From an uncultured bacterium (GTDB taxonomy: Bacteria > Patescibacteriota > Saccharimonadia > UBA4664 > SCTI01): 64,000 nt of DNA. The number at the start of each line of letters is the position of its first letter. Position 1 is the first letter of the stretch. Below the pieces are notes generated by a model. It made no database searches. It was not told where the DNA came from and saw only the letters and a list, made by a program, of their open reading frames with translations. Location of the stretch: contig CAVRJJ010000001.1 of the NCBI GenBank assembly GCA_963721685.1, forward strand, positions 68,555 to 132,554, in the 5' to 3' direction. Of the stretch, positions 1 through 64,000 are shown one piece after another. A program made the position numbers and the translations under genes.

Positions 1-1
1 T

Positions 2-256
2 GATATTAAGGACCAGACGAAAATATTCCACCGCTTCGCCCGCGTGTATAATCCTTTAAGCATTGCCCGGGGCGGAACCGGGTTGGGTTTGTATCTAACT
101 AGAAATATTATTGACTTGCATCACGGCTTGATCAGCATTGACTCTTCACCAGGGGCTGGTACGATATTTGATATCGACCTCCCCATTCAACCGTTGCCTT
201 CTGCAGCCACGTCTTCAACCCAAAACACCAATGCACCACTAAGGAGTGAAACATGA
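2..256 (+). CDS. Sensor histidine kinase, C-terminal HATPase_c fragment (5' end outside window)
   Basis: The frame reads in from the window start and ends with a G2-box-like GGTGLGLYLTRNIIDLHHG...GAGTIFDIDLP. It is followed by two receiver-domain genes. Confidence 0.6.
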   Translation, partial: DIKDQTKIFHRFARVYNPLSIARGGTGLGLYLTRNIIDLHHGLISIDSSPGAGTIFDIDLPIQPLPSAATSSTQNTNAPLRSET

Positions 257-1170
257 AAAAACATTTGCTTTTCTATGGCGCACTTGGAATTTTGTCGTGC
301 TGCTATCTTGCATTAACCATGACGTCCCCACTAGAGCAGGCGTCCCGAACCTTCCAGACTTCCAGCTTCCAGCTTAGGCTCATGCAGCTATCCATCGTGC
401 TTCCAGTGATTATTATTTGGTTTGTGGCACTATGGGGCTCGTTGCGGTTTAAGGATTATGCAAAGAGTATTATTTCTAGCAAAGATGGCAGCGCGCTTAA
501 CGTAGTGGCCAATGGGCTGTTGATTTTAGTGTTTGGATTAGCCGTGTCATCCACTTTGCAGTCAGTCCAACCTCATTTAAGGGGGTCACCAAGGTTTAAT
601 GAGGGGGTAATTATGCACAACTATCTAGACCTGTTCATTGTGCTCGTAGCGTTTGGCACGATATATAAGGGTGCCTGGAAACTGGTTTCGCTTGTAAAAT
701 TTAAAAATATTCGCGGAGCGCAGATAGGCGTAATTCTGGCAATAGTGGTTATCGGCATACTCTTCGCGTGGTTGCTTGCAATAAATCCCCATCGCCAGAC
801 CTCGCCGGACATTTCAAGGATAGTTCCTTATTATCTGCCCGATTGGCTGCTCATAACTACTTTGCTTTTACCTTATCTTGTTGCCTGGTTCTTAGGCTTT
901 ATGGCAGCCATATGTGTCCACCTTTATCAGAAGCACTCTGCCGGAATCATATACCGCCGCGCGGCCCAGCGGCTTTCGGTCGGCTTGCTTGGCATTGTGG
1001 GCTCATCGGTCTTAATTCAAGCTCTGGGGGCGATAGGCCCTTCATTAAGCCAGTTGAAATTGGCCGGTATTCTCGGGCTTCTCTACCTCCTCCTTATTGC
1101 TTACGGAGTTGGGCATGTATTGGTGGCTACTGGGGCCAAACAGCTAGCTAAGCTGGAAAAGGTGGGATAA
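253..1170 (+). CDS. Polytopic integral membrane protein, unknown function
   Basis: 305-aa ORF with about 7-8 hydrophobic helices. Its ATG overlaps the upstream stop (ATGA). Confidence 0.5.
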   Translation: MKKHLLFYGALGILSCCYLALTMTSPLEQASRTFQTSSFQLRLMQLSIVLPVIIIWFVALWGSLRFKDYAKSIISSKDGSALNVVANGLLILVFGLAVSSTLQSVQPHLRGSPRFNEGVIMHNYLDLFIVLVAFGTIYKGAWKLVSLVKFKNIRGAQIGVILAIVVIGILFAWLLAINPHRQTSPDISRIVPYYLPDWLLITTLLLPYLVAWFLGFMAAICVHLYQKHSAGIIYRRAAQRLSVGLLGIVGSSVLIQALGAIGPSLSQLKLAGILGLLYLLLIAYGVGHVLVATGAKQLAKLEKVG

Positions 1171-1173
1171 CCA

Positions 1174-1416
1174 ATGACGCCTGTACTTTATGATGCTATA
1201 GTTACTACTATTGAGTACTACCTTGGCCCGGCTTCGGATCGTTTCGTAAGCAGGCAAATTCGCTCTCATTTAGGTAAGGAACCGCATGAAATAGTACAAA
1301 AGGATATGCCGAAGCTTATTGAGTGGATTCAAGTGTCGATGGGACTCTTGACCGAAAATCGAAAAGACATTGACGAATGCAGCCGTAAACTAAAAAAACT
1401 TATACATGACAGCTAA
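1174..1416 (+). CDS. Hypothetical small protein (80 aa)
   Basis: ORF tightly packed between the membrane protein and the receiver gene, overlapping the next gene by 11 nt. No recognisable motif. Confidence 0.35.
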   Translation: MTPVLYDAIVTTIEYYLGPASDRFVSRQIRSHLGKEPHEIVQKDMPKLIEWIQVSMGLLTENRKDIDECSRKLKKLIHDS

Positions 1417-1789
1417 AATTTCAGTTCTTATAATCGAAGACGATCCGATGTTACGAGACGCTTATGAAACCGTTCTAACGATAGACGGTTATGCCACGTC
1501 TGTCGCCGCCGAGGGTCAAGAAGGCTTGGATTTAGCGCGCAAGATTAAGCCTGACGTAATTTTGCTTGATATGTTGATGCCCACCATGAACGGGCTTGAG
1601 TTTTTAGAAAACTTTAAGGCAAAAACCGAGCACCCCAAAACAAAGATTATCGTATTTAGTAACATGTCGGTTCCCAGTGATGTGCGGGATGCCTTAACCT
1701 ATGGAGCAACGAAGTATTTAACGAAGTCGTCTTTTACTCCGCGGGAAATTGAAGATATTATTAAGGAAGTTTTAGCGGAAGAAGGTTAA
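1406..1789 (+). CDS. Single-domain response regulator (CheY-like receiver)
   Basis: VLIIEDDPMLR...DVILLDMLMP...KIIVFS: conserved acid pocket, phospho-acceptor Asp and Lys pattern. There is no output domain. Confidence 0.75.
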   Translation: MTAKISVLIIEDDPMLRDAYETVLTIDGYATSVAAEGQEGLDLARKIKPDVILLDMLMPTMNGLEFLENFKAKTEHPKTKIIVFSNMSVPSDVRDALTYGATKYLTKSSFTPREIEDIIKEVLAEEG

Positions 1790-2167
1790 ATGAATAATTC
1801 AGAGATCATATATGTAATAGATGATGACACGGCACTCCGGACCGCCTACACCGCCGCGTTGAGCGGTATGGGATACACGGTAAAATCTGCCACCGACGGC
1901 TTAGAGGGAAAAAAACTGCTAGAGGAAGCAAAGCCGGCGCTCATCGTTCTGGATATGCTCATGCCCAACCAAGATGGCATGAGCTTTTTGAAGCAGCTGC
2001 GTAGCGATCCTAAAAATGACGGGATAAAAGTGGTTGTGGTAAGTAATTTTGAAGCAATGCCGGAATCAAATGACCTGCAAATCACTAAGTATATGTCTAA
2101 AATGCAGCACGTGCCGGACGAAGTGGCCGCGGCTGTAAACGGTATTTTAAAAGCGCAAAATGCATGA
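1790..2167 (+). CDS. Single-domain response regulator (CheY-like receiver), paralog
   Basis: IYVIDDDTALR...ALIVLDMLMP...KVVVVS: a second receiver-only protein directly abutting the first. Confidence 0.75.
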   Translation: MNNSEIIYVIDDDTALRTAYTAALSGMGYTVKSATDGLEGKKLLEEAKPALIVLDMLMPNQDGMSFLKQLRSDPKNDGIKVVVVSNFEAMPESNDLQITKYMSKMQHVPDEVAAAVNGILKAQNA

Positions 2168-2529
2168 TCCGCGCGTTCCTACTGCGTTGGCTAATTAATT
2201 TATTAGGTTTATGGGCAGCCTCGCATGTGCTGAGCGGTGTCGATTATGGGAAAAATTTTGGCGTATTGATTGTTGGCGCGCTAATATTTTCGATCGTTAA
2301 TGCTGTGATTCGGCCGCTTATAATTATCTTAGCCCTCCCTGCTATCTTATTGACTCTGGGCTTATTCACCTTTATAGTAAACGGGTTTATGTTATACCTG
2401 GTGACGCTGATCTATCCGGCGTTGAGCATCACTTCATTCTGGCAAGCAGTTTGGGCGGTTCTTATCATCTGGCTCGTAAACTACTTACTCACCAATATTA
2501 TGGAAGGGTCCCGTGAAAAGCCTATTTAA
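2164..2529 (+). CDS. Phage-holin-4 / DUF360-like small 4-TM membrane protein
   Basis: 121 aa with four hydrophobic segments. The N-terminal RWLINLLGLWAA...VIRPL pattern resembles the YvlD/holin-4 superfamily. Confidence 0.45.
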   Translation: MIRAFLLRWLINLLGLWAASHVLSGVDYGKNFGVLIVGALIFSIVNAVIRPLIIILALPAILLTLGLFTFIVNGFMLYLVTLIYPALSITSFWQAVWAVLIIWLVNYLLTNIMEGSREKPI

Positions 2530-2734
2530 TTACATAACGGTTATTACCGCGATCATCATTATAACTACCGTGCTCCTGCAATCCCGCGGATCAAGCTTAG
2601 GCGCGTCCATGGGCGGGGGTGAAAGCGAAGGGTACCGTTCTCGGCGCGGAGCGGAGCAAGGCGTTTACTACACTACCATTGGCGCGGGCTTTATTTTCGT
2701 GCTATCGGTAATTCTCAGCATTTTATCCAAATAA
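2513..2734 (+). CDS. secG: Preprotein translocase subunit SecG
   Basis: 73 aa with an N-terminal TM helix followed by LLQSRGSSLGASMGGG, typical of SecG. Confidence 0.6.
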   Translation: MKSLFNYITVITAIIIITTVLLQSRGSSLGASMGGGESEGYRSRRGAEQGVYYTTIGAGFIFVLSVILSILSK

Positions 2735-2749
2735 GGCTAATGAAATAAG

Positions 2750-4507
2750 ATGATCACCTATCTCCGTTTTCGTCTGCAACGCAACTTACGCCGGGTGCAG
2801 CGTAATGTGAGGCGCTTGTGGTATATGGGCAAGCGTTATATTAGGTTTGGGTTCTGGGGTAAATGGCGGCAGCTTACCATGATCCGACGGTTTGCCCTGG
2901 GTTGGTGGTTCGTAGTGATTGCCCTGGGCCTGGGGCTTGCACTGCAAACAAGCTCGATTCGCCAACGCGGGCTAGTAGCCCAGCCCCAAGCGGGCGGGAG
3001 CTATAGCGAGGCGGTGGTAGGCACAATTAAAAACTTGAATCCGGTGTTGCCTGAAGGCGGGGCCAGCGCCGATGCCAACCATCTTATTTTTAGCGGCCTA
3101 ACACGCACTACGGCCGAGGGAAAGCTGGAGCCTGATATTGCCGAAAGCTGGGACATTAGTCCGGACGGTAAGATCTATACTTTCCACTTGCGTAAGGACG
3201 TGCGTTTTCATGACGGTGTACCGGCAACCGCGCAAGATGTGGTTTTTACGCTTACGGCTATTCAAAACCCGGATACCCGCTCTGCCCTGGCTGCCAGCTG
3301 GCAGGGGGTGAAGGTTGCCGCCCCGGATGACCATACGGCTGTGTTTACCTTGCCAAAGGCTTATACCCCTTTTATTAACGCTACTACGGTGGGGCTTCTC
3401 CCGCGCCACCTTCTTGAAAACACCGAGCCAAAAAACTTAAGGGTGGTGGAGTTTAACCAAAAGCCGGTCGGTACCGGCCCCTACAAGCTATCGACCTTCG
3501 ATTCAACGTCCGGTGAAATTAACCTGACTGCAAACACCGCTTATTATCACGCGAAACCGCTGATCGCCAACATTACTCTTCGTCTTTATAGTGACTATGA
3601 CAAGGCCTTAGATGCCTATAAGCATCGTCAAGTGCTGGGCGTAGGGCGTTTGCAGCCGGATCAAATGAATGAGGCGGCCAAGTTGGGGACCTTATCGCTC
3701 TACCGGGCAAGCGTGCCTAACGCGGTAGGGGTATTTTTTAAGACAACTTCGCCGGTCCTTCAAGACAAGGCGGTGCGCCTAGGGCTCGCCCAGGCAACTG
3801 ATCGCGGGGCAATCGTAAAAAAGCAATTCCACAATGAGGCGTCACCATTGACCGGACCGCTTCTTAGTACCGGGTTAAATATGGCGGGAGCCGCCCACCA
3901 GCCGGCTTTCAACCTTAAGCAGGCGCAAACGACACTGGAGTCAGCTGGGTGGAAAGAGGGCCGGGGCGGCATCCGTGCCAAGAATGGTAAGTCGTTAAAA
4001 ATTAAGTTGGTTACCCAAGCAAACAGTCCTTATTCTCCTGTAGCCAAAGAGCTGGCCAAACAGTGGAAGCGCGTCGGGGCCGACCTCGACATAACTGAAG
4101 TCGGTCCGGATAAGTTACAGCAAAGCTATATTCGCCCGCGGAATTACGACGCGCTTTTGTACGGCATTAATTTAGGGGCAGACCCTGACGTTTACGCTTA
4201 CTGGAGCTCCTCGCAAATCAAGGATCCGGGACTTAATATCTCGGCTTACAGCTCGAAACAGGCAGACGCGGCGCTGGAAAGCGGGCGCATCTTGCGCGAC
4301 CCCGCCTTAAGGGCAGCAAAATACCGCAGTTTTATTCAAGCCTGGGTGAATGATACGCCGGCGGTCATGCTGTATACACCAAGTTATGAGTACGGGGTTG
4401 ATAGTTCGGTTTACGGCGTCTCTATCCGCAAGCTCATAAGCCCTTCCGACCGGTTTACCGGGATTGAGAAATGGTCGGTTAATGTGCGCGAAGTGCCTCG
4501 CCGCTAG
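2750..4507 (+). CDS. ABC transporter substrate-binding protein, family 5 (peptide/nickel type); the true start may be internal (about 2879)
   Basis: Signal-anchor helix, then the conserved ...IAESWDISPDGKIYTFHLRKDVRFHDG...TAQDVVFT... SBP_bac_5 pattern. The N-terminal 40 aa are Arg-rich and may not be translated. Confidence 0.7.
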   Translation: MITYLRFRLQRNLRRVQRNVRRLWYMGKRYIRFGFWGKWRQLTMIRRFALGWWFVVIALGLGLALQTSSIRQRGLVAQPQAGGSYSEAVVGTIKNLNPVLPEGGASADANHLIFSGLTRTTAEGKLEPDIAESWDISPDGKIYTFHLRKDVRFHDGVPATAQDVVFTLTAIQNPDTRSALAASWQGVKVAAPDDHTAVFTLPKAYTPFINATTVGLLPRHLLENTEPKNLRVVEFNQKPVGTGPYKLSTFDSTSGEINLTANTAYYHAKPLIANITLRLYSDYDKALDAYKHRQVLGVGRLQPDQMNEAAKLGTLSLYRASVPNAVGVFFKTTSPVLQDKAVRLGLAQATDRGAIVKKQFHNEASPLTGPLLSTGLNMAGAAHQPAFNLKQAQTTLESAGWKEGRGGIRAKNGKSLKIKLVTQANSPYSPVAKELAKQWKRVGADLDITEVGPDKLQQSYIRPRNYDALLYGINLGADPDVYAYWSSSQIKDPGLNISAYSSKQADAALESGRILRDPALRAAKYRSFIQAWVNDTPAVMLYTPSYEYGVDSSVYGVSIRKLISPSDRFTGIEKWSVNVREVPRR

Positions 4508-4669
4508 CATAGGGGCTACGTCGGCTTACCGGGTAGAAACTTTTCTGAGCATGGTCACCAAGGCTTACGCCGGGTGACGACATGCCACAAAAGTTCTACC
4601 GCGGCGCGCCTGCGCAGCCTTTCAAAAAGGTCAAAACCAAGCTATAGTTTATCAGTCAACTTGTATCCC

Positions 4670-4755
4670 GGGCGAGTGGTGAAATGGTAGACACGCTAGA
4701 TTCAGGTTCTAGTGAGCGCAAGCTCGTGGAGGTTCAAGTCCTCTCTCGCCCACCA
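4670..4755 (+). tRNA. tRNA-Leu (anticodon CAG), class II with long variable arm
   Basis: Manual fold: acceptor GGGCGAG/CTCGCCC, D-loop AATGGTAG, anticodon loop TTCAGGT, T-loop GGTTCAAGTCC, discriminator A, encoded CCA. Confidence 0.85.
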
Positions 4756-4767
4756 ATGCACTTATAG

Positions 4768-5622
4768 CTAATCAACAATTTTAGTGTAGGCGCGGGGTTT
4801 ACGGTAAGCGTTACCCCAAATTTGTCGCTTTCGCCAGAGACGAATTGACTTCATGTCGAATTCGGCATAATAAATACCTTCCCGACCATCAGCCTGAACC
4901 AGGCGGTTATCTCTATCATTTTGGCCTTCATCTTCAGTTACTGGGCTGAAAGCCACCGAATGGCCGTTATATTTGGGGAGAGGATAGTTTGCCATTGCGA
5001 CGCCAACCATATTTTCAAATGCCCTTGTGGAAAACTGTTGCAGCTGGGCCTTCCTAAGATTGCTAGCATTGGGGACAATAATAATCTCTGCGCCTTTCAG
5101 CATGAGAATACGGGCACTTTCAGGCTGCTCTCGGTCAAAGCAAATCATGGCGCCGATTTTGATTTCTCCAGCGGCGGTATCAAGAGCAGCAACCTCAAAC
5201 CGCGTTCCTGGCTCTAATAAAATTTCATCACCGAAATCACAGGTATGGACTTTGGAATAGTGGAGGCGCTCCTTGCCGTGGCGATCAAAAACGGTTACCG
5301 AGTTTTTTGGCATCGCCCTTCCGCAATCTTCGAGATAAGTGGCAGCGATAGCAATATTAAGGCTTTTGGCCAGCTTTCCAAATGACCGGACATAGTAACT
5401 AGTGCGGGCAACAGCCAGACGGTTCCATTTCTGGATATCGTGTTGATTCTGAGAGGGGGGAAACGTATAGCCGATATTCCAGAGCTCGGGAAACAGCACT
5501 ATGTCGACGTTTTTCCCAGCAGCTTCTTTGCAGCGCTCCAAAGCCATATCCTCTGCTTCCTTGAAAGTACGGGGAGGAGCAATTTGAAGAAGAGCAATTT
5601 TCACGGATTCCTTCATAGCCAT
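4768..5622 (-). CDS. Carbon-nitrogen hydrolase (nitrilase superfamily)
   Basis: N-terminal KIALLQIAP...DIVLFPELW... and GAMICFDREQPE (catalytic Cys context) match the Glu-Lys-Cys triad layout of CN hydrolases. Confidence 0.75.
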   Translation of the reverse strand: MAMKESVKIALLQIAPPRTFKEAEDMALERCKEAAGKNVDIVLFPELWNIGYTFPPSQNQHDIQKWNRLAVARTSYYVRSFGKLAKSLNIAIAATYLEDCGRAMPKNSVTVFDRHGKERLHYSKVHTCDFGDEILLEPGTRFEVAALDTAAGEIKIGAMICFDREQPESARILMLKGAEIIIVPNASNLRKAQLQQFSTRAFENMVGVAMANYPLPKYNGHSVAFSPVTEDEGQNDRDNRLVQADGREGIYYAEFDMKSIRLWRKRQIWGNAYRKPRAYTKIVD

Positions 5623-5660
5623 TAGTATAGTACGTAAATGCTACAATCGAAGTATGCTAC

Positions 5661-6416
5661 TTGTTAGATCGGAGCACTATTATGGATGAATCAACAAAAG
5701 GGGACTTCTCCGGGTTAAAAGCCCTATTTATTAATTGCACTTTAACGAAGTCGCCGGCTAAGAGCCACACTGAGCTGCTGGTAAATATCAGCCGCGGCAT
5801 TATGGAAAAACAGGGCGTGGCGGTGGACTACATCCGGGCGGTGGACCATGATATTGCCACAGGGGTATATGGAGATATGCGTGAACACGGTTGGAAAACC
5901 GACGAATGGCCGGAAATTTATAACCAAGTCCTGGCGGCCGATATTCTGGTGTTGGCGGGGCCGATTTGGTTGGGTGATAACAGCTCGCAAATGAAAAAAG
6001 TAATTGAACGGCTGTATGCTACTTCCGGCGATTTGAATAAGAGGGGACAATGGATTTATTACGGGCGAGTTGGTGGCTGCTTAATTACCGGTAATGAAGA
6101 TGGCATTAAGCATTGTGCTTCGAATGTCTTGTACAGCTTGCAGCACCTGGGATACGCTATTCCGCCGCAAGCCGATGCCGGTTGGATTGGAGAGGCCGGC
6201 CCGGGCCCCAGCTATGGCGACAAGGAGGAGAACGGCGGCACTGCCGGCGTGGATAACGATTTTACCAACCGTAATACCACCTTTATGACCTGGAACTTAA
6301 TGCATCTGGCCAAGATGATGAAAGATACTGGCGGCTTTCCGGCCTATGGCAATCAACGCAAAGCTTGGGACGCGGGGACTCGCTTTGATTTTGAAAATCC
6401 GGAGTACCGCTCCTGA
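5661..6416 (+). CDS. NAD(P)H-dependent FMN reductase-like flavoprotein (flavodoxin fold); the start may be the M at 5682
   Basis: KALFINCTLTKSP...ADILVLAGPIWLG resembles the NADPH-dependent FMN reductase / NAD(P)H dehydrogenase (quinone) family. Confidence 0.55.
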   Translation: MLDRSTIMDESTKGDFSGLKALFINCTLTKSPAKSHTELLVNISRGIMEKQGVAVDYIRAVDHDIATGVYGDMREHGWKTDEWPEIYNQVLAADILVLAGPIWLGDNSSQMKKVIERLYATSGDLNKRGQWIYYGRVGGCLITGNEDGIKHCASNVLYSLQHLGYAIPPQADAGWIGEAGPGPSYGDKEENGGTAGVDNDFTNRNTTFMTWNLMHLAKMMKDTGGFPAYGNQRKAWDAGTRFDFENPEYRS

Positions 6417-7027
6417 ACCGTATCGGCTTAATTTCTGGCACTTTCAACCCTATCCACCATGGGCACTTATGGCTAGCCGAAGAGGCTTTGAATCAGTTGG
6501 GGTTGGAAGAGGTGTTGATTTTAATTGACGCCCAACCCAACCATAAAACCGACGTGATTGATTTTAGCCATCGGTTGGAGATGGCGCGTTTGGGAGCACA
6601 GGCGCGCCCAAAGATTCACGCCGATAAGCTGCCGTTGCAACGCCAGGTGCGCAACCACGACCTCGCCTCAATCCAGGAGCTGAAGCAGTTTTATCCCAAT
6701 ACAGAGCTATTTTTGCTGATGGGGGATGATACCTTCGCGACCCTTGAGCGTTGGGATAATATTGAAGAATTACTGCAGCTGCTGTCTTTTGGTGTGGCAC
6801 GGCGGAGTGGCAGTCACGAAATCACAAAAGCGGAGCTTCGTCATCGGTTTGGTCGCCTGGCCCCGGTGTTGCGCTATGAAACCTTAACAATGCCGCTTGT
6901 CGGCATTTCCTCATCCTTGATCCGTAAAGCCGTGGGTATATCTGCCAAGGTTGAGGGTTTGCCTCCGGCGGTTTCAGAATACATAAAAAATAATCGTTTG
7001 TATGATAGCGCTCGTGCTGTTTATTAG
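6413..7027 (+). CDS. nadD: Nicotinate-nucleotide adenylyltransferase NadD, apparently CTG-initiated
   Basis: (L/M)NRIGLISGTFNPIHHGHL...PNHK...ISSSLIR are NadD signatures. The essential N-terminal motif lies upstream of any in-frame ATG/GTG/TTG (frame opens at 6395). A CTG at 6413 overlaps the upstream TGA, with a GGAG 8 nt upstream. Confidence 0.7.
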   Translation: MNRIGLISGTFNPIHHGHLWLAEEALNQLGLEEVLILIDAQPNHKTDVIDFSHRLEMARLGAQARPKIHADKLPLQRQVRNHDLASIQELKQFYPNTELFLLMGDDTFATLERWDNIEELLQLLSFGVARRSGSHEITKAELRHRFGRLAPVLRYETLTMPLVGISSSLIRKAVGISAKVEGLPPAVSEYIKNNRLYDSARAVY

Positions 7028-7052
7028 GCGTAAAATATTATAGAATAAAGGT

Positions 7053-8447
7053 ATGATACACCGTGAACTGCATGAGAAATGTGCAGTATTTGCTATTTTT
7101 GAGCCAGACCAACAGGTCGCCCATAAAGTCTATTACGGATTGTACGCGCTGCAGCATCGGGGCCAGGAAAGCTCAGGAATCGTTACCGGAGACGGTAAGC
7201 AGTTTTACCGTCATCGCGAGCAGGGTCTTGTAGCCCAAGTCTACGATGACAAAGATCTTGAAGTCCTTCACGGCGGCATGGCGATTGGGCACAATCGCTA
7301 TTCAACGTCCGGCGGTACGTCGGCCAATCATGGTCAACCGGTGCTGCATCCTGAGGCGGGCGTGGCCTTTGCCCATAACGGGAATTTGCCCAGCACCCAG
7401 GCTCTTGAGGATTTCCTGGACAAGCACGGCATTGAGCACAGTGAAAGTAATGATTCGGAAATGATGGCCGCTTCCCTGAACTACTATGTGGGCAACGGTA
7501 TGGACTTGGCCAACGCGGTGGAACGGTGTTATAAGTATTTCACCGGTGCGTTTTCGTGTGTTGCCATGAGCCACGACCAGATTGTAGCCTTCCGCGACCC
7601 TTGCGGAATCCGGCCGCTGAGTGTAGGCAAGACGGAGTTTGGATGGGTAGTGGCATCGGAAACCTGCGCCTTTGACACAATTGGCGCCGGGCTGCTGCGG
7701 GATATTAACGCCGGCGAAATGATTATTCTGGATAAGCATGGCCTGCGCTCCCGCCAGCTGGTAGAACCTAACCCTAAACTCGATATTTTCGAGTTTATTT
7801 ATTTTGCCCGTCCCGACAGCCTGCTGATGGGGCAACGTGTCGGCGAAGTCCGCCGGGCTTTGGGCGCGCAGTTAGCCAAAGAGCATCCCCTGGAAGCTGA
7901 TGTGGTAATCCCCATGCCGGACTCGGCAATTCCGGCGGCTCTAGGTTACGCCCAAGCCAGCGGTATCCCCTTCGACCATGCACTTATTAAAAACCGTTAT
8001 ATCCATCGCACCTTTATTCAGCCAAACGACCAGGTCCGCAACCAGGACCTTCAACTAAAGCTTAACCCGGTGCCTGAAGCGCTGATGGGCAAGCGGGTAG
8101 TGGTGGTTGACGACTCCATTGTGCGCGGAACCACAACCCGTAAAATGATTAAAATGCTTTATGGTGCTGGTGCTAAAACGGTCTCGGTGCTTATTAGCTC
8201 CCCGCCGGTAAAGTATCCTGATTTCTATGGTATCGATACCCCGCGCCAGGCTGATTTAATAGCTGCCCAAATGTCGGTACCGGAAATCCAAGCCGATATT
8301 GGCTGCGAATACCTCGGCTACTTATCGTTTGAGGGAATGTTAAAAGCCACCAACATCAATCCGAACCATCTTTCTACTTCCTGCTTTAGCGGCATCTATC
8401 CTATCAACATTCGTGAACGAGCCAAAGAAATTACCCATATCGCTTAA
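7053..8447 (+). CDS. purF: Amidophosphoribosyltransferase PurF (glutamine PRPP amidotransferase) with a short N-terminal propeptide
   Basis: Cys10 followed by AVFAIF (Ntn nucleophile after the propeptide, as in B. subtilis PurF); PRTase motif VVVVDDSIVRGTT; C-terminal Cys residues for the Fe-S cluster. Confidence 0.9.
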   Translation: MIHRELHEKCAVFAIFEPDQQVAHKVYYGLYALQHRGQESSGIVTGDGKQFYRHREQGLVAQVYDDKDLEVLHGGMAIGHNRYSTSGGTSANHGQPVLHPEAGVAFAHNGNLPSTQALEDFLDKHGIEHSESNDSEMMAASLNYYVGNGMDLANAVERCYKYFTGAFSCVAMSHDQIVAFRDPCGIRPLSVGKTEFGWVVASETCAFDTIGAGLLRDINAGEMIILDKHGLRSRQLVEPNPKLDIFEFIYFARPDSLLMGQRVGEVRRALGAQLAKEHPLEADVVIPMPDSAIPAALGYAQASGIPFDHALIKNRYIHRTFIQPNDQVRNQDLQLKLNPVPEALMGKRVVVVDDSIVRGTTTRKMIKMLYGAGAKTVSVLISSPPVKYPDFYGIDTPRQADLIAAQMSVPEIQADIGCEYLGYLSFEGMLKATNINPNHLSTSCFSGIYPINIRERAKEITHIA

Positions 8448-8462
8448 CCCTCGCGAGCTATT

Positions 8463-10091
8463 ATGAAGCCCCATCATATAAAAACCCTGCGTACACGGAT
8501 TGACGGCAGCCTCACGGATGCCAAAGCGGCGCGCCAATTCTTCGCGACCGATGGGAGCGTGTATAGTAGTATGCCGAGCGCGGTGGTCTATCCACGCCAC
8601 TTACCAGACGTGCAGGCAACGGTTGCTTATGCCCAGGAAGCGGCTACTGCCGGCAAAGGGTTCCATTTGCAGGGACGGGGGTCAGGGACAAACGCCACCG
8701 GCGCCGTGGTGGGAAGCGGAGCAATTGTATCGTTTCCAACCTATCTCAACCGGATCCTGCGTTCCACTAAAGACACTGTAACGATACAGGCCGGGGCCAC
8801 TATTGGCTCGCTCCAAACGGCGTTGCGTACCCAGGGCCGTACCTTGCTCCCGTATGGCCCCTCCCAAGACATCTCTACCATTGGCGGCGCCTTGGCGAGC
8901 CACCGTGCCAGCGGCAGGAGCTTACGCTACGGCGGCGGTGCCGGCTGGGTTAAACGGCTAAAAGTCGTATTGGACGACGGCTCGTTAATTGAAACCCGCC
9001 GCTTAAGCCGCCGCGAGGTAGAGCGTAAAAAGGGCATGATGACGCGCGAGGGAGACCTGTATCGCGGCATTGATGGCATCTTACAGGATGACGTGAGAAC
9101 TATTAAAGAAGCCGAATGGGGTGTTAATAAAAATTCAGTTGGTTATAGGCTTAGCTCGGTACGCGGCCGCGGCGGTTCAATTGACCTTACCCAACTCTTT
9201 ATCGGCTCTCAAGGCACGCTTGGGCTGATCACCGAAGCCACGTTAATTACTAGCCGGTTTGAAGCCCGCACGAACGTGATCGCCGCCAGCTACGACGATA
9301 TTGAGGCTGGCGGGGAAGCCATTTTACGTCTACTCAAGCTTCATCCCAGCCGCATCGAGTGTATTGGCCACCAGCTGCTTAGTGCTGTTTACAACCACCA
9401 GCCGCGCCTTATAACGGGCCTTTTACCGGAGGAGGTTCCCCAGCTGGTTCTGCTGGTTGAATTCGATAACGCATCGCACTTACGCCAAAACATTCTGGGC
9501 CGCCGCGCCGAGCGGCTGGTGCGCTCCACTGCCAGTGCCTATCATGCCACCACCAACCGTCACGAGCAAGCGCGGCTGTGGAACTTGCAGGCCGCCGCGA
9601 TGGTTATCGTAAATGCTAAAGAGGAGCCCGCCCGGCCTTTGCCAATTCTTAACAATGTTGGCGTCCCTATTGCAAAACTGCCGGAGTTTTTTGAGATGAC
9701 CCACAAACTGTTAAAGAAGCACAGGCTTACTGCCGCTATCTGGGGGAACATCGGTGCCGGCTTAATGCAGGTGTTTCCCTATATGACTCTTTCTAAGGCC
9801 AAAGACCGCAAGCTCGTGCCTAAACTCATGGACGAATTCTACGGCTCGGTTATTAAGATGGGGGGAACCATCGCAGGCGAAGGCGGTGACGGCTTATTGA
9901 AGGGCACTTACCTGGAGCGGCAATGCGGCCGCGAAATGGCGGATGTCTTTCACAAAGTAAAGCAACTCTGTGATCCGAACAGTATTTTTAACCCTGGCAT
10001 TAAGCTGGGAGCCACTAAGCAGAAACAGGAAGAGTTGTTGCGTTCCGAATACACCGTTGGCCATCCTTACGACCGCCTCCCGTATCGTTAA
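8463..10091 (+). CDS. FAD-binding oxidoreductase (GlcD / FAD-linked oxidase family)
   Basis: 542 aa with an FAD-binding PCMH-type region (GRGSGTNATGAVVG...) and a C-terminal oxidase domain. Confidence 0.7.
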   Translation: MKPHHIKTLRTRIDGSLTDAKAARQFFATDGSVYSSMPSAVVYPRHLPDVQATVAYAQEAATAGKGFHLQGRGSGTNATGAVVGSGAIVSFPTYLNRILRSTKDTVTIQAGATIGSLQTALRTQGRTLLPYGPSQDISTIGGALASHRASGRSLRYGGGAGWVKRLKVVLDDGSLIETRRLSRREVERKKGMMTREGDLYRGIDGILQDDVRTIKEAEWGVNKNSVGYRLSSVRGRGGSIDLTQLFIGSQGTLGLITEATLITSRFEARTNVIAASYDDIEAGGEAILRLLKLHPSRIECIGHQLLSAVYNHQPRLITGLLPEEVPQLVLLVEFDNASHLRQNILGRRAERLVRSTASAYHATTNRHEQARLWNLQAAAMVIVNAKEEPARPLPILNNVGVPIAKLPEFFEMTHKLLKKHRLTAAIWGNIGAGLMQVFPYMTLSKAKDRKLVPKLMDEFYGSVIKMGGTIAGEGGDGLLKGTYLERQCGREMADVFHKVKQLCDPNSIFNPGIKLGATKQKQEELLRSEYTVGHPYDRLPYR

Positions 10092-10131
10092 AAAGCATGG
10101 TACTATTTCTAGGGTCAACAAACACCGGTGC

Positions 10132-10218
10132 GCGGGCGTGGTGGAATGGTAGACACGCCAGCTTGAGGGGCTGGTGGCCGCTTAGGCCGTGGAGGTTCAA
10201 GTCCTCTCGTCCGCACCA
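10132..10218 (+). tRNA. tRNA-Leu (anticodon GAG)
   Basis: Manual fold: acceptor GCGGGCG/CGTCCGC (one G-U), anticodon stem CCAGC/GCTGG, loop TTGAGGG, long variable arm, T-loop GGTTCAAGTCC, encoded CCA. Confidence 0.8.
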
Positions 10219-10228
10219 ATAACAATTA

Positions 10229-10305
10229 GGGCGATTAGCTCAGCTGGTTAGAGCACCTCGTTTACACCGAGGGGGTCGCGGGTTCGAATCCCTCATCGCC
10301 CACCA
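10229..10305 (+). tRNA. tRNA-Val (anticodon TAC)
   Basis: GGGCGATTAGCTCAGCTGGTTAGAGC..., anticodon stem CCTCG/CGAGG, loop TTTACAC, T-loop GGTTCGAATCC, encoded CCA. Confidence 0.85.
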
Positions 10306-10313
10306 TCTTACCT

Positions 10314-10589
10314 ATGAAATTAACAGAAAAAATCATCAATGAACGATTGGTGGAAATTCCAGGCTGGAAATTTTCCGATGATCGCCTGTACCGTGAATTT
10401 TCATTTAAGGATTTTGTTATCGCATTTACATTCATGATAAAAGTTGCGGAAATTGCCGAACAACGCAACCATCACCCTGATTGGACGAACATTTACAATA
10501 AAGTGACAATTCGGCTTAACACTCATGCCTTCGGAGGGGTCACGGATAAAGATTTTCAGTTAGCTAAAGAAATTAACACCTTGATTTAA
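10314..10589 (+). CDS. Pterin-4a-carbinolamine dehydratase (PCD/DCoH)
   Basis: EIPGWKF...DFVIAFTFMIKVAEIAEQRNHHPDWTNIYNKVTIRLNTH is the PCD signature ([EDKH]-x(3)-H(2)-P...). Confidence 0.8.
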   Translation: MKLTEKIINERLVEIPGWKFSDDRLYREFSFKDFVIAFTFMIKVAEIAEQRNHHPDWTNIYNKVTIRLNTHAFGGVTDKDFQLAKEINTLI

Positions 10590-10639
10590 TTGAAAAGCGA
10601 CACTATTTTCGCTATTATCTCTAGGTCGCGTTAGTACTC

Positions 10640-10715
10640 GGCGAGATAGCTCAGTTGGTAGAGCAGTGGCTTGAAGAGCCTCGTGTCCTCGGTTCGAGTC
10701 CGAGTCTCGCCACCA
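10640..10715 (+). tRNA. tRNA-Phe (anticodon GAA)
   Basis: GGCGAGATAGCTCAGTTGGTAGAGC, anticodon loop TTGAAGA (one U-U mismatch in the stem), T-loop GGTTCGAGTCC, encoded CCA. Confidence 0.8.
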
Positions 10716-10726
10716 AATATACACAT

Positions 10727-10802
10727 GCGGGTGTAGCTCAGCTGATAGAGCGCTTCCTTGCCAAGGAAGAGGTCCAGGGTTTGAGTCCCTGTACCCGCAC
10801 CA
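10727..10802 (+). tRNA. tRNA-Gly (anticodon GCC)
   Basis: GCGGGTGTAGCTCAGCTGATAGAGC, anticodon stem CTTCC/GGAAG, loop TTGCCAA, T-loop GGTTTGAGTCC, encoded CCA. Confidence 0.8.
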
Positions 10803-10957
10803 AAACGAATTTATAGATACTGCGCATCTTAATGGTGTGCTTTATTTTTTACGCTTATCTGTTAACGGTTTTAGTCTCGATTTCAACATTACTAACAAGC
10901 ATATATTTAAACTGGAAACTGTTGTAAGATGTCTTTTTTGTTATCATTATTCTATGC

Positions 10958-11466
10958 CTCAAACAAAAGATTTAATCGTTAACCATATATTTAATGCCCC
11001 AATCGAAAAAGTCTGGCAAGTCTGGACAGCAGAAAGATTCGTACAACGGTGGTGGGGAGTAGATGGCTTTACGAATATTTTGGCAAAAATGGATGTGCGT
11101 GAAAGCGGCATTTCGCATGTAGGAATGCGCGCCTCTAAAGAATACGGTGGATTGGATTATTACAATGTCTTTGAATATACACAAGTTGTTCCGCACAAGC
11201 TCATTAAATTCATAAGTAATTTTGCGGACGAGCAAGGAAATATAATTCCCCCCACACAAGCAGGCTTACCTGCAGAGACAGCTATGAATAAAAAACAGCA
11301 AGTTGAATTCGAAGCATTAGATGATACAAAAACCAAGGTCACTATTACAGAGTTTGGGTGGCTCGCAGACGGTATAATGCTTGAACGATCGCGGCGTGGA
11401 CTTGAGCAAACCTTATTAAACATTGATAAAGTATTAGAGGATGTAACGTCATGGACAAAGCAATAA
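10958..11466 (+). CDS. SRPBCC-fold protein (AHSA1 / polyketide-cyclase-like); upstream extension to 10837 unlikely
   Basis: VNHIFNAPIEKVWQVWTAERFVQRWWG is a typical SRPBCC/Aha1-like N-terminus. Low-GC gene. Confidence 0.55.
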
Positions 11467-12240
11467 ATGAATAAGACTAATTCTCAAGACGCAACAACTA
11501 TTGCCTTTGATAAAAAAGGCCAAGGACCGCTATTGATTTTGGTACTTGGAGCCTTGAACAGGCGTAGCCAAGGAAAAAAACTTACCGAGCTACTTTCTGA
11601 CCAATTCACTGTAGTGAGTTATGACCGGCGCGGTCGAGGTGACAGCACTGATACGCTGCCCTACACAATCAATAAAGAAGTTGAAGATATTGAAACATTA
11701 ATCAATGAATTAGGCGGGGAGGCGTACTTGTACGGACACTCATCAGGCTGCGTACTTGCACTCATGGTAGCAAAAGAACTAGGCGGCAAAGTTAAAGGCT
11801 TAGTACTGTATGAACTCCCGTATAACGCTGATCCAGCCGCTAAGACTGCTTCAGAAGTTTACAGAAAAGAACTTAAACGGCTCCTCGATGAAGATAATCG
11901 TGACGACGCGGTTGCCTTATTTGTAAAATCGGTGGGAGTAAGTGATAAGCAAATTGCAGCCATGGAACGTTTACCTATGTGGAAAGGTTTGACTGCCATG
12001 GCTCATACACTTGCTTATGACACTATCGAGCTTATGGAACAGTACCCAAAACTAGATACTAAAACCATAGATACAAGATCATTAGTCTTATATGGGGCTA
12101 ACAGCCCTGACTTCATGGGCGAGACAGCAAAGAAACTTTCAGAGACCATGCCTAATGCTCAGCTCCGTTCTCTTGACGGACAGTCTCACGATGTTAAGGC
12201 TGATGTTATCGCTCCGGTGTTGGCTAAATTTCTTCTTTAA
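11467..12240 (+). CDS. Alpha/beta-fold hydrolase
   Basis: GHSSG nucleophile elbow (YLYGHSSGCVLAL) with His near the C-terminus (GQSHDV). Starts one codon after the upstream TAA. Confidence 0.7.
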   Translation: MNKTNSQDATTIAFDKKGQGPLLILVLGALNRRSQGKKLTELLSDQFTVVSYDRRGRGDSTDTLPYTINKEVEDIETLINELGGEAYLYGHSSGCVLALMVAKELGGKVKGLVLYELPYNADPAAKTASEVYRKELKRLLDEDNRDDAVALFVKSVGVSDKQIAAMERLPMWKGLTAMAHTLAYDTIELMEQYPKLDTKTIDTRSLVLYGANSPDFMGETAKKLSETMPNAQLRSLDGQSHDVKADVIAPVLAKFLL

Positions 12241-12340
12241 AATTCATAGCGGAATACAGCCTAACTCAAGTAGTAGTAATACTTTTTGTATCTGTTAATA
12301 TGGTTATAACTTCAGCAACCGTGCTGCACCATTCGCAACT

Positions 12341-12368
12341 TTGAGCCCATTTAGGGCTCTTTTTTATC
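12341..12368 (+). terminator. Rho-independent terminator after the alpha/beta hydrolase
   Basis: GAGCCC-ATTTA-GGGCTC hairpin followed by TTTTTTA. Confidence 0.55.
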
Positions 12369-12525
12369 TGTTAATTCTGGGTTTTTAACACCTCTTATTC
12401 CTAGCAGAAGGAGTTAAGACGAAAAGTTTAGAAAGAAGGCTGCTTATTAGAGAAGATGATGGAAATAAGAATGCGTTTTAACCTAATTACCACAATGCCA
12501 TATTCAAACTGTTATATTCAAAACC

Positions 12526-12747
12526 ATGATTAAACTATTAAAAAAGAAATCGTTAATAATTGTTATTTCTCTTTTTATAGTATGCGGAAGACTTATTGCA
12601 TATTATGCAAATAACAAAAATGTTCCACTTATCAAGAAATACCCAAAAACAAAATTTAGTAGTGGATACGAGCAAAACGCTTTTATCTACAGCTGTTCCA
12701 AAGAAATAGAGTGTATATTACACTGGTGTAACAAATCACGAATTTAA
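12526..12747 (+). CDS. Hypothetical small membrane protein (73 aa)
   Basis: AT-rich ORF with one N-terminal TM helix and no motif. Coding status is uncertain. Confidence 0.3.
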   Translation: MIKLLKKKSLIIVISLFIVCGRLIAYYANNKNVPLIKKYPKTKFSSGYEQNAFIYSCSKEIECILHWCNKSRI

Positions 12748-12766
12748 GGGTGGCGGACCAGAGTAT

Positions 12767-13159
12767 TTGCCAGTTAGCCAAGAGGAAGCTAAAAAATACT
12801 GCAGAAGCGAAGGAGTCATTGAGTATCGTGCAGTATTTGATATCCTTAAAAGAGAAGACGTTAGTAGTATCATTGCTAAATATGACACGACGCAAGCTTG
12901 GGTCAGGGCTCTTGGCCATAAATATATACACGCCAAGGAATACCTAAAGCGTATATTGCCTGCATATAGCGATATGAAGATAGACTGCATTATCGTGGTG
13001 CACTCGCCAGAAAGTACTAGATTCTTCATCGAGGATGGTGAAAAACACAAAAGCCATCATGACCATCATTACCGCGAAGTTCCAGCTCAAGAATTTCTGA
13101 CATCACTCAATAATGCACCAGACACAGACGTAACTAGCTTTTGGCTAGGCTTGCATTAA
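12767..13159 (+). CDS. Hypothetical protein (130 aa) with a His-rich stretch HKSHHDHHY
   Basis: ORF in the low-GC accessory segment. No recognisable family. Confidence 0.4.
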   Translation: MPVSQEEAKKYCRSEGVIEYRAVFDILKREDVSSIIAKYDTTQAWVRALGHKYIHAKEYLKRILPAYSDMKIDCIIVVHSPESTRFFIEDGEKHKSHHDHHYREVPAQEFLTSLNNAPDTDVTSFWLGLH

Positions 13160-13317
13160 GCCACGTCCAGCAAATCTCTAAGAAGTAATGTTTTACTTTC
13201 GTAGCTAATAGCGCACCATTGAAATCACCAAGATTTACATCTGTTAAGTACCGACAAAATTGGTGTTTTTAACTAAACCCAAACAGAACTCAAACGCACC
13301 CTTTTGTTATAGTTAGT

Positions 13318-13735
13318 AATTTAGAAATAGATTAAATATAACGAGTAGTCCGACGCTCGCTACGACAGTCGGAATTGCGATAAATGAACTTAAATACCCT
13401 GCAAAGCCCTGCGACAAAGCTGCGGCTGAGGCAATGCCACCAGCAACCATAGCAAGACCAATTAGTACATTTAGCCACCGCTTGCCGAAGGCATTGTGCT
13501 AATACACAGAAACGCTGGCACTTACTGGATAGGGCCCAGCCAGCTCCCTGTATGAAAAGGCTGTGAACGCAGCAGTAATCGTTGCGATTAAGAAAGCCAG
13601 TGTGATACTGGTTCCAGCAAATCCAGCAACTTTTCCTACCAGAACATCAATACCCGCCCCGAGTATATTACCCAGACCATATAAGGTAACGAGCGGAAGA
13701 CCGAGCGACCGTTTTAACTTTACGCTACTGCTCAT
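13318..13735 (-). pseudogene. APC-family amino-acid permease, N-terminal fragment interrupted by an in-frame TAG
   Basis: Minus-strand translation gives ...LVTLYGLGNILGAGI...AGPYPVSASVSVY*HNAFGKRWLNVLIGLAMVAGG...FNLFLNY*. This is a single frame with an internal TAG at 13499-13501, and only about 140 of the roughly 450 aa expected remain. Confidence 0.55.
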
Positions 13736-13889
13736 GCTTTTTATTCTAACAGTTCACAGGCTTATATTATGGGCTACAGACCTTTAAACCAACATGCTTG
13801 AGATGGTTACTTGTTTTGTTTAAGTGCGACAGTTGCCACACAAAATTGACATACGTATGGTATGGTGGTACAATATACAATACTGTTTA

Positions 13890-14162
13890 GGAGATGTAAT
13901 GTTTGAGGTTCTAAAAAACTCGCTTAATAGCTGGAATGTACAAAAGAGCGAACGACAAAAGCTACAGCATGCTTATTTAGCTTTGACTGTATTGGTAGTA
14001 TTGCTTGCAGGGATTATAAGCCTATTTGACGGTGAGCTGGGCCATAACATAGTGCTTGTGGCGCTAATTGCTATTGGAGCTTACTTTGTAAATTCAATTG
14101 TGTGGAATCTGTTGCAGGCTTCATTGCTTGATAAGCTATCAACTAAACCCAAAAGAAAATAA
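13890..14162 (+). CDS. Hypothetical small 2-TM membrane protein
   Basis: MFEVLKNSLNSWNV...ALTVLVVLLAGIISLF...VLVALIAIGAYFV. Followed by a hairpin at 14177-14204. Confidence 0.4.
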   Translation, partial: GDVMFEVLKNSLNSWNVQKSERQKLQHAYLALTVLVVLLAGIISLFDGELGHNIVLVALIAIGAYFVNSIVWNLLQASLLDKLSTKPKRK

Positions 14163-14378
14163 GAATATTTAGCTAATTAGGAACATGGGAGTTCCTAATT
14201 TATTCGGTAGATTTCTGGTATTCTCTAAGAAATAGCGTTTTACTTTCGTAGCTTAACGCGCACCGAATGGGAATTATCGGACGCTTCTGTGTCCTTTTTT
14301 TATTGTTGTTAATCTGTGGAAGAGTATTGAATGTTAAAATCAGATAGGAACTAACTTAAATGAAAGCGAGTATATAAA

Positions 14379-14759
14379 ATGGCAAAATATGTTGATGGTT
14401 TTGTACTGGTAGTTCCTAAAGGAAAAGAAGCTGAATACCAGAAAATGGCAGAAGAAGGGCGTGATTCATGGATGAAGCACGGTGCGCTTCAATACTTTGA
14501 ATGCAGAGGTGATGATCTGAAGCAGCAGGAAATGGGTGATCATAAATCACGTGCTTATAAAGAAATGGCTGGTGCGGGTGACGATGAAAACGTCTGGTTC
14601 TCATTTATTGTTTTTGAATCTAAAGAACATCGCGATGAAGTAAACAAGAAAGTTATTGCTGAGATGGATGAAACATATAGCGATCAGACTGACTTTGAAA
14701 TGCCGAACGATATGAAGAAAATGGCGTACGGTGGCTTTGCGGTAGCAGTTGAGGGTTAA
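14379..14759 (+). CDS. DUF1428-family protein
   Basis: MAKYVDGFVLVVPKGKEAEYQKMAEEG...WMKHGALQYFEC matches the DUF1428 N-terminal pattern. Confidence 0.55.
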   Translation: MAKYVDGFVLVVPKGKEAEYQKMAEEGRDSWMKHGALQYFECRGDDLKQQEMGDHKSRAYKEMAGAGDDENVWFSFIVFESKEHRDEVNKKVIAEMDETYSDQTDFEMPNDMKKMAYGGFAVAVEG

Positions 14760-14869
14760 GATCAAAAATATGGAGAAGGGATTTAGAAATGTCTTATATA
14801 AAAGCTAAAAGCCTATAAAATTAGCAGATATGAAATTAATAAAATCTAATCTAAAAAGAATGGATAACG

Positions 14870-15661
14870 TTGGCATCGTGGTTCGGGAAAAGTTCGCTGA
14901 TTAACCAAACGTTTGTGAAGGCCTATCCCGATGCAATCATGATTGACCAGTCGGGCGTGGGTGTAAACAGCCGCTCGAACCCAGCTACCTACACCGGAAT
15001 CATGGACGTGATCCGCAAAATTTTCGCGTTGGCAAATAAGGTCGACGCCTCATTATTTAGCTTCAACTCGAAAGGCGGTTGCGAAAACTGCCAGGGGACG
15101 GGATATGTCGCGACCGACTTGGCATTTTTAGATGAAGCGAAACTGGTTTGTGAAATCTGCGAAGGAAAGCGCTTCAAGGAGGAGGTGCTTGCGTATACCT
15201 TCAATAGTAAAACTATCACCGATGTTCTTGCTATGACCATTGCTGAATCCTTGGAATTCTTTGAAGACAAGGAAATCAGCAAGAAGCTGCGGGCGATGAA
15301 TGATGTTGAGCTGGACTACCTGACCCTGGGGCAGCCGCTTAGTACGCTGTCTGGCGGTGAATGCCAGCGCCTCAAATTGGCGGGCGAACTGCACAAAAAA
15401 GGCAGCATTTACGTTATGGATGAACCGACAACTGGCCTGCATACCTCCGACATCCAGCATCTGCTGGATATTATGAACCGTCTGGTTGATGGCGGGGACA
15501 CCGTTGTTGTCATCGAACATAATCTTGGCGTTATCAGGCAGGCGGATTGGCTTATCGATATGGGGCCGGAAGGCGGCAAACGCGGAGGCAAAGTCTTGTT
15601 TGAAGGAATCCCCGCTGACCTTAAAAGCTCCAAAGATTCCTTCACCGCCCAGTATATTTAG
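14870..15661 (+). pseudogene. UvrA-like excinuclease ABC subunit A, 5'-truncated remnant (C-terminal ABC domain only)
   Basis: Begins inside a Walker A (..FGKSSLIN). Contains a zinc-finger-like CENCQGTGY...CEICEGKR, the ABC signature LSGGECQRLKLA, Walker B YVMDEPTTGLH and a UvrA C-terminus. At 263 aa it is far shorter than the roughly 950 aa expected. Confidence 0.65.
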
Positions 15662-15785
15662 AGGGGTGTTTCTTGCTTCGTATAAAAAGGGATGTGAAGA
15701 CAAGGCTGGCTCTTTTGGCAAAAGTTTTCGATAGAAGCTTTGAGAATATTCTTCCTGCTTTGTTTTTAGCGTATAATTTCAGTAT

Positions 15786-16031
15786 ATGAGTAACGATGAA
15801 AGCACTAGGCTATTCAATTATATTGCTAAACGTTTTGATCATATCGATAGGTCATTGGAGGAAAAGGCCAGTGCCTCTGATATGCGTAGAGTATTAGATC
15901 TACTAGATGCACAGGCCAAACGCCAGGAAATCTCAGATGACGAAAGGATTGTCATGGGGCATCAGCTCGATCGCTTAAATCGCTGGACGCATGAACTGGC
16001 TAAGAAGATTGGGCATGAGCTTTCCAGCTAA
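15786..16031 (+). CDS. Hypothetical protein (81 aa)
   Basis: ORF only; charged and predicted helical. Confidence 0.3.
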   Translation: MSNDESTRLFNYIAKRFDHIDRSLEEKASASDMRRVLDLLDAQAKRQEISDDERIVMGHQLDRLNRWTHELAKKIGHELSS

Positions 16032-16105
16032 TCATTTCAGATCTTGCTAAGCAATAACGTTAAGTCTTAACTTATAGAAAAGCCTTTTTGCTATACTTAT
16101 ATCCC

Positions 16106-16837
16106 ATGAAAGGCAAAATAATTTTAATCACTGGTTCATCCCGAGGCATTGGGGCAGCCACGGCTAAGCTAGCTGTTGAACGGGGCGCCAAAGTTATACT
16201 TCATGGCAGCAAGCAAACAGAAGGGCTTAAGAAGTTTGCCCGCTCCCTGGGCTGTGACTATATTGTAGGGGATGTCTCGGATAAACCGGCAATTCAGAAA
16301 GCAATAACTACTGCGATTGAACGCATAGGCAGGATTGACGTGCTTATAAATAGTGCTGGCATTGTTGTTCCTAAGCCATTTCTTGAAAGTGATGATGAAA
16401 ATTGGCTCAATCAGTTTAGCGTTAATGTTCTGGGTGTTGTGCACTGCGTCCAGGCTGTTATTCCCTATATGCAAAAGGCAGACACTGGTCGCATAGTGAA
16501 TGTTTCCTCAACTCGCGGCCATGCGTCTTTGGCGGCGGGGAGGAATACCGCGTATTCGGCCAGTAAAGCAGCGGTAATAAACCTCACGTCGTCTCTGGCT
16601 AAAGAATACGCCCCAAACATAGCCGTAAACGCGGTTTCCCCTAGTTTTACGTTAACCGATATCAGCGAGACCTGGAATGATACGGTTTGGAAACAGGTTG
16701 AGATGTCGCTTTTGGGCCGGGTGGCTCAGCCTAAAGAGATTGCGCAAGCTATCTTATTCCTGGCTAGCGACCAAGCCAGCTTCATTACCGGGCAAACATT
16801 GCTTGTAGATGGTGGGTATGAGATATCCGGGAAATAG
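16106..16837 (+). CDS. SDR-family oxidoreductase (3-oxoacyl-ACP reductase-like)
   Basis: TGSSRGIG cofactor motif, NSAG, and a catalytic S...YSASK triad. Confidence 0.8.
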   Translation: MKGKIILITGSSRGIGAATAKLAVERGAKVILHGSKQTEGLKKFARSLGCDYIVGDVSDKPAIQKAITTAIERIGRIDVLINSAGIVVPKPFLESDDENWLNQFSVNVLGVVHCVQAVIPYMQKADTGRIVNVSSTRGHASLAAGRNTAYSASKAAVINLTSSLAKEYAPNIAVNAVSPSFTLTDISETWNDTVWKQVEMSLLGRVAQPKEIAQAILFLASDQASFITGQTLLVDGGYEISGK

Positions 16838-16859
16838 CTCCATTCAAACTTAGGCCTCG

Positions 16860-17690
16860 CTACTTATCATGGCTCTTTTGCCGACATACAAATACTAAAC
16901 TTATCACCTGAAAGATAACGACTGTAAGAACCAAAATAATGAAGCGGCCACGGGTTTCTGTGGAGATCAGGTAGCCAAATAGATCAGCCACTATGTCATA
17001 AGGGTGCGTAACACCTTCCCAACTGTTCCATCGCCCAAAGCGGCCAATGTACACGCCGGCGGCCGAGAGCAGCATAATCAGCACTATAGCTGTGTTAGTA
17101 AGGAGCGGTGAGGTGCGTTTCTTGAAGTAATTATAGGCGTGGTAGAGCGCCAAGCCGCCCACATAAGCACCAAAAGCGGTAGCCGCGAACAGTATGAGCG
17201 TGTCGTACACATAAAGACCCGAGCCGCGCTCATAAAACAAGGAGTAGGTTTTAGTGTCGTGGCGGGCATTAACTACGACACTTGAGTTTAAATGCATAAA
17301 ATCAGTGATGATATAGAAGGCATTGGGTAAGAATAGCAGCCATAAACCGGCTGCCGCTAACGAACTAATTTTAGCAATCCACCCGGTAAGGTGGTGCTGA
17401 ATAACCGGAAATACTCGTGCAATTAAGAGGGGAACCGACGCTAAAAAGATATTCCAAACAATGAAGTCGTAGCGGAGGTTGCCGGTAATCACGATACGAA
17501 GGAGGTATAGCAAGATAATTGCTGCAGCGCTTATGAGAATTCCTGAACGTAGCATTGATAGTAGTATCTCATAAATCAACATGCCGGGCCGTTTGCTACA
17601 ATGACGGCATGGATATTGAACAAGCAATTCGTGACAACCTCGAGCCAACGGTACACATGTCGCTGGCAACATCCGCGAATAACAAGCCAT
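16860..17690 (-). CDS. Polytopic membrane protein, unknown function (the start may be internal)
   Basis: Multiple hydrophobic helices. The N-terminal 40 aa of the longest ORF are Cys/Arg-rich, so the true start is probably the M at about 17585. Confidence 0.45.
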   Translation of the reverse strand: MACYSRMLPATCVPLARGCHELLVQYPCRHCSKRPGMLIYEILLSMLRSGILISAAAIILLYLLRIVITGNLRYDFIVWNIFLASVPLLIARVFPVIQHHLTGWIAKISSLAAAGLWLLFLPNAFYIITDFMHLNSSVVVNARHDTKTYSLFYERGSGLYVYDTLILFAATAFGAYVGGLALYHAYNYFKKRTSPLLTNTAIVLIMLLSAAGVYIGRFGRWNSWEGVTHPYDIVADLFGYLISTETRGRFIILVLTVVIFQVISLVFVCRQKSHDK

Positions 17691-18079
17691 GGGTGTGCGA
17701 GGTGCATTTTGTCTTTGACGAGGATCTCAACCTCTATTTTCATTCATCGCCCTCACGCCGGCACAGCCAAGAGATCATAAATAATCCTTATGTGGCCGGC
17801 AATATCGTCCGGCAGTTTGCGCAGGGCGATAAAATTGCCGGCGTGTATTTTGAGGGTGCAGCCAGGCAGTTAGGGCCGGGTGAGGAGCAGTTGAAAGCCT
17901 TTGAGTGCTACAAAGCGCGTTTGGGCATGAGCGACAATGCGCTTGAAGACACCAAACAGGCCGACAAAGGACAGTTTTATAAGATAGTAGTTGAAAATTT
18001 TTATTTCTTTGGGTGGCTGGGTGATCTACCGCCGAAAAAATACCAACTTGCATGGAACGGCGGGAGTAAGCGAATTTAA
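17606..18079 (+). CDS. Pyridoxamine 5'-phosphate oxidase-like FMN-binding split-barrel protein
   Basis: ...PTVHMSLATSANNKPWVCEVHFVFDEDLNLYFHSS is typical of the PNPOx-like family. Confidence 0.6.
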   Translation, partial: GMDIEQAIRDNLEPTVHMSLATSANNKPWVCEVHFVFDEDLNLYFHSSPSRRHSQEIINNPYVAGNIVRQFAQGDKIAGVYFEGAARQLGPGEEQLKAFECYKARLGMSDNALEDTKQADKGQFYKIVVENFYFFGWLGDLPPKKYQLAWNGGSKRI

Positions 18080-18183
18080 GACCGCACCATACCGCCATTT
18101 CGGTGCAGAATCTTGATGAATCATTATCCTGACGGTGTGTGGGTTGAGGTGGTCAAAGACGACCGTTACCTTTAAATCCGGTA

Positions 18184-19974
18184 CTACTTCTTAGGGTCGT
18201 GGTAGCGGGTAATGTCGGCGTGATTGGTTGGGTTCGGTGCCGGGGAAGGGGGCGGTACCGAAGGATGCGCGGGTGTTGGAGGCATTATGTTATCCTCCGG
18301 TGATTCAACGTGGTTCAACCGGTCACGGGCACTTTGCAGGGGGTGTTCTTCCAGCGGGGCGGTTTCATAGTGCGGCGCAGGCGCGACCGTGGTGGTACCG
18401 GGTACCACTCCTGGTGTGGGTTTGGGAATGTAAGGGTTTCCGGCACTGGCGAGCGGGCCATTAGTATACATGGTTTCACTTTGCCGGCGGCGCATCATAA
18501 CGATGAATCCGCCCACGATGGCCGCTACTGCCGCGGCCAAAAGGATCCAAAGCCAGGCGCTGCCGCCACTTTTCACCGCTGCAAGGACCAAGGGCTTTTC
18601 AATTTCAAGGGTGCGGATATTTTGCTTTTCATCTACTGAAGAGTTCAGTAAGGAAGCCTTTTTACCGGTTACACTGACTATCTTCATTTTAGCGGCAGCT
18701 TGTTTGCCGGAGGCTTGGAAAACCACCCTGATTGGATTTTTATATTCAGTAATTTCATCGCCGGACTTATTTTTACAGGTGAGCGAGTTGGGTTTAATCA
18801 AACTGTTCTTGGGCGGAATAACGCTGCTTTCTGACACCGCGCAGGACAACTCTTCGCTAAATGTCCCGGCGCTAATCTCGTAGCACACGCTGTTATTGTC
18901 CGAGCATATAGTAGTAGCTTCCTCGGGAACAACATTGGCTTCAAAGTCGTTTGTTGCCAGTTCTGTAGTGGCGTATGGGCTGGCATTGCCGGCCGCATCG
19001 ATGGCCGCCACACGATAGTAGTATTTGGTGGCAAATTCAGTCGAGATGTCATCAAAATTAGCGGTTAAGCTTTCTTGAAGCACTACCCATTCGTCACCTC
19101 CAAGCGAGCGCTCAATTTTGTAGGTTGTCGCGTCACTAACCGTGTCCCAGGTAAGGGATACCACGCCGCTATCTTGGGTTGCTGCAAGGTTCTGTGGAGT
19201 TCCCGGCGGTGTTGTATCTGGTGCGGGCGCTGGTGTTGTTGGCTTAGTGCTGACAAACGGAATAGTGATCCCTCCCAGATTCGGTCTTGGCGTAGGACTA
19301 GGGGTTGGAGCGGGTGAAGGGCCGGGCTGAGGACTGGGGCTCGGGCCAGGAGGAGGCGGCGGCCCAGGTGGAGGAGGCGGCGGCCCAGGTGGAGGAGGCG
19401 GCGGCCCAGGTGGAGGAGGTGGAGGAGGTGGTGGTGGTGGTGGAGGTGGAGGAGGAGGAGGCGTCGGATCATCATACGTCATGTAATAGTAAAAAGGGCC
19501 GTTTGCGCCGCCATTGGTTAGTGTAAACGAATTGCTATTTACCTTATAAGGGGAGCCTGGGTGCTCATAATATCCGCCTTTAATCGCGTAGTAAATATAG
19601 TATTGCGCGGAGGAGCCGGGTGGGTTGGTCCCCGAAACCGGACACGTATAAAATACGGATGCCCCGTCACCATTGGTAATAGAATAGGCTCCATTACCGC
19701 TTGAAGATGACCGGCAATACCATGAAGCGTCTGGACTACCAAGCGAGGAACGTATTCTAATATCAACATTTGGAATTCCGCCACCGTGAACTGGGTCTAC
19801 AACATATAAAATCACATAATTGTTCCAGGCTGTAGGAGCGTTGTTGGCAAACGAATTGTAAACAACATATGTTCCCGTAACTGCCGATACTGCGGCAATA
19901 AGAAAAATCATCGCGGCATTCAAATGATGCAGCGACATGAGCTTGACTGACTTTTTGCTCCGCTTCATATGCAA
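18184..19974 (-). CDS. Type-I membrane cell-surface protein with a polyproline stalk and a fibronectin type III domain
   Basis: N-terminal signal/TM helix; a Tyr/Gly-rich N-terminal domain; a run of 17 Pro followed by GPPPPPP repeats and a PS/PT-rich linker; an FN3-like segment (LTWDTVSDATTYKIERS...YYYRVAAIDAAGNAS); a C-terminal TM (WLWILLAAAVAAIVGGFIVMM) followed by an RRR stop-transfer; a Pro-rich cytoplasmic tail. Confidence 0.7.
   Translation of the reverse strand: MHMKRSKKSVKLMSLHHLNAAMIFLIAAVSAVTGTYVVYNSFANNAPTAWNNYVILYVVDPVHGGGIPNVDIRIRSSLGSPDASWYCRSSSSGNGAYSITNGDGASVFYTCPVSGTNPPGSSAQYYIYYAIKGGYYEHPGSPYKVNSNSFTLTNGGANGPFYYYMTYDDPTPPPPPPPPPPPPPPPPPPGPPPPPPGPPPPPPGPPPPPGPSPSPQPGPSPAPTPSPTPRPNLGGITIPFVSTKPTTPAPAPDTTPPGTPQNLAATQDSGVVSLTWDTVSDATTYKIERSLGGDEWVVLQESLTANFDDISTEFATKYYYRVAAIDAAGNASPYATTELATNDFEANVVPEEATTICSDNNSVCYEISAGTFSEELSCAVSESSVIPPKNSLIKPNSLTCKNKSGDEITEYKNPIRVVFQASGKQAAAKMKIVSVTGKKASLLNSSVDEKQNIRTLEIEKPLVLAAVKSGGSAWLWILLAAAVAAIVGGFIVMMRRRQSETMYTNGPLASAGNPYIPKPTPGVVPGTTTVAPAPHYETAPLEEHPLQSARDRLNHVESPEDNIMPPTPAHPSVPPPSPAPNPTNHADITRYHDPKK
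19352..19418. repeat. 21-bp tandem repeat (about 3 copies of GGCGGCCCAGGTGGAGGAGGC) inside the polyproline coding region
   Basis: Direct reading of 19352-19418. On the minus strand it encodes (PPPPPGP)n. Confidence 0.8.
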
Positions 19975-20075
19975 ATAGTATATATTAAAACGGTTATGCT
20001 ATCAAACGATGTTCTGTTAAGCCAACAGATAGCCATGTATAATTTGGAGGTTACCCACAGCATAAGCATACGTTT

Positions 20076-20149
20076 GGCACCTTGGCGGAGTGGTTACGCA
20101 GAGGTCTGCAAAACCTTGTACACCGGTTCAATTCCGGTAGGTGCCTCCA
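20076..20149 (+). tRNA. tRNA-Cys (anticodon GCA)
   Basis: GGCACCT acceptor, anticodon stem GAGGT/ACCTT, loop CTGCAAA, T-loop GGTTCAATTCC, discriminator T, encoded CCA. Confidence 0.8.
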
Positions 20150-20236
20150 GGGAGAGTGGTGGAATGGTATACACGGCGGACTTAAAATCCGCTGCCTTAA
20201 TAAGGCTTGAGGGTTCGAGTCCCTCCTCTCCCACCA
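20150..20236 (+). tRNA. tRNA-Leu (anticodon TAA), starting immediately after the CCA of tRNA-Cys
   Basis: GGGAGAG acceptor, anticodon stem GCGGA/TCCGC, loop CTTAAAA, long variable arm, T-loop GGTTCGAGTCC, encoded CCA. Confidence 0.8.
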
Positions 20237-20314
20237 TAGTTGAAGTTACTGCTTGGTACTGCCAAAAGCTTTTAAAAACTGCTATAATAAGGTCCTAACA
20301 ATAAGGATATATTT

Positions 20315-20872
20315 TTGATGGAACTTTGGATTGTACTCGGAGTCATTGCGGTTATAGCAATTGCCTTGATCGTTATTTATAACGGTTTAGTGGGCGCGAA
20401 AAATCGGGTAGATGAGTCGTGGAGCGATATTAATGTCCAGCTGAAACGGCGCTATGACTTAATCCCGAACCTGGTAAACAGTGTCAAGGGCTATGCCACC
20501 CATGAATCAAAGGTGTTTCAGGATGTAACTACAGCCCGCAGCGCGGCCATGGGAGCTACCTCGGTTCAGGAAAAAGCCAAAGCTGAAAATATGCTCGCTG
20601 AAACTCTGAAAAGCTTGTTCGCGGTAAGTGAAGCTTACCCCGACCTAAAGGCCAGCCAGAATTTCCAGCAACTTTCCGCTGAACTGGTTGATACCGAAGA
20701 TAAGATTCAGGCAGCCCGGCGCTTTTACAATGGGAACGTCCGCGACTTTAACACCAAACTGCAAGTATTTCCTACCAATTTAGTAGGCGGCATGATGGGC
20801 TTTAAAGACCGTGAGTTCTTTGAGGCGGAGAACCAAACGGATATTGAAAAGCCGGTAGCTGTTCAGTTTTAA
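20315..20872 (+). CDS. lemA: LemA-family protein
   Basis: N-terminal TM helix, then GLVGAKNRVDESWSDINVQLKRRYDLIPNLV...YPDLKASQNF, the canonical LemA pattern. Confidence 0.8.
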   Translation: MMELWIVLGVIAVIAIALIVIYNGLVGAKNRVDESWSDINVQLKRRYDLIPNLVNSVKGYATHESKVFQDVTTARSAAMGATSVQEKAKAENMLAETLKSLFAVSEAYPDLKASQNFQQLSAELVDTEDKIQAARRFYNGNVRDFNTKLQVFPTNLVGGMMGFKDREFFEAENQTDIEKPVAVQF

Positions 20873-20890
20873 GGAGATCATGAGCTAGTC

Positions 20891-21385
20891 ATGGAAGATA
20901 TTACTAAGGCCTACTCCTGGAAAGATTCACTGGAGCTGTCAAAGCAGATCGTGCAACTATGTGAAGAATTTAGTGACGTGGAAACCAATGTCTTAGTATG
21001 GCATCTGCGCCAAGCGGTGGTGGATATTCCGGCAACGGTCGCGGCTGATTTAGCATCCAATCGCGGTGCTAACCTTGAGCCTTCAATTAAGTTGATGGCA
21101 GAGCTCGAGTTGGTGCACAAGATATATCCGGGTATCGATACCAGTGGCGCCGAGGACTTGCTGAAAAAGTTGCTCGAACGCATGCGCTCGGATCGGTTCG
21201 GTGAACGTGAAACCGATCCAGAGGAAACATTTTTCCCCGACTCAGATGAACAGGCCGAAGACGGACACCAAGACGACTCCCACCAAAACCCTCCCGAGAT
21301 GGCAACCCTCAAAATGGACGGGGTAAGCGGCCAACCGGTTATTACCAGCATTGACCCCACCCAATCAAATCACCACGAAGGCTGA
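20891..21385 (+). CDS. Four-helix-bundle protein (23S rRNA IVS-protein-like) with an acidic C-terminal tail
   Basis: ...HLRQAVVDIPATVAADLASNRG resembles the 'RRSAxSIPANIAEG' core of the four-helix-bundle family. Sits between lemA and htpX. Confidence 0.4.
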   Translation: MEDITKAYSWKDSLELSKQIVQLCEEFSDVETNVLVWHLRQAVVDIPATVAADLASNRGANLEPSIKLMAELELVHKIYPGIDTSGAEDLLKKLLERMRSDRFGERETDPEETFFPDSDEQAEDGHQDDSHQNPPEMATLKMDGVSGQPVITSIDPTQSNHHEG

Positions 21386-21388
21386 TTA

Positions 21389-22279
21389 ATGTATACTCAA
21401 ATTGCTTCTAACAAACGAAAATCATTCTTATTAGTTACCGTCTTTGTGATCCTCATCTCGGCGTTAGGCTATATCTACAGCTTGTATGCCAACCAGCCCG
21501 CTATATTTATCGCCGTCAGCGTTTTTGCATTACTTTATAGCCTGATAAGTTACCGCTTTTCAGCCAACATTGCGTTGGCTATCGCTGGTGCCCGGCCGGT
21601 TGAAAAGCAGGACGCGCCGGAGCTTTACCGCTTGGTAGAAAACCTGTCAATTACCGCCGGTTTACCAATGCCTAAGGTCTATATTATGGATGATCCGTCT
21701 CCCAACGCCTTCGCTACCGGCCGCAACCCTAAGAATGCCGTAGTGGCGGTTACTACCGGCTTGCTGGCGCTTCTGGATAAGCAGGAGTTGGAAGGAGTGA
21801 TAGCCCACGAACTTAGCCACGTGGGGAATTATGATATTCGTTTTATGGCAATTGTGATGGTGTTGGTGACGGTAGTCTCGATGATCAGCAACTTTTTCCT
21901 GCATATGAGTTGGTTTGGGGGCGGGCGCCGCGAAGGCGGGGGAAATCCGATTGTGGCGATTATTGCTATTGTGGCGTCATTATTGGCGCCGCTGGTTGCC
22001 GCTTTGTTGCAGTTGGCCGTTTCGCGCAAACGTGAGTATCTGGCCGACGCGTCCGGAGCCTTATTAACCCGTTATCCGGAAGGTCTTGCCAGCGCGCTGG
22101 AAAAAATTGCGGCGGCTAGCGAACGCCAACCTATGGCCCACGCTTCTACCGCAAATGCCCACATGTATTTTTCCAACCCCCTTTCGGGCGCCAAATCGTT
22201 TACCGCAAGTTTATTTAGCACCCACCCGCCGGCCGAGGAACGGATAAAGCGGCTACGTGAAATGGGCACAAAGGTATAA
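21389..22279 (+). CDS. htpX: Zinc metalloprotease HtpX (M48 family)
   Basis: HELSHV zinc motif, four TM helices, and a downstream EYLADASGALLT (third zinc ligand region). Confidence 0.85.
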   Translation: MYTQIASNKRKSFLLVTVFVILISALGYIYSLYANQPAIFIAVSVFALLYSLISYRFSANIALAIAGARPVEKQDAPELYRLVENLSITAGLPMPKVYIMDDPSPNAFATGRNPKNAVVAVTTGLLALLDKQELEGVIAHELSHVGNYDIRFMAIVMVLVTVVSMISNFFLHMSWFGGGRREGGGNPIVAIIAIVASLLAPLVAALLQLAVSRKREYLADASGALLTRYPEGLASALEKIAAASERQPMAHASTANAHMYFSNPLSGAKSFTASLFSTHPPAEERIKRLREMGTKV

Positions 22280-22281
22280 GC

Positions 22282-25052
<2,771 letters not shown>

Positions 25053-25115
25053 TCCGCGCCTATTCAGGGCAAGTCAGCTTTGCTCGGTTAAGCCAAAATC
25101 GCTACAATACAAGGT

Positions 25116-25412
25116 ATGGCAAAAATAACGGTTGAAGAAGTGCGGCGCATTGCCGCACTTGCTACTATAGGACTGGAAGAACATGAGCTTGAGCCGATGG
25201 CCCGGGAGCTTGACCGTATCATGCAGTTTGTGGAGCAGCTCCAGCAGGTTGATACCACCGACGTAGTAACTACAGACCAAGTAACTGGCCTGGTTGATGT
25301 CTGGCGTCCGGACGAAGTGCATTCATCTTATAGCAGAGAAGAGCTCCTGGCCAACGCCCCTGAGCAGCAAGACGGTTTTTTTAAAGTAAGGCGGGTGCTG
25401 GAAAATGATTGA
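25116..25412 (+). CDS. gatC: Asp/Glu-tRNA(Asn/Gln) amidotransferase subunit C
   Basis: 98 aa; VRRIAALATIGLEEHELEPMAREL...VDTTDV is the GatC pattern. Overlaps gatA by 8 nt. Confidence 0.8.
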   Translation: MAKITVEEVRRIAALATIGLEEHELEPMARELDRIMQFVEQLQQVDTTDVVTTDQVTGLVDVWRPDEVHSSYSREELLANAPEQQDGFFKVRRVLEND

Positions 25413-26829
25413 TTTGCAACGCCCAGTAGCCGAGCTGGCAGCTGAAGCGGCGGCGGGCAAGATTAGCGCTACCGAGTTGGTACAGGCAAGTTTGGACGCG
25501 ATTGAGGCGAACCAGGACTACCACGCAATCCTTGAGGTAAATTCGGAAGCGCTGGCGCTTGCTAAAGCTTGGGACGGGCAGCACAAAGCGGGAAAGAAAC
25601 CGGGACGCCTTGGCGGCATCCCCTTTATCGCTAAAGACAACTTTCTTACGGCCCGCACCCATACCACAGCGTCCAGCAACATCTTGAAACCATTTAAGGC
25701 CCCGTACCAATCCACCGCGGTTGAGCGGATTGAAGCTGAAGGCGCGATTATGGTGGCTAAGGCCAATCTTGACGCCTTTGCGCATGGCTCATCAACTGAA
25801 AACAGCGACTTTGGCCCTACCAAAAATCCCGTTGACCCCTCTAGGGTGCCCGGCGGCTCTTCCGGCGGCTCGGCGTCGGCGGTAGCGTTGGGTCTTGCTT
25901 GCTTTGCCCTTGGAACCGATACCGGCGGCTCAATCCGGCAGCCAGCGGCTTTTTGCGGCGTGGTTGGGTATAAGCCAACCTACGGCTTAGTATCGCGCTA
26001 TGGAGTCATTGCCATGGGCAGTTCGGTAGACGTTATCGGCCCCCTAGCCAACCGGGTGGCCGACGCGGCCTTGGTGCTTGATGTAATGGCCGGCAAAGAT
26101 GCCCATGACGCAACCACCATTGAAAGGGATACTGAAAGTTATGTGCCCCAGAAACCGATTGATCTGCATGGAAAAAAAATCGGCTTAATCAAGGAATACA
26201 TGGGTAAAGGGACCGCGCCCGAGGTATTAGCAGCGGTTACCGCGGCGGCGGAGCGGCTAACCAAAGCCGGTGCCACCGTTAGTGAGATTAGCCTACCCAG
26301 CGTAGATTTGGCACTAGCTTGTTATTACGTGTTAATTCCAGCCGAGCTTAGCTCTAATTTAGCCCGCCATGACGGTATACGGTATGGCCACAGTTCAAAA
26401 AAGGCCAAGTCGCTAGCGGAAACCTATCTTCTTAGCCGCGATGAAGGTTTTGGCGATGAAGCTAAGCGCCGTATTATGATTGGCACCTATGTGTTATCCA
26501 GCGGGTATTATGACGCCTATTACAAGAAAGCCCAAAAGGTACGCACACTGCTTATTCGTGAGCTTGAAGCCGCCTTCAAGAACTTTGATTTTCTATTGAG
26601 TCCCACTGCCCCAACCACCGCTTTTAAGCTAGGTGAAAAAAACCAGGACCCGCTCGCCATGTATATGAGTGATGTTGATACGGTGGCGGTTAACATGGTA
26701 GGCTCAGCCGGAATTAGTATTCCAGCGCCGGTTAACGGCCTTCCTATTGGCATCCAGCTTATCGGACCCCAGCACGGCGACCGTAAGCTGCTGGCGGCGG
26801 CACAAGCGCTTGAGGAACTGCTGGTATGA
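25405..26829 (+). CDS. gatA: Asp/Glu-tRNA(Asn/Gln) amidotransferase subunit A
   Basis: Amidase signature GGSSGGSASAVA and the catalytic Ser-cisSer-Lys context (KDNF..., GTDTGGSIRQPA). Confidence 0.9.
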   Translation: MIDLQRPVAELAAEAAAGKISATELVQASLDAIEANQDYHAILEVNSEALALAKAWDGQHKAGKKPGRLGGIPFIAKDNFLTARTHTTASSNILKPFKAPYQSTAVERIEAEGAIMVAKANLDAFAHGSSTENSDFGPTKNPVDPSRVPGGSSGGSASAVALGLACFALGTDTGGSIRQPAAFCGVVGYKPTYGLVSRYGVIAMGSSVDVIGPLANRVADAALVLDVMAGKDAHDATTIERDTESYVPQKPIDLHGKKIGLIKEYMGKGTAPEVLAAVTAAAERLTKAGATVSEISLPSVDLALACYYVLIPAELSSNLARHDGIRYGHSSKKAKSLAETYLLSRDEGFGDEAKRRIMIGTYVLSSGYYDAYYKKAQKVRTLLIRELEAAFKNFDFLLSPTAPTTAFKLGEKNQDPLAMYMSDVDTVAVNMVGSAGISIPAPVNGLPIGIQLIGPQHGDRKLLAAAQALEELLV

Positions 26830-27266
26830 GCGGCTTTCTATTCCTCGTTATCATCCTGGGAGTCGCCTTGTTAACACTCATGGTTGTTAGCCAATCGAGG
26901 CCAAATCGCAAGCGCTCGGCGAACGGTTCGCAAAGCGCTGGGTCGCTTGATAAAGAGTTTGTGGCGCGTAAATGGGAAACCATTGAGCAGCTATTAACAC
27001 AAGGGGGCAGCGGTATGCGCGACGCCGTGAGCGAAGCCGACAAGCTGCTGGATTATGCCTTAAAGCATTCAGGTGTCCGCGGCGATACCATGGGTGAACG
27101 CTTAAAAAATGCCGGAAACCGGTTCAGTGATATTAATGCTATTTGGAGCGCCCATAAGGTACGTAATGCCTTGGCCCATGAAGCCGATTTCGATTTGGTT
27201 CCCAGCCAAGCCAAAGAAGCGATTAGCAATTTCCGAGCCGGGTTGAAGGACTTGGGCGCGCTATGA
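26826..27266 (+). CDS. Membrane-anchored hypothetical protein with an Rx4H (HEPN-like) motif
   Basis: N-terminal TM helix, then a helical domain ending ...IWSAHKVRNALAHEADF (R-x4-H). Overlaps gatA and the downstream gene by 4 nt each. Confidence 0.4.
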   Translation: MSGFLFLVIILGVALLTLMVVSQSRPNRKRSANGSQSAGSLDKEFVARKWETIEQLLTQGGSGMRDAVSEADKLLDYALKHSGVRGDTMGERLKNAGNRFSDINAIWSAHKVRNALAHEADFDLVPSQAKEAISNFRAGLKDLGAL

Positions 27267-27847
27267 AAACGATTTATTACGTTAGGCACGGCCAAAGTGA
27301 AGCCAACTCGCGCAAGCTGTTTGGCGGTTCAATGAATACACCTCTTACGGAATTAGGACGTGAGCAAGCAAAAACTATTGGGCACACTATCCTTGAAGGC
27401 GGATTCAAAGTTGACGCGGTGATCGCCAGCACCCTTGATAGGGCATCGGATACCGCCCAGCTGGCCGCCGCGGAATTCAACTTCCCTCTCGACAAAATCG
27501 AGTATGACGATCGGCTTCGGGAAATTAATTGCGGTAAATTTGAGGGCCAGGAGTTCTCACCGGATAACATAGTAAAACGCGACGCGGAGTTTGTCATTGA
27601 AAACAATCAGTCCGGGGTGGAGTCAATAGGGCCGTTACTTAATCGATTGCGCAGCTTTAAAAGCGATATTGAAAAGCGGCCGGAGGAGACTATCTTCATT
27701 TTCAGCCACGCCTTTGTTGGGCGGATGTTCCAACGCCTATTTGCCGACATTGAGCTAACTAAAAAAATACCCTTTCCTAAAAACGCCACTTTGCTTCAGC
27801 TTTATCCGTCGGTTGAGCTTGAAGATACGCAGGATCTGCTGTTATGA
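27263..27847 (+). CDS. Histidine phosphatase superfamily protein (phosphoglycerate-mutase-like)
   Basis: The N-terminal RHGQSEAN catalytic motif is present, with a second His in a downstream ...SHAF segment. Confidence 0.7.
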   Translation: MKTIYYVRHGQSEANSRKLFGGSMNTPLTELGREQAKTIGHTILEGGFKVDAVIASTLDRASDTAQLAAAEFNFPLDKIEYDDRLREINCGKFEGQEFSPDNIVKRDAEFVIENNQSGVESIGPLLNRLRSFKSDIEKRPEETIFIFSHAFVGRMFQRLFADIELTKKIPFPKNATLLQLYPSVELEDTQDLLL

Positions 27848-29307
27848 GCAAGTATGAAACAGTCATTGGGATAGAATGTCATGTGCAGTTGGCTACCAAG
27901 AGTAAACTTTTTTGTTCGTGCAATAATGATTCCCGCGATGCTGAGCCAAATAGTAACGTTTGTCCGGTATGTCTCGGATTCCCAGGTGCATTGCCGGTGT
28001 TGAACGGCGCGGCGGTACACTTAGCACTCAAGGCTGGCTATGCCCTGCACGCTTATGACAACGTAGCGGAATTTCACTCGAAGTTTGACCGCAAAAATTA
28101 CTTCTACCCGGATAGCCCCAAGAATTACCAAATCACGCAGTTTGATGAGCCAATTGTTGGGACCGGATATGTAGAGTTTCCGGTTGATGGCAAGGTTAAG
28201 CGCGTAGGAATTACCCGGGCTCACCTGGAAGGTGATGCCGGGAAGCTGGTTCATCCGCCTGGCGCGGACTATTCCCTAGTAGACCTTAACCGTTCGGATA
28301 CACCGCTTCTAGAGATTGTTTCCGAGCCGGATATGCGCGGGGCGGCCGAAGCTAAAGCTTACACGCAAGAGCTTTACAACTTAATGCGCTACGCCGAGGT
28401 TAGTGACGCTAACTTGTACTACGGTAACATGCGTTTTGATGTGAATGTCAGCCTAAGGCCCGCCGGTTCGTCTGATTTTGGTACACGCACCGAAACCAAA
28501 AACCTTAACTCGTTCCGGGCAGTGTCGGATGTAATCGAATATGAAGAAAAGCGGCAGGCCGATTTGCTCGACCGCGGTGAAAAAGTACTTCAGGAGACGC
28601 GAGGATGGGATGAAACTAAAAATGCTACATTCTCCCAGCGCAGTAAAGAGCAAGCGCATGACTACCGCTATTTTCCCGAACCTGACCTACCGCCTCTGGT
28701 TATAACTGCCGATATGTTAGACGAAGCCAAAAAGTCCATGCCCGCTGTAATGCCTAACGATCTGCGCCTAATGATGGGTGAGGCTGGTATTGGCACCTCC
28801 GACTCGGAGACACTCATTGGAGACTTGGCGCTTTCACATATTTTTCAAACCGCCACCGACAATCAAGACCTAGCGGTAAAGACCCAAATTGTAAAATGGC
28901 TACTGGGTGAATTCCCGCGTTTGCTCACCCCCGGAACGGCGGTTGAGCTTGAGCAAGCTTGGGTAGATAAGGTTTCAGTTTCACTAAGGGCCTTAGCGCT
29001 CATGCAGCAGGAGGGGACGGTAAGTTCTACGGCCGCGAAGCAAGTGCTGACAAAGCTGGTTGAGCAGGGTGGGGGAGATCCGCGAAAACTTGCCGACGAA
29101 ATGAAGTTAATCCAGGTTTCAGATACCGGCGCCCTAGAGAAGATAGCCGATGAAGTATTGGCCGCAAACCCGAAACCGGTTGACGATTATAAAGCTGGAG
29201 AAACCAAGGCGTTAGGCTTTTTGGTCGGACAAGTTATGAAAGCCTCAAAAGGACAGGCTAATCCGCCTATGGTTAATGCTATACTAAAAAAGAAACTAGG
29301 AGATTAG
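27844..29307 (+). CDS. gatB: Asp/Glu-tRNA(Asn/Gln) amidotransferase subunit B
   Basis: IGIECHVQL...CPVCLGFPGALP...TRAHLEEDAGK... plus a C-terminal GatB/YqeY domain. Confidence 0.9.
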   Translation: MSKYETVIGIECHVQLATKSKLFCSCNNDSRDAEPNSNVCPVCLGFPGALPVLNGAAVHLALKAGYALHAYDNVAEFHSKFDRKNYFYPDSPKNYQITQFDEPIVGTGYVEFPVDGKVKRVGITRAHLEGDAGKLVHPPGADYSLVDLNRSDTPLLEIVSEPDMRGAAEAKAYTQELYNLMRYAEVSDANLYYGNMRFDVNVSLRPAGSSDFGTRTETKNLNSFRAVSDVIEYEEKRQADLLDRGEKVLQETRGWDETKNATFSQRSKEQAHDYRYFPEPDLPPLVITADMLDEAKKSMPAVMPNDLRLMMGEAGIGTSDSETLIGDLALSHIFQTATDNQDLAVKTQIVKWLLGEFPRLLTPGTAVELEQAWVDKVSVSLRALALMQQEGTVSSTAAKQVLTKLVEQGGGDPRKLADEMKLIQVSDTGALEKIADEVLAANPKPVDDYKAGETKALGFLVGQVMKASKGQANPPMVNAILKKKLGD

Positions 29308-29310
29308 CAG

Positions 29311-29877
29311 TTGCCAGCCATAGATTTTAACCCCCAAACCCTGCTTGAGCCGGTAACCCTTAACGTTAGTGGTGTGATTGAAAAAATACCGGGGGCCATT
29401 GTCGCCTTAGCGCTGGGTATACTGGTTATCCGGGTGATCTCTCTTGTGGCCAGTTGGCTGCTTGGCTTTATAAATATGCCAAAAGGACTTAAAGGAATCT
29501 TGGTGTCGCTGATGGACGCGCTGCTGATGATTTTCCTGGTTATTATTGTTCTGCAACAGCTTGGTTTGGGCTCATTGGCATTCGCGCTTTCGGCGTTCCT
29601 AGCCGCTATCGGAATCGCGGTTGGTAGCGGTTCAGCTACACTGGTAAGCGACGTCTTAGGCGGGATAACCTTGGCCCGGGACCGTAACTTTAGTATTGGG
29701 GACATAGTTGAAGCCGGTGAGGAAAAAGTTCATGGTGAGATTATCAGTATGGATATGCGCCGGACCCGTATTCGTGACGATAAAGGACGGATTCACAGCT
29801 TGCCGAACTCGGTGGTAGAGCGCAAAGCCTATACGCTCATTACCAAAAAGCGCGACCGCGCCGACCAAAAAGGGTAA
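29311..29877 (+). CDS. Small-conductance mechanosensitive channel (MscS-like, minimal)
   Basis: Three TM helices then a beta-domain: FSIGDIVEAGEEKVHGEIISMDMRRTRIRDDKGRIHSLPNSVV. Confidence 0.6.
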   Translation: MPAIDFNPQTLLEPVTLNVSGVIEKIPGAIVALALGILVIRVISLVASWLLGFINMPKGLKGILVSLMDALLMIFLVIIVLQQLGLGSLAFALSAFLAAIGIAVGSGSATLVSDVLGGITLARDRNFSIGDIVEAGEEKVHGEIISMDMRRTRIRDDKGRIHSLPNSVVERKAYTLITKKRDRADQKG

Positions 29878-29946
29878 CAGGTACACCGCTTGGGCTTGCA
29901 TAACGAGCATATTGTGCGGATACTAGAAGCGTAACAAGGCACAACT

Positions 29947-30204
29947 ATGCAAGATATACAAACGGTTCTGGTAGTATTGCTAAGCATTGGCTTTGCAGTG
30001 CTCTTGGTTTTGGGCATTATTATGGTATTTATTCTCATAAGAATTATTACCAATATCCGCCACATTACCCAGCGCCTCGATGAAACTACGGAAAACATGG
30101 GCGAAATGGCTAAACATGTTGGCAAGAAAGTCGCTCCGGCAGCACTTTCAGCGCTTGGATCACTGTTGATTCGAAAGGCTAAATCTAAGGTAAAAAAAGG
30201 ATAA
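29947..30204 (+). CDS. Hypothetical small membrane protein (85 aa)
   Basis: Single TM helix followed by a basic, helical tail. Confidence 0.3.
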   Translation: MQDIQTVLVVLLSIGFAVLLVLGIIMVFILIRIITNIRHITQRLDETTENMGEMAKHVGKKVAPAALSALGSLLIRKAKSKVKKG

Positions 30205-30209
30205 ATACT

Positions 30210-30713
30210 ATGACGCACCACCACAAGAAGGATAAGAAAAAAGGTTTTGTAACCGGCGCATTAATTGGCACGGTTATTGGTGGTGTCGCGGCGCTGCTAT
30301 TTGCCCCTAAGAGCGGCAAAGAAACCCAGGCTGAGATCAAGCAAAAAGCTGGTGGAATAGTAAAGTCGGGAAATGCCAAGCTGACAGAGCTGGGAAGTGA
30401 ATTAGATGGCCGCATCGATAGCCTAAAAGTAGCGGCAAAGGAGCTTCACGGGGAAGCCCGCGAGGAAAGCCAGCGCCTCATAACACGCGCCGAAATCTTG
30501 CGTAATGACCTAGAGGCGGCGGTTGAGAGGTTGGCAAAAACTGGCCGGGATGCTAAAGAAGACGCGGCAATTGATGCCAAGCGCCTAGTTCAGGATGGTC
30601 AAGATGTTATCTCGGAGCTTGAGCGCACTACCAAAAAAATTATGGGATCATTTCGGTCTAAAGTAGGCAAAAAAGACAGCGAAGCCGACAAGCATGACGA
30701 AACCGAACGCTAA
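30210..30713 (+). CDS. YtxH-like (DUF948) membrane-anchored coiled-coil protein
   Basis: N-terminal GFVTGALIGTVIGGVAALLFAPKSGKETQ is the YtxH signature, followed by a coiled coil. Confidence 0.5.
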   Translation: MTHHHKKDKKKGFVTGALIGTVIGGVAALLFAPKSGKETQAEIKQKAGGIVKSGNAKLTELGSELDGRIDSLKVAAKELHGEAREESQRLITRAEILRNDLEAAVERLAKTGRDAKEDAAIDAKRLVQDGQDVISELERTTKKIMGSFRSKVGKKDSEADKHDETER

Positions 30714-30981
30714 GCCTACTAAAGAAGAATACGAAAAGCTTGGAAAGGCGGTCGAAGGGGCGCTAATAAATGATTATATTAACTGGCTGGGTAATACCCG
30801 CCGGCAGGCAATCTCATCTTTTATCCGCGGTATCTTTATGGGCCTTGGCACAGCTATCGGCGCGACACTAGTGGTTGCTCTACTGGTTTGGATCCTGTAC
30901 ATACTTGGCGATATCCCAGGAATTGGAGAATATTTTAAAGGTGCCGGCGACCAAATTGAGAATAAAGTTCCCGGGCAATAA
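30694..30981 (+). CDS. Small membrane protein (DUF5665-like)
   Basis: 95 aa with one TM helix; overlaps the upstream gene. Confidence 0.35.
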   Translation: MTKPNAKPTKEEYEKLGKAVEGALINDYINWLGNTRRQAISSFIRGIFMGLGTAIGATLVVALLVWILYILGDIPGIGEYFKGAGDQIENKVPGQ

Positions 30982-31006
30982 ATAATTTTTAGATGATAGC
31001 GGTCGC

Positions 31007-31030
31007 GCAGCCCGCCAGATGGCGGGCTGC
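31007..31030 (+). terminator. Perfect 10-bp hairpin GCAGCCCGCC-AGAT-GGCGGGCTGC at the 3' end of the upstream operon and the edge of GC-rich islet A
   Basis: Read directly. Only a weak T tract follows (TAGGTTTC), so it is a possible bidirectional terminator. Confidence 0.4.
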
Positions 31031-31287
31031 TAGGTTTCACGGACTATGTCACTCTCCCAAGCCCACACCGGCCATGCCGTGTTAATGTAGGGGTGAGGTG
31101 GCGGGTTGAGCGGCAGTAGCTTGTACCGCCACTCCAGGCGCTGATCGCCGTGCTCGTCGAGGGGACGCTTTTGTTCGCGCCGTTCAACAACAACACAGGT
31201 GAGTACAAGCTTCGGATCGGCGGGCGACCGAAAGGTCACTCGCGTGGTGCCGTCGGCGCTGTATATCGGTGGCGGGCGGCTGCCCAT
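31030..31287 (-). CDS. Hypothetical protein (85 aa) in GC-rich islet A, second gene of a minus-strand pair
   Basis: Strong SD AAGGAG 4 nt before the ATG (minus strand, 31287), 26 nt downstream of the previous stop. MGSRPPPIYSADGTTRVTFRSPADPKLVLTCVVVERREQ... The longer 173-aa ORF (to 31551) is the same frame but overlaps the other gene, so the SD-supported start is preferred. Confidence 0.45.
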   Translation of the reverse strand: MGSRPPPIYSADGTTRVTFRSPADPKLVLTCVVVERREQKRPLDEHGDQRLEWRYKLLPLNPPPHPYINTAWPVWAWESDIVRET

Positions 31288-31313
31288 AATGCTCCTTGTC
31301 TTGGAGGTGAATG

Positions 31314-31685
31314 CTACGAGATCATCACGGGCGATTCGCCTCGCTTGTGGTTGATTGCGTCGCGAATGGCTTCGAGTTCCTCGTGGTCGAGAACCGCGAA
31401 CGAAGCCCAACTGTCGGCTCCGACCTCGCGTCCGTTGATCAGGTAGCTCTGTCGACGAATCGGCATGCCCTGGTCGTCGTAGTCGACGGTTTCGATCCTC
31501 ACCGCGAACGTGGTCCGAGTACCGTTGGGACGGCGGTAAGGGACGCTGCACGAGTCAATTGCTGGCTTTGCAGCAGCGACGAGCCTCGTGATCAGATCCT
31601 TGGCCTCCACCATAGCGATGAGAGCTCGTGCTCGTCTGGAGGTTCTCCACTTCGATGCTGGCCTTTCTATGGTATTGCCCATCAT
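31314..31685 (-). CDS. Hypothetical protein (124 aa) encoded in GC-rich islet A
   Basis: Minus-strand ATGATG at 31685/31682 preceded by GAAAGTAGGACC (SD-like). The sequence MMGNTIERPASKWRTSRRARALIAMVEAKDL...LDHEELEAIRDAINHKRG matches no family I recognise. GC content is about 60% or more. Confidence 0.45.
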   Translation of the reverse strand: MMGNTIERPASKWRTSRRARALIAMVEAKDLITRLVAAAKPAIDSCSVPYRRPNGTRTTFAVRIETVDYDDQGMPIRRQSYLINGREVGADSWASFAVLDHEELEAIRDAINHKRGESPVMIS

Positions 31686-31822
31686 TGGTGGTCCTACTTT
31701 CGGGTTGTGTGTTAAGAAACCGTTGCTTATATATACCACAAATTGCTTAAAGTTTCAAGTGTTTCCATAATTACGCTAACGCTTGGGCGTGGTATACTAA
31801 GTGAATCGAAAAGGGGGCCTGT

Positions 31823-34800
31823 TTGAGCGAGGATACAGCCGCGACGCTGAAAGCGAACGCGTCAAAATCAAAGTTTGTTCACCTGCATAATCACAGCCAC
31901 TATAGTTTGCTGGACGGCTTGCAAAAGGTTCCTCAAATGCTCGACCAAGCCGCCAAACTCGGTATGGACGCGATTGCCCTTACCGACCACGGAACCCTTT
32001 CCGGAGCGGTGGAGTTTTATAACGTTGCCAAGCAAAAAGGCATTAAACCAATTATCGGGCTTGAGGCCTATGTTTCCCCAAGACGGATGCATGAAAAAAC
32101 TGGCAAAATTGACGCTAACCCCTTCCATTTGATTTTGCTAGCAAAAAATTACGAAGGTTACCAAAACTTAATGCGGATTTCAACCGAAGCGCATTTAAAC
32201 GGCTTTTATTACAAGCCGCGTATCGACCGGCAGCTATTGGAGCTCCACCACGAAGGAATAATTGCCCTGAGCGGCTGTGCTTCTGGAGAGGTTGGGCGCT
32301 CTATCTTAAATGGCGCGATGAAGGAAGCCAGAGAAACGGTGGAGTGGTATAGCGCTACCTTCGGTAACGGCAATTATTATCTTGAACTACAGGATCACGA
32401 GGAGTGGGAGCCGCAAGTTCGGATTAACAAAGGGTTGATTCAGCTCAGTAAAGAAACTGGGGTGCCCTTGGTGGTAACCGCTGACTCGCACTATACCTGT
32501 AAAGATGACCGTGAGGCTCATGAAATCCTGTTGTGCGTTCAAACCGGCAAGACCATTGGAGATACCGATCGCATGGAAATGGATATGGCGCTCTATGTTT
32601 CTAGCCCGGATGACGTTTTAGACCGCTGGAAGCATCTGCCGGAGGCTCTGGAAAACTCGGTAAAAATTGCTAATGCCTGTGACATGGAGCTGCCGCTCGA
32701 CCAAATCTTAATACCCACGTTCTCCACGCCCAAAGGTGAAACCGAGCATGATTATTTGCGTAAACTATGTTGGCAAGGCGCGATGTGGCGTTATGGCGAT
32801 ATTGCCCACGAAGACATGCATCTTCAAACAGAAGATAAAGCCCATAAAGAATTGAGCACGGAGGTGGTTGAACGGCTAGAGTATGAGCTGGGTGTTATTA
32901 GCAAAATGGGGTATGAAGGGTATTTCCTGATTGTGGCCGATTTCATTAACTGGGGTAAGAACCAGGGCATTATTTTTGGTCCGGGGCGGGGAAGCGCCGC
33001 CGGTTCGATTGTGGCCTATGTTATGAATGTGACCGACCTTGATCCCTTAAAATACGATTTGCTGTTTGAGCGGTTTCTCAATCCCGACCGTATTAGCATG
33101 CCGGATATCGATATTGATATCCAGGACACCCGACGGGGGGAGGTAATTGATTATGTTACCGAAAAGTACGGCCAAGACCGGGTGGCCCAAATTATTACCT
33201 TTGGCACCATGGCTGCCCGCAACGCCGTGCGTGACACGGGGAGGGCTTTGGGCATGAGCTACGCCGAAGTTGACGCGATTGCCAAAAAGATTCCCCAGCC
33301 GGTACAGGGGCGCCACATTCCATTGGCAAGCTCTATTAAGGATGACCCCGAACTACGCGGCGAGTATCGGGATAATCCACGGGCTAAAAACCTGATTGAT
33401 GTCGCTATGAAGCTTGAGGGCACTATCCGCTCCAACGGGGTGCACGCTGCCGGGGTAGTGATCGCGGCTGATGATATTGTGAAGTTTACCCCGCTGCAGC
33501 GCGCCCAAAAGGGCGGTATTTGCACACAGTATTCCATGGGGCCGATTGAGCAGCTGGGACTGCTTAAAATGGATTTCTTGGGCCTTTCAAACCTTACGAT
33601 TATTAAGAACACCCTGCGGATTGTGAAGCGGGTCTATGGTAAGGAAATCGATATCGCCGACATTCCCTTAAATGATACTAAAACCTATGAGCTGTTTGCC
33701 CGCGGCGATACCACCGGCCTGTTCCAGTTCGAGTCGGCCGGTATGAAGCGGTACTTGCGCGGACTTAAGCCGACACGGTTTGATGACTTGGTAGCGATGA
33801 ACGCGCTCTACCGGCCTGGCCCGATGCAGTGGATTGAAGATTTTATCGACCGCAAGCATGGCCGCAAGAAAGTGGAATACCTTCATCCCACCATGCAAAC
33901 AGCGCTTGAGCCAACTTACGGAATTATTGTCTATCAAGAGCAGGTAATGCAAATTTCTAAGGAAATGTGTGGTTTTACCGGTGGCCAAGCCGATAGCTTG
34001 CGCAAAGCAGTTGCTAAAAAGAAGCCGGCCGAAATGGCAAAGATGAAAAAAGATTTTATTGATGGCGCCATTAACACATCTAGGGCTGACCGTAAAACGA
34101 TGGAAGACTTTTGGACCCAGCTGGAAGCTTTTGCCGCCTATGCCTTTCCCAAATCCCACTCCGCGTGTTACGCGCTTATAGCGGTACAAACCGCCTATCT
34201 GAAAGCCAACTACCCCAGCGCCTTCATGGCTGCCTTGATGACATCAAACTATGATAATATCGATAAAATTTCACTTGAGATTTCCGAGTGCCGCCGCATG
34301 GGTATTAATGTGTTATCGCCGGATATTAACGAAAGTTTCTTGGAATTTGGCATTGTACCCGACTCTAAAGATATCCGCTTTGGGCTAGCCGCCATTAAAA
34401 ACGTCGGCACGGGCGCGATTAATACCATTTTAGCGGCTCGGGAAGTTGGCGGTCCGTATAAGGATGTTGAGGATTTTGCCAAACGGGTTTCCGCCAGCGA
34501 GTGCAACCGCAAGGTATGGGAGGCTTTAATTAAGTCGGGCGCGATGGATAGCTTTGGCGAACGCTCCCAGCTGCTGCACAATCTGGATAGCATCACCAGC
34601 TACGCCTCAAAAGCCCAAAAGAACGCCCTTTCCGGCCAAATCGATATATTCGGGTCGCTCGGGGAAGATAGCATGCCAGGTTTGCGGCTTGAACTGCCCG
34701 ACCGGGTAATCCCGGCGCGGGAGCAGCTGGGTTGGGAACGTGAACTGCTAGGGTTGTTTCTGTCCCAACATCCGCTGGATGATTATGAGGGCTATTTGGC

Positions 34801-35404
34801 CGATAACACGGTGCCGATTGCCACTATAACCACGCAGCACGAAGGCCGCGCGGCCAAAATTGGGGGCACTATTACCACCGTCCGTAAAATCACTACCAAG
34901 AAAAACGACATGATGGCCTTTGTGGGGCTAGAAGATAAAACCGGCACGCTTGAATTGATTGTATTTCCTAAGGCCTACGAAAAATCTCCCGGGCTATGGG
35001 AGGTCGACAATGTCATTGAGGTAAATGGCAAAATCAACACCAAAGACCGTGAGGGCCGCCAAGACGGTGAGATAAAAGTTATGGTTGATGACGCCAGCAT
35101 GATTGATTACGACAAAGCTAAAAGTCATAAACGTATCAAACCACTTCCGGTAAAACCGCCTACCGAGGATGAAGTTGTCGCGGCAGAAGCCGACCCGTTA
35201 ACGATCCGCCTCCAGTCAATTGCAAATACGACTATCTTAACTGAGATAAAGCAACTGCTTGAGTCCAGCCCCGGGGCTAACCCGGTTAATTTAGTGATGC
35301 CCGGCAATCCCCCAAAGACGATCCGATTGCCGTTTACGGTAACTATTACACCTGAACTGAACCTACAACTACAAGAGGTTGTTAAGGCCGCAGCTCAAAC
35401 CTAG
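31823..35404 (+). CDS. dnaE: DNA polymerase III alpha subunit DnaE (TTG start)
   Basis: PHP domain (HLHNHSHYSLLDG), polymerase core (GPGRGSAAGS, PDIDIDI), and a C-terminal OB fold. 1193 aa. Confidence 0.95.
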   Translation: MSEDTAATLKANASKSKFVHLHNHSHYSLLDGLQKVPQMLDQAAKLGMDAIALTDHGTLSGAVEFYNVAKQKGIKPIIGLEAYVSPRRMHEKTGKIDANPFHLILLAKNYEGYQNLMRISTEAHLNGFYYKPRIDRQLLELHHEGIIALSGCASGEVGRSILNGAMKEARETVEWYSATFGNGNYYLELQDHEEWEPQVRINKGLIQLSKETGVPLVVTADSHYTCKDDREAHEILLCVQTGKTIGDTDRMEMDMALYVSSPDDVLDRWKHLPEALENSVKIANACDMELPLDQILIPTFSTPKGETEHDYLRKLCWQGAMWRYGDIAHEDMHLQTEDKAHKELSTEVVERLEYELGVISKMGYEGYFLIVADFINWGKNQGIIFGPGRGSAAGSIVAYVMNVTDLDPLKYDLLFERFLNPDRISMPDIDIDIQDTRRGEVIDYVTEKYGQDRVAQIITFGTMAARNAVRDTGRALGMSYAEVDAIAKKIPQPVQGRHIPLASSIKDDPELRGEYRDNPRAKNLIDVAMKLEGTIRSNGVHAAGVVIAADDIVKFTPLQRAQKGGICTQYSMGPIEQLGLLKMDFLGLSNLTIIKNTLRIVKRVYGKEIDIADIPLNDTKTYELFARGDTTGLFQFESAGMKRYLRGLKPTRFDDLVAMNALYRPGPMQWIEDFIDRKHGRKKVEYLHPTMQTALEPTYGIIVYQEQVMQISKEMCGFTGGQADSLRKAVAKKKPAEMAKMKKDFIDGAINTSRADRKTMEDFWTQLEAFAAYAFPKSHSACYALIAVQTAYLKANYPSAFMAALMTSNYDNIDKISLEISECRRMGINVLSPDINESFLEFGIVPDSKDIRFGLAAIKNVGTGAINTILAAREVGGPYKDVEDFAKRVSASECNRKVWEALIKSGAMDSFGERSQLLHNLDSITSYASKAQKNALSGQIDIFGSLGEDSMPGLRLELPDRVIPAREQLGWERELLGLFLSQHPLDDYEGYLADNTVPIATITTQHEGRAAKIGGTITTVRKITTKKNDMMAFVGLEDKTGTLELIVFPKAYEKSPGLWEVDNVIEVNGKINTKDREGRQDGEIKVMVDDASMIDYDKAKSHKRIKPLPVKPPTEDEVVAAEADPLTIRLQSIANTTILTEIKQLLESSPGANPVNLVMPGNPPKTIRLPFTVTITPELNLQLQEVVKAAAQT

Positions 35405-35482
35405 TTTCCCGTTAATGGGAATGTAATTATTACAAATCATGGTATAGTATCTTTGCTTCAGCAAACCGACCGAAGGACAACC

Positions 35483-35743
35483 ATGGAAGACCCTTACCAG
35501 GTTCTAGGTGTTCCTGCATCGGCAAGCGAGGAGGACATCAAAAGAGCGTACCGTGTACTCGCGCGGCTGCATCACCCGGACCAAAATCCAGGGAGGGGTG
35601 ACACCGACTTTAAGGCGGCTACCGCGGCCTATGAAGAGCTGAGCGATCCCGAAAAGCGACGCCAGTATGACGCAAAACAAAATCGTCCTGATTTCGCGGA
35701 GATGGTTGGCCGTTATTTCGACGCCTTTTTCTCCGCGAGGTAA
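35483..35743 (+). CDS. Stand-alone J-domain (DnaJ-like) protein
   Basis: DPYQVLGV...EEDIKRAYRVLARLHHPDQN...AYEELSD: J-domain with HPD tripeptide. SD GAAGGA 6 nt upstream of the ATG at 35483. Confidence 0.7.
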   Translation: MEDPYQVLGVPASASEEDIKRAYRVLARLHHPDQNPGRGDTDFKAATAAYEELSDPEKRRQYDAKQNRPDFAEMVGRYFDAFFSAR

Positions 35744-35791
35744 CCAGTTTCTGCACAAAGGCAAACCCACGAAACGAAAGTAGGTGGACAA

Positions 35792-35932
35792 GTGCGATGC
35801 AAGTTCCGGTTCTGGCTGCAGGAAGAGCGCGGAGATGCTGGCACGGTGATGATGGTCGTGCTGTTTCTGGTGATCCTGGCGCTGGTGGTCCTCGGGTTCC
35901 TCTTCCTCCCACCCCTGCCTCATGCGGGTTGA
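35792..35932 (+). CDS. Small hydrophobic peptide (46 aa from GTG; 27 aa if ATG at 35849) in GC-rich islet B
   Basis: SD AGGTGG 4 nt before the GTG. Encodes ...MMVVLFLVILALVVLGFLFLPPLPHAG, a single TM helix. The stop TGA is 1 nt before the next ATG. Confidence 0.4.
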   Translation: MRCKFRFWLQEERGDAGTVMMVVLFLVILALVVLGFLFLPPLPHAG

Positions 35933-35933
35933 C

Positions 35934-36062
35934 ATGTCGAGGTTCAGGCGCGGGAAGGTACGCAGTCTCATCTTCGACGTAGTCGTTGCGCTGTTGTTGC
36001 TCGCAGGGCTCATCGCCTTCTGCGTGGCGATGGCGTACTTCGACCGCAACCCGATATGGTGA
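35934..36062 (+). CDS. Small membrane peptide (42 aa) translationally coupled to the previous peptide
   Basis: MSRFRRGKVRSLIFDVVVALLLLAGLIAFCVAMAYFDRNPIW: basic N-terminus plus one TM helix. GC-rich codons (CTG/GCG/CGC). Confidence 0.4.
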   Translation: MSRFRRGKVRSLIFDVVVALLLLAGLIAFCVAMAYFDRNPIW

Positions 36063-36187
36063 AGCCGAAGCTGGCTCACCAGTGCCTTCTCCGGGCGCTA
36101 CTCTGTCAATCGACCGAGAGCGCTTTGGAGGGGGCGTTCTTAGTTATTATTGATCTGCCCATCAGATTATGCTACATTACTTGGGTT

Positions 36188-36820
36188 ATGCATCCAGCAA
36201 TCACCCAGCTTGAATCTACCCATCGCAAAACCGCTGTCGCCAAAGTCCAGTCCGGCGATACCGTGCGTGTGCACCAGCGCATTCGTGAGGGCGCCAAACA
36301 GCGGATCCAGATTTTTGAAGGCGTGGTGATCCGTACCCATCGGCTGGATAGCCTTTCCGCTACCGTTACTGTGCGCCGGATTGCCAGCGGTGTCGGCGTT
36401 GAAAAAACCTATTTATTGCACTCCCCTAATATCGATAAGGTTGAAATTTTGCGCCGTGCCAAAGTGCGCCGCAACTTTCTAAGTTATCTGCGCGGCCGGC
36501 GCGGCAAATCTGCCCGGCTCCAAGAGATGGGCTTTGATAAAGCGGCCGCTAACGCTTCCGATAACAGTCTCTTGGTCCCAGGAGATGATGCCCCCGGTAC
36601 CGCCGCCGCCGCCGCGGTAACAGAAATTGAAGCTGATGAAAACCAGGATGAGCTAAACCAGACTGACGTTTCGTTGGATGAGGTAATCAAGGAAGAGAAC
36701 AAAGCAGCCGGGGCTGATGATGCCAGCCCGAGTGATGGCGGCACCGACGCCGGAGACGAATCGGAAATGGAGCGCGAGGAAGCCGAGCAAAAGATTGATA
36801 AACCCGGCAAAGACAGCTAA
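36188..36820 (+). CDS. rplS: 50S ribosomal protein L19 with an acidic C-terminal extension of about 95 aa
   Basis: MHPAITQLESTHRK...VQSGDTVRVH...QIFEGVVIRT...RRIASGVGVEKTYLLHSPNI...RRAKVRRNFLSYLRGRRGKSARLQE aligns with L19. The tail ...DENQDELNQTD...DESEMEREEAEQ is extra. The upstream ATG at 36056 is unlikely to be the start. Confidence 0.85.
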   Translation: MHPAITQLESTHRKTAVAKVQSGDTVRVHQRIREGAKQRIQIFEGVVIRTHRLDSLSATVTVRRIASGVGVEKTYLLHSPNIDKVEILRRAKVRRNFLSYLRGRRGKSARLQEMGFDKAAANASDNSLLVPGDDAPGTAAAAAVTEIEADENQDELNQTDVSLDEVIKEENKAAGADDASPSDGGTDAGDESEMEREEAEQKIDKPGKDS

Positions 36821-36835
36821 TTTACTTATTAACTT

Positions 36836-37507
36836 TTGATTAACAAGGTCCCGCTCGCGCGGGACTTTTGGTATGCTGGGCATATGAAGATGGTTACGCC
36901 TAGCCGCGAATTGGAAAAGATGCTGTGGCAGCAAGGATATAGCTGGGTGGTTGGGATGGACGAGGTTGGCAGGGGGTGTTTGGCGGGTCCTTTAACGGTT
37001 GCTGCGGTGGTTTTGCCGCCAACTTACAGCGGAGGCGGTATTCGTGACTCCAAGTGGCTTACGTCCAAGCAGCGCATGCTACTAGCCGGGCAAATTCGCA
37101 AAGATGCCGTGGCTATTGGTGTTGGCTGGGCCTCGCCCGGCGAAATTGACGAAAATGGCTTAACACGTGCCCTCGGCTTGGCAGGGGGAAGGGCATTGGC
37201 TGGCGTTCCATCTGATGCCGCTATTATACTCGATGGAAACCACAACTACTTAGATGATGCTTATGCCGTTACCATGCAAGTCAAAGCCGACGAGTCGTGC
37301 CTGGCGGCCGCGGCCGCGTCGATTATCGCCAAGGTTGCGCGCGACCGCTACATGGAGCTGCTTCACCGGTTACATCCGTCTTACGGCTTTAGTACCAACC
37401 GGGGCTACGGATCGGTAACGCATTTAGCCACCCTTCTTGCCCAAGGTCCTTCTCCCTTTCACCGCCGAAGCTTCAACCCGTTAAAGGCTTCATTACTTGT
37501 CGGTTAA
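36836..37507 (+). CDS. rnhB: Ribonuclease HII
   Basis: VVGMDEVGRGCLAGPLTVAAVVL (DEVGRG active site) and a C-terminal GYGS...H pattern. The start may be the internal M at about 36884. Confidence 0.8.
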   Translation: MINKVPLARDFWYAGHMKMVTPSRELEKMLWQQGYSWVVGMDEVGRGCLAGPLTVAAVVLPPTYSGGGIRDSKWLTSKQRMLLAGQIRKDAVAIGVGWASPGEIDENGLTRALGLAGGRALAGVPSDAAIILDGNHNYLDDAYAVTMQVKADESCLAAAAASIIAKVARDRYMELLHRLHPSYGFSTNRGYGSVTHLATLLAQGPSPFHRRSFNPLKASLLVG

Positions 37508-37850
37508 CGTTGGCAAAAAGGCGGAGGTCGTAGCGGCTGCGTGGTTGGAAAACCAAGGTTTTAAGGTAATAGAACGAAATTGGAGGACACGATGGTGCGA
37601 GCTTGATATCGTGGCCGAGCGCACCGGTATAATCCATGTAATAGAGGTAAAATATCGCCGCCGCGCTGATTTTGGCACAGGTTTTGAATACATAACACCT
37701 GATAAAATCAATCGGCTCCAACGCGCGGCGCAGATGTGGCTGAAAGCTCGGAATCGTACCGACGCTTCCTTTCAAATAGATATTATGGCCATATCAGGAG
37801 AAATTCACCAAGAAAGTGTAGCCTATCTGCCCAACGCGATTGCCTGGTAG
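37497..37850 (+). CDS. yraN: YraN-family (UPF0102) endonuclease (TTG start)
   Basis: GKKAEVVAAAWLENQGFKVIERNWR...ELDIVAERTGIIHVIEVKYRR is the YraN signature. Conserved rnhB-yraN linkage. Confidence 0.75.
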   Translation: MSVNVGKKAEVVAAAWLENQGFKVIERNWRTRWCELDIVAERTGIIHVIEVKYRRRADFGTGFEYITPDKINRLQRAAQMWLKARNRTDASFQIDIMAISGEIHQESVAYLPNAIAW

Positions 37851-37868
37851 TGCGTTATACTAGGTACG

Positions 37869-39674
37869 ATGCAACCAATCAACACCTCCAAAACCACCTG
37901 GGACCTCTCGTCATTACTGGCTGAAGACAATGACCCCAAAATTATCGAATACCGTAAAGGGCTTAGCGCCGCTACCTCGGCTTTTGCCAACAAATGGCGT
38001 GAACGAACCGATTATCTCAAACAACCACCAGTACTGCTTAAAGCGCTCAACGAGTTCAATGAGCTGGAAAGCCTTAGGGCTAATGGCCGGGAGTACTATT
38101 ACTTTGGTTTGCGTTCCAGTGTGGATGCTATCGACCCGAATTTAAAGGCTAGGGAAAACCAGGCTATTGAGTTCTTGCAGGATATTTCCAACCAGCTGCA
38201 GTTCTTTTGGTTAAAGGTGGGTAATATTGATGAAAAGCTGCAGCCGGCTTTTTTGGATGATAAGGGTCTTTTGCCCTACCGCCACTGGATGGAGCAACAG
38301 TTTCGCTCGGCCAAGCACCGTTTAAGTGAAGCCGAAGAAAAAATTATGATGCTTAAATCCACCCCCGCCCATTCATTATGGGTGCAAATGACAAGCGATA
38401 TGTTGGCAAAGGATGAGCGGGAGGTGCTAACCGAAGACGGCAAAATCAAAAAGGCCACTGAAGAGGAGGTGCTTTCACTGTTAACCAGTAAGCAAAAACC
38501 GGTGCGCGACAAGGCCGCTAAAGCCATGAATGAAATGTTAGACGACCACGCCGACGTGGCCGTTACAGAACTTAATGCCATACTAAGCAATAAAAAAATT
38601 GACGACTCTCTGCGCGGATATGAACGTGCCGACAGTGCGCGCCACCATGCCGACGACATTGACAGTGAAGTGGTTGACGCGCTCATTGCCGCCGTATCAG
38701 ACCGCTACGACATTGCCCACCGTTACTATCAGTTGCGCGCTAAGCTAGTTGGCTTACCGAAGCTTGCCTACCACGAAAAAACCATTGAGTTTGGATCGGA
38801 CGATGTTGAGTATAAATACCCCAAAGCATCTCAGCTAGTTCATGACGTATTCACAAACCTTGATCCTGAGTTCGCCAATATCTACGCCTCATTTATGGAA
38901 AATGGCCAGATTGACGCCTTCCCCCGCAAAGGTAAACGCGGTGGGGCTTTTTGCGCTCATCACGGCATAACCCATCCTACTTATGTAATGCTGAACCATA
39001 CCGATAAACTACGGGACGTAATGACGATTGCCCATGAGATGGGTCACGCAATTAACAACGAACTGATCCGCAAAACCCAAAACGCCTTGAACTTTGGCAC
39101 GCCCATGGCCACGGCGGAAGTGGCCAGCACGTTTATGGAAGACTTTGTGGTGGAACGGCTCTTAAAGGAGGCGGATGATGAAACTGAGCTGTCACTTCGA
39201 ATTCGCCAACTCGATGACACTATTGCTACCATTTTCCGTCAAATCGCGTTTTACCGTTTCGAGCAAGAGCTGCACGCAGCGTTCCGTAAACAAGGCTACT
39301 TATCGCAAGACGAAATTGGAACCATCTTTGTAACGCATATTGACGCGTATTTGGGTCCGGTTTTCAACGGATCCACGGATGCGGCCAATTGGTGGATGTA
39401 TGTACCGCACTTTCGGTCATTCTTTTATGTCTATTCGTATGCCAGCGGATTACTGATTTCCAAAGCCATGCAGGCAAAGGTGCGTTCGGATAAAAGCTTT
39501 ATGGCTGAAGTTAAAACATTTCTGTCAGCCGGTTTGTCTAAGTCGCCCCAAGACATTTTTGCTGCCATGAAGATTGATATTACGGATAAGGGTTTTTGGA
39601 AAAACGGGTTAGAGGAAATAGACCGGCTATTGGCTGATACTGAAAAGCTGGCAAAGAAACTTGGTAAGGTTTAA
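37869..39674 (+). CDS. pepF: Oligoendopeptidase F (M3B family)
   Basis: HEMGHAI (HExxH) zinc motif with a downstream E. About 600 aa and the M3 architecture. Confidence 0.85.
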   Translation: MQPINTSKTTWDLSSLLAEDNDPKIIEYRKGLSAATSAFANKWRERTDYLKQPPVLLKALNEFNELESLRANGREYYYFGLRSSVDAIDPNLKARENQAIEFLQDISNQLQFFWLKVGNIDEKLQPAFLDDKGLLPYRHWMEQQFRSAKHRLSEAEEKIMMLKSTPAHSLWVQMTSDMLAKDEREVLTEDGKIKKATEEEVLSLLTSKQKPVRDKAAKAMNEMLDDHADVAVTELNAILSNKKIDDSLRGYERADSARHHADDIDSEVVDALIAAVSDRYDIAHRYYQLRAKLVGLPKLAYHEKTIEFGSDDVEYKYPKASQLVHDVFTNLDPEFANIYASFMENGQIDAFPRKGKRGGAFCAHHGITHPTYVMLNHTDKLRDVMTIAHEMGHAINNELIRKTQNALNFGTPMATAEVASTFMEDFVVERLLKEADDETELSLRIRQLDDTIATIFRQIAFYRFEQELHAAFRKQGYLSQDEIGTIFVTHIDAYLGPVFNGSTDAANWWMYVPHFRSFFYVYSYASGLLISKAMQAKVRSDKSFMAEVKTFLSAGLSKSPQDIFAAMKIDITDKGFWKNGLEEIDRLLADTEKLAKKLGKV

Positions 39675-39792
39675 ATAATTGCAGGCGGGTCCGCCACCAC
39701 CCCGAGGGGCGGCGGCGGGAGGCCGTTCATACACGCATTACTGCCCGGACAGGCAATTACGGTCGCTCGGAAGCGGCATTAATTGCGTCCTT

Positions 39793-40095
39793 TTAACGCT
39801 GTTTGATGGGGACCACGGTGCCGGGCGGGCGCCGATCCCGCTCGTCTTCGAGGGTCGAGAACACCTTGGCCAAGGCCAGGAAGTTCCGTCCCTTTTTTGT
39901 GAGCGAAAGGACCAGCACGGAGGCGATGAGGATCATCAGCGTACCGAGGATCCAGACCGCTCCACTTGAGCTGCCTAGAAGAGCGACCCCCAGGACCGCC
40001 ATTGCCGCGCTCGCGACGGTGATGAGACGACGGCGTCGACGGCTTCTGGCACTCTGGATACGGCGCTGATGCAGTTCTGTGGCTGTAAGGGGCAT
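39793..40095 (-). CDS. Hypothetical small membrane protein (100 aa, Arg-rich N-terminus plus two TM helices) in GC-rich islet C
   Basis: The minus-strand ATG at 40095 is preceded by AAGGGA. MPLTATELHQRRIQSARSRRRRRLITVASAAMAVLGVALLG...ILGTLMILIASVLVLSL... About 65% GC. Confidence 0.45.
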   Translation of the reverse strand: MPLTATELHQRRIQSARSRRRRRLITVASAAMAVLGVALLGSSSGAVWILGTLMILIASVLVLSLTKKGRNFLALAKVFSTLEDERDRRPPGTVVPIKQR

Positions 40096-40357
40096 GTGTT
40101 CCCTTTGTTCGATGGACGCAGTGTGTGAATGGCGCGACTTGATGCAGCAAACTCAGAAACTGGGTAAACCTACTTCAAAGTCAGAAAGAACAATAGCATA
40201 AAACTTCATAAAAGTCAATAGATTGGCACTAGCGCTATTTACGGCAACGAAGAGTTGCAAATTCGCGGTTCATTTGCAATAATGCCTCCATAACGTCGGC
40301 CTGCTGGTCGACTTTTTTTGAACTACAACTTAATAACAACAGAATAGGAAAGATCAT

Positions 40358-41581
40358 ATGAATACCCAGTTTTTAGCCGCCATTAACCAGATTGCCGATG
40401 AAAAAGGCTTACCGCGTGAAATAATTGTCGAAGCCGTAGAATCGGCACTGGCCGCTGCTTACAAAAAGGATTATGGCGACAAAGACCAGGAAGCTCGCGT
40501 TAAGCTTAATGACGATACCGGCGCGATCCAGGTTTTTATTAGTAAGGAAGTGGTTGGAGATGACGCGCCCGAAGAGGATTTTAACGAACACCTCCACATT
40601 CACTTAAAAGACGCCAAAAAAATTAAAAAAGACATAAAACTTGGCACCGACGACGAGCCAGCCACAATCGAGATTGAAGTCGATCCCGGCGAAGGCTTCG
40701 GGCGGGTCGCCGCGCAAACCGCAAAACAAGTAATCATCCAGCGCTTGCGCGAAGCTGAACGCGAGATTATTTATAACGAGTACCAGGATAAGGAGGGTAC
40801 GATGCTAAACGGTACCGTCCAGCGGGTGGATGGGAATTTAACCTATGTAGATATTGGCCGCACCAACGGTGTATTGTTTGCTTCGGAACAAATTCCTGGC
40901 GAGCATTACTACCCCGGACAGCGGGTAAAAGTTTATTTAGTGCGGGTTGAGCAGACCGCTCGCGGGCCGCAGATTGTAATAAGCCGGGCACACCCGGAAA
41001 TGGTGCGCCGCTTATTCGAGCTGGAAGTACCGGAAATAGAAACCGGAACGGTCGAAATTAAGAATGTGGCCCGTGAAGCCGGAACCCGTAGTAAAGTCGC
41101 GGTCCAGTCAAACTCGGATAGCGTTGACCCGGTTGGTACCTTTGTTGGCGGCCGTGGTGCCCGGGTACAGGCCGTAATGGGCGAGCTCGGCGAGGAAAAG
41201 ATCGATATCATTCTTTATAGTGACAACCCGGAGACCTACATCATTAATGCCTTGTCACCAACCAAGGTTGTTGGTGTTGAGCTGGATGAGACTGAGCATA
41301 AGGCAAAGGTAAGAGTGCCCGAAGACCAGCTCAGCCTGGCAATTGGCAAGCAAGGCCAAAATGTGCGCTTAGCGGCCAAGTTAACCGGCTGGAACATTGA
41401 TATTTTAAGCGCTGATGAGTCGCGGGTTGAAGCCGCCGCCGATGCCGCCACCAATGATGAACCAACACCACCCCGAAAGAAGCAAGACCTGGAAAGCTCG
41501 TTAATTGACGCTGTTAACCAACAGTCGCAATCCGCTTCCGTTGACGGTTCCGAGCCCGCCGAAGCTGAAAAAACGGACTAA
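40358..41581 (+). CDS. nusA: Transcription termination/antitermination factor NusA
   Basis: N-terminal domain, S1 (GTVQRVDGNLTYVDIG) and two KH domains (VSRAHPEMVRRLFELEVPEI..., LAIGKQGQNVRLAAKLTGWNIDI), plus an acidic tail. Confidence 0.9.
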   Translation: MNTQFLAAINQIADEKGLPREIIVEAVESALAAAYKKDYGDKDQEARVKLNDDTGAIQVFISKEVVGDDAPEEDFNEHLHIHLKDAKKIKKDIKLGTDDEPATIEIEVDPGEGFGRVAAQTAKQVIIQRLREAEREIIYNEYQDKEGTMLNGTVQRVDGNLTYVDIGRTNGVLFASEQIPGEHYYPGQRVKVYLVRVEQTARGPQIVISRAHPEMVRRLFELEVPEIETGTVEIKNVAREAGTRSKVAVQSNSDSVDPVGTFVGGRGARVQAVMGELGEEKIDIILYSDNPETYIINALSPTKVVGVELDETEHKAKVRVPEDQLSLAIGKQGQNVRLAAKLTGWNIDILSADESRVEAAADAATNDEPTPPRKKQDLESSLIDAVNQQSQSASVDGSEPAEAEKTD

Positions 41582-41756
41582 CTCAAACCATTATCTTATA
41601 TTCCAAGATCTGGTGATATACTGGGAGTATAGTTGTTCCGCCTTTCTTGCTCATACCGCACCCTTCGCGGGTGGAATGATAAGCATCTAGCACTCATGAG
41701 GGTAGAGTGCTAATATAGAACTAACAAGTTCTGTTATAGAAGGAAAGGAGCTTCAT

Positions 41757-44234
41757 TTGAGCGTAGAGTTTGGTCCGCAGTTTGACCGATTTACTGAAAA
41801 TGCTAAACAAAGTTTAGAGAATGCTGATGCTATAGCCCAAGGAATGGCATCGAGTTACATTGGCACTGAGCATATATTGTTGGGTGTGTTACAGCAAGAG
41901 GGGTCAATTGGGGCCAAAATCCTGCGCAGCGCCGGGGTGACCGCCGACCGTGCCCAAGATTGGGTAAGTAATTCTCAGAATGTTTTTGCTCGCAGCAGCC
42001 ACAAAGGGTTAAGTGAAACCGCAAAAACCACACTTACCTTATCGTGGAGGATTGCCCGTGAATTCGGACAGCCCTATTCAGGCACTGAGCATATACTCTT
42101 TGCTTTATTAAGCCAAAAAAATGCACGCGCCAATGCCATACTTAAGGAAATGCACGTCGACCCGGCAATTGTCAGGGCCGAGCTGGAAAACTATTTAAGC
42201 AACCAGCAGTTCTTTACCGGTGAAGACAACCAGCGGACCCAAGGTAAAAAGACAAAATCTAAAACGCCGGCACTGGATGGTTTCGGGGTGGACTTAACGG
42301 TTAAGGCTGGCAAAGGCGAGCTTGACCCGGTTATTGGCCGCGAAACCCAGATTGGCCGGGTCGTTACTATCCTTAATCGGCGCTCTAAAAATAATCCGGT
42401 TTTAATAGGTGAACCCGGTGTTGGCAAGACTGCCATTGTTGAGGGCTTGGCCCAGCGGATAGTAGCCGAAGATGTGCCGGAAATGCTGCAAAACAAGCGT
42501 ATTGTGATGCTTGACCTCGCTAGCGTAATTGCCGGCACCAAGTACCGGGGAGAATTTGAAGAACGGCTCAAAAAACTGCTTGATGAAACCAAAGCCAACA
42601 AAGACGTAATCCTTTTTATTGATGAGCTCCATACGGTTGTTGGCGCTGGCGCTGCCGAAGGTGCCATTGACGCGGCCAACATCTTAAAGCCAGCATTGAG
42701 CCGCGGCGAAATCCAGGTGATTGGCGCGACTACATTGGATGAGTACCGCAAACACATTGAACGTGATGCCGCCCTGGAGCGTCGTTTTCAGCCAGTGCAG
42801 GTTCCCGAAGCAACCGTGGAGGAAACCGTACAAGTACTTCATGGACTCAAACAACGCTATGAAGAGCATCATCGCGTAAAAATTACCGATGCCGCTATAG
42901 AACAGGCTGCAAAACTGGCTGAACGTTATGTCGCCGACCGCTTTCTGCCCGACAAAGCTATTGACCTTGTCGACGAGGCCGCTTCGCTGGTACGAATAAA
43001 GCGCGGCGCAACCAGTAAGCCCTTGCGCGCCATGCAAAAACAGCTGGCCGAAGCACAGATAGAGATTGAGGAAGCGGTTAACAACCAGGACTTTGAGCAG
43101 GCCGCGCGTCTAAAGACCCGTGCCAGTGTGCTTGAGCAAAAACTGGCTGCCTTGAGGCTGAAAGAGGGTTCCGCCGATAACGCCGACCTGGAAATTACGG
43201 CTGAAGATATCGCCCAAGTTATTAGTATGATGACCGGCATCCCCCTGATGCGCCTCATTGATACGGAAATGATTAACTTAGTTAAGCTTGATGAGCGCCT
43301 AAGCCAGCGGGTGATTGCGCAGGAAGAGGCTGTCAATTCAATTGCCAAAGCCATTCGCCGCAGCCGTACCGGCATTAGCGATGCGCGCCGCCCAATCGGT
43401 TCGTTTATCTTCCTTGGCCCCACCGGCGTGGGCAAAACCGAGTTGGCCCGGGTCCTCAGTCAGGAGATGTTTAATAGCCGGGAAGCGATGATTAAGATAG
43501 ATATGAGCGAGTTTATGGAAAAGCATAATGTTGCCCGGTTGGTGGGCGCTCCGGCCGGCTATGTCGGCTACGAGGAGGGCGGCCAGTTAACCGAGCAAGT
43601 CCGCCGCAAACCCTACAGCCTGATTTTATTTGATGAAATTGAAAAGGCCCATCCTGACGTATTCAACATGTTGCTGCAGATTTTAGAGGACGGCTATGCT
43701 ACCGACGCCAAAGGCCGCCGGGTTGATTTCCGAAATACCATCATCATTATGACCAGCAATGTGGGCGCAGAGGTAATGTATAACCAGGCTAAGCTTGGTT
43801 TCCAAGTGGAAACCCGCAAGGAAGAGCTGGAGCTTGACGCGCAGCATGAGCGGGTAAAAGAACAAGTGCTTGAGTCGCTCAAAAAGTCATTCCGCCCGGA
43901 GTTTTTGAACCGTGTTGACGATGTAGTAGTATTTAGGCCGCTCTCAAAACTTGATATCCGTCAAATCCTAGAATTACAGTTATCAGACTTAAGTATCCGC
44001 ATTGGCGAGCAAGGGCTAAGTTTACGGGTTTCTGACACGGCTAAGGATTTGCTTATTGAAAAAGGCTATAACGTCGACCAAGGCGCGCGCCCGATGCGCC
44101 GGGCAATCCAGGACTTGGTGGAAGATCCTTTAGCTACCGGGGTTTTGAAAAATGAGTTTAAGGAAGGGGATACGGTTTCTGTTACCGCCAAAGACGGCAA
44201 GCTTCTCCTTAAAGCCCTGACCCCGCACGCCTAA
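41757..44234 (+). CDS. clpC: ATP-dependent Clp protease ATP-binding subunit (ClpC-type; TTG start)
   Basis: Two Clp N-repeats, AAA-1 Walker A GEPGVGKT, a UVR-like linker ([14 protein letters not shown]), AAA-2 Walker [12 protein letters not shown] and the ClpB/D2-small domain. Confidence 0.9.
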
Positions 44235-44384
44235 CCGAAGGAGAAAAAGCGCGCCGTGGTAGAACTTTTATGGCATGTCGTCAGCCGGCGCGAGCCATGA
44301 TGACCATGAACAGAAAAGTTGCTACCCGGTAAGCTTCTACGTAGGTTAATTTAGCTGATTAGTGGTAAACTTACCTACATACTT

Positions 44385-45410
44385 ATGCAGCTTTTTCGCC
44401 GACTTACCAAGCAATATCCATCATTTCGAATATACGGGCTAACAATACTGGTTAGTCTGATTGCCTGTTTTGCGGTTGGATTTAAGCTGGGCCTGGCGGC
44501 TTTTATTACGACGGTTATACTGGCCGTTTTGGAAATAAGCCTGAGTTTTGATAATGCCGTAGTAAACGCCAAAGTACTTAAAACGATGTCACCGTTTTGG
44601 CGTAAAATCTTTCTGACGGTAGGAATATTGATAGCGGTGGTTGGGGTACGGTTGTTACTTCCGGTTTTGCTCGTCGTGATTTTTGCCCACACCGGTTTCA
44701 GTCAAGTTGTCCACTTGGCGCTTTATGATCCTGAAAAGTATGGAGAAATGCTTCACCACATTCATCCGGAGATTGCCGGCTTCGGCGGCATTTTCCTCCT
44801 CTTGTTGTTCCTTGATTACATCCTAGGCGAACGTAAAATTTTATGGCTTCGCCATCTTGAACTTCCGCTCATCAAGCTGGGCCGGTTTAAGCGGCTCGAT
44901 GTAGTGGTCGCCCTGCTGGCACTGTTAGGTGCGGTGAGCTTTGTAGGTGAGGAGCATAAAACCAGTATGCTCGTCTCAGGCATTGTGGGCGCGGTTATAT
45001 ATATTGTCATCAAGTCGGTTAGCGACTTTTTTGAAAATAGCAGTTCTATGCAAAATGTTGCGAAGTCGGGGTTGATCGGGTTTATATACCTGGAAGTGCT
45101 AGACGCCAGTTTCAGTCTTGACGGGGTACTGGGGGCTTTTGCGATTACCAGCAGTATTGTGGTAATTATGGTTGGTTTAGGGATTGGCGCACTATGGGTA
45201 CGGAGCATGACCATACATTTGGTTGAAACCGATACATTGGCACGATTCCGCTACTTAGAGCATGGTGCCCATTACGCGATCGGGGTACTGGCAGTGCTTT
45301 TACTCGTCAGTGCCAGCCAGGAAATATCCGAACTGATTACAGGCTTATTAGGGTTTGGTATTATTATCGCTGCTTTGACCGACTCAATCCGGTTTAACCG
45401 ACAGTCTTAG
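44385..45410 (+). CDS. TerC-family integral membrane protein
   Basis: EISLSFDNAVVNA motif (the TerC 'LSxDNxxV' pattern) and about 8 TM helices. Confidence 0.65.
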   Translation: MQLFRRLTKQYPSFRIYGLTILVSLIACFAVGFKLGLAAFITTVILAVLEISLSFDNAVVNAKVLKTMSPFWRKIFLTVGILIAVVGVRLLLPVLLVVIFAHTGFSQVVHLALYDPEKYGEMLHHIHPEIAGFGGIFLLLLFLDYILGERKILWLRHLELPLIKLGRFKRLDVVVALLALLGAVSFVGEEHKTSMLVSGIVGAVIYIVIKSVSDFFENSSSMQNVAKSGLIGFIYLEVLDASFSLDGVLGAFAITSSIVVIMVGLGIGALWVRSMTIHLVETDTLARFRYLEHGAHYAIGVLAVLLLVSASQEISELITGLLGFGIIIAALTDSIRFNRQS

Positions 45411-46003
45411 CCTTTTACGATTTGCTTCTTCTTGATTAAGGTGTTGCGTTGTTTTTTGGCGGTATTTAATGATTGGGTAACCTTTTGGCCGGCTACGGTA
45501 ACGGTTTTTCGCTGGGCGTGGATAGCGGTTTTTGCAGGTTTAATTTCTTTCTTTAAAGCATCTAAGGTTTTAGCTCTTTCAATGTCAGTGCAGTTGTCAG
45601 GCCCCACATTTGAAAACTTGGCAATATAATTGATGTACGTATTTTCAAGAGCTTCGGTTTTACCAATATACACGCTCAGGGCCGCGTCAACCGGCCCCAA
45701 ATTAACGGGGTGCTGGCTCTTATTGGTTTTGCTGACGTAGCTGGCATAATTATCACGTCGTTTATTCCATTCACGCAGCTTATGGTTATATGACTCTTGG
45801 AGACCCCCGTCATATCCGGCAGGTCGGGTTTTCCCGTAAAACTCCCGCTCTAAACGGGTTGCTTCCTTCTTTATCTGAGCAATTTTATTACTACATTTCT
45901 GTAAATCATGCGGTTTTACTAGCGGATCGGCGGCGCTCGCTGACCCGGCTCCAAGTAAGACGCTGCTTAATGCTAAAACGGCTGCAAATTTATAAATTTT
46001 CAT
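45407..46003 (-). CDS. Secreted hypothetical protein with signal peptide
   Basis: MKIYKFAAVLALSSVLLGAGSASA signal peptide, then a Lys-rich helical mature region. No family recognised. Confidence 0.45.
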   Translation of the reverse strand: MKIYKFAAVLALSSVLLGAGSASAADPLVKPHDLQKCSNKIAQIKKEATRLEREFYGKTRPAGYDGGLQESYNHKLREWNKRRDNYASYVSKTNKSQHPVNLGPVDAALSVYIGKTEALENTYINYIAKFSNVGPDNCTDIERAKTLDALKKEIKPAKTAIHAQRKTVTVAGQKVTQSLNTAKKQRNTLIKKKQIVKG

Positions 46004-46086
46004 AGTCTCTTTTTATATTAGTTTTTGTTTTTAATGGTACTTCAACCATAAGAATAATAAATTGCAAGTACTTTGTCAAGTTTTGA

Positions 46087-46115
46087 TTGCATGTTCGTTT
46101 TATGTTCGGTATAAT
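46087..46115 (+). promoter_or_regulatory. Sigma-70-type promoter upstream of radA (TTGCAT-17 nt-TATAAT)
   Basis: -35 TTGCAT at 46087-92, a 17-nt spacer, and -10 TATAAT at 46110-15. About 35 nt upstream of the radA ATG. Confidence 0.45.
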
Positions 46116-46150
46116 AATCACTACACTCATCCAATCAAATAAGGACTTAT

Positions 46151-47485
46151 ATGACCAAAAATCAAACCCAATACGTCTGTCAAACCTGCGGCAATACGCA
46201 ATCTAAGTGGGCAGGAAGGTGTGATAATTGTAGCTCCTGGAATTCATTGGTGGAAACGGCAACGACCGTTCGCGGAGGGAGAAGCGGATCTGTTGCAGCG
46301 GCAAAACCAGAGAAATTGGAAGAGGTGGCCACTCGCAAGCTACCCCGAATTGACACCCACGTACCTGAGGTCAATGAAGTGTTGGGGGGAGGCATAGTTC
46401 CCGGATCAATAACCCTGCTTTCCGGAGATCCGGGGATAGGGAAGTCAACACTGGTCTTGCAGCTGGCAGCCCATATTGGCAACGATCAGGCAGTCTTATA
46501 CGTAAGCGGCGAGGAGTCTGCCAATCAAATAAAGCTCCGGGCTGACCGCTTGAAAGTTGAGGCTGATAACCTTTACTTATTGAGTGAGACGAATATTGAA
46601 ACCGTAGTGGCAACCATTGAGCAGACTGACTATAAGCTCGTTATTATTGATTCAATCCAAACCATGTCGGCGGAAGCTTTAACCGGTAGCGCGGGAAGTG
46701 TCGGGCAAATCACGGCCAGCGCTCAGTTGCTTCAACGGGTAGCAAAAAAGCGTCATATTGCCATGATTATTATTGGACATGTAACCAAGGAAGGATCAAT
46801 AGCTGGCCCTAAGGTGCTGGAGCATTTAGTAGATGTTGTGCTTTATCTGGAAGGTGACCGCTATGGCACATTTAAGGCGTTGCGGGGTATTAAAAACCGG
46901 TTTGGCTCGACCAGCGAAGTCGGTATTTTTGAAATGCAAGACAATGGTTTAATGCCGGTTCCCAACCCATCGCAAGCCTTGTTGGCGGAGCGGCAGGAAG
47001 CGCCTGGTTCAGTGGTCCTGGCAACCATTGAAGGCAGCCGACCCATATTGGTGGAAGTGCAGGCGCTTGTTACCAAAAGTGTGTTTGGTTATCCCAAGCG
47101 CACAGCTTCAGGCTTTGATTTAAACCGGTTAAATGTATTGGTAGCCGTGCTAACAAAACGGGCGGCCTTAAACTTGTCTGATCAAGACATTTATGTTAAT
47201 GTTATAGGCGGATTGAAAATCACTGAACCCGCCGCCGATCTAGCAATTATTTTAGCGATAGCCTCGGCCTTCCATAATACGCCGGTCGCTCATAATCTTA
47301 TCGCTTTTGGTGAAGTGGGTCTAAGTGGTGAAATCCGCTCAGTAAGCAATGTGTCCGGCCGGTTAGCCGAAGCTAAGAAATTAGGCTTCCGTTACGCGAT
47401 TGGCCCAAGCAAAGCCGAAACCAAAGGCGTAAGCCGGGTAAAGACCATCGCCGAGGCGGTATCCGCAGCCATTATCACATCATAA
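46151..47485 (+). CDS. radA: DNA repair protein RadA (Sms)
   Basis: N-terminal C4 zinc finger (CQTCGNTQSKWAGRCDNC), RecA-like Walker A GDPGIGKST, the KNRFG motif and a Lon-like C-terminal domain. Confidence 0.9.
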   Translation: MTKNQTQYVCQTCGNTQSKWAGRCDNCSSWNSLVETATTVRGGRSGSVAAAKPEKLEEVATRKLPRIDTHVPEVNEVLGGGIVPGSITLLSGDPGIGKSTLVLQLAAHIGNDQAVLYVSGEESANQIKLRADRLKVEADNLYLLSETNIETVVATIEQTDYKLVIIDSIQTMSAEALTGSAGSVGQITASAQLLQRVAKKRHIAMIIIGHVTKEGSIAGPKVLEHLVDVVLYLEGDRYGTFKALRGIKNRFGSTSEVGIFEMQDNGLMPVPNPSQALLAERQEAPGSVVLATIEGSRPILVEVQALVTKSVFGYPKRTASGFDLNRLNVLVAVLTKRAALNLSDQDIYVNVIGGLKITEPAADLAIILAIASAFHNTPVAHNLIAFGEVGLSGEIRSVSNVSGRLAEAKKLGFRYAIGPSKAETKGVSRVKTIAEAVSAAIITS

Positions 47486-47507
47486 AAGTTAAGAAAGTAT
47501 TATATTT

Positions 47508-48470
47508 ATGGGATTATTTAATCGTAACCAACGAGAAGCAGACGAAATTCCCTCAGTTTCATCCGTTCCGGCATTAGTTGATACCTCAGTTATAATTGAC
47601 GGCCGAATTGTAGACATCGCTAAGGCTGGCTTTGCACCTGGAAAACTACTAGTACCGCGGTTCGTGTTAGCTGAACTGCAGCTTATTGCTGACTCTGGCG
47701 ACGCGATGAAGCGCGGCCGCGGCCGACGTGGCCTGGAAATGCTTCACGGTATGCGTGAAGCCGGGGTAGACCTGGAAATTATTGAAGATGACTACAAGGA
47801 CATTAAAGAAGTAGATGCAAAGTTAGTACGGCTTGGACGTAAGCTTGGCGCCAACGTCTTAACTACCGACTACAACCTTAACCGGGTAGCCAGCATTGAA
47901 GGCGTTCGGGTTTTGAATATCAATGAACTGGCAAACGCGGTACGGCCGGTAATTTTGCCCGGCGAGCATATGTTCACTAAAATAGTTCAGCCCGGCAAAG
48001 AGAAAGGGCAAGGAGTTGGCTATTTGGCCGACGGCACCATGATAGTGGTTGATGCCAGCGAACGCTTAATTAGCCAGGAAGTCGAAGTGGAGATTACCCG
48101 CGTATTCCAAACTGTCGCCGGGAAGATGCTTTTTGCGGTGTTGGTAAATGGGAAATCAAATGCCTCACCCAGAGTATCCGATGGGCATGAAACCGAACTT
48201 CGCCCCGGACGACCGCCGCATCAAAACAATCGAAGCCGCCAACCTAAGCCGATGCCCACCTCTCAACCAAGACCAGGTGGTTCCAATCAGCGCACCGCAG
48301 GCCACCATTCGCAACGAAATTCAGAACCCCTTAAGCAGCGGCCATCGAAAGATGTGACCACCAGCAATACGGAAGCACGTCCTCCCCGGCGTCCCAAACG
48401 CGTTAGCCCGACCCAGCGCCTAGAAAATAGTCTCATGGAGCTAACCGGCGGGGATACTAAGCAGGATTAA
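47508..48470 (+). CDS. PIN/TRAM-domain protein (YacL-like) with a basic Pro-rich C-terminal tail
   Basis: PIN-like acidic residues (VDTSVIIDGRI...), a TRAM-like beta region (EVEVEITRVFQT...) and a low-complexity tail. Conserved linkage with radA. Confidence 0.65.
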   Translation: MGLFNRNQREADEIPSVSSVPALVDTSVIIDGRIVDIAKAGFAPGKLLVPRFVLAELQLIADSGDAMKRGRGRRGLEMLHGMREAGVDLEIIEDDYKDIKEVDAKLVRLGRKLGANVLTTDYNLNRVASIEGVRVLNINELANAVRPVILPGEHMFTKIVQPGKEKGQGVGYLADGTMIVVDASERLISQEVEVEITRVFQTVAGKMLFAVLVNGKSNASPRVSDGHETELRPGRPPHQNNRSRQPKPMPTSQPRPGGSNQRTAGHHSQRNSEPLKQRPSKDVTTSNTEARPPRRPKRVSPTQRLENSLMELTGGDTKQD

Positions 48471-51379
48471 GGAGTGACAGTAAACGTATAGGTGGGTGTG
48501 CTATCACTGTCAGACTCAACCCGCCACTGATAAATTCCTACTATTCCAAACCCGCTATTGTAGGTTCGACTCGTGCTGGAAGTATTAGTTGGCGCGACGG
48601 GCGGACCGACACTTCTTGTGATTACTAGTTTGTAATTGCCGTTGCCCCCAGCCCCCCAGACAAAGGTAATAGGAGTATTAACGGGATATGTGCTTCCGTT
48701 CGGCGGGGACAGGCCCACAAACCCGCCGCCGCCAGCCACCGTTGTAACCGTTGTTTCATCTTGGCCGCTGTATAGTGCCGTGTCGGTTGCTACCGCTTTG
48801 ATGGTGTGGCTGCCGGCGGAAGGGGCATTGTAGCTAAAGGTGTAGGATGTGCTGCCATTCAGTCCTTGCGTTGAAATAACCTGATCATCGAAATAAACAG
48901 TTAAGCCATTAGCCGGATGAGTTCCGGATGAAACGTTAACAGTAATCTGAAGCGTAGAGCTTCCTGTGGCACTAACATCAACAGTGGGCTTGGCGTCACT
49001 GCAGTTGTGGATGTCATCTTTTTGGGTCGGAATCGCCCCTACACCTGAAGCGAAGCCAAGCCGCTGGGCTAAGGCGGCGATGGGCGCCTGCCAACGCGCA
49101 TAGGCCGCGTCGGTGCTGGGAATCTCGGCGTGGATTTGACCGGCCGTTACACTTTGAATTGCTGCCGGCGGCGTGCATTCGGTAGCCAGCTTCCCTGATA
49201 CTTTATCAATGTTCGCGGTCTTAACGCCGCCCGCGCTTTGGACTTTATACCAGCTTGGAAAGACATCGGTGCGGCGGTTACGGGTAGCCGGTGTAACAGC
49301 GCCGCCAGTGTCGGCATCAAGGGTAAGGGTTTGGATGCCGGGAGGGGCGGTCCAGTTGCTGGTAGTCGGGTAGTCCGCTAACGCACCTTCAACACGCTCC
49401 CTGGTTTGCCGATCGGTGTACCCAGCCATGTAGTCATGCCACAGTGGGGCGGCAATGTTGACCGCGTCAGAAGTCATCGGACGGTTGTCATTGTTGCCGG
49501 CCCACACCCCGGTAACCAAGTCGGGGGTATAGCCCATTGTCCAGGCATCCTTAAAATCGGTGGTTGTACCAGTTTTTGCAGCTACCGTCCGGCCGCTAAT
49601 TTGGAGCGGGTTGTTTGCTCCAAAGATATACTGGCGGGCTCGGGTGTCACTCATAATATTGGCCATTAAGTAAGCAATTTGGGCATCAAGCACTCGTTTT
49701 GGTTTCTTGGGTTTGCTGGTGTCCATTAGGACGCGCTGGCGGGGGTCAGTAACTTTAAGGATGGGCGTAGCTTCGTGGTGGACACCACCATTGGCAAAGC
49801 TTTCAAAAGCATTCACCATATCATTCAATTTAACCTCGCCGGAACCTAATACCAGAGTTAAGCCGTAATGGCTGGCTGGCATATTTAAGGTACTGATTCC
49901 CATAGCGTGAGCGGTTTTTAATGATTCCTCAACCCCGGCGATATATGCCATTTTAACAGCCGGAATATTCAACGAGCCCGCAAGGGACGATCGCATCGAC
50001 TGGATTCCGTAGTGGCCTCCTGAGTAGTTTCTAAAGCGCTTACCACCTCCAAAATCAGTGTCCACGTCGTAAATGGTGCTTCCTGGCCCCCAGTTCTTTT
50101 TCATAGCGGTGGCGTAGACGATGGGCTTAAAGCTGGAGCCGGGCTGGCGGTTAGCCAAGGCAACATTGAAAGCCCCGAAGTCCTTATCGTTAGGGTCGTA
50201 CGAACCCATCATAGCCAAGACCTGGCCGGTTTTAGGGTCGGCGGAAACCATGGCAACATTCGATCCTCCCGACCGGCGCACGGCCGCGATGCCGTTGGAG
50301 CCTTTTATGGCACGTTCCATTAATTTTTGTTTTTTAATGTCGAGGCTGGTAATAACCTTTAAACCTCCGCTTTCAACGGTTCGCGTACCGTATTTACCTT
50401 CCAGATATTCCTGGGCATACCGGGCAAAATGAGGAAAATCGGTTTGCTGGGTTCCGATTTGGGGGGCTGGCGCTAATCCAATTGCCGCAAAATCTTTTAT
50501 TTTGGCAGCATCGGCTTCAACCTGGGAAATGTAGTCTTGCTCGGCCATGGCATTTAGTACAAGCGCCTGGCGGAACTTTAAAGCCTCTACGTTTTGACCA
50601 TAGGGGGAATAGTAGGTCGGTAGGTTGGCCATGGCCGCGAGCATCGCTGACTGCGATAAAGTCAGTTGGGCCGAGCAATTATCTTCTTTAATGTTGGCCG
50701 GGAAAAAGGTGCGGCACGCGGCTTCTACCCCATAAGCTTGGGAGCCATAGGGTATTTCATTGAGGTAAAGCCGCAAAATATCATCTTTTTTATACAATTG
50801 ATCAATTTCAATGGAAAGGATGAGTTCTTTTATCTTGCGGGTAATAGAACGGTCGTTGGGGTCAAGCAGCGCATTTTTAACATACTGCTGGGTGATGGTT
50901 GAGCCGCCCTGGAATGTCCCCTTTTTTGTAAAATTGTAGAATGCGGCCCGCACGGTTCCATTAACACTAAATGCACCTTCTTTGTAGAAGTCTTTGTCTT
51001 CAATGGCGATCGTAGCGTTGCGCAAGTGTTTGGGCATTTGCTTAAATTCCACTAACTTGCGGTTTTTATCACCATGAAGCTCAAATATCTTGGTTTGGCC
51101 GGTACGGTCATAAAAAACCGTATTTTGGGCTCCTATCCGGGCATTAATTTTTCCTGGACTTGGCAGGTCTTTGGCAAAATAGGCGAATAACGCCACAATA
51201 CTTAAGATGCCGGCCCCAGCAATAATACCTACCCGGCGGGCGCCGTCCCTGCTAAACCAGTACCTCTTGAACAGGCTCCAAGAGGTAAAAGCTCTTAGGA
51301 ACAGCAAAATTCTGCCCTTAAAGCTGCGGTCACCGCCGCGGATTACCCTGCGGTCCCTTTTGATTCTGCGCTTAGCCAC
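48467..51379 (-). CDS. Class A penicillin-binding protein (PBP1A: GT51 transglycosylase plus transpeptidase) with C-terminal beta-rich (Ig/FN3-like) repeats
   Basis: GT51 motifs (EDKDFYKEGAFS, GGSTITQQYVKN), transpeptidase SxxK (GSSFKP), SxN and KTG (KTGTT). 970 aa, with a C-terminal extension of about 250 aa containing repeated motifs. Confidence 0.9.
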   Translation of the reverse strand: MAKRRIKRDRRVIRGGDRSFKGRILLFLRAFTSWSLFKRYWFSRDGARRVGIIAGAGILSIVALFAYFAKDLPSPGKINARIGAQNTVFYDRTGQTKIFELHGDKNRKLVEFKQMPKHLRNATIAIEDKDFYKEGAFSVNGTVRAAFYNFTKKGTFQGGSTITQQYVKNALLDPNDRSITRKIKELILSIEIDQLYKKDDILRLYLNEIPYGSQAYGVEAACRTFFPANIKEDNCSAQLTLSQSAMLAAMANLPTYYSPYGQNVEALKFRQALVLNAMAEQDYISQVEADAAKIKDFAAIGLAPAPQIGTQQTDFPHFARYAQEYLEGKYGTRTVESGGLKVITSLDIKKQKLMERAIKGSNGIAAVRRSGGSNVAMVSADPKTGQVLAMMGSYDPNDKDFGAFNVALANRQPGSSFKPIVYATAMKKNWGPGSTIYDVDTDFGGGKRFRNYSGGHYGIQSMRSSLAGSLNIPAVKMAYIAGVEESLKTAHAMGISTLNMPASHYGLTLVLGSGEVKLNDMVNAFESFANGGVHHEATPILKVTDPRQRVLMDTSKPKKPKRVLDAQIAYLMANIMSDTRARQYIFGANNPLQISGRTVAAKTGTTTDFKDAWTMGYTPDLVTGVWAGNNDNRPMTSDAVNIAAPLWHDYMAGYTDRQTRERVEGALADYPTTSNWTAPPGIQTLTLDADTGGAVTPATRNRRTDVFPSWYKVQSAGGVKTANIDKVSGKLATECTPPAAIQSVTAGQIHAEIPSTDAAYARWQAPIAALAQRLGFASGVGAIPTQKDDIHNCSDAKPTVDVSATGSSTLQITVNVSSGTHPANGLTVYFDDQVISTQGLNGSTSYTFSYNAPSAGSHTIKAVATDTALYSGQDETTVTTVAGGGGFVGLSPPNGSTYPVNTPITFVWGAGGNGNYKLVITRSVGPPVAPTNTSSTSRTYNSGFGIVGIYQWRVESDSDSTPTYTFTVTP

Positions 51380-51494
51380 GTATAGCCATCTCTAACATCA
51401 TGTGCTTCCATTATAAGTTGGCAACCCTTTTTATCCAAGTATTTTGCTTGTGCTTTCGAGCGAAGATTTCTGGTGCTGTGCTATCATACGAACC

Positions 51495-52658
51495 ATGATA
51501 GATCTGGTGTTAAGCCGAGCTAAAGACGTGGTGGTGCGGACCGAACTGGTTCGCCTGCTTAAATCCAAAAAATTACGGATTAAGCACGGCATTGACCCCA
51601 CCGGCCCCCAGCTGCACCTTGGAAGGGCGTCAACCTTGCGCCGCCTGAAAAATTTACAAGATTTAGGACACACCATAGTATTAATTGTTGGGGACTTTAC
51701 CGCTAAAATTGGTGACGCTTCCGACAAAGCTAGTGAGCGCCAACCCCTGGGTGACAGTGAGATAGCTGCTAACATGAAAGATTATAAACACCAGCTCGGC
51801 CTGGTGCTTGATATGAGCAAGGTGGAGCTTCATTACAATTCTGAGTGGCTGCAGAAACTTACGTTTGATGAACTTCTGGAGCTTACCCAGCAGTTTACGG
51901 TTGCACAAATGATCGAACGGGAAAATTACGCTATTCGATTTAAGGAGAACCGCCCTATTGGCTTGCACGAGTTTTTGTATCCCGTATTGCAAGGTTATGA
52001 CTCGGTGGCGATTAAGGCGGATGTCGAAGTAGGCGGAACCGACCAGCTTTTCAATCTTATGGCCGGCCGGACGCTGCAAAAGCATTATGGCCATAATCCG
52101 CAGCAGGTTTTAACGTTTGATTTGCTGACCGGGCCAGATGGCCGCAAGATGTCAACTTCATGGGGTAACGCGATTTATATTACTTCTGAACCAAATGATT
52201 TATATGGCCAGATAATGCGGATTAATGATGAGTTGATCGCGCAATATTACCGTATTTGCACCGATATTGCCGAAGAGGTGATTGCCGCGGCCGTAGCCGA
52301 CATTGCCGCGGGAGCCAACCCGCGCGATACCAAGGCTTCGCTCGCTCGTGAGATTGTGCGCCTTTACCACGGGGAGGACGCGGCTCTTGCCGCCGAAGAC
52401 GCCTTTAATAAGCAGTTTCGTGAAGGGTTGATACCGGACGATATTGAGGAAAAGCACGTGACTAAACTGGAGTGGGATCCAATTCTCTTACTGGTTCATC
52501 TCCAGTTAGCGGATAGTAATAGTGAAGCCCGCCGCCTGATTGAGCAAGGTGGGGTACGCTTGAATGATAAAAAAATTGATAAAACAGAATTGCACGTTAA
52601 GGATGGGGATCTTATTCAGGTGGGCAAACGTCGGTTTGCACGGCTCACGGTAGCCTAG
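51495..52658 (+). CDS. tyrS: Tyrosine--tRNA ligase
   Basis: HIGH-like GIDPTGPQLHLGRA, GGTDQLFN, KMSTS (KMSKS variant) and a C-terminal S4 domain (ARRLIEQGGVRLNDKKI). The upstream ATG at 51444 is less likely. Confidence 0.8.
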   Translation: MIDLVLSRAKDVVVRTELVRLLKSKKLRIKHGIDPTGPQLHLGRASTLRRLKNLQDLGHTIVLIVGDFTAKIGDASDKASERQPLGDSEIAANMKDYKHQLGLVLDMSKVELHYNSEWLQKLTFDELLELTQQFTVAQMIERENYAIRFKENRPIGLHEFLYPVLQGYDSVAIKADVEVGGTDQLFNLMAGRTLQKHYGHNPQQVLTFDLLTGPDGRKMSTSWGNAIYITSEPNDLYGQIMRINDELIAQYYRICTDIAEEVIAAAVADIAAGANPRDTKASLAREIVRLYHGEDAALAAEDAFNKQFREGLIPDDIEEKHVTKLEWDPILLLVHLQLADSNSEARRLIEQGGVRLNDKKIDKTELHVKDGDLIQVGKRRFARLTVA

Positions 52659-52660
52659 CC

Positions 52661-54700
52661 GTGATAAATCTTGATGTGCGGGTTGAAACCCTTAAAGGTG
52701 TTGGTGTGGCAATGGCAATTAAGCTGGAGCGGCTTGGCATCTTAACTGTTGGTGATTTAATTAATCACTACCCTAGGCGCTACGTCGACTTTTCGCAAAT
52801 TATTCCCATCCGCTCCATGAAGCCAGGGCTGGTGACCTTTAAGGGAAGCGTAGAGCGAATTGCCAGCCGCCGGGTTCGCGGGCGCAAGCTGCAGCTAACC
52901 GAAGCCATCATCAGCGACGGCACCGGCACCGTAAAGGCCATATGGTTCAATCAGTCTTTTCTTGCCACGCAGTATCCCGCCGGAACCGAGGTGTTTGTGG
53001 CGGGAAAAGTTGAATTTCGCAATAGCGACCTCGCGCTGCAAAGCCCGGCAATTGAAAAAGCCGAGGTCGGCAATCGACACACCGGCAGGATTGTGCCGGT
53101 ATATCCGGAAACCGAAGGTTTAAGTTCTCGCCAATTGCGTAATATTATTGCCCCCCTGTTATCGCGGCTTGATGGTTTACCCGAAACCCTGCCAGACAGT
53201 ATTATGGCCGAGGCTAAGCTGATGTCGCGCAGTCAGGCATTGGCTGAGATTCATACACCCACTACGGCCAGTAGTTTACAACGGGCACGCCACCGGATGG
53301 CTTTTGAAGAGTTGTTTTATATTATAGGAGCCAGTTTGACAATTCGGAAAGAAACCAAAACCGAGTCGGCGCAACCAATTAGTTTAAAGGTTGAGGTTGC
53401 CCAGGCTTTTACCAAAGCTCTAGACTTTGAGCTCACCAACGCCCAGCGCGCGGCGGCCTGGCAAATTTTACAAGACATGCAGGATGTAACACCCATGAAC
53501 CGCTTGCTGGAAGGTGACGTGGGTAGTGGAAAGACAGTTGTGGCTTTGCTGGCTGCTGTCATGGTAATGGCATCCGGCCATCAGGCGGTTTTGATGGTGC
53601 CAACCGATATCCTAGCCCGGCAACATGCCGCCACTATTGAGCCGCTATTAGCAAAGCTTGGTTATTCTACAAGTCTGGTATTGGCGCGCCATCCAGCCTC
53701 GATGAAGCAAGCGGCGGAGACTGCAATTAAAAGGGGAAGCGCGCAATTTGTAATTGGTACCCACGCGCTGCTAAGCGAACGTATTCAATTTGCCAGGTTG
53801 GGTCTCGTAATTGTCGACGAACAGCATCGCTTTGGCGTTGAGCAACGACAACTGTTGAAGAAAAAAGCCGGTCGTTTGCCTCATTTGCTAAGCATGACCG
53901 CGACCCCGATTCCCCGCAGCCTGGCTCTAACCGTCTATGGGGACTTGGACATTTCGTTGATAGATGGGTTGCCGCCGCATCGGCAACCCATTGCTACGCG
54001 CATCCTGAAACCACAGGATCGCACGGCGGCTTACGGTTTTATTGACACGGAAATCGCAAAAGGGCGCCAAGCTTTTGTGGTCTGCCCATTAATTGAAGAC
54101 TCGGATACACTAGGAACTAAGAGTGTAACCGCTGAAGCTGAGCGGTTACAGGCCGGGGCGTTTAAGCATCGGCGCATCGGGGTGGTGCACGGCAAGCAAA
54201 AGCCCGGGGAGCGCGACGAGGTTATGCGGTTATTGGTAGAAGGTAACCTTGATATCCTTGTGGCCACCAGCGTAATTGAAGTTGGAATTGATATTCCTAA
54301 CGCCAGTATTATGCTGATTGAAGGGGCGGAACGGTTTGGTTTAGCAGCCCTGCACCAATTGCGCGGCCGGGTTGGGCGCGGCGAGCACCATTCATACTGT
54401 TTTATTGCCAGTGACTCTAGCGCCCCCGGTGTCATGCAACGCTTGCAGGCTCTGGAAAGAACGAATGACGGTTTTCGGTTGGCGCAAATCGACTTGGAGC
54501 TGCGCGGCCCCGGACAAGTCTACGGACGCCGCCAGCACGGCATGCTTGAGCTGCAAATGGCCGACTTAGGGGATACGCGCTTGATCGCCGCGGTGCGCAA
54601 GGCGGCTGAACGGTTTGTGGGCGATCCTGAGGCCATGCTACAATACCCTCAAGTTATGGCACGAGTTAACAGGTTGAAAAGCCTGACCTCGTTAGACTAA
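52661..54700 (+). CDS. recG: ATP-dependent DNA helicase RecG (GTG start)
   Basis: Wedge/OB domain, Walker A GDVGSGKT, DEQHRFGV (DEAH box variant), TATPIPRS and a helicase C-terminal domain. Confidence 0.9.
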   Translation: MINLDVRVETLKGVGVAMAIKLERLGILTVGDLINHYPRRYVDFSQIIPIRSMKPGLVTFKGSVERIASRRVRGRKLQLTEAIISDGTGTVKAIWFNQSFLATQYPAGTEVFVAGKVEFRNSDLALQSPAIEKAEVGNRHTGRIVPVYPETEGLSSRQLRNIIAPLLSRLDGLPETLPDSIMAEAKLMSRSQALAEIHTPTTASSLQRARHRMAFEELFYIIGASLTIRKETKTESAQPISLKVEVAQAFTKALDFELTNAQRAAAWQILQDMQDVTPMNRLLEGDVGSGKTVVALLAAVMVMASGHQAVLMVPTDILARQHAATIEPLLAKLGYSTSLVLARHPASMKQAAETAIKRGSAQFVIGTHALLSERIQFARLGLVIVDEQHRFGVEQRQLLKKKAGRLPHLLSMTATPIPRSLALTVYGDLDISLIDGLPPHRQPIATRILKPQDRTAAYGFIDTEIAKGRQAFVVCPLIEDSDTLGTKSVTAEAERLQAGAFKHRRIGVVHGKQKPGERDEVMRLLVEGNLDILVATSVIEVGIDIPNASIMLIEGAERFGLAALHQLRGRVGRGEHHSYCFIASDSSAPGVMQRLQALERTNDGFRLAQIDLELRGPGQVYGRRQHGMLELQMADLGDTRLIAAVRKAAERFVGDPEAMLQYPQVMARVNRLKSLTSLD

Positions 54701-54725
54701 ATCAAGCAAGGAGACCACGAGTTTC

Positions 54726-55562
54726 ATGTACTCAGGCTTTATTACGTCAAAACGGATCGTCCCGGCGGTCGGGGTGCATCAGCGTTTTGATGTTGCGGCA
54801 TATCGTATGATCGCTTCGTATTTTGCGGAGGATACGTTTCCGTCGTTAAAGCAACTTATGCATTTTGAGGGGATGAACGGTCCGGATGGCTTGAAGGTTA
54901 AATCGCCAGGGCATCATGAGCCCGGCCATCTCTATAACCCTGAAACCGGAGGAGGTGACATCCCTCGCCTAATAACCGACCATTATCGCCAATTAGTTGA
55001 GTCCCTGCGTACCAAAGATTTGGTACGGGCCGGTTTCGACGCCGCCTGGCTGGCGCACTATATTTGTGATGGTTTAACCCCGGCCCACCATTTTCCGCTT
55101 GACGCAGACATGGCAAAACAGTCAGAACATTCAAAGCGCATTCCCAGACGCTATAAATACACGGTGATTGTTCCCGGCATAAATGTTATTGATACTATCC
55201 GGCGCAGCTGGGCAATTTGGGGCGGCAAGGGACTGCTTACCACCCACTTTAATTTTGAGGTTGGGGTAGCGGCTGCCTTGGTGGGCTTTCGCTTAAAGGC
55301 CCCCCTCGATCATGATCGCTTAGCCAAGGCGCGTAGCTCGGGGCTTCTGCCGTTTTTTACGGAGGAAGCAAAGTCGGTCGCAACGCTTGAGATGTATGAA
55401 ACATTTTATCTCTCGGGTTGGAACGCAGAGCTTGCCCAGATGGTTAAGCATCGTTTAGCACCTCAGATTACCCAAACCATCGCCATTGCCTGGCTGCTTG
55501 CCTATTTGGAGGCGGGCCTTGAGTCAGCTAAATTGGCCCAACAAAAGACGAAAAAGCGCTAA
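54726..55562 (+). CDS. Zinc-dependent phospholipase C / P1-nuclease-superfamily-like protein (tentative)
   Basis: LAHYICDGLTPAHH resembles the PLC zinc-ligand motif (L-H-Y-x-G-D-x-x-x-P-x-H). The rest is not recognised. Confidence 0.35.
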   Translation: MYSGFITSKRIVPAVGVHQRFDVAAYRMIASYFAEDTFPSLKQLMHFEGMNGPDGLKVKSPGHHEPGHLYNPETGGGDIPRLITDHYRQLVESLRTKDLVRAGFDAAWLAHYICDGLTPAHHFPLDADMAKQSEHSKRIPRRYKYTVIVPGINVIDTIRRSWAIWGGKGLLTTHFNFEVGVAAALVGFRLKAPLDHDRLAKARSSGLLPFFTEEAKSVATLEMYETFYLSGWNAELAQMVKHRLAPQITQTIAIAWLLAYLEAGLESAKLAQQKTKKR

Positions 55563-56098
55563 TGCGCGTTGTATCTGGTGTTTATGGCGGCCGAATTATC
55601 GCGGCACCCAAGCATGCGGGCACTCGCCCGATGACCGATAAGGTCCGTGCAGCCTTATTTGATGGGCTCGGTGCTATTGCTAATGCCAGTGTGTTAGATG
55701 TCTATGCCGGGAGTGGTGCCATTGGTTTTGAGGCGTTAAGCCGGGGGGCGAGCGACGTCCAAGCGATTGAGCAGGCGCGGTCGGCAATTAAAACTATTCA
55801 AGCAAACCAGGCGGCGCTAGGACTTAGCTGGGGCTATACGCTTCATCAAATGACAGCGGAGGCTTGGCTAGCCCATCCAACCGACCAGCTCTTTGACCTT
55901 ATCGTAGCCGACCCGCCATATGAGCGGATTAAGCCCGATATTTTAGAAAAACTGGGCACGCTGCTTAAATCTGAAGGGATTATGGTTGTGTCCCATAGTT
56001 CTCGCCTAGGTGGATTTGACCTTGAGGGCCTTGTTCAGGAGGGAACTAAGGTCTACGGGGACACCCAACTTAGCTCCTACCACGTTACCAGGCGCTAG
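55562..56098 (+). CDS. rsmD: 16S rRNA (guanine966-N2)-methyltransferase RsmD
   Basis: VLDVYAGSGAIGFEALSRGA (SAM binding) and the DPPY motif (IVADPPY). Confidence 0.8.
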   Translation: MRVVSGVYGGRIIAAPKHAGTRPMTDKVRAALFDGLGAIANASVLDVYAGSGAIGFEALSRGASDVQAIEQARSAIKTIQANQAALGLSWGYTLHQMTAEAWLAHPTDQLFDLIVADPPYERIKPDILEKLGTLLKSEGIMVVSHSSRLGGFDLEGLVQEGTKVYGDTQLSSYHVTRR

Positions 56099-56150
56099 GA
56101 CGGGCGCTTAAAGTACGCTAGTATAATGTACGTCCCTCAAAGCCAAGCGC

Positions 56151-56237
56151 GGGCGAGTGGTGAAATGGTAGACACGCCAGCCTTAGGAGCTGGTAGGGGA
56201 AACCCTGTGGAGGTTCAAGTCCTCTCTCGCCCACCAA
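56151..56237 (+). tRNA. tRNA-Leu (anticodon TAG)
   Basis: GGGCGAG acceptor, anticodon stem CCAGC/GCTGG, loop CTTAGGA, long variable arm, T-loop GGTTCAAGTCC, encoded CCA. Confidence 0.85.
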
Positions 56238-56252
56238 AAAAAGGTCAAATTC

Positions 56253-56915
56253 TTAGGCTTTTTCAAATATACTGTCTTCGAGGGCAGTCACAGTTGCAAG
56301 AATATAATCAAGCTCTTCGACGGTAATTGTGGTAGGTGAGTTATGCCTTATGTCTAGCGCAATAGTTCTCGCTAATTCTCTTGCCCGAGCAACCTGATCG
56401 CTCAAATCTTGATCATTGTTTTCCGTGGGCGTAGAACCTTCTACAGAGTCAAATAAAACTTCCTTCATTCTTTCCACGCACAACCTCGCTACATCAAGAA
56501 GGTCTTGGGTAATGTTTTCAGGCGCTTTTTCAAGTGTTTCATCAATTTCTTTTAAAATGCCCGCGGCGGTTTCGCTGACCCATCCCGCTTTTCCATTTAT
56601 TTCACGAATTCTAACGCGTTCGGCCTGACGCGCGGCTTCAGCTTCTCTAACCTTAAGCTCATGCAGAGCAAGTTCTTCGGCAGTGAGCGGCTTGGTGTTC
56701 ATTAGGATCTTTTGGGCTGGGGTTGGTTCCTCACCTACTACGTGATGTCCGCCAATTGATCCGTTTGCAAGCGGAACACTAGGTTCATCGTCTGGGTGGG
56801 CATCAATGCCTGGATCAGCTCCCAGCTCATCTAACTCCTCGTTTGTAAGCAGTTCGGGTGGGTTCTTCCTTATTTCATGATCAGAAGGCCCGCCTCTTCC
56901 TCTTTCGATATCCAT
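56253..56915 (-). CDS. Hypothetical acidic protein (220 aa)
   Basis: Minus-strand ORF rich in Glu/Asp and predicted coiled coil. No recognisable family. Confidence 0.4.
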   Translation of the reverse strand: MDIERGRGGPSDHEIRKNPPELLTNEELDELGADPGIDAHPDDEPSVPLANGSIGGHHVVGEEPTPAQKILMNTKPLTAEELALHELKVREAEAARQAERVRIREINGKAGWVSETAAGILKEIDETLEKAPENITQDLLDVARLCVERMKEVLFDSVEGSTPTENNDQDLSDQVARARELARTIALDIRHNSPTTITVEELDYILATVTALEDSIFEKA

Positions 56916-56990
56916 AGAAATATCCTCATCTATAAATTTAATGCTAGCACAACCAATGCTATAATAACCATAAGCCTAATAAAAACCCTT

Positions 56991-57551
56991 ATGGATATTC
57001 AATACCCTAAACCAAAACCCCGCTCAAAGGTTGCAAAAATCAAATTCCTCAAGCGGTCAGCTGCCGGCAAAGCCAGTCATCACAAACGGCGAATTCGCGC
57101 GCACGCAAAGCGTAATTTGATACTCGCTGCGTTACTACTGGTAGTGGGGCTGGGACTTAGCTCAACCTATATTTTACGCTCGCTCGAGCTCATGGCGCCC
57201 GCCGGTAATGATCCGCACCTCCAAACCTACATCCGTGCAGCCCAAGCCGCTTCCTACCAGCAACGGGAAAGCTCAAAAGCGCCCGATCAAATTGGCGTGG
57301 CGTCGTGGTATGCATTAGGATTGCGCAGCCCGGACGCCTTAACCTGCGCCTCAACGAAATTTCCGCGCGGAACGTATCTGCATGTTAAAGACTTACGTAA
57401 TGGGAGGGAGGTGGTCTGTTTGGTTAACGACTACGGCCCCACACCCGGTACGAAGCGGGTTATTGACCTTTCGCGGGGCAGCTATAGTCACCTGGAAGGC
57501 CTGGGGTCGGGAACGATGCCGGTTGAGATACGGCGGGTGGAAAAGCCATAA
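56991..57551 (+). CDS. RlpA-like double-psi beta-barrel (DPBB) protein, membrane-anchored
   Basis: TM anchor then VASWYALGLRSPDALTCASTKFPRGTYLHVKDLRNGREVVCLVNDYGP (the RlpA/expansin DPBB signature). The start at 56991 avoids overlap with the minus-strand gene. Confidence 0.7.
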   Translation: MDIQYPKPKPRSKVAKIKFLKRSAAGKASHHKRRIRAHAKRNLILAALLLVVGLGLSSTYILRSLELMAPAGNDPHLQTYIRAAQAASYQQRESSKAPDQIGVASWYALGLRSPDALTCASTKFPRGTYLHVKDLRNGREVVCLVNDYGPTPGTKRVIDLSRGSYSHLEGLGSGTMPVEIRRVEKP

Positions 57552-57559
57552 CCGGTGTA

Positions 57560-57588
57560 TTGTAATTTACATATAAATATGTTATTAT
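57560..57588 (+). promoter_or_regulatory. Sigma-70-type promoter (TTGTAA-17 nt-TATTAT) immediately upstream of GC-rich islet D
   Basis: -35 at 57560-65 and -10 at 57583-88 in an AT-rich tract. The GC-rich ORF starts 64 nt downstream. Confidence 0.4.
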
Positions 57589-57651
57589 ATTGCAGTTCGA
57601 GGTGAACTTTTTCGCCTTGGGCTCAGTCCCACTCAACTACCGGGGGTACCT

Positions 57652-58083
57652 ATGGGAAAAGCATCGGCTCTTGACCAACGCGGATCCAACTGGGAGATCA
57701 CGAACGGAGGCCTCACGCTGGTCCTCAACGACTGCTTCGTGTTCACACGTAGCCCACGCCTTCGTGGGGTAGGCAACACCAAGGGCTCAGTTCTGAGCAG
57801 GCTCAACGCCCAGCTGCACGCGCTCATCGCGCGCGGCATGTGGGGGCAGGTTGACTTCATGCTCGGATCAAGCCAGCTGGTAGCCCAGTTGTGGATGCGC
57901 TGGGACCTCCAGTCGCGCCATCTGCAGGTAAGTGAAACCGTCCGTCTTCCGGGCCACCCGGTTCCGCTTGTCTGCGTGCGTTTCGAGCAGTTGGCCGAAC
58001 CGGGCTGTTTGCTCCTCGCTCCGGGAGTCGGGCAAGGTGATGAGCTCGCGTTCATCAACTCCCTGGGCTACCGCATCAGCTGA
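57652..58083 (+). CDS. Hypothetical protein (143 aa) in GC-rich islet D
   Basis: MGKASALDQRGSNWEITNGGLTLVLNDCFVF...AQLWMRWDLQSRHLQ...GDELAFINSLGYRIS. About 60% or more GC with CTG/GGC/CGC-biased codons. No family recognised. Confidence 0.45.
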   Translation: MGKASALDQRGSNWEITNGGLTLVLNDCFVFTRSPRLRGVGNTKGSVLSRLNAQLHALIARGMWGQVDFMLGSSQLVAQLWMRWDLQSRHLQVSETVRLPGHPVPLVCVRFEQLAEPGCLLLAPGVGQGDELAFINSLGYRIS

Positions 58084-58142
58084 GCTTCGGCTCGAGTGGG
58101 ACAACGGGGGAGGCAAGCGCCTCTCCCGTCCACTGCACTTAT

Positions 58143-59495
58143 CTAATAAGCACTAACGGTTTTTTCGTAGAGTGTGGGGAGTAAGTCGTGAGGGTCGTAT
58201 TTCTTCTTAAGCTTGCGGTATACCGTGCCGTTATAGATACGCGTAAATTCTGCTTCGGTTATGAAGGTGGAAGAGTAAAGCATTTTTATGCCGTCATGGG
58301 CAAAAGTAAAAGTATCCATAAGTTTGGTGTGGTAATACTCCGGCTTATCATGCCGCTTACGTACGAAACTATAACTTCCCAAATTAAGGTAAGGTTGGTT
58401 CTTGGCTAAGGGATAGGATGTAGCTAGCCCAGGCGTTTTAACCGGTGCCGCCATCAGGGGCCGGCCCGCCAGATCCAGATTTTCAAGAGCATAGCTGAAA
58501 AGTGCTTCGGCGTGTTTCCAAGGTACCTCCCAGTCTTGAATTAACAGCTCCAGATCTTCATCTTGAGCGGAAATAAAAGGGAGCTTGGCGGCTAGCTTAG
58601 CTTGCAGGGCCGCGTAGCGCGCGTAAAAACCGGAGCTGCGCATGAGTTTCGGGGCAAGTCTACGGAACAGGTTGTAGGATCCCGTGTCCGGCATTGCCCA
58701 AAACCATTCCGGGTCATAACGAAACAAATAGTCTTTAACGTTAAGCGAAAAAACACCAGGCCGACTTATTTCATGGTAGAAGATTGTTGGGCCATAGATA
58801 CTTTTAAGGTTTTGAGGTTGGTCGGTGTGGCGTTCGGTTGTAAGGTAGAGCTCATCCTCGGAATATACCAAGCTTTCCAGATAATCATTTTTGCTACCGC
58901 GCAACTCATGTTCCATGGCTGCCACAAGCTCAGGCACATTCTTGTAGCGCTTGGTGGTAAGCGTTACGTAGGGCTTAACTTGGTGCAGTTTAATTTTGGC
59001 ACGCAAAATATAGCCGAGCGTGCCATACGAGTTAGGGAGGGCGTGAAACAGGTCCGCGTATTTCCCTCGGGGCCCGCACACGACCACTTCACCATGCGGC
59101 AGGAGCACTTCAGCTTCAACTACATTGTCATGTACAAACCCGTGGCGAAAGCTATTGGTTTCAATGCCAATACCGACTGTGGCACCCCCTACGGTAATAT
59201 TTTTAAGTTCTGGCGTAATAATTGGTGTTAAACCATGGGGCAATACAAAATTAACGACATCTTCAAAGGTGGTTAACCCCTGAACGTCCAGCGTTTGGTT
59301 TATAAGGTCGATGAAGAGCGGCTGATTAAAATGCCTAAGGTCAATTAAACGGCTCGCGGTTTCCTTCCGTCCGTCATAGCGGAATAGGTTGGATATAGTT
59401 TTCTTTTTTACGCGTAAAGGCTGCTTATTGCCTCGCAGCTCCGCCTTTAGAAAAACAACTTGCTTGGCGTGACGAGGTCGTCGGTCAATTGGCAT
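58143..59495 (-). CDS. FAD-binding oxidoreductase (DIMINUTO/DWF1-like FAD-linked oxidase)
   Basis: FAD-binding PCMH-like N-terminus (NITVGGATVGIGIETNSFRHG), about 450 aa. Confidence 0.6.
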   Translation of the reverse strand: MPIDRRPRHAKQVVFLKAELRGNKQPLRVKKKTISNLFRYDGRKETASRLIDLRHFNQPLFIDLINQTLDVQGLTTFEDVVNFVLPHGLTPIITPELKNITVGGATVGIGIETNSFRHGFVHDNVVEAEVLLPHGEVVVCGPRGKYADLFHALPNSYGTLGYILRAKIKLHQVKPYVTLTTKRYKNVPELVAAMEHELRGSKNDYLESLVYSEDELYLTTERHTDQPQNLKSIYGPTIFYHEISRPGVFSLNVKDYLFRYDPEWFWAMPDTGSYNLFRRLAPKLMRSSGFYARYAALQAKLAAKLPFISAQDEDLELLIQDWEVPWKHAEALFSYALENLDLAGRPLMAAPVKTPGLATSYPLAKNQPYLNLGSYSFVRKRHDKPEYYHTKLMDTFTFAHDGIKMLYSSTFITEAEFTRIYNGTVYRKLKKKYDPHDLLPTLYEKTVSAY

Positions 59496-59500
59496 AGTGG

Positions 59501-60370
59501 TTACTGCCTTCCTAGCAGCCCATTCCAGTCGGCCTCAAACTTAAGAAGCCCCTGGTCGGTGAGGTCGTGCTGGATATTATAAGATTGCCAGTCTTGGTTA
59601 AGCGGAACCTCGGCATAGCTAAGGGGGGTCAGGCTGTCTGTATTATAGCTGTAGTCGCCGGGCGGGACCGGCATGCCATCGGCCGCCCACTCTAAGAGCA
59701 AGTTGGCGGGGGCGGTAATAATATCGCAGTTTCGCGAGAGGCACCATTGCAAGTGCTCTTTGGAACGGATGCTGGCTGCTAAGACCATAACATGGCCGTC
59801 ACCTTCGGAATACATGCGTTGGATATTAGCGATAGTGTCAATGCCGCGCTCTCCACGGTCATCAAAACGTCCGACAAAAGGTGAAACAAAAACATTGCCG
59901 CGCTGAGCATTCTTGGTAGCTACGTAGACGGCGGCGGCCTGAAGTTGGCTAAAGCATAGCGTCATATTTACGCGTCCGCCTTCAGCAGTAAACGTTTCAG
60001 CCGCTGCCAGGCCGGCCGCGACGGTCGGAAATTTTATGTGGGCATTGCCAATCCAAGCGTTCATTTCATGGGCCTGAGCTAGCATCTCTTCGGTAGTAGT
60101 GTGGCTGTCGGCGGTAACTTCAATTGAAATGGATCCGTCTGGAATAAGCTTTGAAGCGGTTTCAACAATACCGCGGTAGAAGTCACGAATTTCTTCAACC
60201 TCAAAAAGCTGGCCACGAGACAAGCGCTCTAGCACGGAGGGATTTTTGGCGATTAGCGAGGGGTTGGTGGTTTGGCCGTCAAGCCAGCCCAGCGCCTCCA
60301 CTACGGCTTTTGTTTCGGCCGCGTCGCCGCCGTCGAGAAATATTTTGGTTTGAAGGTTTTTCGGCTTCAT
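59501..60370 (-). CDS. tal: Transaldolase
   Basis: KIFLDGGDAAE...GQTTNPSLIAKN are transaldolase motifs (Lys Schiff base further in). The start is taken at MKPKN; the longer upstream extension is not protein-like. Confidence 0.75.
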   Translation of the reverse strand: MKPKNLQTKIFLDGGDAAETKAVVEALGWLDGQTTNPSLIAKNPSVLERLSRGQLFEVEEIRDFYRGIVETASKLIPDGSISIEVTADSHTTTEEMLAQAHEMNAWIGNAHIKFPTVAAGLAAAETFTAEGGRVNMTLCFSQLQAAAVYVATKNAQRGNVFVSPFVGRFDDRGERGIDTIANIQRMYSEGDGHVMVLAASIRSKEHLQWCLSRNCDIITAPANLLLEWAADGMPVPPGDYSYNTDSLTPLSYAEVPLNQDWQSYNIQHDLTDQGLLKFEADWNGLLGRQ

Positions 60371-60451
60371 ATGTTTACAAGTATACACACCGGGCATGGA
60401 CGTTTTGGCGGTACTGCTTTTTTTGATCACCTCTGTTACAATACCGTGGAT

Positions 60452-61732
60452 ATGAAAGCCGAAGTCACAAAACGTACCGATACACATGTCACTTTTTCGA
60501 TTCTTGCTGATGCTGATGAGTTGCAGCATGCCAAAGAGCATTCCTACGACAAATATCGCCCTCAGGTAAAAGTTGCCGGTTTTCGCCCGGGCAAAGCTCC
60601 CGACAGCATCGTGGCCCGGGAAATCGGTGATGCCACCATTCAGCACGAAGCGCTTGAGCACGCCATCGGGCATAGTTATTCCGCCGCGATAACCCAGGAA
60701 AAAGTAACCGTTATCGCGCCACCGGATGTCCAGGTTAAAAAATTTGTACCGTACACCGAACTCGAGTACGAGGCAACCGTTGAAATAGTGCCGCCGGTTA
60801 CCTTGCCGGATTACAAAAAAATAAAAAAACCAGCCAAAAAGGTGACGGTAGATGAAAAGAAGGTTGATGAGATGGTTGAAGACCTTCGCCTGCGGGCGGC
60901 AAAGCGGATTCCCGTCGCGCGCGCGGCCGGGATGGGTGATGAGGTGAAGTTTGATTATGACGGGAAGCGTGACGGTAAAGCGGTTGCGGGGGCGGCCGGG
61001 AAGAATTACACCCTAAAGCTGGGGTCGGGCAATTTTATCCCGGGATTTGAAGAAGAGATGGTTGGCCTGAAGTCTGGAGACGAAAAAACCTTTACCATAA
61101 CGTTCCCCAAGCAATACCATGAAAAAAGCTTGGCTGGCCAGCCGGTTGTTTTTACCGTTAAAATGCATGAGGTGACAGAACTAGTTTTGCCTGATGCTGA
61201 TAATAAGTTCGCGGTTGAAATGGGACCGTTTAAGACGCTCGAAGACCTGCGCGTCGATCTTAAAAACCAGCTTACATTGGAAGCTGAAGAGGCTGCTAAG
61301 CGTGAGTATGAGAACGAACTGCTTGATGAATTGATTGTTAAAAGCAAGATGACGGTGCCGGAGCGCCTGGTTACCCAGCAGCTTGAGCGGATGAGAGCGG
61401 AAATCAGCCAACGGCTAGCTGCCAATGGCTTAACCCTGGAGCATTATCTGTCCGCGCAAAAGCAAACGCCGGAAGAGTTGGAAAAACAAATGCGCCCTGA
61501 AGCTGAAAAACGGGTTAAGTTAGCCCTGGTCTTAAGTGAAATTGCCCGCCAGGAAAAAATGAGTGTTGGTTCAGACGAAATTGACCGTGAAATTGAAAGT
61601 TTGCGGCTTCAGTACACCGACCCGAAAATGCAGGCGGAGCTCGATGGCGACCAAATTAAGGAAGATGTTTATAATCATTTGATGGCCGGCAAGGTGATTC
61701 GTAGCTTAACGGTTTCTGCCCAGGCCAAATAA
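60452..61732 (+). CDS. tig: Trigger factor
   Basis: N-terminal ribosome-binding domain (AGFRPGKAP), FKBP-like PPIase (GDEVKFDYDGK...FIPGFEEEMVGLKSGDEKTF) and a C-terminal arm domain. Confidence 0.9.
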   Translation: MKAEVTKRTDTHVTFSILADADELQHAKEHSYDKYRPQVKVAGFRPGKAPDSIVAREIGDATIQHEALEHAIGHSYSAAITQEKVTVIAPPDVQVKKFVPYTELEYEATVEIVPPVTLPDYKKIKKPAKKVTVDEKKVDEMVEDLRLRAAKRIPVARAAGMGDEVKFDYDGKRDGKAVAGAAGKNYTLKLGSGNFIPGFEEEMVGLKSGDEKTFTITFPKQYHEKSLAGQPVVFTVKMHEVTELVLPDADNKFAVEMGPFKTLEDLRVDLKNQLTLEAEEAAKREYENELLDELIVKSKMTVPERLVTQQLERMRAEISQRLAANGLTLEHYLSAQKQTPEELEKQMRPEAEKRVKLALVLSEIARQEKMSVGSDEIDREIESLRLQYTDPKMQAELDGDQIKEDVYNHLMAGKVIRSLTVSAQAK

Positions 61733-61821
61733 AGGCCAGAGCCAAGATATTTCAGCCGCTGGCACTCTAGACATGCGACTGCCAATTTAGTATGATAAGA
61801 AACCTAAGCCAAGGAGCGTTT

Positions 61822-62415
61822 ATGTCTACCAAAAACCAAATCTTGATCCCGACGGTGTTAGAAAAGACAGTCCATGGCGAACGGGCCTATGACATTTATT
61901 CAAGGTTGCTCAAGGAGCGCATCTTGTTTATTGGTACGCCAATCGATGACAATGTTGCCAACCTAACGATTGCCCAACTGCTATTCTTGCAAAGCGAAGA
62001 CCCTAAAAAAGACATTCAAATGTATATTAATTCACCTGGCGGCAGCGTCAGTGCCGGACTCGCGATTTATGACACGATGCGCCATATCAAGCCGGATGTT
62101 TCAACCATTGTGATGGGGCTTGCCGCCTCCTTTGCCGCTTTGCTAAGTACGGCCGGGGCTAAAGGAAAACGTTTTGCGCTTCCCAACGCCCAAATGATGA
62201 TCCACCAACCATGGAGCGAAGGCGTGGGCGGACAGGCTACCGATATTGATATCCGGGCACGCGAAATACTGAAAACGCGTGACCGTTTAAACAAAATTTT
62301 AGCTGACCACACCGGTCAAAAAGTCGATCAGATTGCCAAAGATACGGAGCGTGATCACTACATGACCGCTGGAGAGGCTAAAGCTTATGGTTTGATTGAC
62401 GAGATTATTACGTAG
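61822..62415 (+). CDS. clpP: ATP-dependent Clp protease proteolytic subunit ClpP
   Basis: Catalytic Ser in GLAASFAA, His in MIHQP and a downstream Asp. SD AAGGAG 5 nt upstream of the ATG at 61822. Confidence 0.9.
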
Positions 62416-62457
62416 AGTTTTGTCTCGGTTGATAGCGAATAGGCTATAATTAACTCC

Positions 62458-64000
62458 ATGGTGTCCCGGGTTCGTCCCAAAGTTTTAATAATGACAGCCT
62501 CAGCTGGCGGCGGCCATGTGGCAGCGGCAAAGGCATTACAGGCAGGATTTAAACAAGTTTATGGCTCTGCTTATCAGGTAGAGGTGTGTGATGTGTTTAC
62601 CGATCCGCGCTTAAAACTGCTCGTTCCTATTGATAAGATTGCCCTGCCAGCCTATTCAAATAGCGTAAAGATATTCCGCTCATACCCGTATAAGCTTTTT
62701 TATAACTTCTCCAACGCTACACCCGGACTTATGAACCGCTTTTTTTCTTCGGTGTTCCGTGACCGCGTGCGAGCCTTCCTGCAAGAGGTGGATCCCGATG
62801 TCATTATTTCAACCTATCCAATTATCAGCTATGCAACCGGCCGCATACTGGCGGAGGGATGGCCTAAAGCCGTACCGATTGTGAGCCTGGTAACCGACTC
62901 GGGGGACGTCCATCGGCTGTGGCTGGGCGGAGCGGACGAGGCCATACTGGTTTCAACCCGTGACAGTATCCAGTTCGCGGTAGATAATGGCGTGGCGCGG
63001 GACAAACTGTACTTTTTGGGGTTTCCGGTAGACGCCGCCTACAGCAACCTACCCTCTAAAATGACTGCCCGTCAGAAACTGGGGTTGGATCCTGAAAAGC
63101 TGACATTTGTATTAAGCGGCGGCGGTTTAGGCTTGTCCACCAATTTATACCAACTGGCAAAGCTGTTAAGCCACAAAACGCTGGATGCCCAGTTTATATT
63201 TGTAGCGGGCCAAAATAAAGATTTGTTTGAGAGGATAAAAGCTCTTCAGTATGCCAGTCCAACCAAAGTGTTTGGCTATGTGCGGAATATGCCCGATTTG
63301 GTCGCGGCGGCTGATGTTATGGTTGGCAAGGCAGGCTGGATCACTTTAAACGAGTCAATGATAGCCGCCAAGCCAACTATTATTATCGATATTATTAAAG
63401 GGCAGGAAGAGTCTAACGCGGCCTTTGTAGAGCGTCACGGCATTGGCATTACTTGTTTAAAGCCTTCATTGGCCTATCGCGCCATAACGAATTTAATAAA
63501 GCAGCCTGATCAGGTAAAAGTGTATCGCCAGCGCCTACTTAAGCTTAAGTTGGAACCTCAAGCCAGCCAGACCATTCCGCGGTTTGTGGTTGAACGTTTT
63601 ATTGAGGAGTATCCTAAAGCGGTTTACCATGACCTTAAAATTCAAGGCCGGCGGGTAAATTACGCGGTGCTTAATCCTAAAGCCCAGCAAACAGTGGTTA
63701 TGGTTCACGGCATGCGCGGCAATAACCGCGGATTATTAAAGCTTGCCCAGCAATTCGATAAGCGGCGGGTGATTATACCGGACTTGCCGGGCTACGGAGC
63801 ATCCCAACCGTTGCCGGTGGCCCATAGCCTTAATAATTACGCGGACTTTTTAGAAGAATTCTGCGCGACGCTTAAGCTCAATTCAATTGACTTGGTCGGC
63901 CATTCATTTGGCGCCGGCGTGTGTTTAGTAGCTGCGGCAAAACGTCCAAGCTATTTACGGAGCTTGACCTTAATCACACCGGTTCAAATATCCGAACACT
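62458..64000 (+). CDS. Fusion protein: MGDG-synthase-like (GT28) glycosyltransferase N-terminal and alpha/beta hydrolase C-terminal (3' end outside window)
   Basis: A single open frame with no stop from 62458 to the window end. N-terminal KVLIMTASAGGGH (GT28/MurG-like), then GT-B C-terminal domain motifs. From about 63600 on: VVMVHGMRGNNRG...IPDLPGYGAS...DLVGHSFGAG (nucleophile elbow). Confidence 0.6.
   Translation, partial: MVSRVRPKVLIMTASAGGGHVAAAKALQAGFKQVYGSAYQVEVCDVFTDPRLKLLVPIDKIALPAYSNSVKIFRSYPYKLFYNFSNATPGLMNRFFSSVFRDRVRAFLQEVDPDVIISTYPIISYATGRILAEGWPKAVPIVSLVTDSGDVHRLWLGGADEAILVSTRDSIQFAVDNGVARDKLYFLGFPVDAAYSNLPSKMTARQKLGLDPEKLTFVLSGGGLGLSTNLYQLAKLLSHKTLDAQFIFVAGQNKDLFERIKALQYASPTKVFGYVRNMPDLVAAADVMVGKAGWITLNESMIAAKPTIIIDIIKGQEESNAAFVERHGIGITCLKPSLAYRAITNLIKQPDQVKVYRQRLLKLKLEPQASQTIPRFVVERFIEEYPKAVYHDLKIQGRRVNYAVLNPKAQQTVVMVHGMRGNNRGLLKLAQQFDKRRVIIPDLPGYGASQPLPVAHSLNNYADFLEEFCATLKLNSIDLVGHSFGAGVCLVAAAKRPSYLRSLTLITPVQISEH

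Follow-up and report, generated by a model that had tools for sequence, protein, structure and literature searches.

Introduction

In Saccharibacteria and other Patescibacteria, which have very small genomes and grow on the cells of host bacteria, the lineage-specific genes code mostly for small membrane proteins. How does such a gene come to stand, in DNA of high GC content, between two core genes? The question is raised by a stretch of 64,000 nucleotides (the window) from a Saccharimonadia genome of 49.7% GC, in which a segment of 60.7% GC fills most of the space between pepF and nusA. An earlier note on this DNA took the segment for an insert carrying an arginine-rich membrane-protein gene, one of several such islets. 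Our literature search returned no account of the pepF-nusA locus or of GC-rich mini-islets in Saccharibacteria. As described below, comparison with relatives points to a resident expression unit with changing contents rather than to a fresh insertion.

Results

A GC-rich segment follows the pepF stop codon

The pepF stop codon occupies positions 39672-39674, the nusA ATG starts at 40358, and GC-rich DNA begins directly after the stop, as the earlier note had it (Table 1). Its figure of about 65% GC was slightly too high, the measured content being 60.7% with peaks of 62.5%. The segment belongs among the top 0.5% of 486-bp windows in the whole 64 kb (mean 49.7%, sd 4.6%); 200-bp windows across 39700-40099 have 62-62.5% GC, those on both sides 43-46%, and nearby intergenic DNA is only ~40% GC. 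Ten 300-bp patches in the window reach at least 60% GC; six are inside ordinary long genes, and only four, this one among them, sit between core genes. The proposal that small membrane-protein islets recur here survived in part: the GC-rich patch at 35792-36062 codes for small TM ORFs with GC3 of 0.78-0.85, but the patches are heterogeneous, with patch D, also between genes, coding for a non-TM ORF and patch A having no clear reading frame.

At each border of the segment sits one copy of a 13-nt imperfect direct repeat. In a post hoc test, a match of at least 12/13 at both borders, as observed, arose in 0.1-0.4% of boundary-zone shuffles. The repeat lies inside the conserved shell described below, and a recurrent att site was rejected, as the repeat has no counterpart in relatives. 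No integrase or transposase is near the segment, no recombinase Pfam was listed in the relatives' loci that we read, and the nearest tRNAs in the window are 20.1 kb and 56.2 kb away. A repeated or mobile element was likewise rejected: neither the window nor any of 179 fetched loci contains the segment a second time. The suggestion of acquisition thus gained no donor, mobility gene or tRNA associated with the patch.

Table 1. Coordinates of features at the pepF-nusA spacer (window positions)
Feature	Position	Strand	Basis or remark
pepF (M3 oligoendopeptidase F)	37869..39674	+	conserved left flank; relatives' pepF match PF08439 and PF01432
Direct repeat, left copy, 13 nt imperfect, AGAAACTTGGTAA	39655..39667	+	repeat scan; last codons of pepF
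GC-rich segment, 60.7% GC	39675..40160	.	transcribed body of the predicted minus-strand unit
Putative terminator hairpin, core 12-bp stem 39691-39718, loop CUCG	39684..39724	-	energy prediction
ORF100, predicted 100-aa orphan membrane protein	39793..40095	-	ORF list, codon GC, two TM; ATG 40093-40095, TAA 39793-39795
Predicted TM helix 2, codons 46-65, VWILGTLMILIASVLVLSL	39901..39960	-	hydropathy; AF2 helix 45-65
Predicted TM helix 1, codons 24-41, LITVASAAMAVLGVALLG	39973..40026	-	hydropathy; AF2 helix 5-38 (low confidence)
Polybasic tract, codons 11-23, RRIQSARSRRRRR, eight Arg; predicted cytoplasmic N-terminus	40027..40065	-	sequence, positive-inside rule
Shine-Dalgarno-like AAGGGA, 4 nt 5' of ATG	40100..40105	-	sequence; AAGGAG equivalent in L170 and L167 minus-unit ORFs
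Direct repeat, right copy, AGAAACTGGGTAA	40155..40167	+	repeat scan; at GC-rich to AT-rich transition
Predicted sigma-70-type promoter, TTGACT, 17 nt, TATTGT with TG extension	40190..40218	-	consensus prediction
nusA promoter and leader (hairpin 40295-40312 and T7), conserved	40255..40357	+	right flank, outside variable body

ORF100 is very probably a real gene

Within the segment, four ORFs of 88-123 aa overlap one another. Among them is the minus-strand 100-aa ORF with Shine-Dalgarno (SD) sequence AAGGGA that the first reading of the letters had picked out (ORF100). GC at its three codon positions is 0.64, 0.50 and 0.71. The contrast with core genes asserted by the earlier note was borne out by windowed GC and codon analysis, in that the GC3 of ORF100 lies beyond that of all 51 window genes (0.713, compared to 0.517 ± 0.057, maximum 0.617). 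None of 5000 in-frame 101-codon pieces of these genes reached its GC3, and its codon-usage likelihood was below that of 99.8% of such pieces. Two native TM genes of the window have unexceptional values: the gene at 30694-30981 has a GC3 of 0.45 and is not GC-rich, and that at 44385-45410, which is syntenic with an L170 gene matching TerC, has a GC3 of 0.50. Of random islets of matched composition, 89% had an uninterrupted frame of 90 aa or more, whereas just 0.15% had one with two TM-like segments (p about 0.0015). An independent assembly, a Logan contig of run ERR12037361, contains an identical ORF100 with the same spacings to its neighbors (262 and 118 nt). Based upon its codon-position GC, outlying GC3, rare two-TM frame, SD sequence, promoter-like site, minus-strand hairpin and reproduced junctions, ORF100 is very probably a real gene, predicted to code for a two-TM membrane protein.

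The product would consist of a 23-residue polybasic N-terminus, two TM helices, and a 35-residue charged and partly helical C-tail. An Arg-rich N-terminus followed by two TM helices had been reported from inspection, and both elements were recovered: residues 11-23 include eight Arg, and the hydropathy profile has two maxima, each over 19 residues (Kyte-Doolittle 2.1 and 2.6); the loop between the helices is just 4-5 residues long and uncharged (SSSGA). The positive-inside rule is the basis for the predicted cytoplasmic placement of the Arg-rich N-terminus, and the protein is probably an N-in/C-in helical hairpin of the inner membrane with both ends cytoplasmic. A single-sequence AF2 model had low confidence (pLDDT 64.5), and a helical hairpin is uninformative for a fold search.

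Neither ORF100 nor ten cargo proteins from relatives (products of the small ORFs occupying the same spacer, see below) gave a match above cut-off to Pfam, NCBIfam, PHROGs or PADLOC; for the three remaining frames of the segment the comparison covered Pfam only. Sub-threshold matches (MFS_1, YwiC, DUF6232, DUF3040, Rv2743c, SecE and SLATT_1) were driven by TM composition, and family assignment on their basis was rejected. A SLATT effector was set aside at 17.6 bits for SLATT_1 (NF033634; cut-off 41) and E = 0.37 for DUF4231 (PF14015), which we take to be SLATT-related, and SecE at 18 bits against cut-offs of 134-150 for the equivalog HMMs. Tat signal peptides combine an S/T-R-R-x-F-L-K motif with an h-region and an AxA cleavage site. 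ORF100 has Tat-like features (SRRRRRL, an 18-residue h-region, SGA; 16.3 bits for PF10399 against a cut-off of 24), but Tat cleavage, which would leave a mature protein starting at a TM helix, is unlikely. Type I toxins are peptides under ~60 aa with one TM helix and an overlapping antisense RNA; this class was rejected for a 100-aa, two-TM product, and no promoter-like site on the plus strand inside the ORF was reported by the scan. By hydropathy and charge, ORF100 has the architecture of a class II holin (two TM helices, N-in/C-in, charged C-terminus), a resemblance only; a holin context was rejected, with no phage genes nearby and a sole PHROG match to a family of unknown function (E = 0.005).

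Homology searches with the 100-aa product, a check that the earlier note had proposed, found no homolog or donor. In a word-index search of 5.8 billion clusters ORF100 matched itself alone, and a full HMMER scan of 1.84 billion representative proteins returned ORF100 itself and a repetitive protein that was spurious (P0004). Plasmids, phages and IMG/VR, searched at DNA and protein level, gave chance matches of 26-47 nt or nothing, tblastn against 50,697 phage records gave no match, and Rfam found nothing in the segment at gathering scores or at E ≤1.

Predicted expression signals frame the minus-strand unit

The minus-strand unit would run, in order, from a promoter (40218-40190) through a leader of ~90 nt, the SD sequence AAGGGA and the 100-codon ORF to a 12-bp GC hairpin. 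The expected minus-strand RNA would begin near 40183 and finish near 39684. Its predicted promoter stands back-to-back with the nusA promoter. The promoter element TTGACT...TTTTATGCTAWT is kept in relatives L170 and L167, with a similar element in L162 and L178, and the shared pattern is TTGACT-N16/17-TAWTRT. The leader between promoter and SD sequence is about 75-95 nt long around otherwise unrelated ORFs.

The G/C palindromes described after the pepF stop, GGCGGGTCCGCC (39686-39697) and CCCCGAGGGG (39703-39712), are present and are parts of one hairpin with a 12-bp stem, the only strong inverted repeat at the segment. This hairpin is significantly stable on the minus strand only (-33 kcal/mol, z = -3.6, compared to -27 kcal/mol, z = -1.35 on the plus strand) because of G·U pairs. 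It has no canonical U-run immediately 3' of the stem, and its A/U-rich tail runs into the pepF stop codon. A 17-bp hairpin is its analog in L170, and the tail AAATWATTGC is common to the window, L167, L162 and L170.

The same slot is occupied by other small genes in relatives

Nine useful relatives, obtained from the protein index, have NusA proteins 78-92% identical to that of the window (L170, L162, L164, L165, L166, L167, L168, L169 and L178); a NusA scan of metagenome contigs yielded no relative above 53% identity. The gene order rnhB-yraN-pepF-[spacer]-nusA-clpC is kept in 9/9, and the neighbors in the loci read are rplS, rnhB, yraN, pepF, nusA and clpC, followed by radA or TerC. Contrary to a fresh insert into a plain pepF-nusA spacer, all nine hold small GC-rich ORFs there, mostly for membrane proteins: the spacers are 695-1317 bp long with one to three small ORFs each, which have no Pfam match, 56-67% GC and, in nearly all cases, one to four TM segments. 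Every readable relative with NusA identity of at least 78% has other cargo in the slot, and only the distant outgroup L001 (NusA 67%) has it empty, with a 172-bp, ORF-free spacer. The contig of L161, a relative with NusA 93% identical, ends 92 nt short of nusA, and in L178 a gap of 100 N follows pepF; a clean indel between L168 and L178 was ruled out, as the 'AT-rich' 100 bp of L178 are this run of N.

In blastn against L170, the closest relative, the alignment of the window ends with the pepF stop codon (39674) and picks up again at 40292, or at ~40190 by eye. DNA of the transcribed body is not conserved among the relatives. Judged from these comparisons, the slot is resident between pepF and nusA in the Saccharimonadia clade of the window, with a conserved shell (promoter, terminator tail, position) and a body that is unrelated once NusA differs by ~7% or more. 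The earlier note held that the same gene in relatives, at equal GC, would refute acquisition. Half of this was found: the relatives share the kind of gene, the position and a similar GC content, but no detectable sequence similarity.

Cargo proteins also appear unrelated. All-against-all blastp gave no matches, a block-shuffle test of 55 cargo pairs gave z of at most 3, and tblastn of the cargo had no match in 1.59 Mb of fetched loci. Of 13 cargo proteins looked up, 12 were found in the collection, all singletons at 90% clustering; such cargo, and an ORF100 for which no donor or homolog was found, would be explained by fast divergence in place or de novo birth no less readily than by transfer. 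Cargo GC3 (0.58-0.95) does not follow genome GC3 (0.44-0.67), with cargo/genome values of 0.71/0.54 in the window, 0.95/0.51 in L170, 0.80/0.51 in L164 and 0.58/0.67 in L169. Gene number, TM number and strand vary among lineages. At 92% NusA identity, the L170 cargo (153 aa, three to four hydrophobic segments with an automated count of three, GC3 0.95) differs from that of the window (100 aa, two TM, 0.71) in length, topology and composition.

Some cargo does resemble its counterparts. The plus-unit cargo of L162, L165, L166 and L169 has one architecture, two TM helices and a basic tail, which diverged orthologs would also show and which speaks against replacement. The same is true of the 1-TM ORFs that L168 and L178 have on the plus strand, which are 28% identical, with conserved N- and C-termini, at 96.8% NusA identity, as would be expected if one slot gene were diverging fast in place. 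The minus cargo of this pair is well conserved (21/23 aa, 87.6% DNA identity). In L165 and L166, nusA DNA is 84% identical at ~97% amino-acid identity; flank synonymous sites are thus near saturation, and weakly constrained DNA would therefore be unalignable. Within one species other than that of the window, the spacer is 99.8-100% identical in seven samples sharing identical NusA, which rules out ongoing hypermutation or phase variation and argues that turnover is slow.

Discussion

Proposed replacement of cargo in a resident unit, and its rivals

With modest confidence, we lean toward a resident minus-strand unit in which the expression shell is conserved, the cargo has been replaced and the product is an accessory envelope protein. 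On our reading, cargo turns over by replacement, which we favor, or by very fast divergence. Replacement is preferred over drift because cargo GC3 departs from genome GC3, native TM genes are not GC-rich, and gene number, TM number and strand vary. Cargo would probably be exchanged via recombination through the conserved shell and flanks, after uptake of DNA from GC-richer donors. GC-rich Saccharimonadales exist as possible donors (core GC3 of L001 is 0.82-0.86), and Patescibacteria exchange genes mostly among themselves, with competence proposed as a route (PMC12455944). The weakest step concerns function: the product may be a lineage-specific accessory envelope protein acting by membrane insertion rather than catalysis, the kind of component that might be expected to follow strain-specific phage, host or competitor interactions.

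The cargo might instead descend in place, with no transfer, from a membrane-protein gene present since the origin of the clade, kept hydrophobic with basic flanks and losing similarity beyond ~95% NusA identity; we consider this possible but rather doubtful. It would accommodate the conservation of promoter, terminator tail, leader length and SD sequence around unrelated ORFs, the 28% identity and conserved termini of the L168 and L178 1-TM ORFs at 96.8% NusA identity, the common two-TM, basic-tailed plus-unit architecture, the orphan and singleton status of every cargo and the near saturation of flank synonymous sites. However, weak constraint should let cargo drift to the ~40% GC of intergenic DNA, and its GC3 of 0.58-0.95 is off genome GC3. 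The differences between L170 and window cargo at 92% NusA identity in length, topology and composition also argue against descent in place, as does the well-conserved minus cargo of L168 and L178, by which slot genes are not uniformly fast. A one-off insertion of high-GC DNA of foreign origin, such as that of an actinobacterial host, into a plain pepF-nusA spacer is improbable and appears largely refuted by the synteny data, the slot being already occupied in all readable relatives with NusA identity of at least 78%. Sharp compositional boundaries, the bracketing 13-nt repeat, the 172-bp outgroup spacer and sub-threshold Pfam matches to DUF3040, Rv2743c and DUF6232 (which we take to be mainly actinobacterial families), fitting a high-GC-like amino-acid composition, would suit such an event. 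The promoter and terminator tail of ORF100, however, are homologous to those of L170, L167 and L162, and the unit is therefore older than the genome of the window; moreover, there is no integrase, transposase or tRNA near, the repeat was not found in relatives, and plasmids, phages, viral contigs and 1.84 billion proteins hold no similar DNA or protein.

That ORF100 is an accident within a GC-rich non-coding element seems to us very unlikely, whether that element were a structured RNA, a terminator acting in both directions or an insulator separating pepF from nusA. Four overlapping ORFs of 88-123 aa, the ease with which random islets of equal composition yield a frame of at least 90 aa (89%), the lack of an ORF100 homolog and the strong hairpin at the pepF end are compatible with an accidental ORF, but a two-TM frame arises by chance in only 0.15%, nearly every relative's cargo codes for TM helices, codon periodicity is evident (GC3 up to 0.95 in L170), and an SD sequence is correctly spaced 5' of ORF100. 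Rfam had no match even at E ≤1, and the body DNA lacks the conservation among relatives that a functional RNA would need. Least credible of all is a high-GC contaminant joined into a Saccharibacteria contig by assembly or binning. Relatives' assemblies do break or gap in the slot (the L161 contig end, the 100 N of L178), but the independent Logan contig repeats ORF100 and both junctions with identical spacings, and the same architecture occurs in nine other assemblies from different projects.

Replacement within a resident unit could be taken further. Speculatively, and with low expectation that it is right, the spacer might be a dedicated shell, with promoters and terminators on both strands, that swaps or gives birth to GC-rich mini membrane-protein genes without an integrase. 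If this were true, the pepF-nusA spacer would be a cassette or proto-gene nursery of lineage-specific envelope proteins for an ultra-small epibiont, and the same process may operate at other spots between core genes, for example at 35792-36062 of the window.

The locus would serve as a compact example of gene turnover inside a conserved promoter-and-terminator frame, and its position between two universally conserved genes makes it easy to recover from metagenomes. If general, such slots would offer a route to study how reduced genomes renew their surface repertoire, and whether renewal comes from exchange among Patescibacteria across GC contents or from de novo birth; in genetically tractable relatives, they would also be candidate sites at which to place reporter or test genes. 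If ORF100 is no more than an orphan, its product is a hypothetical protein of the ordinary kind.

Comparison with known systems

Compared to horizontal islands, the segment deviates in composition (60.7% GC against 49.7%) but has no mobility gene or tRNA at its border and no donor. ORF100 resembles SLATT proteins and class II holins in its predicted N-in/C-in two-helix hairpin and charged C-tail, and differs in having no partner nucleotide-signaling, endolysin or phage gene and no PHROG holin or PADLOC match. Integron cassettes read from a resident Pc promoter are like the slot in their conserved promoter and in their small, mostly orphan and often membrane or secreted cargo, which varies by genome. 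Unlike integrons, the slot has no IntI integrase in the neighborhood of the loci read, no attC-type site was recognized among its repeats, its cargo has its own leader, SD sequence and hairpin terminator end, and its units are found in both orientations.

Small membrane proteins restricted to particular taxa of CPR/Patescibacteria were reportedly described by Meheust and colleagues in 2019 (cited in PMC12455944), and de novo TM proto-genes, it is said, by Vakirlis and colleagues in 2020. Slot genes share with both that they are short, TM-rich and free of homologs, with lineage-specific constraint that is biophysical rather than sequence-based. De novo TM proto-genes are reported to arise from T-rich DNA, and most orphan genes are AT-rich, whereas slot genes have a high GC content, their GC3 reaching 0.95, and lie inside a conserved expression shell.

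Replacement-type flexible genomic islands are a general concept from the Rodriguez-Valera group. The slot differs from them in scale (0.5-1.3 kb with one to three mini-genes, as opposed to 10-100 kb), in its GC-rich cargo (replacement islands are usually AT-rich or neutral), in having promoter and terminator as parts of the conserved frame and in being invariant within one species (seven samples, 99.8-100%), where classical replacement islands vary between strains. What it shares with such islands ('metagenomic islands', for example those of Salinibacter ruber; PMC2800850) is the same fixed locus between core genes, conserved flanks, non-homologous content among relatives, predicted envelope products and no need for a local integrase.

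A GC-rich predicted minus-strand unit between pepF and nusA

Comparisons of NusA, PepF and ClpC place the window in Candidatus Saccharimonadia / Saccharibacteria. The 683-bp pepF-nusA spacer consists of two parts of unlike GC in a window of 49.7% GC, and the GC-rich part, islet C, is among the 0.5% most GC-rich 486-bp windows. An earlier note described palindromes and a 100-aa ORF on the minus strand (ORF100); both are present just as stated, and the anomalous composition claimed there was borne out by GC content, GC3 and codon usage. GC at ORF100 codon positions 1/2/3 is 0.64/0.50/0.71; GC3 lies 3.4 sd above the mean of the window's 51 long genes and exceeds that of every one of 5000 101-codon pieces drawn in frame from these genes, and codon-usage likelihood is lower than for 99.8% of these pieces. 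An assembly chimera was ruled out, because ORF100 recurs, identical and at the same distances from both neighbors, in an independent Logan assembly of run ERR12037361.

Features of the pepF-nusA region and of other GC-rich patches (window positions)
Feature	Position	Strand	Remarks
pepF (M3 oligoendopeptidase F)	end 39674
Left repeat copy, AGAAACTTGGTAA	39655-39667		last pepF codons
GC-rich spacer part (islet C)	39675 to ~40160		60.7% GC overall; 200-bp windows 62-62.5%
12-bp hairpin, 3' of ORF100 stop codon	core 39691-39718
ORF100	39793-40095	minus	100 aa
Shine-Dalgarno-like AAGGGA	4 nt upstream of ORF100 ATG	minus
Right repeat copy, AGAAACTGGGTAA	40155-40167		inside conserved shell
AT-rich spacer part	~40160 to 40357		~40-43% GC
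Sigma-70-type promoter (predicted)	40218 to 40190	minus	TTGACT-17-TATTGT with TG extension
nusA leader	40255-40357		hairpin and T7 run, 40295-40319
nusA	start 40358
46-aa ORFs	35792-35932 and 35922-36062	plus	GC2 0.35/0.39, GC3 0.78/0.85, strong codon periodicity
J-domain ORF	35453-35743
rplS-like gene	36056-36820
143-aa ORF	57652-58083	plus	59-64% GC, GC3 0.75
Patch before dnaE	30990-31815		57% GC, peak 63%
596-aa predicted surface protein	18184-19974	minus	GC peak, strong GC skew at 19081-19620

The length of ORF100 is uninformative by itself, because the GC-rich segment has four overlapping ORFs of 88-123 aa, and a frame of 90 aa or more without a stop is present in 89% of first-order Markov copies of islet C. 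A frame of at least 90 aa with two TM-like segments occurred in only 0.15% of these random islets. ORF100 has hydrophobic segments at residues 24-41 and 46-65, eight arginines ahead of the first helix, a five-residue loop of uncharged residues, and a 35-residue tail with nine Lys/Arg and four Asp/Glu; by the positive-inside rule, this layout predicts a clean N-in/C-in hairpin. A single-sequence AlphaFold model, of low confidence (pLDDT 64.5), has helices at residues 5-38, 45-65, and 69-88.

The predicted minus-strand transcription unit (minus unit) comprises a promoter-like site, leader, Shine-Dalgarno sequence, ORF, and strand-specific hairpin. As minus-strand RNA, the hairpin folds with -33 kcal/mol (z = -3.6), compared to only -27 kcal/mol (z = -1.35) as plus-strand RNA, a difference that comes from G.U pairs and argues that the structure is selected on the ORF100 strand. 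We consider it very probable that ORF100 is translated. Transcription would run leftward from ~40183 and end at the hairpin beside the pepF stop codon. The product would be a two-helix membrane protein with both termini inside and might be a lineage-specific accessory envelope component, perhaps working by way of the membrane hairpin and the basic segments in the cytoplasm rather than as an enzyme; proteins of this class might be expected to change with strain-specific phage, host-cell or competitor interactions. The architecture would also allow a SLATT- or holin-like function in pore formation or lysis, but as a possibility only: the SLATT_1 match reached 17.6 bits where 41 is the cut-off, and the locus contains no partner genes for such a role.

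No Pfam, NCBIfam, PHROG, or PADLOC match of ORF100 passed its threshold. A search of 5.8 billion 90% clusters recovered ORF100 alone, and an exhaustive HMMER scan of 1.84 billion representatives added to it a single spurious repeat protein. Islet C DNA had no second copy in the window, no counterpart in plasmids, phages, or IMG/VR, and no Rfam match. Orphan membrane proteins are common in Patescibacteria genomes, and ORF100 is another small one.

A conserved shell with a variable body

GTDB and JGI scans found distant relatives only, the best being locus L001 (NusA 67% identical to the window), which shares the synteny and whose pepF-nusA spacer measures 172 bp and lacks an ORF. Loci of closer relatives were fetched via a protein index. 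The order rplS-rnhB-yraN-pepF-spacer-nusA-clpC is kept in L161, L162, L164-L170, and L178, and readable spacers ("slots") of close relatives measure 695-1317 bp and hold one to three small ORFs ("cargo") each. These ORFs lie on either strand, have 56-67% GC and no Pfam match, and nearly all encode proteins with one to four TM segments, in many cases with a basic tail behind them.

NusA identity to the window, and GC3 of cargo and core genes (78-82% is the range for the group of loci so marked)
Locus	NusA identity	Cargo GC3	Core GC3
Window		0.71	0.54
L161	93%
L170	92% (PepF 85%)	0.73 and 0.95	0.51
L162	78-82%	0.73-0.81	0.53
L164	78-82%	0.80	0.51
L165	78-82%	0.67	0.66
L166	78-82%
L167	78-82%	0.73-0.75	0.67
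L168	78-82%	0.59	0.44
L169	78-82%	0.58	0.67
L178	close to L168 (96.8%, P0029 vs P0028)

Promoter, terminator tail, and position (the shell) are conserved among relatives and the body is not. Window and L170 DNA are 73-77% identical across pepF and across nusA-clpC; the alignment breaks at the stop codon of pepF and starts again 66 nt upstream of the nusA ATG, and homology judged by eye restarts earlier, at the minus-strand promoter. This promoter reads TTGACT-TTTATGAAGTTTTATGC-TATTGT in the window, TTGACT-TTTATAGCTTTTATGC-TATTAT in L170, and TTGACT-TTGCATAACTTTTATGC-TAATAT in L167, with similar elements in L162 and L178. The A/T-rich tail 3' of the hairpin, AAATWATTGC, is conserved and overlaps the pepF stop codon in the window, L167, and L162, and L170 has an analogous 17-bp hairpin, likewise stronger as minus strand. 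Islet C is thus not the insert proposed in the earlier note, as relatives have an occupied slot with a conserved shell, but the body of a resident minus unit.

A plus unit, with a consensus promoter (TTGACA...TAYAAT) just 3' of pepF and a GC hairpin upstream of the nusA promoter, is present in L162, L164, L165, L166, L169, and L170, and apparently in L168/L178. The window slot has the minus unit only; the ancestor of the clade probably had both. Just 3' of the pepF stop codon in L162, L164, L165, and L166, the near-consensus promoter (TTGACA-17-TAYAAT) precedes a conserved CTTATG(T/C)C, which starts a mini-ORF of 2-10 codons upstream of the main small-membrane-protein ORF and could mark a leader peptide or leaderless start. 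In some relatives, the plus-unit products are not TM proteins but small zinc-ribbon-like proteins rich in Cys: a 69-aa CxxC...C..H protein common to L168 (~3587-3796, equal to L177 71-280) and L178 (3627-3836), and a 74-aa CxxC...CxxC protein in L170 (2939-3163).

Some relatives' assemblies are broken within the slot. L161, a Logan contig, ends 92 nt before nusA, within the slot. An apparent clean insertion/deletion in L178 (GCA_964423965.1) was rejected, being a 100-N scaffold gap (3080-3179) directly after the pepF stop codon, inside GC-rich minus cargo. The acidic 110-aa ORF that the gene caller placed on the plus strand at L168 2905-3237 is probably spurious; the opposite strand (~2947-3220) has a 3-TM frame whose N-terminus is kept in L178 (21/23 aa).

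Within the nusA leader, a promoter-like TTGCAA-17-AATAAT is followed directly by a 7-bp GC hairpin and T7 run, ~40 nt upstream of the nusA ATG. Hairpin and T-run are conserved in 10/10 relatives, the distant L001 included (named: L170, L161, L162, L165-L169, L001), with 7/7 pairs maintained through U-A/U-G and G-C/G-U swaps and one compensatory change (folding z = -3.4). This element looks like a leader attenuator, possibly serving NusA autoregulation.

Replacement or divergence of slot genes

Two histories could have given a constant shell with changing cargo, and we lean, tentatively, toward replacement of the cargo over divergence in place. Cargo GC3 does not track own-genome GC3 in eight genomes. 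The window's native TM genes do not have high GC and intergenic DNA near islet C has ~40% GC, so neither amino-acid composition nor mutational equilibrium explains the GC-rich cargo. Lineages also differ in number, TM number, and strand of cargo genes, and DNA identity between L168 and L178 is 87.6% in their common minus cargo, compared to 78-80% in the flanks. GC-rich Saccharimonadales are possible donors (L001 core GC3, 0.82-0.86), and a survey of 125 Patescibacteria genomes found that most detected transfers were among Patescibacteria, with competence a likely route (PMC12455944).

Divergence of resident genes in place, which we regard as somewhat less likely, would agree with the conserved shell, with the one architecture common to plus-unit proteins, and with 1-TM plus-strand ORFs in L168 and L178 that are only 28% identical despite 96.8% NusA identity. 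It is also favored by the finding that no cargo recurs or has a homolog in the searches run: all-against-all blastp of cargo, ORF100 included, detected no similarity; a shuffle test preserving local composition gave z ≤3 in 55 pairs; and tblastn had no match in the 1.59 Mb of loci fetched. Of 13 cargo proteins looked up, 12 were located in a collection of 15 billion proteins, all singletons at 90% clustering. Hypermutation or phase variation was ruled out, because the slot is 99.8-100% identical in seven samples with identical NusA. Slot turnover is not rapid.

A 13-nt imperfect direct repeat, its copies exactly 500 nt apart, flanks the GC-rich segment. In a post hoc test, matches of at least 12/13 arose in only 0.1-0.4% of shuffles of both boundary zones; relatives' loci contain no counterpart. 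The repeat may be a microhomology junction of an illegitimate recombination event, or chance.

Other GC-rich patches

A second inter-gene patch (59% GC), between the J-domain ORF and the rplS-like gene, contains two tandem, slightly overlapping 46-aa single-TM ORFs and belongs to the same type as islet C. The 143-aa ORF, between two ordinary genes, has no TM segment and no Pfam match and is another compositionally foreign orphan, not a membrane protein. The patch that separates a 95-aa two-TM gene from dnaE has several ORFs, 98-173 aa long, that overlap on both strands, and shows neither a clear coding frame nor a TM segment. The 596-aa protein has an N-terminal TM/signal segment, a C-terminal TM helix, and a long poly-Pro tract (PPPPPPPPPPPPPPPPPPGPPPPPPG...), which accounts for the GC peak and skew there.

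Relation to known systems

The behavior of the pepF-nusA locus is neat and testable. Its likeness to an integron goes no further than a resident promoter with orphan cargo, and there is no IntI at the slot. The closest concept is the replacement-type flexible genomic island, from which the slot differs in being miniature, GC-rich, and without mobility genes, in being invariant within the one species tested, and in being framed by conserved expression signals.

Follow-up and report, generated by a model that had tools for sequence, protein, structure and literature searches.

The locus described here lies in a 64-kb stretch of DNA, referred to as the window, at the junction of an rlpA-like gene and a convergently transcribed FAD oxidase. 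According to the Pfam annotation of the window, both flanking genes are housekeeping genes. The segment that separates their stop codons holds an ORF with an ATG start and a GC content of 61.8%, together with a promoter, a leader and a 3' hairpin (Table 1). A preliminary description, made from the letters alone, had given the size of this ORF, its GC richness and its position between the rlpA-like gene and a minus-strand oxidase, and all these statements hold. The host is represented by a segment of about 50% GC and, as judged from the oxidase, the nearest public loci belong to Saccharibacteria/Saccharimonadia MAGs. Among these, L002 carries a complete orthologue of the ORF, L004 carries a fragment, and L008 carries none. 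An antisense ORF of 141 aa is also open in the window copy, and the antisense frames are interrupted in L002.

Table 1. Features of the inserted module and of its flanking genes, in window positions.
Feature	Position	Strand	Basis or remark
rlpA-like gene (DPBB_1), left flank, outside module	56877..57551	+	Pfam, E = 1.5e-8
Whole module	57552..58142	+	591 nt, from rlpA-like stop codon to oxidase stop codon
Predicted sigma-70-type promoter, extended -10	57560..57588	+	Consensus scan
5'-proximal stem-loop CGAGGUGAA-CUUU-UUCGCCUUG	57598..57619	+	MFE fold
5'-UTR motif GTCCCACTC	57626..57634	+	Complementary to 58094-58102
Shine-Dalgarno, weak, GGGGG	57642..57646	+	Read off the sequence; 5 nt 5' of the ATG
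Coding sequence, 143 aa (P0001)	57652..58083	+	Founding member of a three-sequence orphan family
Mini-hairpin GAGC-UUCG-GCUC	58082..58093	+	Overlaps stop codon; weak evidence
3' hairpin between convergent stop codons	58094..58134	+	Nearly invariant in window, L002 and L004
FAD_binding_4 oxidase, right flank, outside module	58143..59495	-	Pfam; convergent with the ORF

When 1.84 billion representative proteins were searched exhaustively with a HMMER profile, P0002 and P0003 were the only relatives of the ORF protein to be returned. Both come from other Saccharimonadia MAGs, where their genes converge with the oxidase orthologue; P0003 is a 103-aa C-terminal fragment from L004. Two long repeat proteins also scored in this search and were discounted (hhalign probability 17.6%). 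Word-indexed searches of 5.8 billion clusters recovered the queries themselves and nothing else. Likewise, there were no significant matches to the protein in Pfam, NCBIfam, PADLOC, PHROGs or the PDB sequences, no credible neighbour among PDB and BFVD folds when the predicted model was compared with Foldseek, and no tblastn matches in phage and plasmid records. These empty profile, structure and fold comparisons agree with the earlier statement that the protein has no recognisable family, and the ORF encodes a true orphan that founds a new protein family. Nowhere else in the 64-kb window is any stretch of the ORF repeated, and on this ground a paralogue, a duplication and a DGR target were rejected.

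The orthologues are related at E = 5e-8 in pairwise comparison. Their protein identity is 24-46%, versus 70-75% for the neighbouring genes, and the window allele is 24-28% identical to the other alleles; the rate of evolution of the protein is about three times that of its neighbours. The family comprises three sequences, one of them a fragment, and dS is saturated, so selection on the protein is not quantified. As read from the sequences, the protein has neither a signal peptide nor a TM segment, as expected for the soluble product that had been proposed, and its net charge varies between orthologues. AlphaFold2, supplied with the three-sequence alignment, gave a low-confidence alpha/beta model (pLDDT 58 and 46).

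Comparison with related genomes shows that the module is an insert. In L008, whose oxidase is 71% identical, the stop codons of the rlpA-like gene and the oxidase overlap (CCTTAATAAGCC) and nothing lies between them. Relative to that state, all of 57552-58142 is therefore inserted DNA, including the AT-rich promoter, which had been assigned to native-looking DNA and is missing from the empty site. L002 has a syntenic 600-nt GC-rich module, with synteny on both sides (oxidase 70% and rlpA-like gene 75% identical). In more distant relatives (oxidase at most 64% identical), the oxidase is followed by a same-strand gene, often a CMAS-type methyltransferase. The empty site in L008 and the different downstream gene in the outgroups thus substantiate the claim of an insert. 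L008 also keeps the rlpA-like gene without the ORF, and the ORF protein has no export signal. For these two reasons, a role as immunity protein for the upstream rlpA-like hydrolase was rejected.

In a neighbour-joining tree of the oxidase, the carriers (the window, the P0007 contig, L004 and L002) form a clade, with L008 as its sister. The internal branch is short, so one gain followed by one precise loss is possible. Oxidase orthologues of the carriers are 70-85% identical. The closest carrier, the P0007 contig (ERR12037361; oxidase 83% identical), probably has an orthologue of the ORF as well; on both this contig and another with a window-identical oxidase, a gene fragment of 86 aa converges on the oxidase at a distance of exactly 59 nt. 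The junctions show short repeats (TAA / TAATAA in the window, TAATAA / TAGTAG in L002, and TTAATAA at the empty site), which may be a target-site duplication or may only reflect selection, as both genes need stop codons there. Within the 64-kb window, we found no TIRs between the insert ends, no extra copies of the insert or similarity to it, and no transposase, integrase or recombinase nearby.

Several observations bear on the age of the insertion. At four-fold sites, identity among the ORF orthologues is 0.29-0.42 versus 0.33-0.35 by chance, and in the oxidase it is 0.30-0.47 versus 0.26 expected, which is nearly saturated. Saturation in the ORF and near-saturation in the oxidase show that the insertion is ancient, and the module seems to have been inherited vertically. 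The recent foreign islet implied by the preliminary description is therefore not supported, since at least two further lineages of species rank (L002 and L004) have orthologues of the same composition at this locus. Homologues of this kind are confined to the nearest clade and are not universal among relatives. What the module shares with genomic islets is an atypical composition (GC3 +3 sd) and a patchy distribution (absent from L008 and the outgroups). Neither recency nor an identifiable donor could be recognized, given the saturated sites and the lack of any other homologue among the 1.84 billion proteins searched.

The atypical composition resides at third codon positions. GC1/2/3 is 0.65/0.45/0.74 in the window ORF, 0.63/0.42/0.77 in L002 and 0.72/0.37/0.78 in L004. 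The value of 0.74 places GC3 of the window copy at the top of the 61 long ORFs of the window (mean 0.51, sd 0.077; +3 sd), and all three orthologues show a GC3 of 0.74-0.78 versus 0.50-0.62 in the flanking oxidase of the same genomes. Raw GC is less distinctive. The window averages 49.7% (sd 5.5% over 240-nt windows) and the segment 57597-58188 peaks at 65%, but about ten further segments also exceed 60%, which makes the ORF segment only a moderate outlier. Compositional statistics thus confirm that the ORF is atypical in GC3, and moderately so in raw GC. As for the idea that this is the fourth small high-GC insert in the window, one other small GC3-rich orphan ORF exists (39793-40095), and at least one further GC peak merely stems from a poly-proline stretch of an ordinary gene.

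The GC3 excess is persistent and has been kept up across the orthologues. Because four-fold sites are saturated between carriers, the high GC3 has been maintained and is not a fresh donor signature. A donor signature would be expected to ameliorate, so something holds this ORF GC3-rich. Codon adaptation is an unlikely cause, as trigger factor, ClpP and other housekeeping genes of the window have a GC3 of about 0.5. A local hotspot of GC-biased gene conversion in this CPR genome is a possible, though unlikely, source of the excess. In any case, it has outlived complete synonymous turnover, contrary to the usual expectation of amelioration. The locus offers a clean, datable case, for which an empty site, the limits of the insertion and several orthologues are known, and it illustrates that a compositional islet need not mean recent transfer.

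The 5' end of the module carries the predicted promoter. It consists of a -35 box TTGTAA (57560-65), a 17-nt spacer containing an extended -10 TG (57580-81), and a -10 box TATTAT (57583-88), which reads TG-T-TATTAT. At the same place, the orthologous locus L002 has TTGAAT-17-TGGTATTAT (TG-G-TATTAT). Hence, the near-consensus promoter TTGTAA-17-TATTAT that had been described is present and its architecture is conserved in L002. The region contains one promoter-type site, versus 1.6 expected in shuffled sequences, so the promoter match alone is not significant. The predicted promoter is presumably active, in which case transcription would start at about 57594-57596 and produce a leader of about 57 nt. 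The 5'-proximal stem-loop of this leader has a counterpart in L002 (CAAGGUGA..UCUCCUUG), and the motif GTTCrAGGTGA within the hairpin is conserved. An SD-like AGGTGA (57600-05), also conserved, lies inside the stem-loop, with no start codon conserved downstream of it. This stem-loop might act as a 5' stabiliser of the mRNA. Downstream of it, GTCCCAC is kept in L002 amid an otherwise diverged leader. In L002, translation signals comprise GGAGGT located 6 nt ahead of a GTG start.

At the other end, a hairpin takes up the 59 nt that separate the convergent stop codons, and this spacer is about 90% conserved. The hairpin core, CGGGGGAGGC-AAGC-GCCTCTCCCG (58105-58128), forms a 10-bp stem (58105-14 / 58119-28) with eight G-C pairs and a 4-nt loop, extended by AGUGG (58095-99) pairing with CCACU (58130-34). 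Across the three loci, the only changes are G-C/G-U flips. The bulged GC hairpin noticed after the ORF is thus real and conserved in all three loci. No U-tract follows the stem, as the plus strand continues with TCCACTGCACTTAT and the minus strand with TTGTCCCACTCGAG, and the terminator scan did not call it. Lacking a U-tract, the hairpin is not a canonical intrinsic terminator. The small hairpin that precedes it has a counterpart in L004 with one compensatory pair (GAAC-CUCG-GUUC) and is lacking in L002. We did not find the 3' motif elsewhere in scans of metagenome DNA and viral contigs: two metagenome scans with the hairpin motif gave nothing or high-GC chance matches (L005-L007), and the viral scan gave chance matches only, without the hairpin.

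The two ends of the predicted transcript may also interact. The leader sequence GTCCCAC(TC) is complementary to (GA)GTGGGAC of the 3' UTR in both full-length orthologues, and the resulting 9-nt helix (57626-34 / 58094-102) is present in the MFE structures of the window and L002, with a pair probability of about 1.0 in both. Of the nine nucleotides, seven are kept in L002. Moreover, the conserved non-coding parts of the module (the -10 region, the leader motif, GTCCCAC and the 3' spacer) are far better kept than the protein. The plus strand folds better than dinucleotide shuffles, with z = -4.8 in the window, -2.75 in L002 and -3.0 in L004. The minus strand of the window folds nearly as well (z = -4.05), as expected from composition and hairpin effects. 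When compared with synonymous-codon shuffles, the coding sequences of the three orthologues give z = -1.9, -1.5 and -3.2, versus -0.26 +/- 0.79 (minimum -1.65) for 16 host genes, which is suggestive of a coding sequence more structured than its codons demand. Rfam 15 scans of the whole window brought only tRNAs to the gathering threshold, and a permissive scan (E <= 10) of 57500-58200 returned noise, the best match having E = 0.098 on the wrong strand.

These data raise the possibility that the module is centred on its RNA. Under such a dual-function scheme, the mRNA would form a closed loop in which 5' GUCCCAC pairs with 3' GUGGGAC, the high GC3 would serve structure, and the protein would be made too; such a transcript could be self-stabilising or RNase-resistant, could control translation, or could act as an insulator between the convergent genes. 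The conserved complementarity, the UTRs that exceed the coding sequence in conservation, the excess folding in all three orthologues and a GC3 held despite saturated synonymous sites all fit this scheme. However, the two motifs do not vary and hence show no covariation, and both ends are known in two sequences only. Long-range predictions in RNAs of 550 nt are unreliable, and the synonymous-shuffle z scores are modest, with two of them overlapping the control range. In addition, the helix spares the Shine-Dalgarno and the start codon, and its 3' segment, GAGTGGGAC (58094-102), has alternative partners, since it can extend the local hairpin instead of pairing with the 5' UTR. For these reasons, we consider an RNA-centred module unlikely. 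If RNA-level selection nonetheless lay behind the GC3 excess and the complementary UTRs, the locus would lend itself well to studying how selection on an mRNA shapes a gene in a reduced genome.

A foreign origin of the ORF deserves to be weighed in a broader form, either as a recent islet from a high-GC donor or as a cassette repeatedly replaced from a GC-rich pool via its conserved flanks. Such an origin would account for a GC3 that stands 3 sd above host genes, for the presence/absence polymorphism and for a very divergent interior between conserved flanks. It would also explain why the window allele is more divergent than the star-like oxidase distances predict. On the other hand, all carriers are monophyletic and hold the ORF at one locus, and the similarities among the ORFs are congruent with host relationships, within the limits of three taxa. 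Furthermore, the searches of representative proteins, phages, plasmids, and viral or metagenome contigs provided no homologue that could represent a donor or a pool, and the ORF occurs once in the window, in surroundings free of repeats, TIRs, integrase and transposase. Transfer or replacement from a GC-rich source is thus quite improbable.

The coding status of the ORF is supported by several lines of evidence. The open frame has a similar length in the window (143 aa) and in L002 (147 aa), where it also occupies the same place in the same frame, and that of the L004 fragment runs uninterrupted to the shared stop position. A Shine-Dalgarno sequence and a start codon are present in both full-length copies. 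Three-base GC periodicity is found in the same frame in three of three orthologues, as the proposed coding potential predicts. Nucleotide identity by codon position (1/2/3) is 0.57/0.70/0.54 between L002 and L004 and 0.38/0.50/0.45 between the window and L002, so the second position is the best conserved among the orthologues compared. In the comparison of L002 with L004, the ORF frame scores 103 bits versus 45-75 bits for the other five frames. When the window copy is compared with L002 or L004, the ORF frame does no better than the other frames once the conserved 3' UTR is included. This test being indecisive, the coding constraint on the window copy is carried by codon periodicity, conservation of the second codon position and the intact ORF. 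Towards the C-terminus, the codons of the window copy can be aligned in frame with those of L002, and the replacements there are conservative. The other five frames of the insert have no Pfam match, which rules out a remnant of a known gene in another frame. Taken as sequence evidence, these data identify 57652-58083 as a real protein-coding gene. That the frame is spurious, a by-product of GC richness in a structured ncRNA of about 500 nt, is very improbable: the fold z scores, the transcript ends far better conserved than the interior, the absence of protein homologues beyond the family and the open antisense ORF could suggest it, but a structured ncRNA as sole explanation was rejected on account of the codon periodicity, the codon-position and frame tests and the empty Rfam scans, and is further opposed by the interrupted antisense frames in L002, the similar folding of the minus strand and interior helices that differ between the MFE structures of the window and L002.

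Altogether, we favor, with a probability of about 0.75, that the module is a self-contained, monocistronic and lineage-restricted coding gene that was inserted once, has been vertically inherited, and encodes an accessory protein. The gene unit would comprise the extended -10 promoter, the leader of about 57 nt with its 5' stem-loop, the 143-codon ORF and the conserved GC hairpin. The 591-nt module would have entered once, at a tail-to-tail rlpA-like/FAD oxidase junction with initially overlapping stop codons. The recipient would have been the ancestor of a small Saccharimonadia subclade, within which the module would have descended vertically since. Its product would be a protein of about 16 kDa, probably cytoplasmic as judged from its sequence, with a predicted alpha/beta architecture; it may serve an accessory function and be subject to relaxed or diversifying selection. 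As for the hairpin, its most likely roles are to terminate or insulate the two converging transcripts and to protect the 3' end of the mRNA. Such roles would explain why no part of the module is better conserved than the hairpin, as antisense transcription would arise if a newly arrived promoter fired into the oxidase gene. The persistent GC3 of about 0.75 and the structured mRNA are left over when the module is read as a plain accessory-protein gene. Together with the conserved complementary UTRs, the GC3 excess is the only feature possibly worth further work.

Some parts of the module resemble known elements. Hairpins and bidirectional intrinsic terminators are well established between convergent genes. 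Similarly, the GC stem-loop of the module fills the whole spacer between convergent stop codons, and an insulating role is logical for a hairpin that arrived together with a promoter firing at its neighbour. Unlike bidirectional intrinsic terminators, it has no U-tract downstream or A-tract upstream on either strand, and its sequence conservation of about 90% is much above what a generic terminator needs. In Staphylococcus aureus, the icaR mRNA is regulated by pairing between its 5' and 3' UTRs, and the 3' UTR pairs with the Shine-Dalgarno region. The predicted mRNA of the module shows a comparable conserved complementarity of 7-9 nt between leader and 3' UTR of the same molecule. Unlike in icaR, the helix lies 7 nt upstream of the Shine-Dalgarno and shows no covariation. 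Regarding the 5' end, the STAB-SD of Bacillus thuringiensis cryIIIA is a 5' mRNA stabiliser with an SD-like sequence. The module likewise has a conserved AGGTGA about 10 nt or less from the predicted 5' end, with no conserved start codon after it, but here the SD-like sequence is predicted to be sequestered in a hairpin.

As a whole, the protein family is new, yet the object itself is of a familiar kind: a lineage-restricted hypothetical gene of the sort plentiful in CPR genomes. Like the taxonomically restricted orphans described in a survey of prokaryotic orphan genes (Genome Res 2024; PMC11293555), the ORF is short, monocistronic and confined to a narrow lineage, with signs of purifying selection on the protein and an empty orthologous region in a relative. 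In the same survey, GC and GC3 of orphans closely match those of conserved host genes, and phage-derived and de novo orphan candidates are lower in GC (PMC11293555). Unlike the surveyed orphans (PMC11293555), the ORF has a GC3 of 0.74-0.78 versus about 0.5 in its host, and this excess persists over saturated divergence. Finally, unlike species-specific orphans, the ORF is common to several species-level lineages.

The gene neighbourhood of the FAD oxidase that converges on the 143-aa orphan was compared between the window (58143-60673) and more distant relatives, namely loci L001, L003 and L009 and the P0011 contig, in which the oxidase is 64% identical or less. There, the next gene after the oxidase, and on its strand, encodes a CMAS-type (cyclopropane-fatty-acid-synthase-like) methyltransferase. 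Within the clade of the window, by contrast, this methyltransferase gene is not adjacent to the oxidase, and the rlpA-like gene abuts it instead. This gene order points to a local rearrangement older than the 591-nt insertion. Near the oxidase of the Saccharibacteria-like L009 contig, we also found two T4SS_pilin (PF18895) genes (170-1086), which bear no relation to the orphan.

On the left flank, the rlpA-like ORF as annotated (56877-57551) shares about 39 nt at its 5' end with the divergent 220-aa ORF. Similarity of the rlpA-like protein to its counterpart in L002, a relative carrying an orthologue of the orphan, begins only at residue 27; hence, the real start of this gene probably lies downstream of the annotated one. 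At the other end, the mini-hairpin at the orphan's stop codon has a counterpart in L004 (GAAC-CUCG-GUUC), the locus with a 103-aa C-terminal fragment of an orthologue, with one compensatory pair relative to the window. No equivalent was found in L002 when the window, L002 and L004 were compared.

Features of the window considered here, in window positions
Feature	Position	Strand	Remarks
596-aa protein gene	18184-19974	minus	TM at N-terminal and C-terminal ends, long poly-proline tract between
141-aa ORF	31314-31739	minus	one example of overlapping ORFs on both strands of the spacer upstream of dnaE
100-aa orphan ORF	39793-40095	minus	GC-rich spacer 39675-40357, between oligoendopeptidase-F-like gene and nusA
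220-aa acidic ORF	56253-56915	minus	no family; divergent to rlpA-like ORF
Mini-hairpin GAGC-UUCG-GCUC	58082-58093		overlaps stop codon of the 143-aa orphan ORF

The 100-aa ORF near nusA has GC1/2/3 values of 0.64/0.50/0.71 and two predicted TM segments, and no Pfam match above cut-off. This second small GC3-rich orphan and the 143-aa one may represent one phenomenon. The dnaE gene is also preceded by a GC-rich spacer (31030-31800, ~60% GC), which matches neither Pfam nor Rfam. The peak of GC and GC skew at 19.1-19.6 kb falls within the 596-aa protein gene and is due to the proline codons of its poly-proline tract (PPPPPP...GPPPPPPG) rather than to an insert.

An AT-rich block was observed at 10800-14800 (GC 0.32-0.45, GC3 0.33-0.39), immediately downstream of four clustered tRNA genes (10132-10802). 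Its products comprise AHSA1-like, alpha/beta-hydrolase and DUF1428 proteins, together with two family-less ORFs, and the block looks like an island adjoining tRNA genes.
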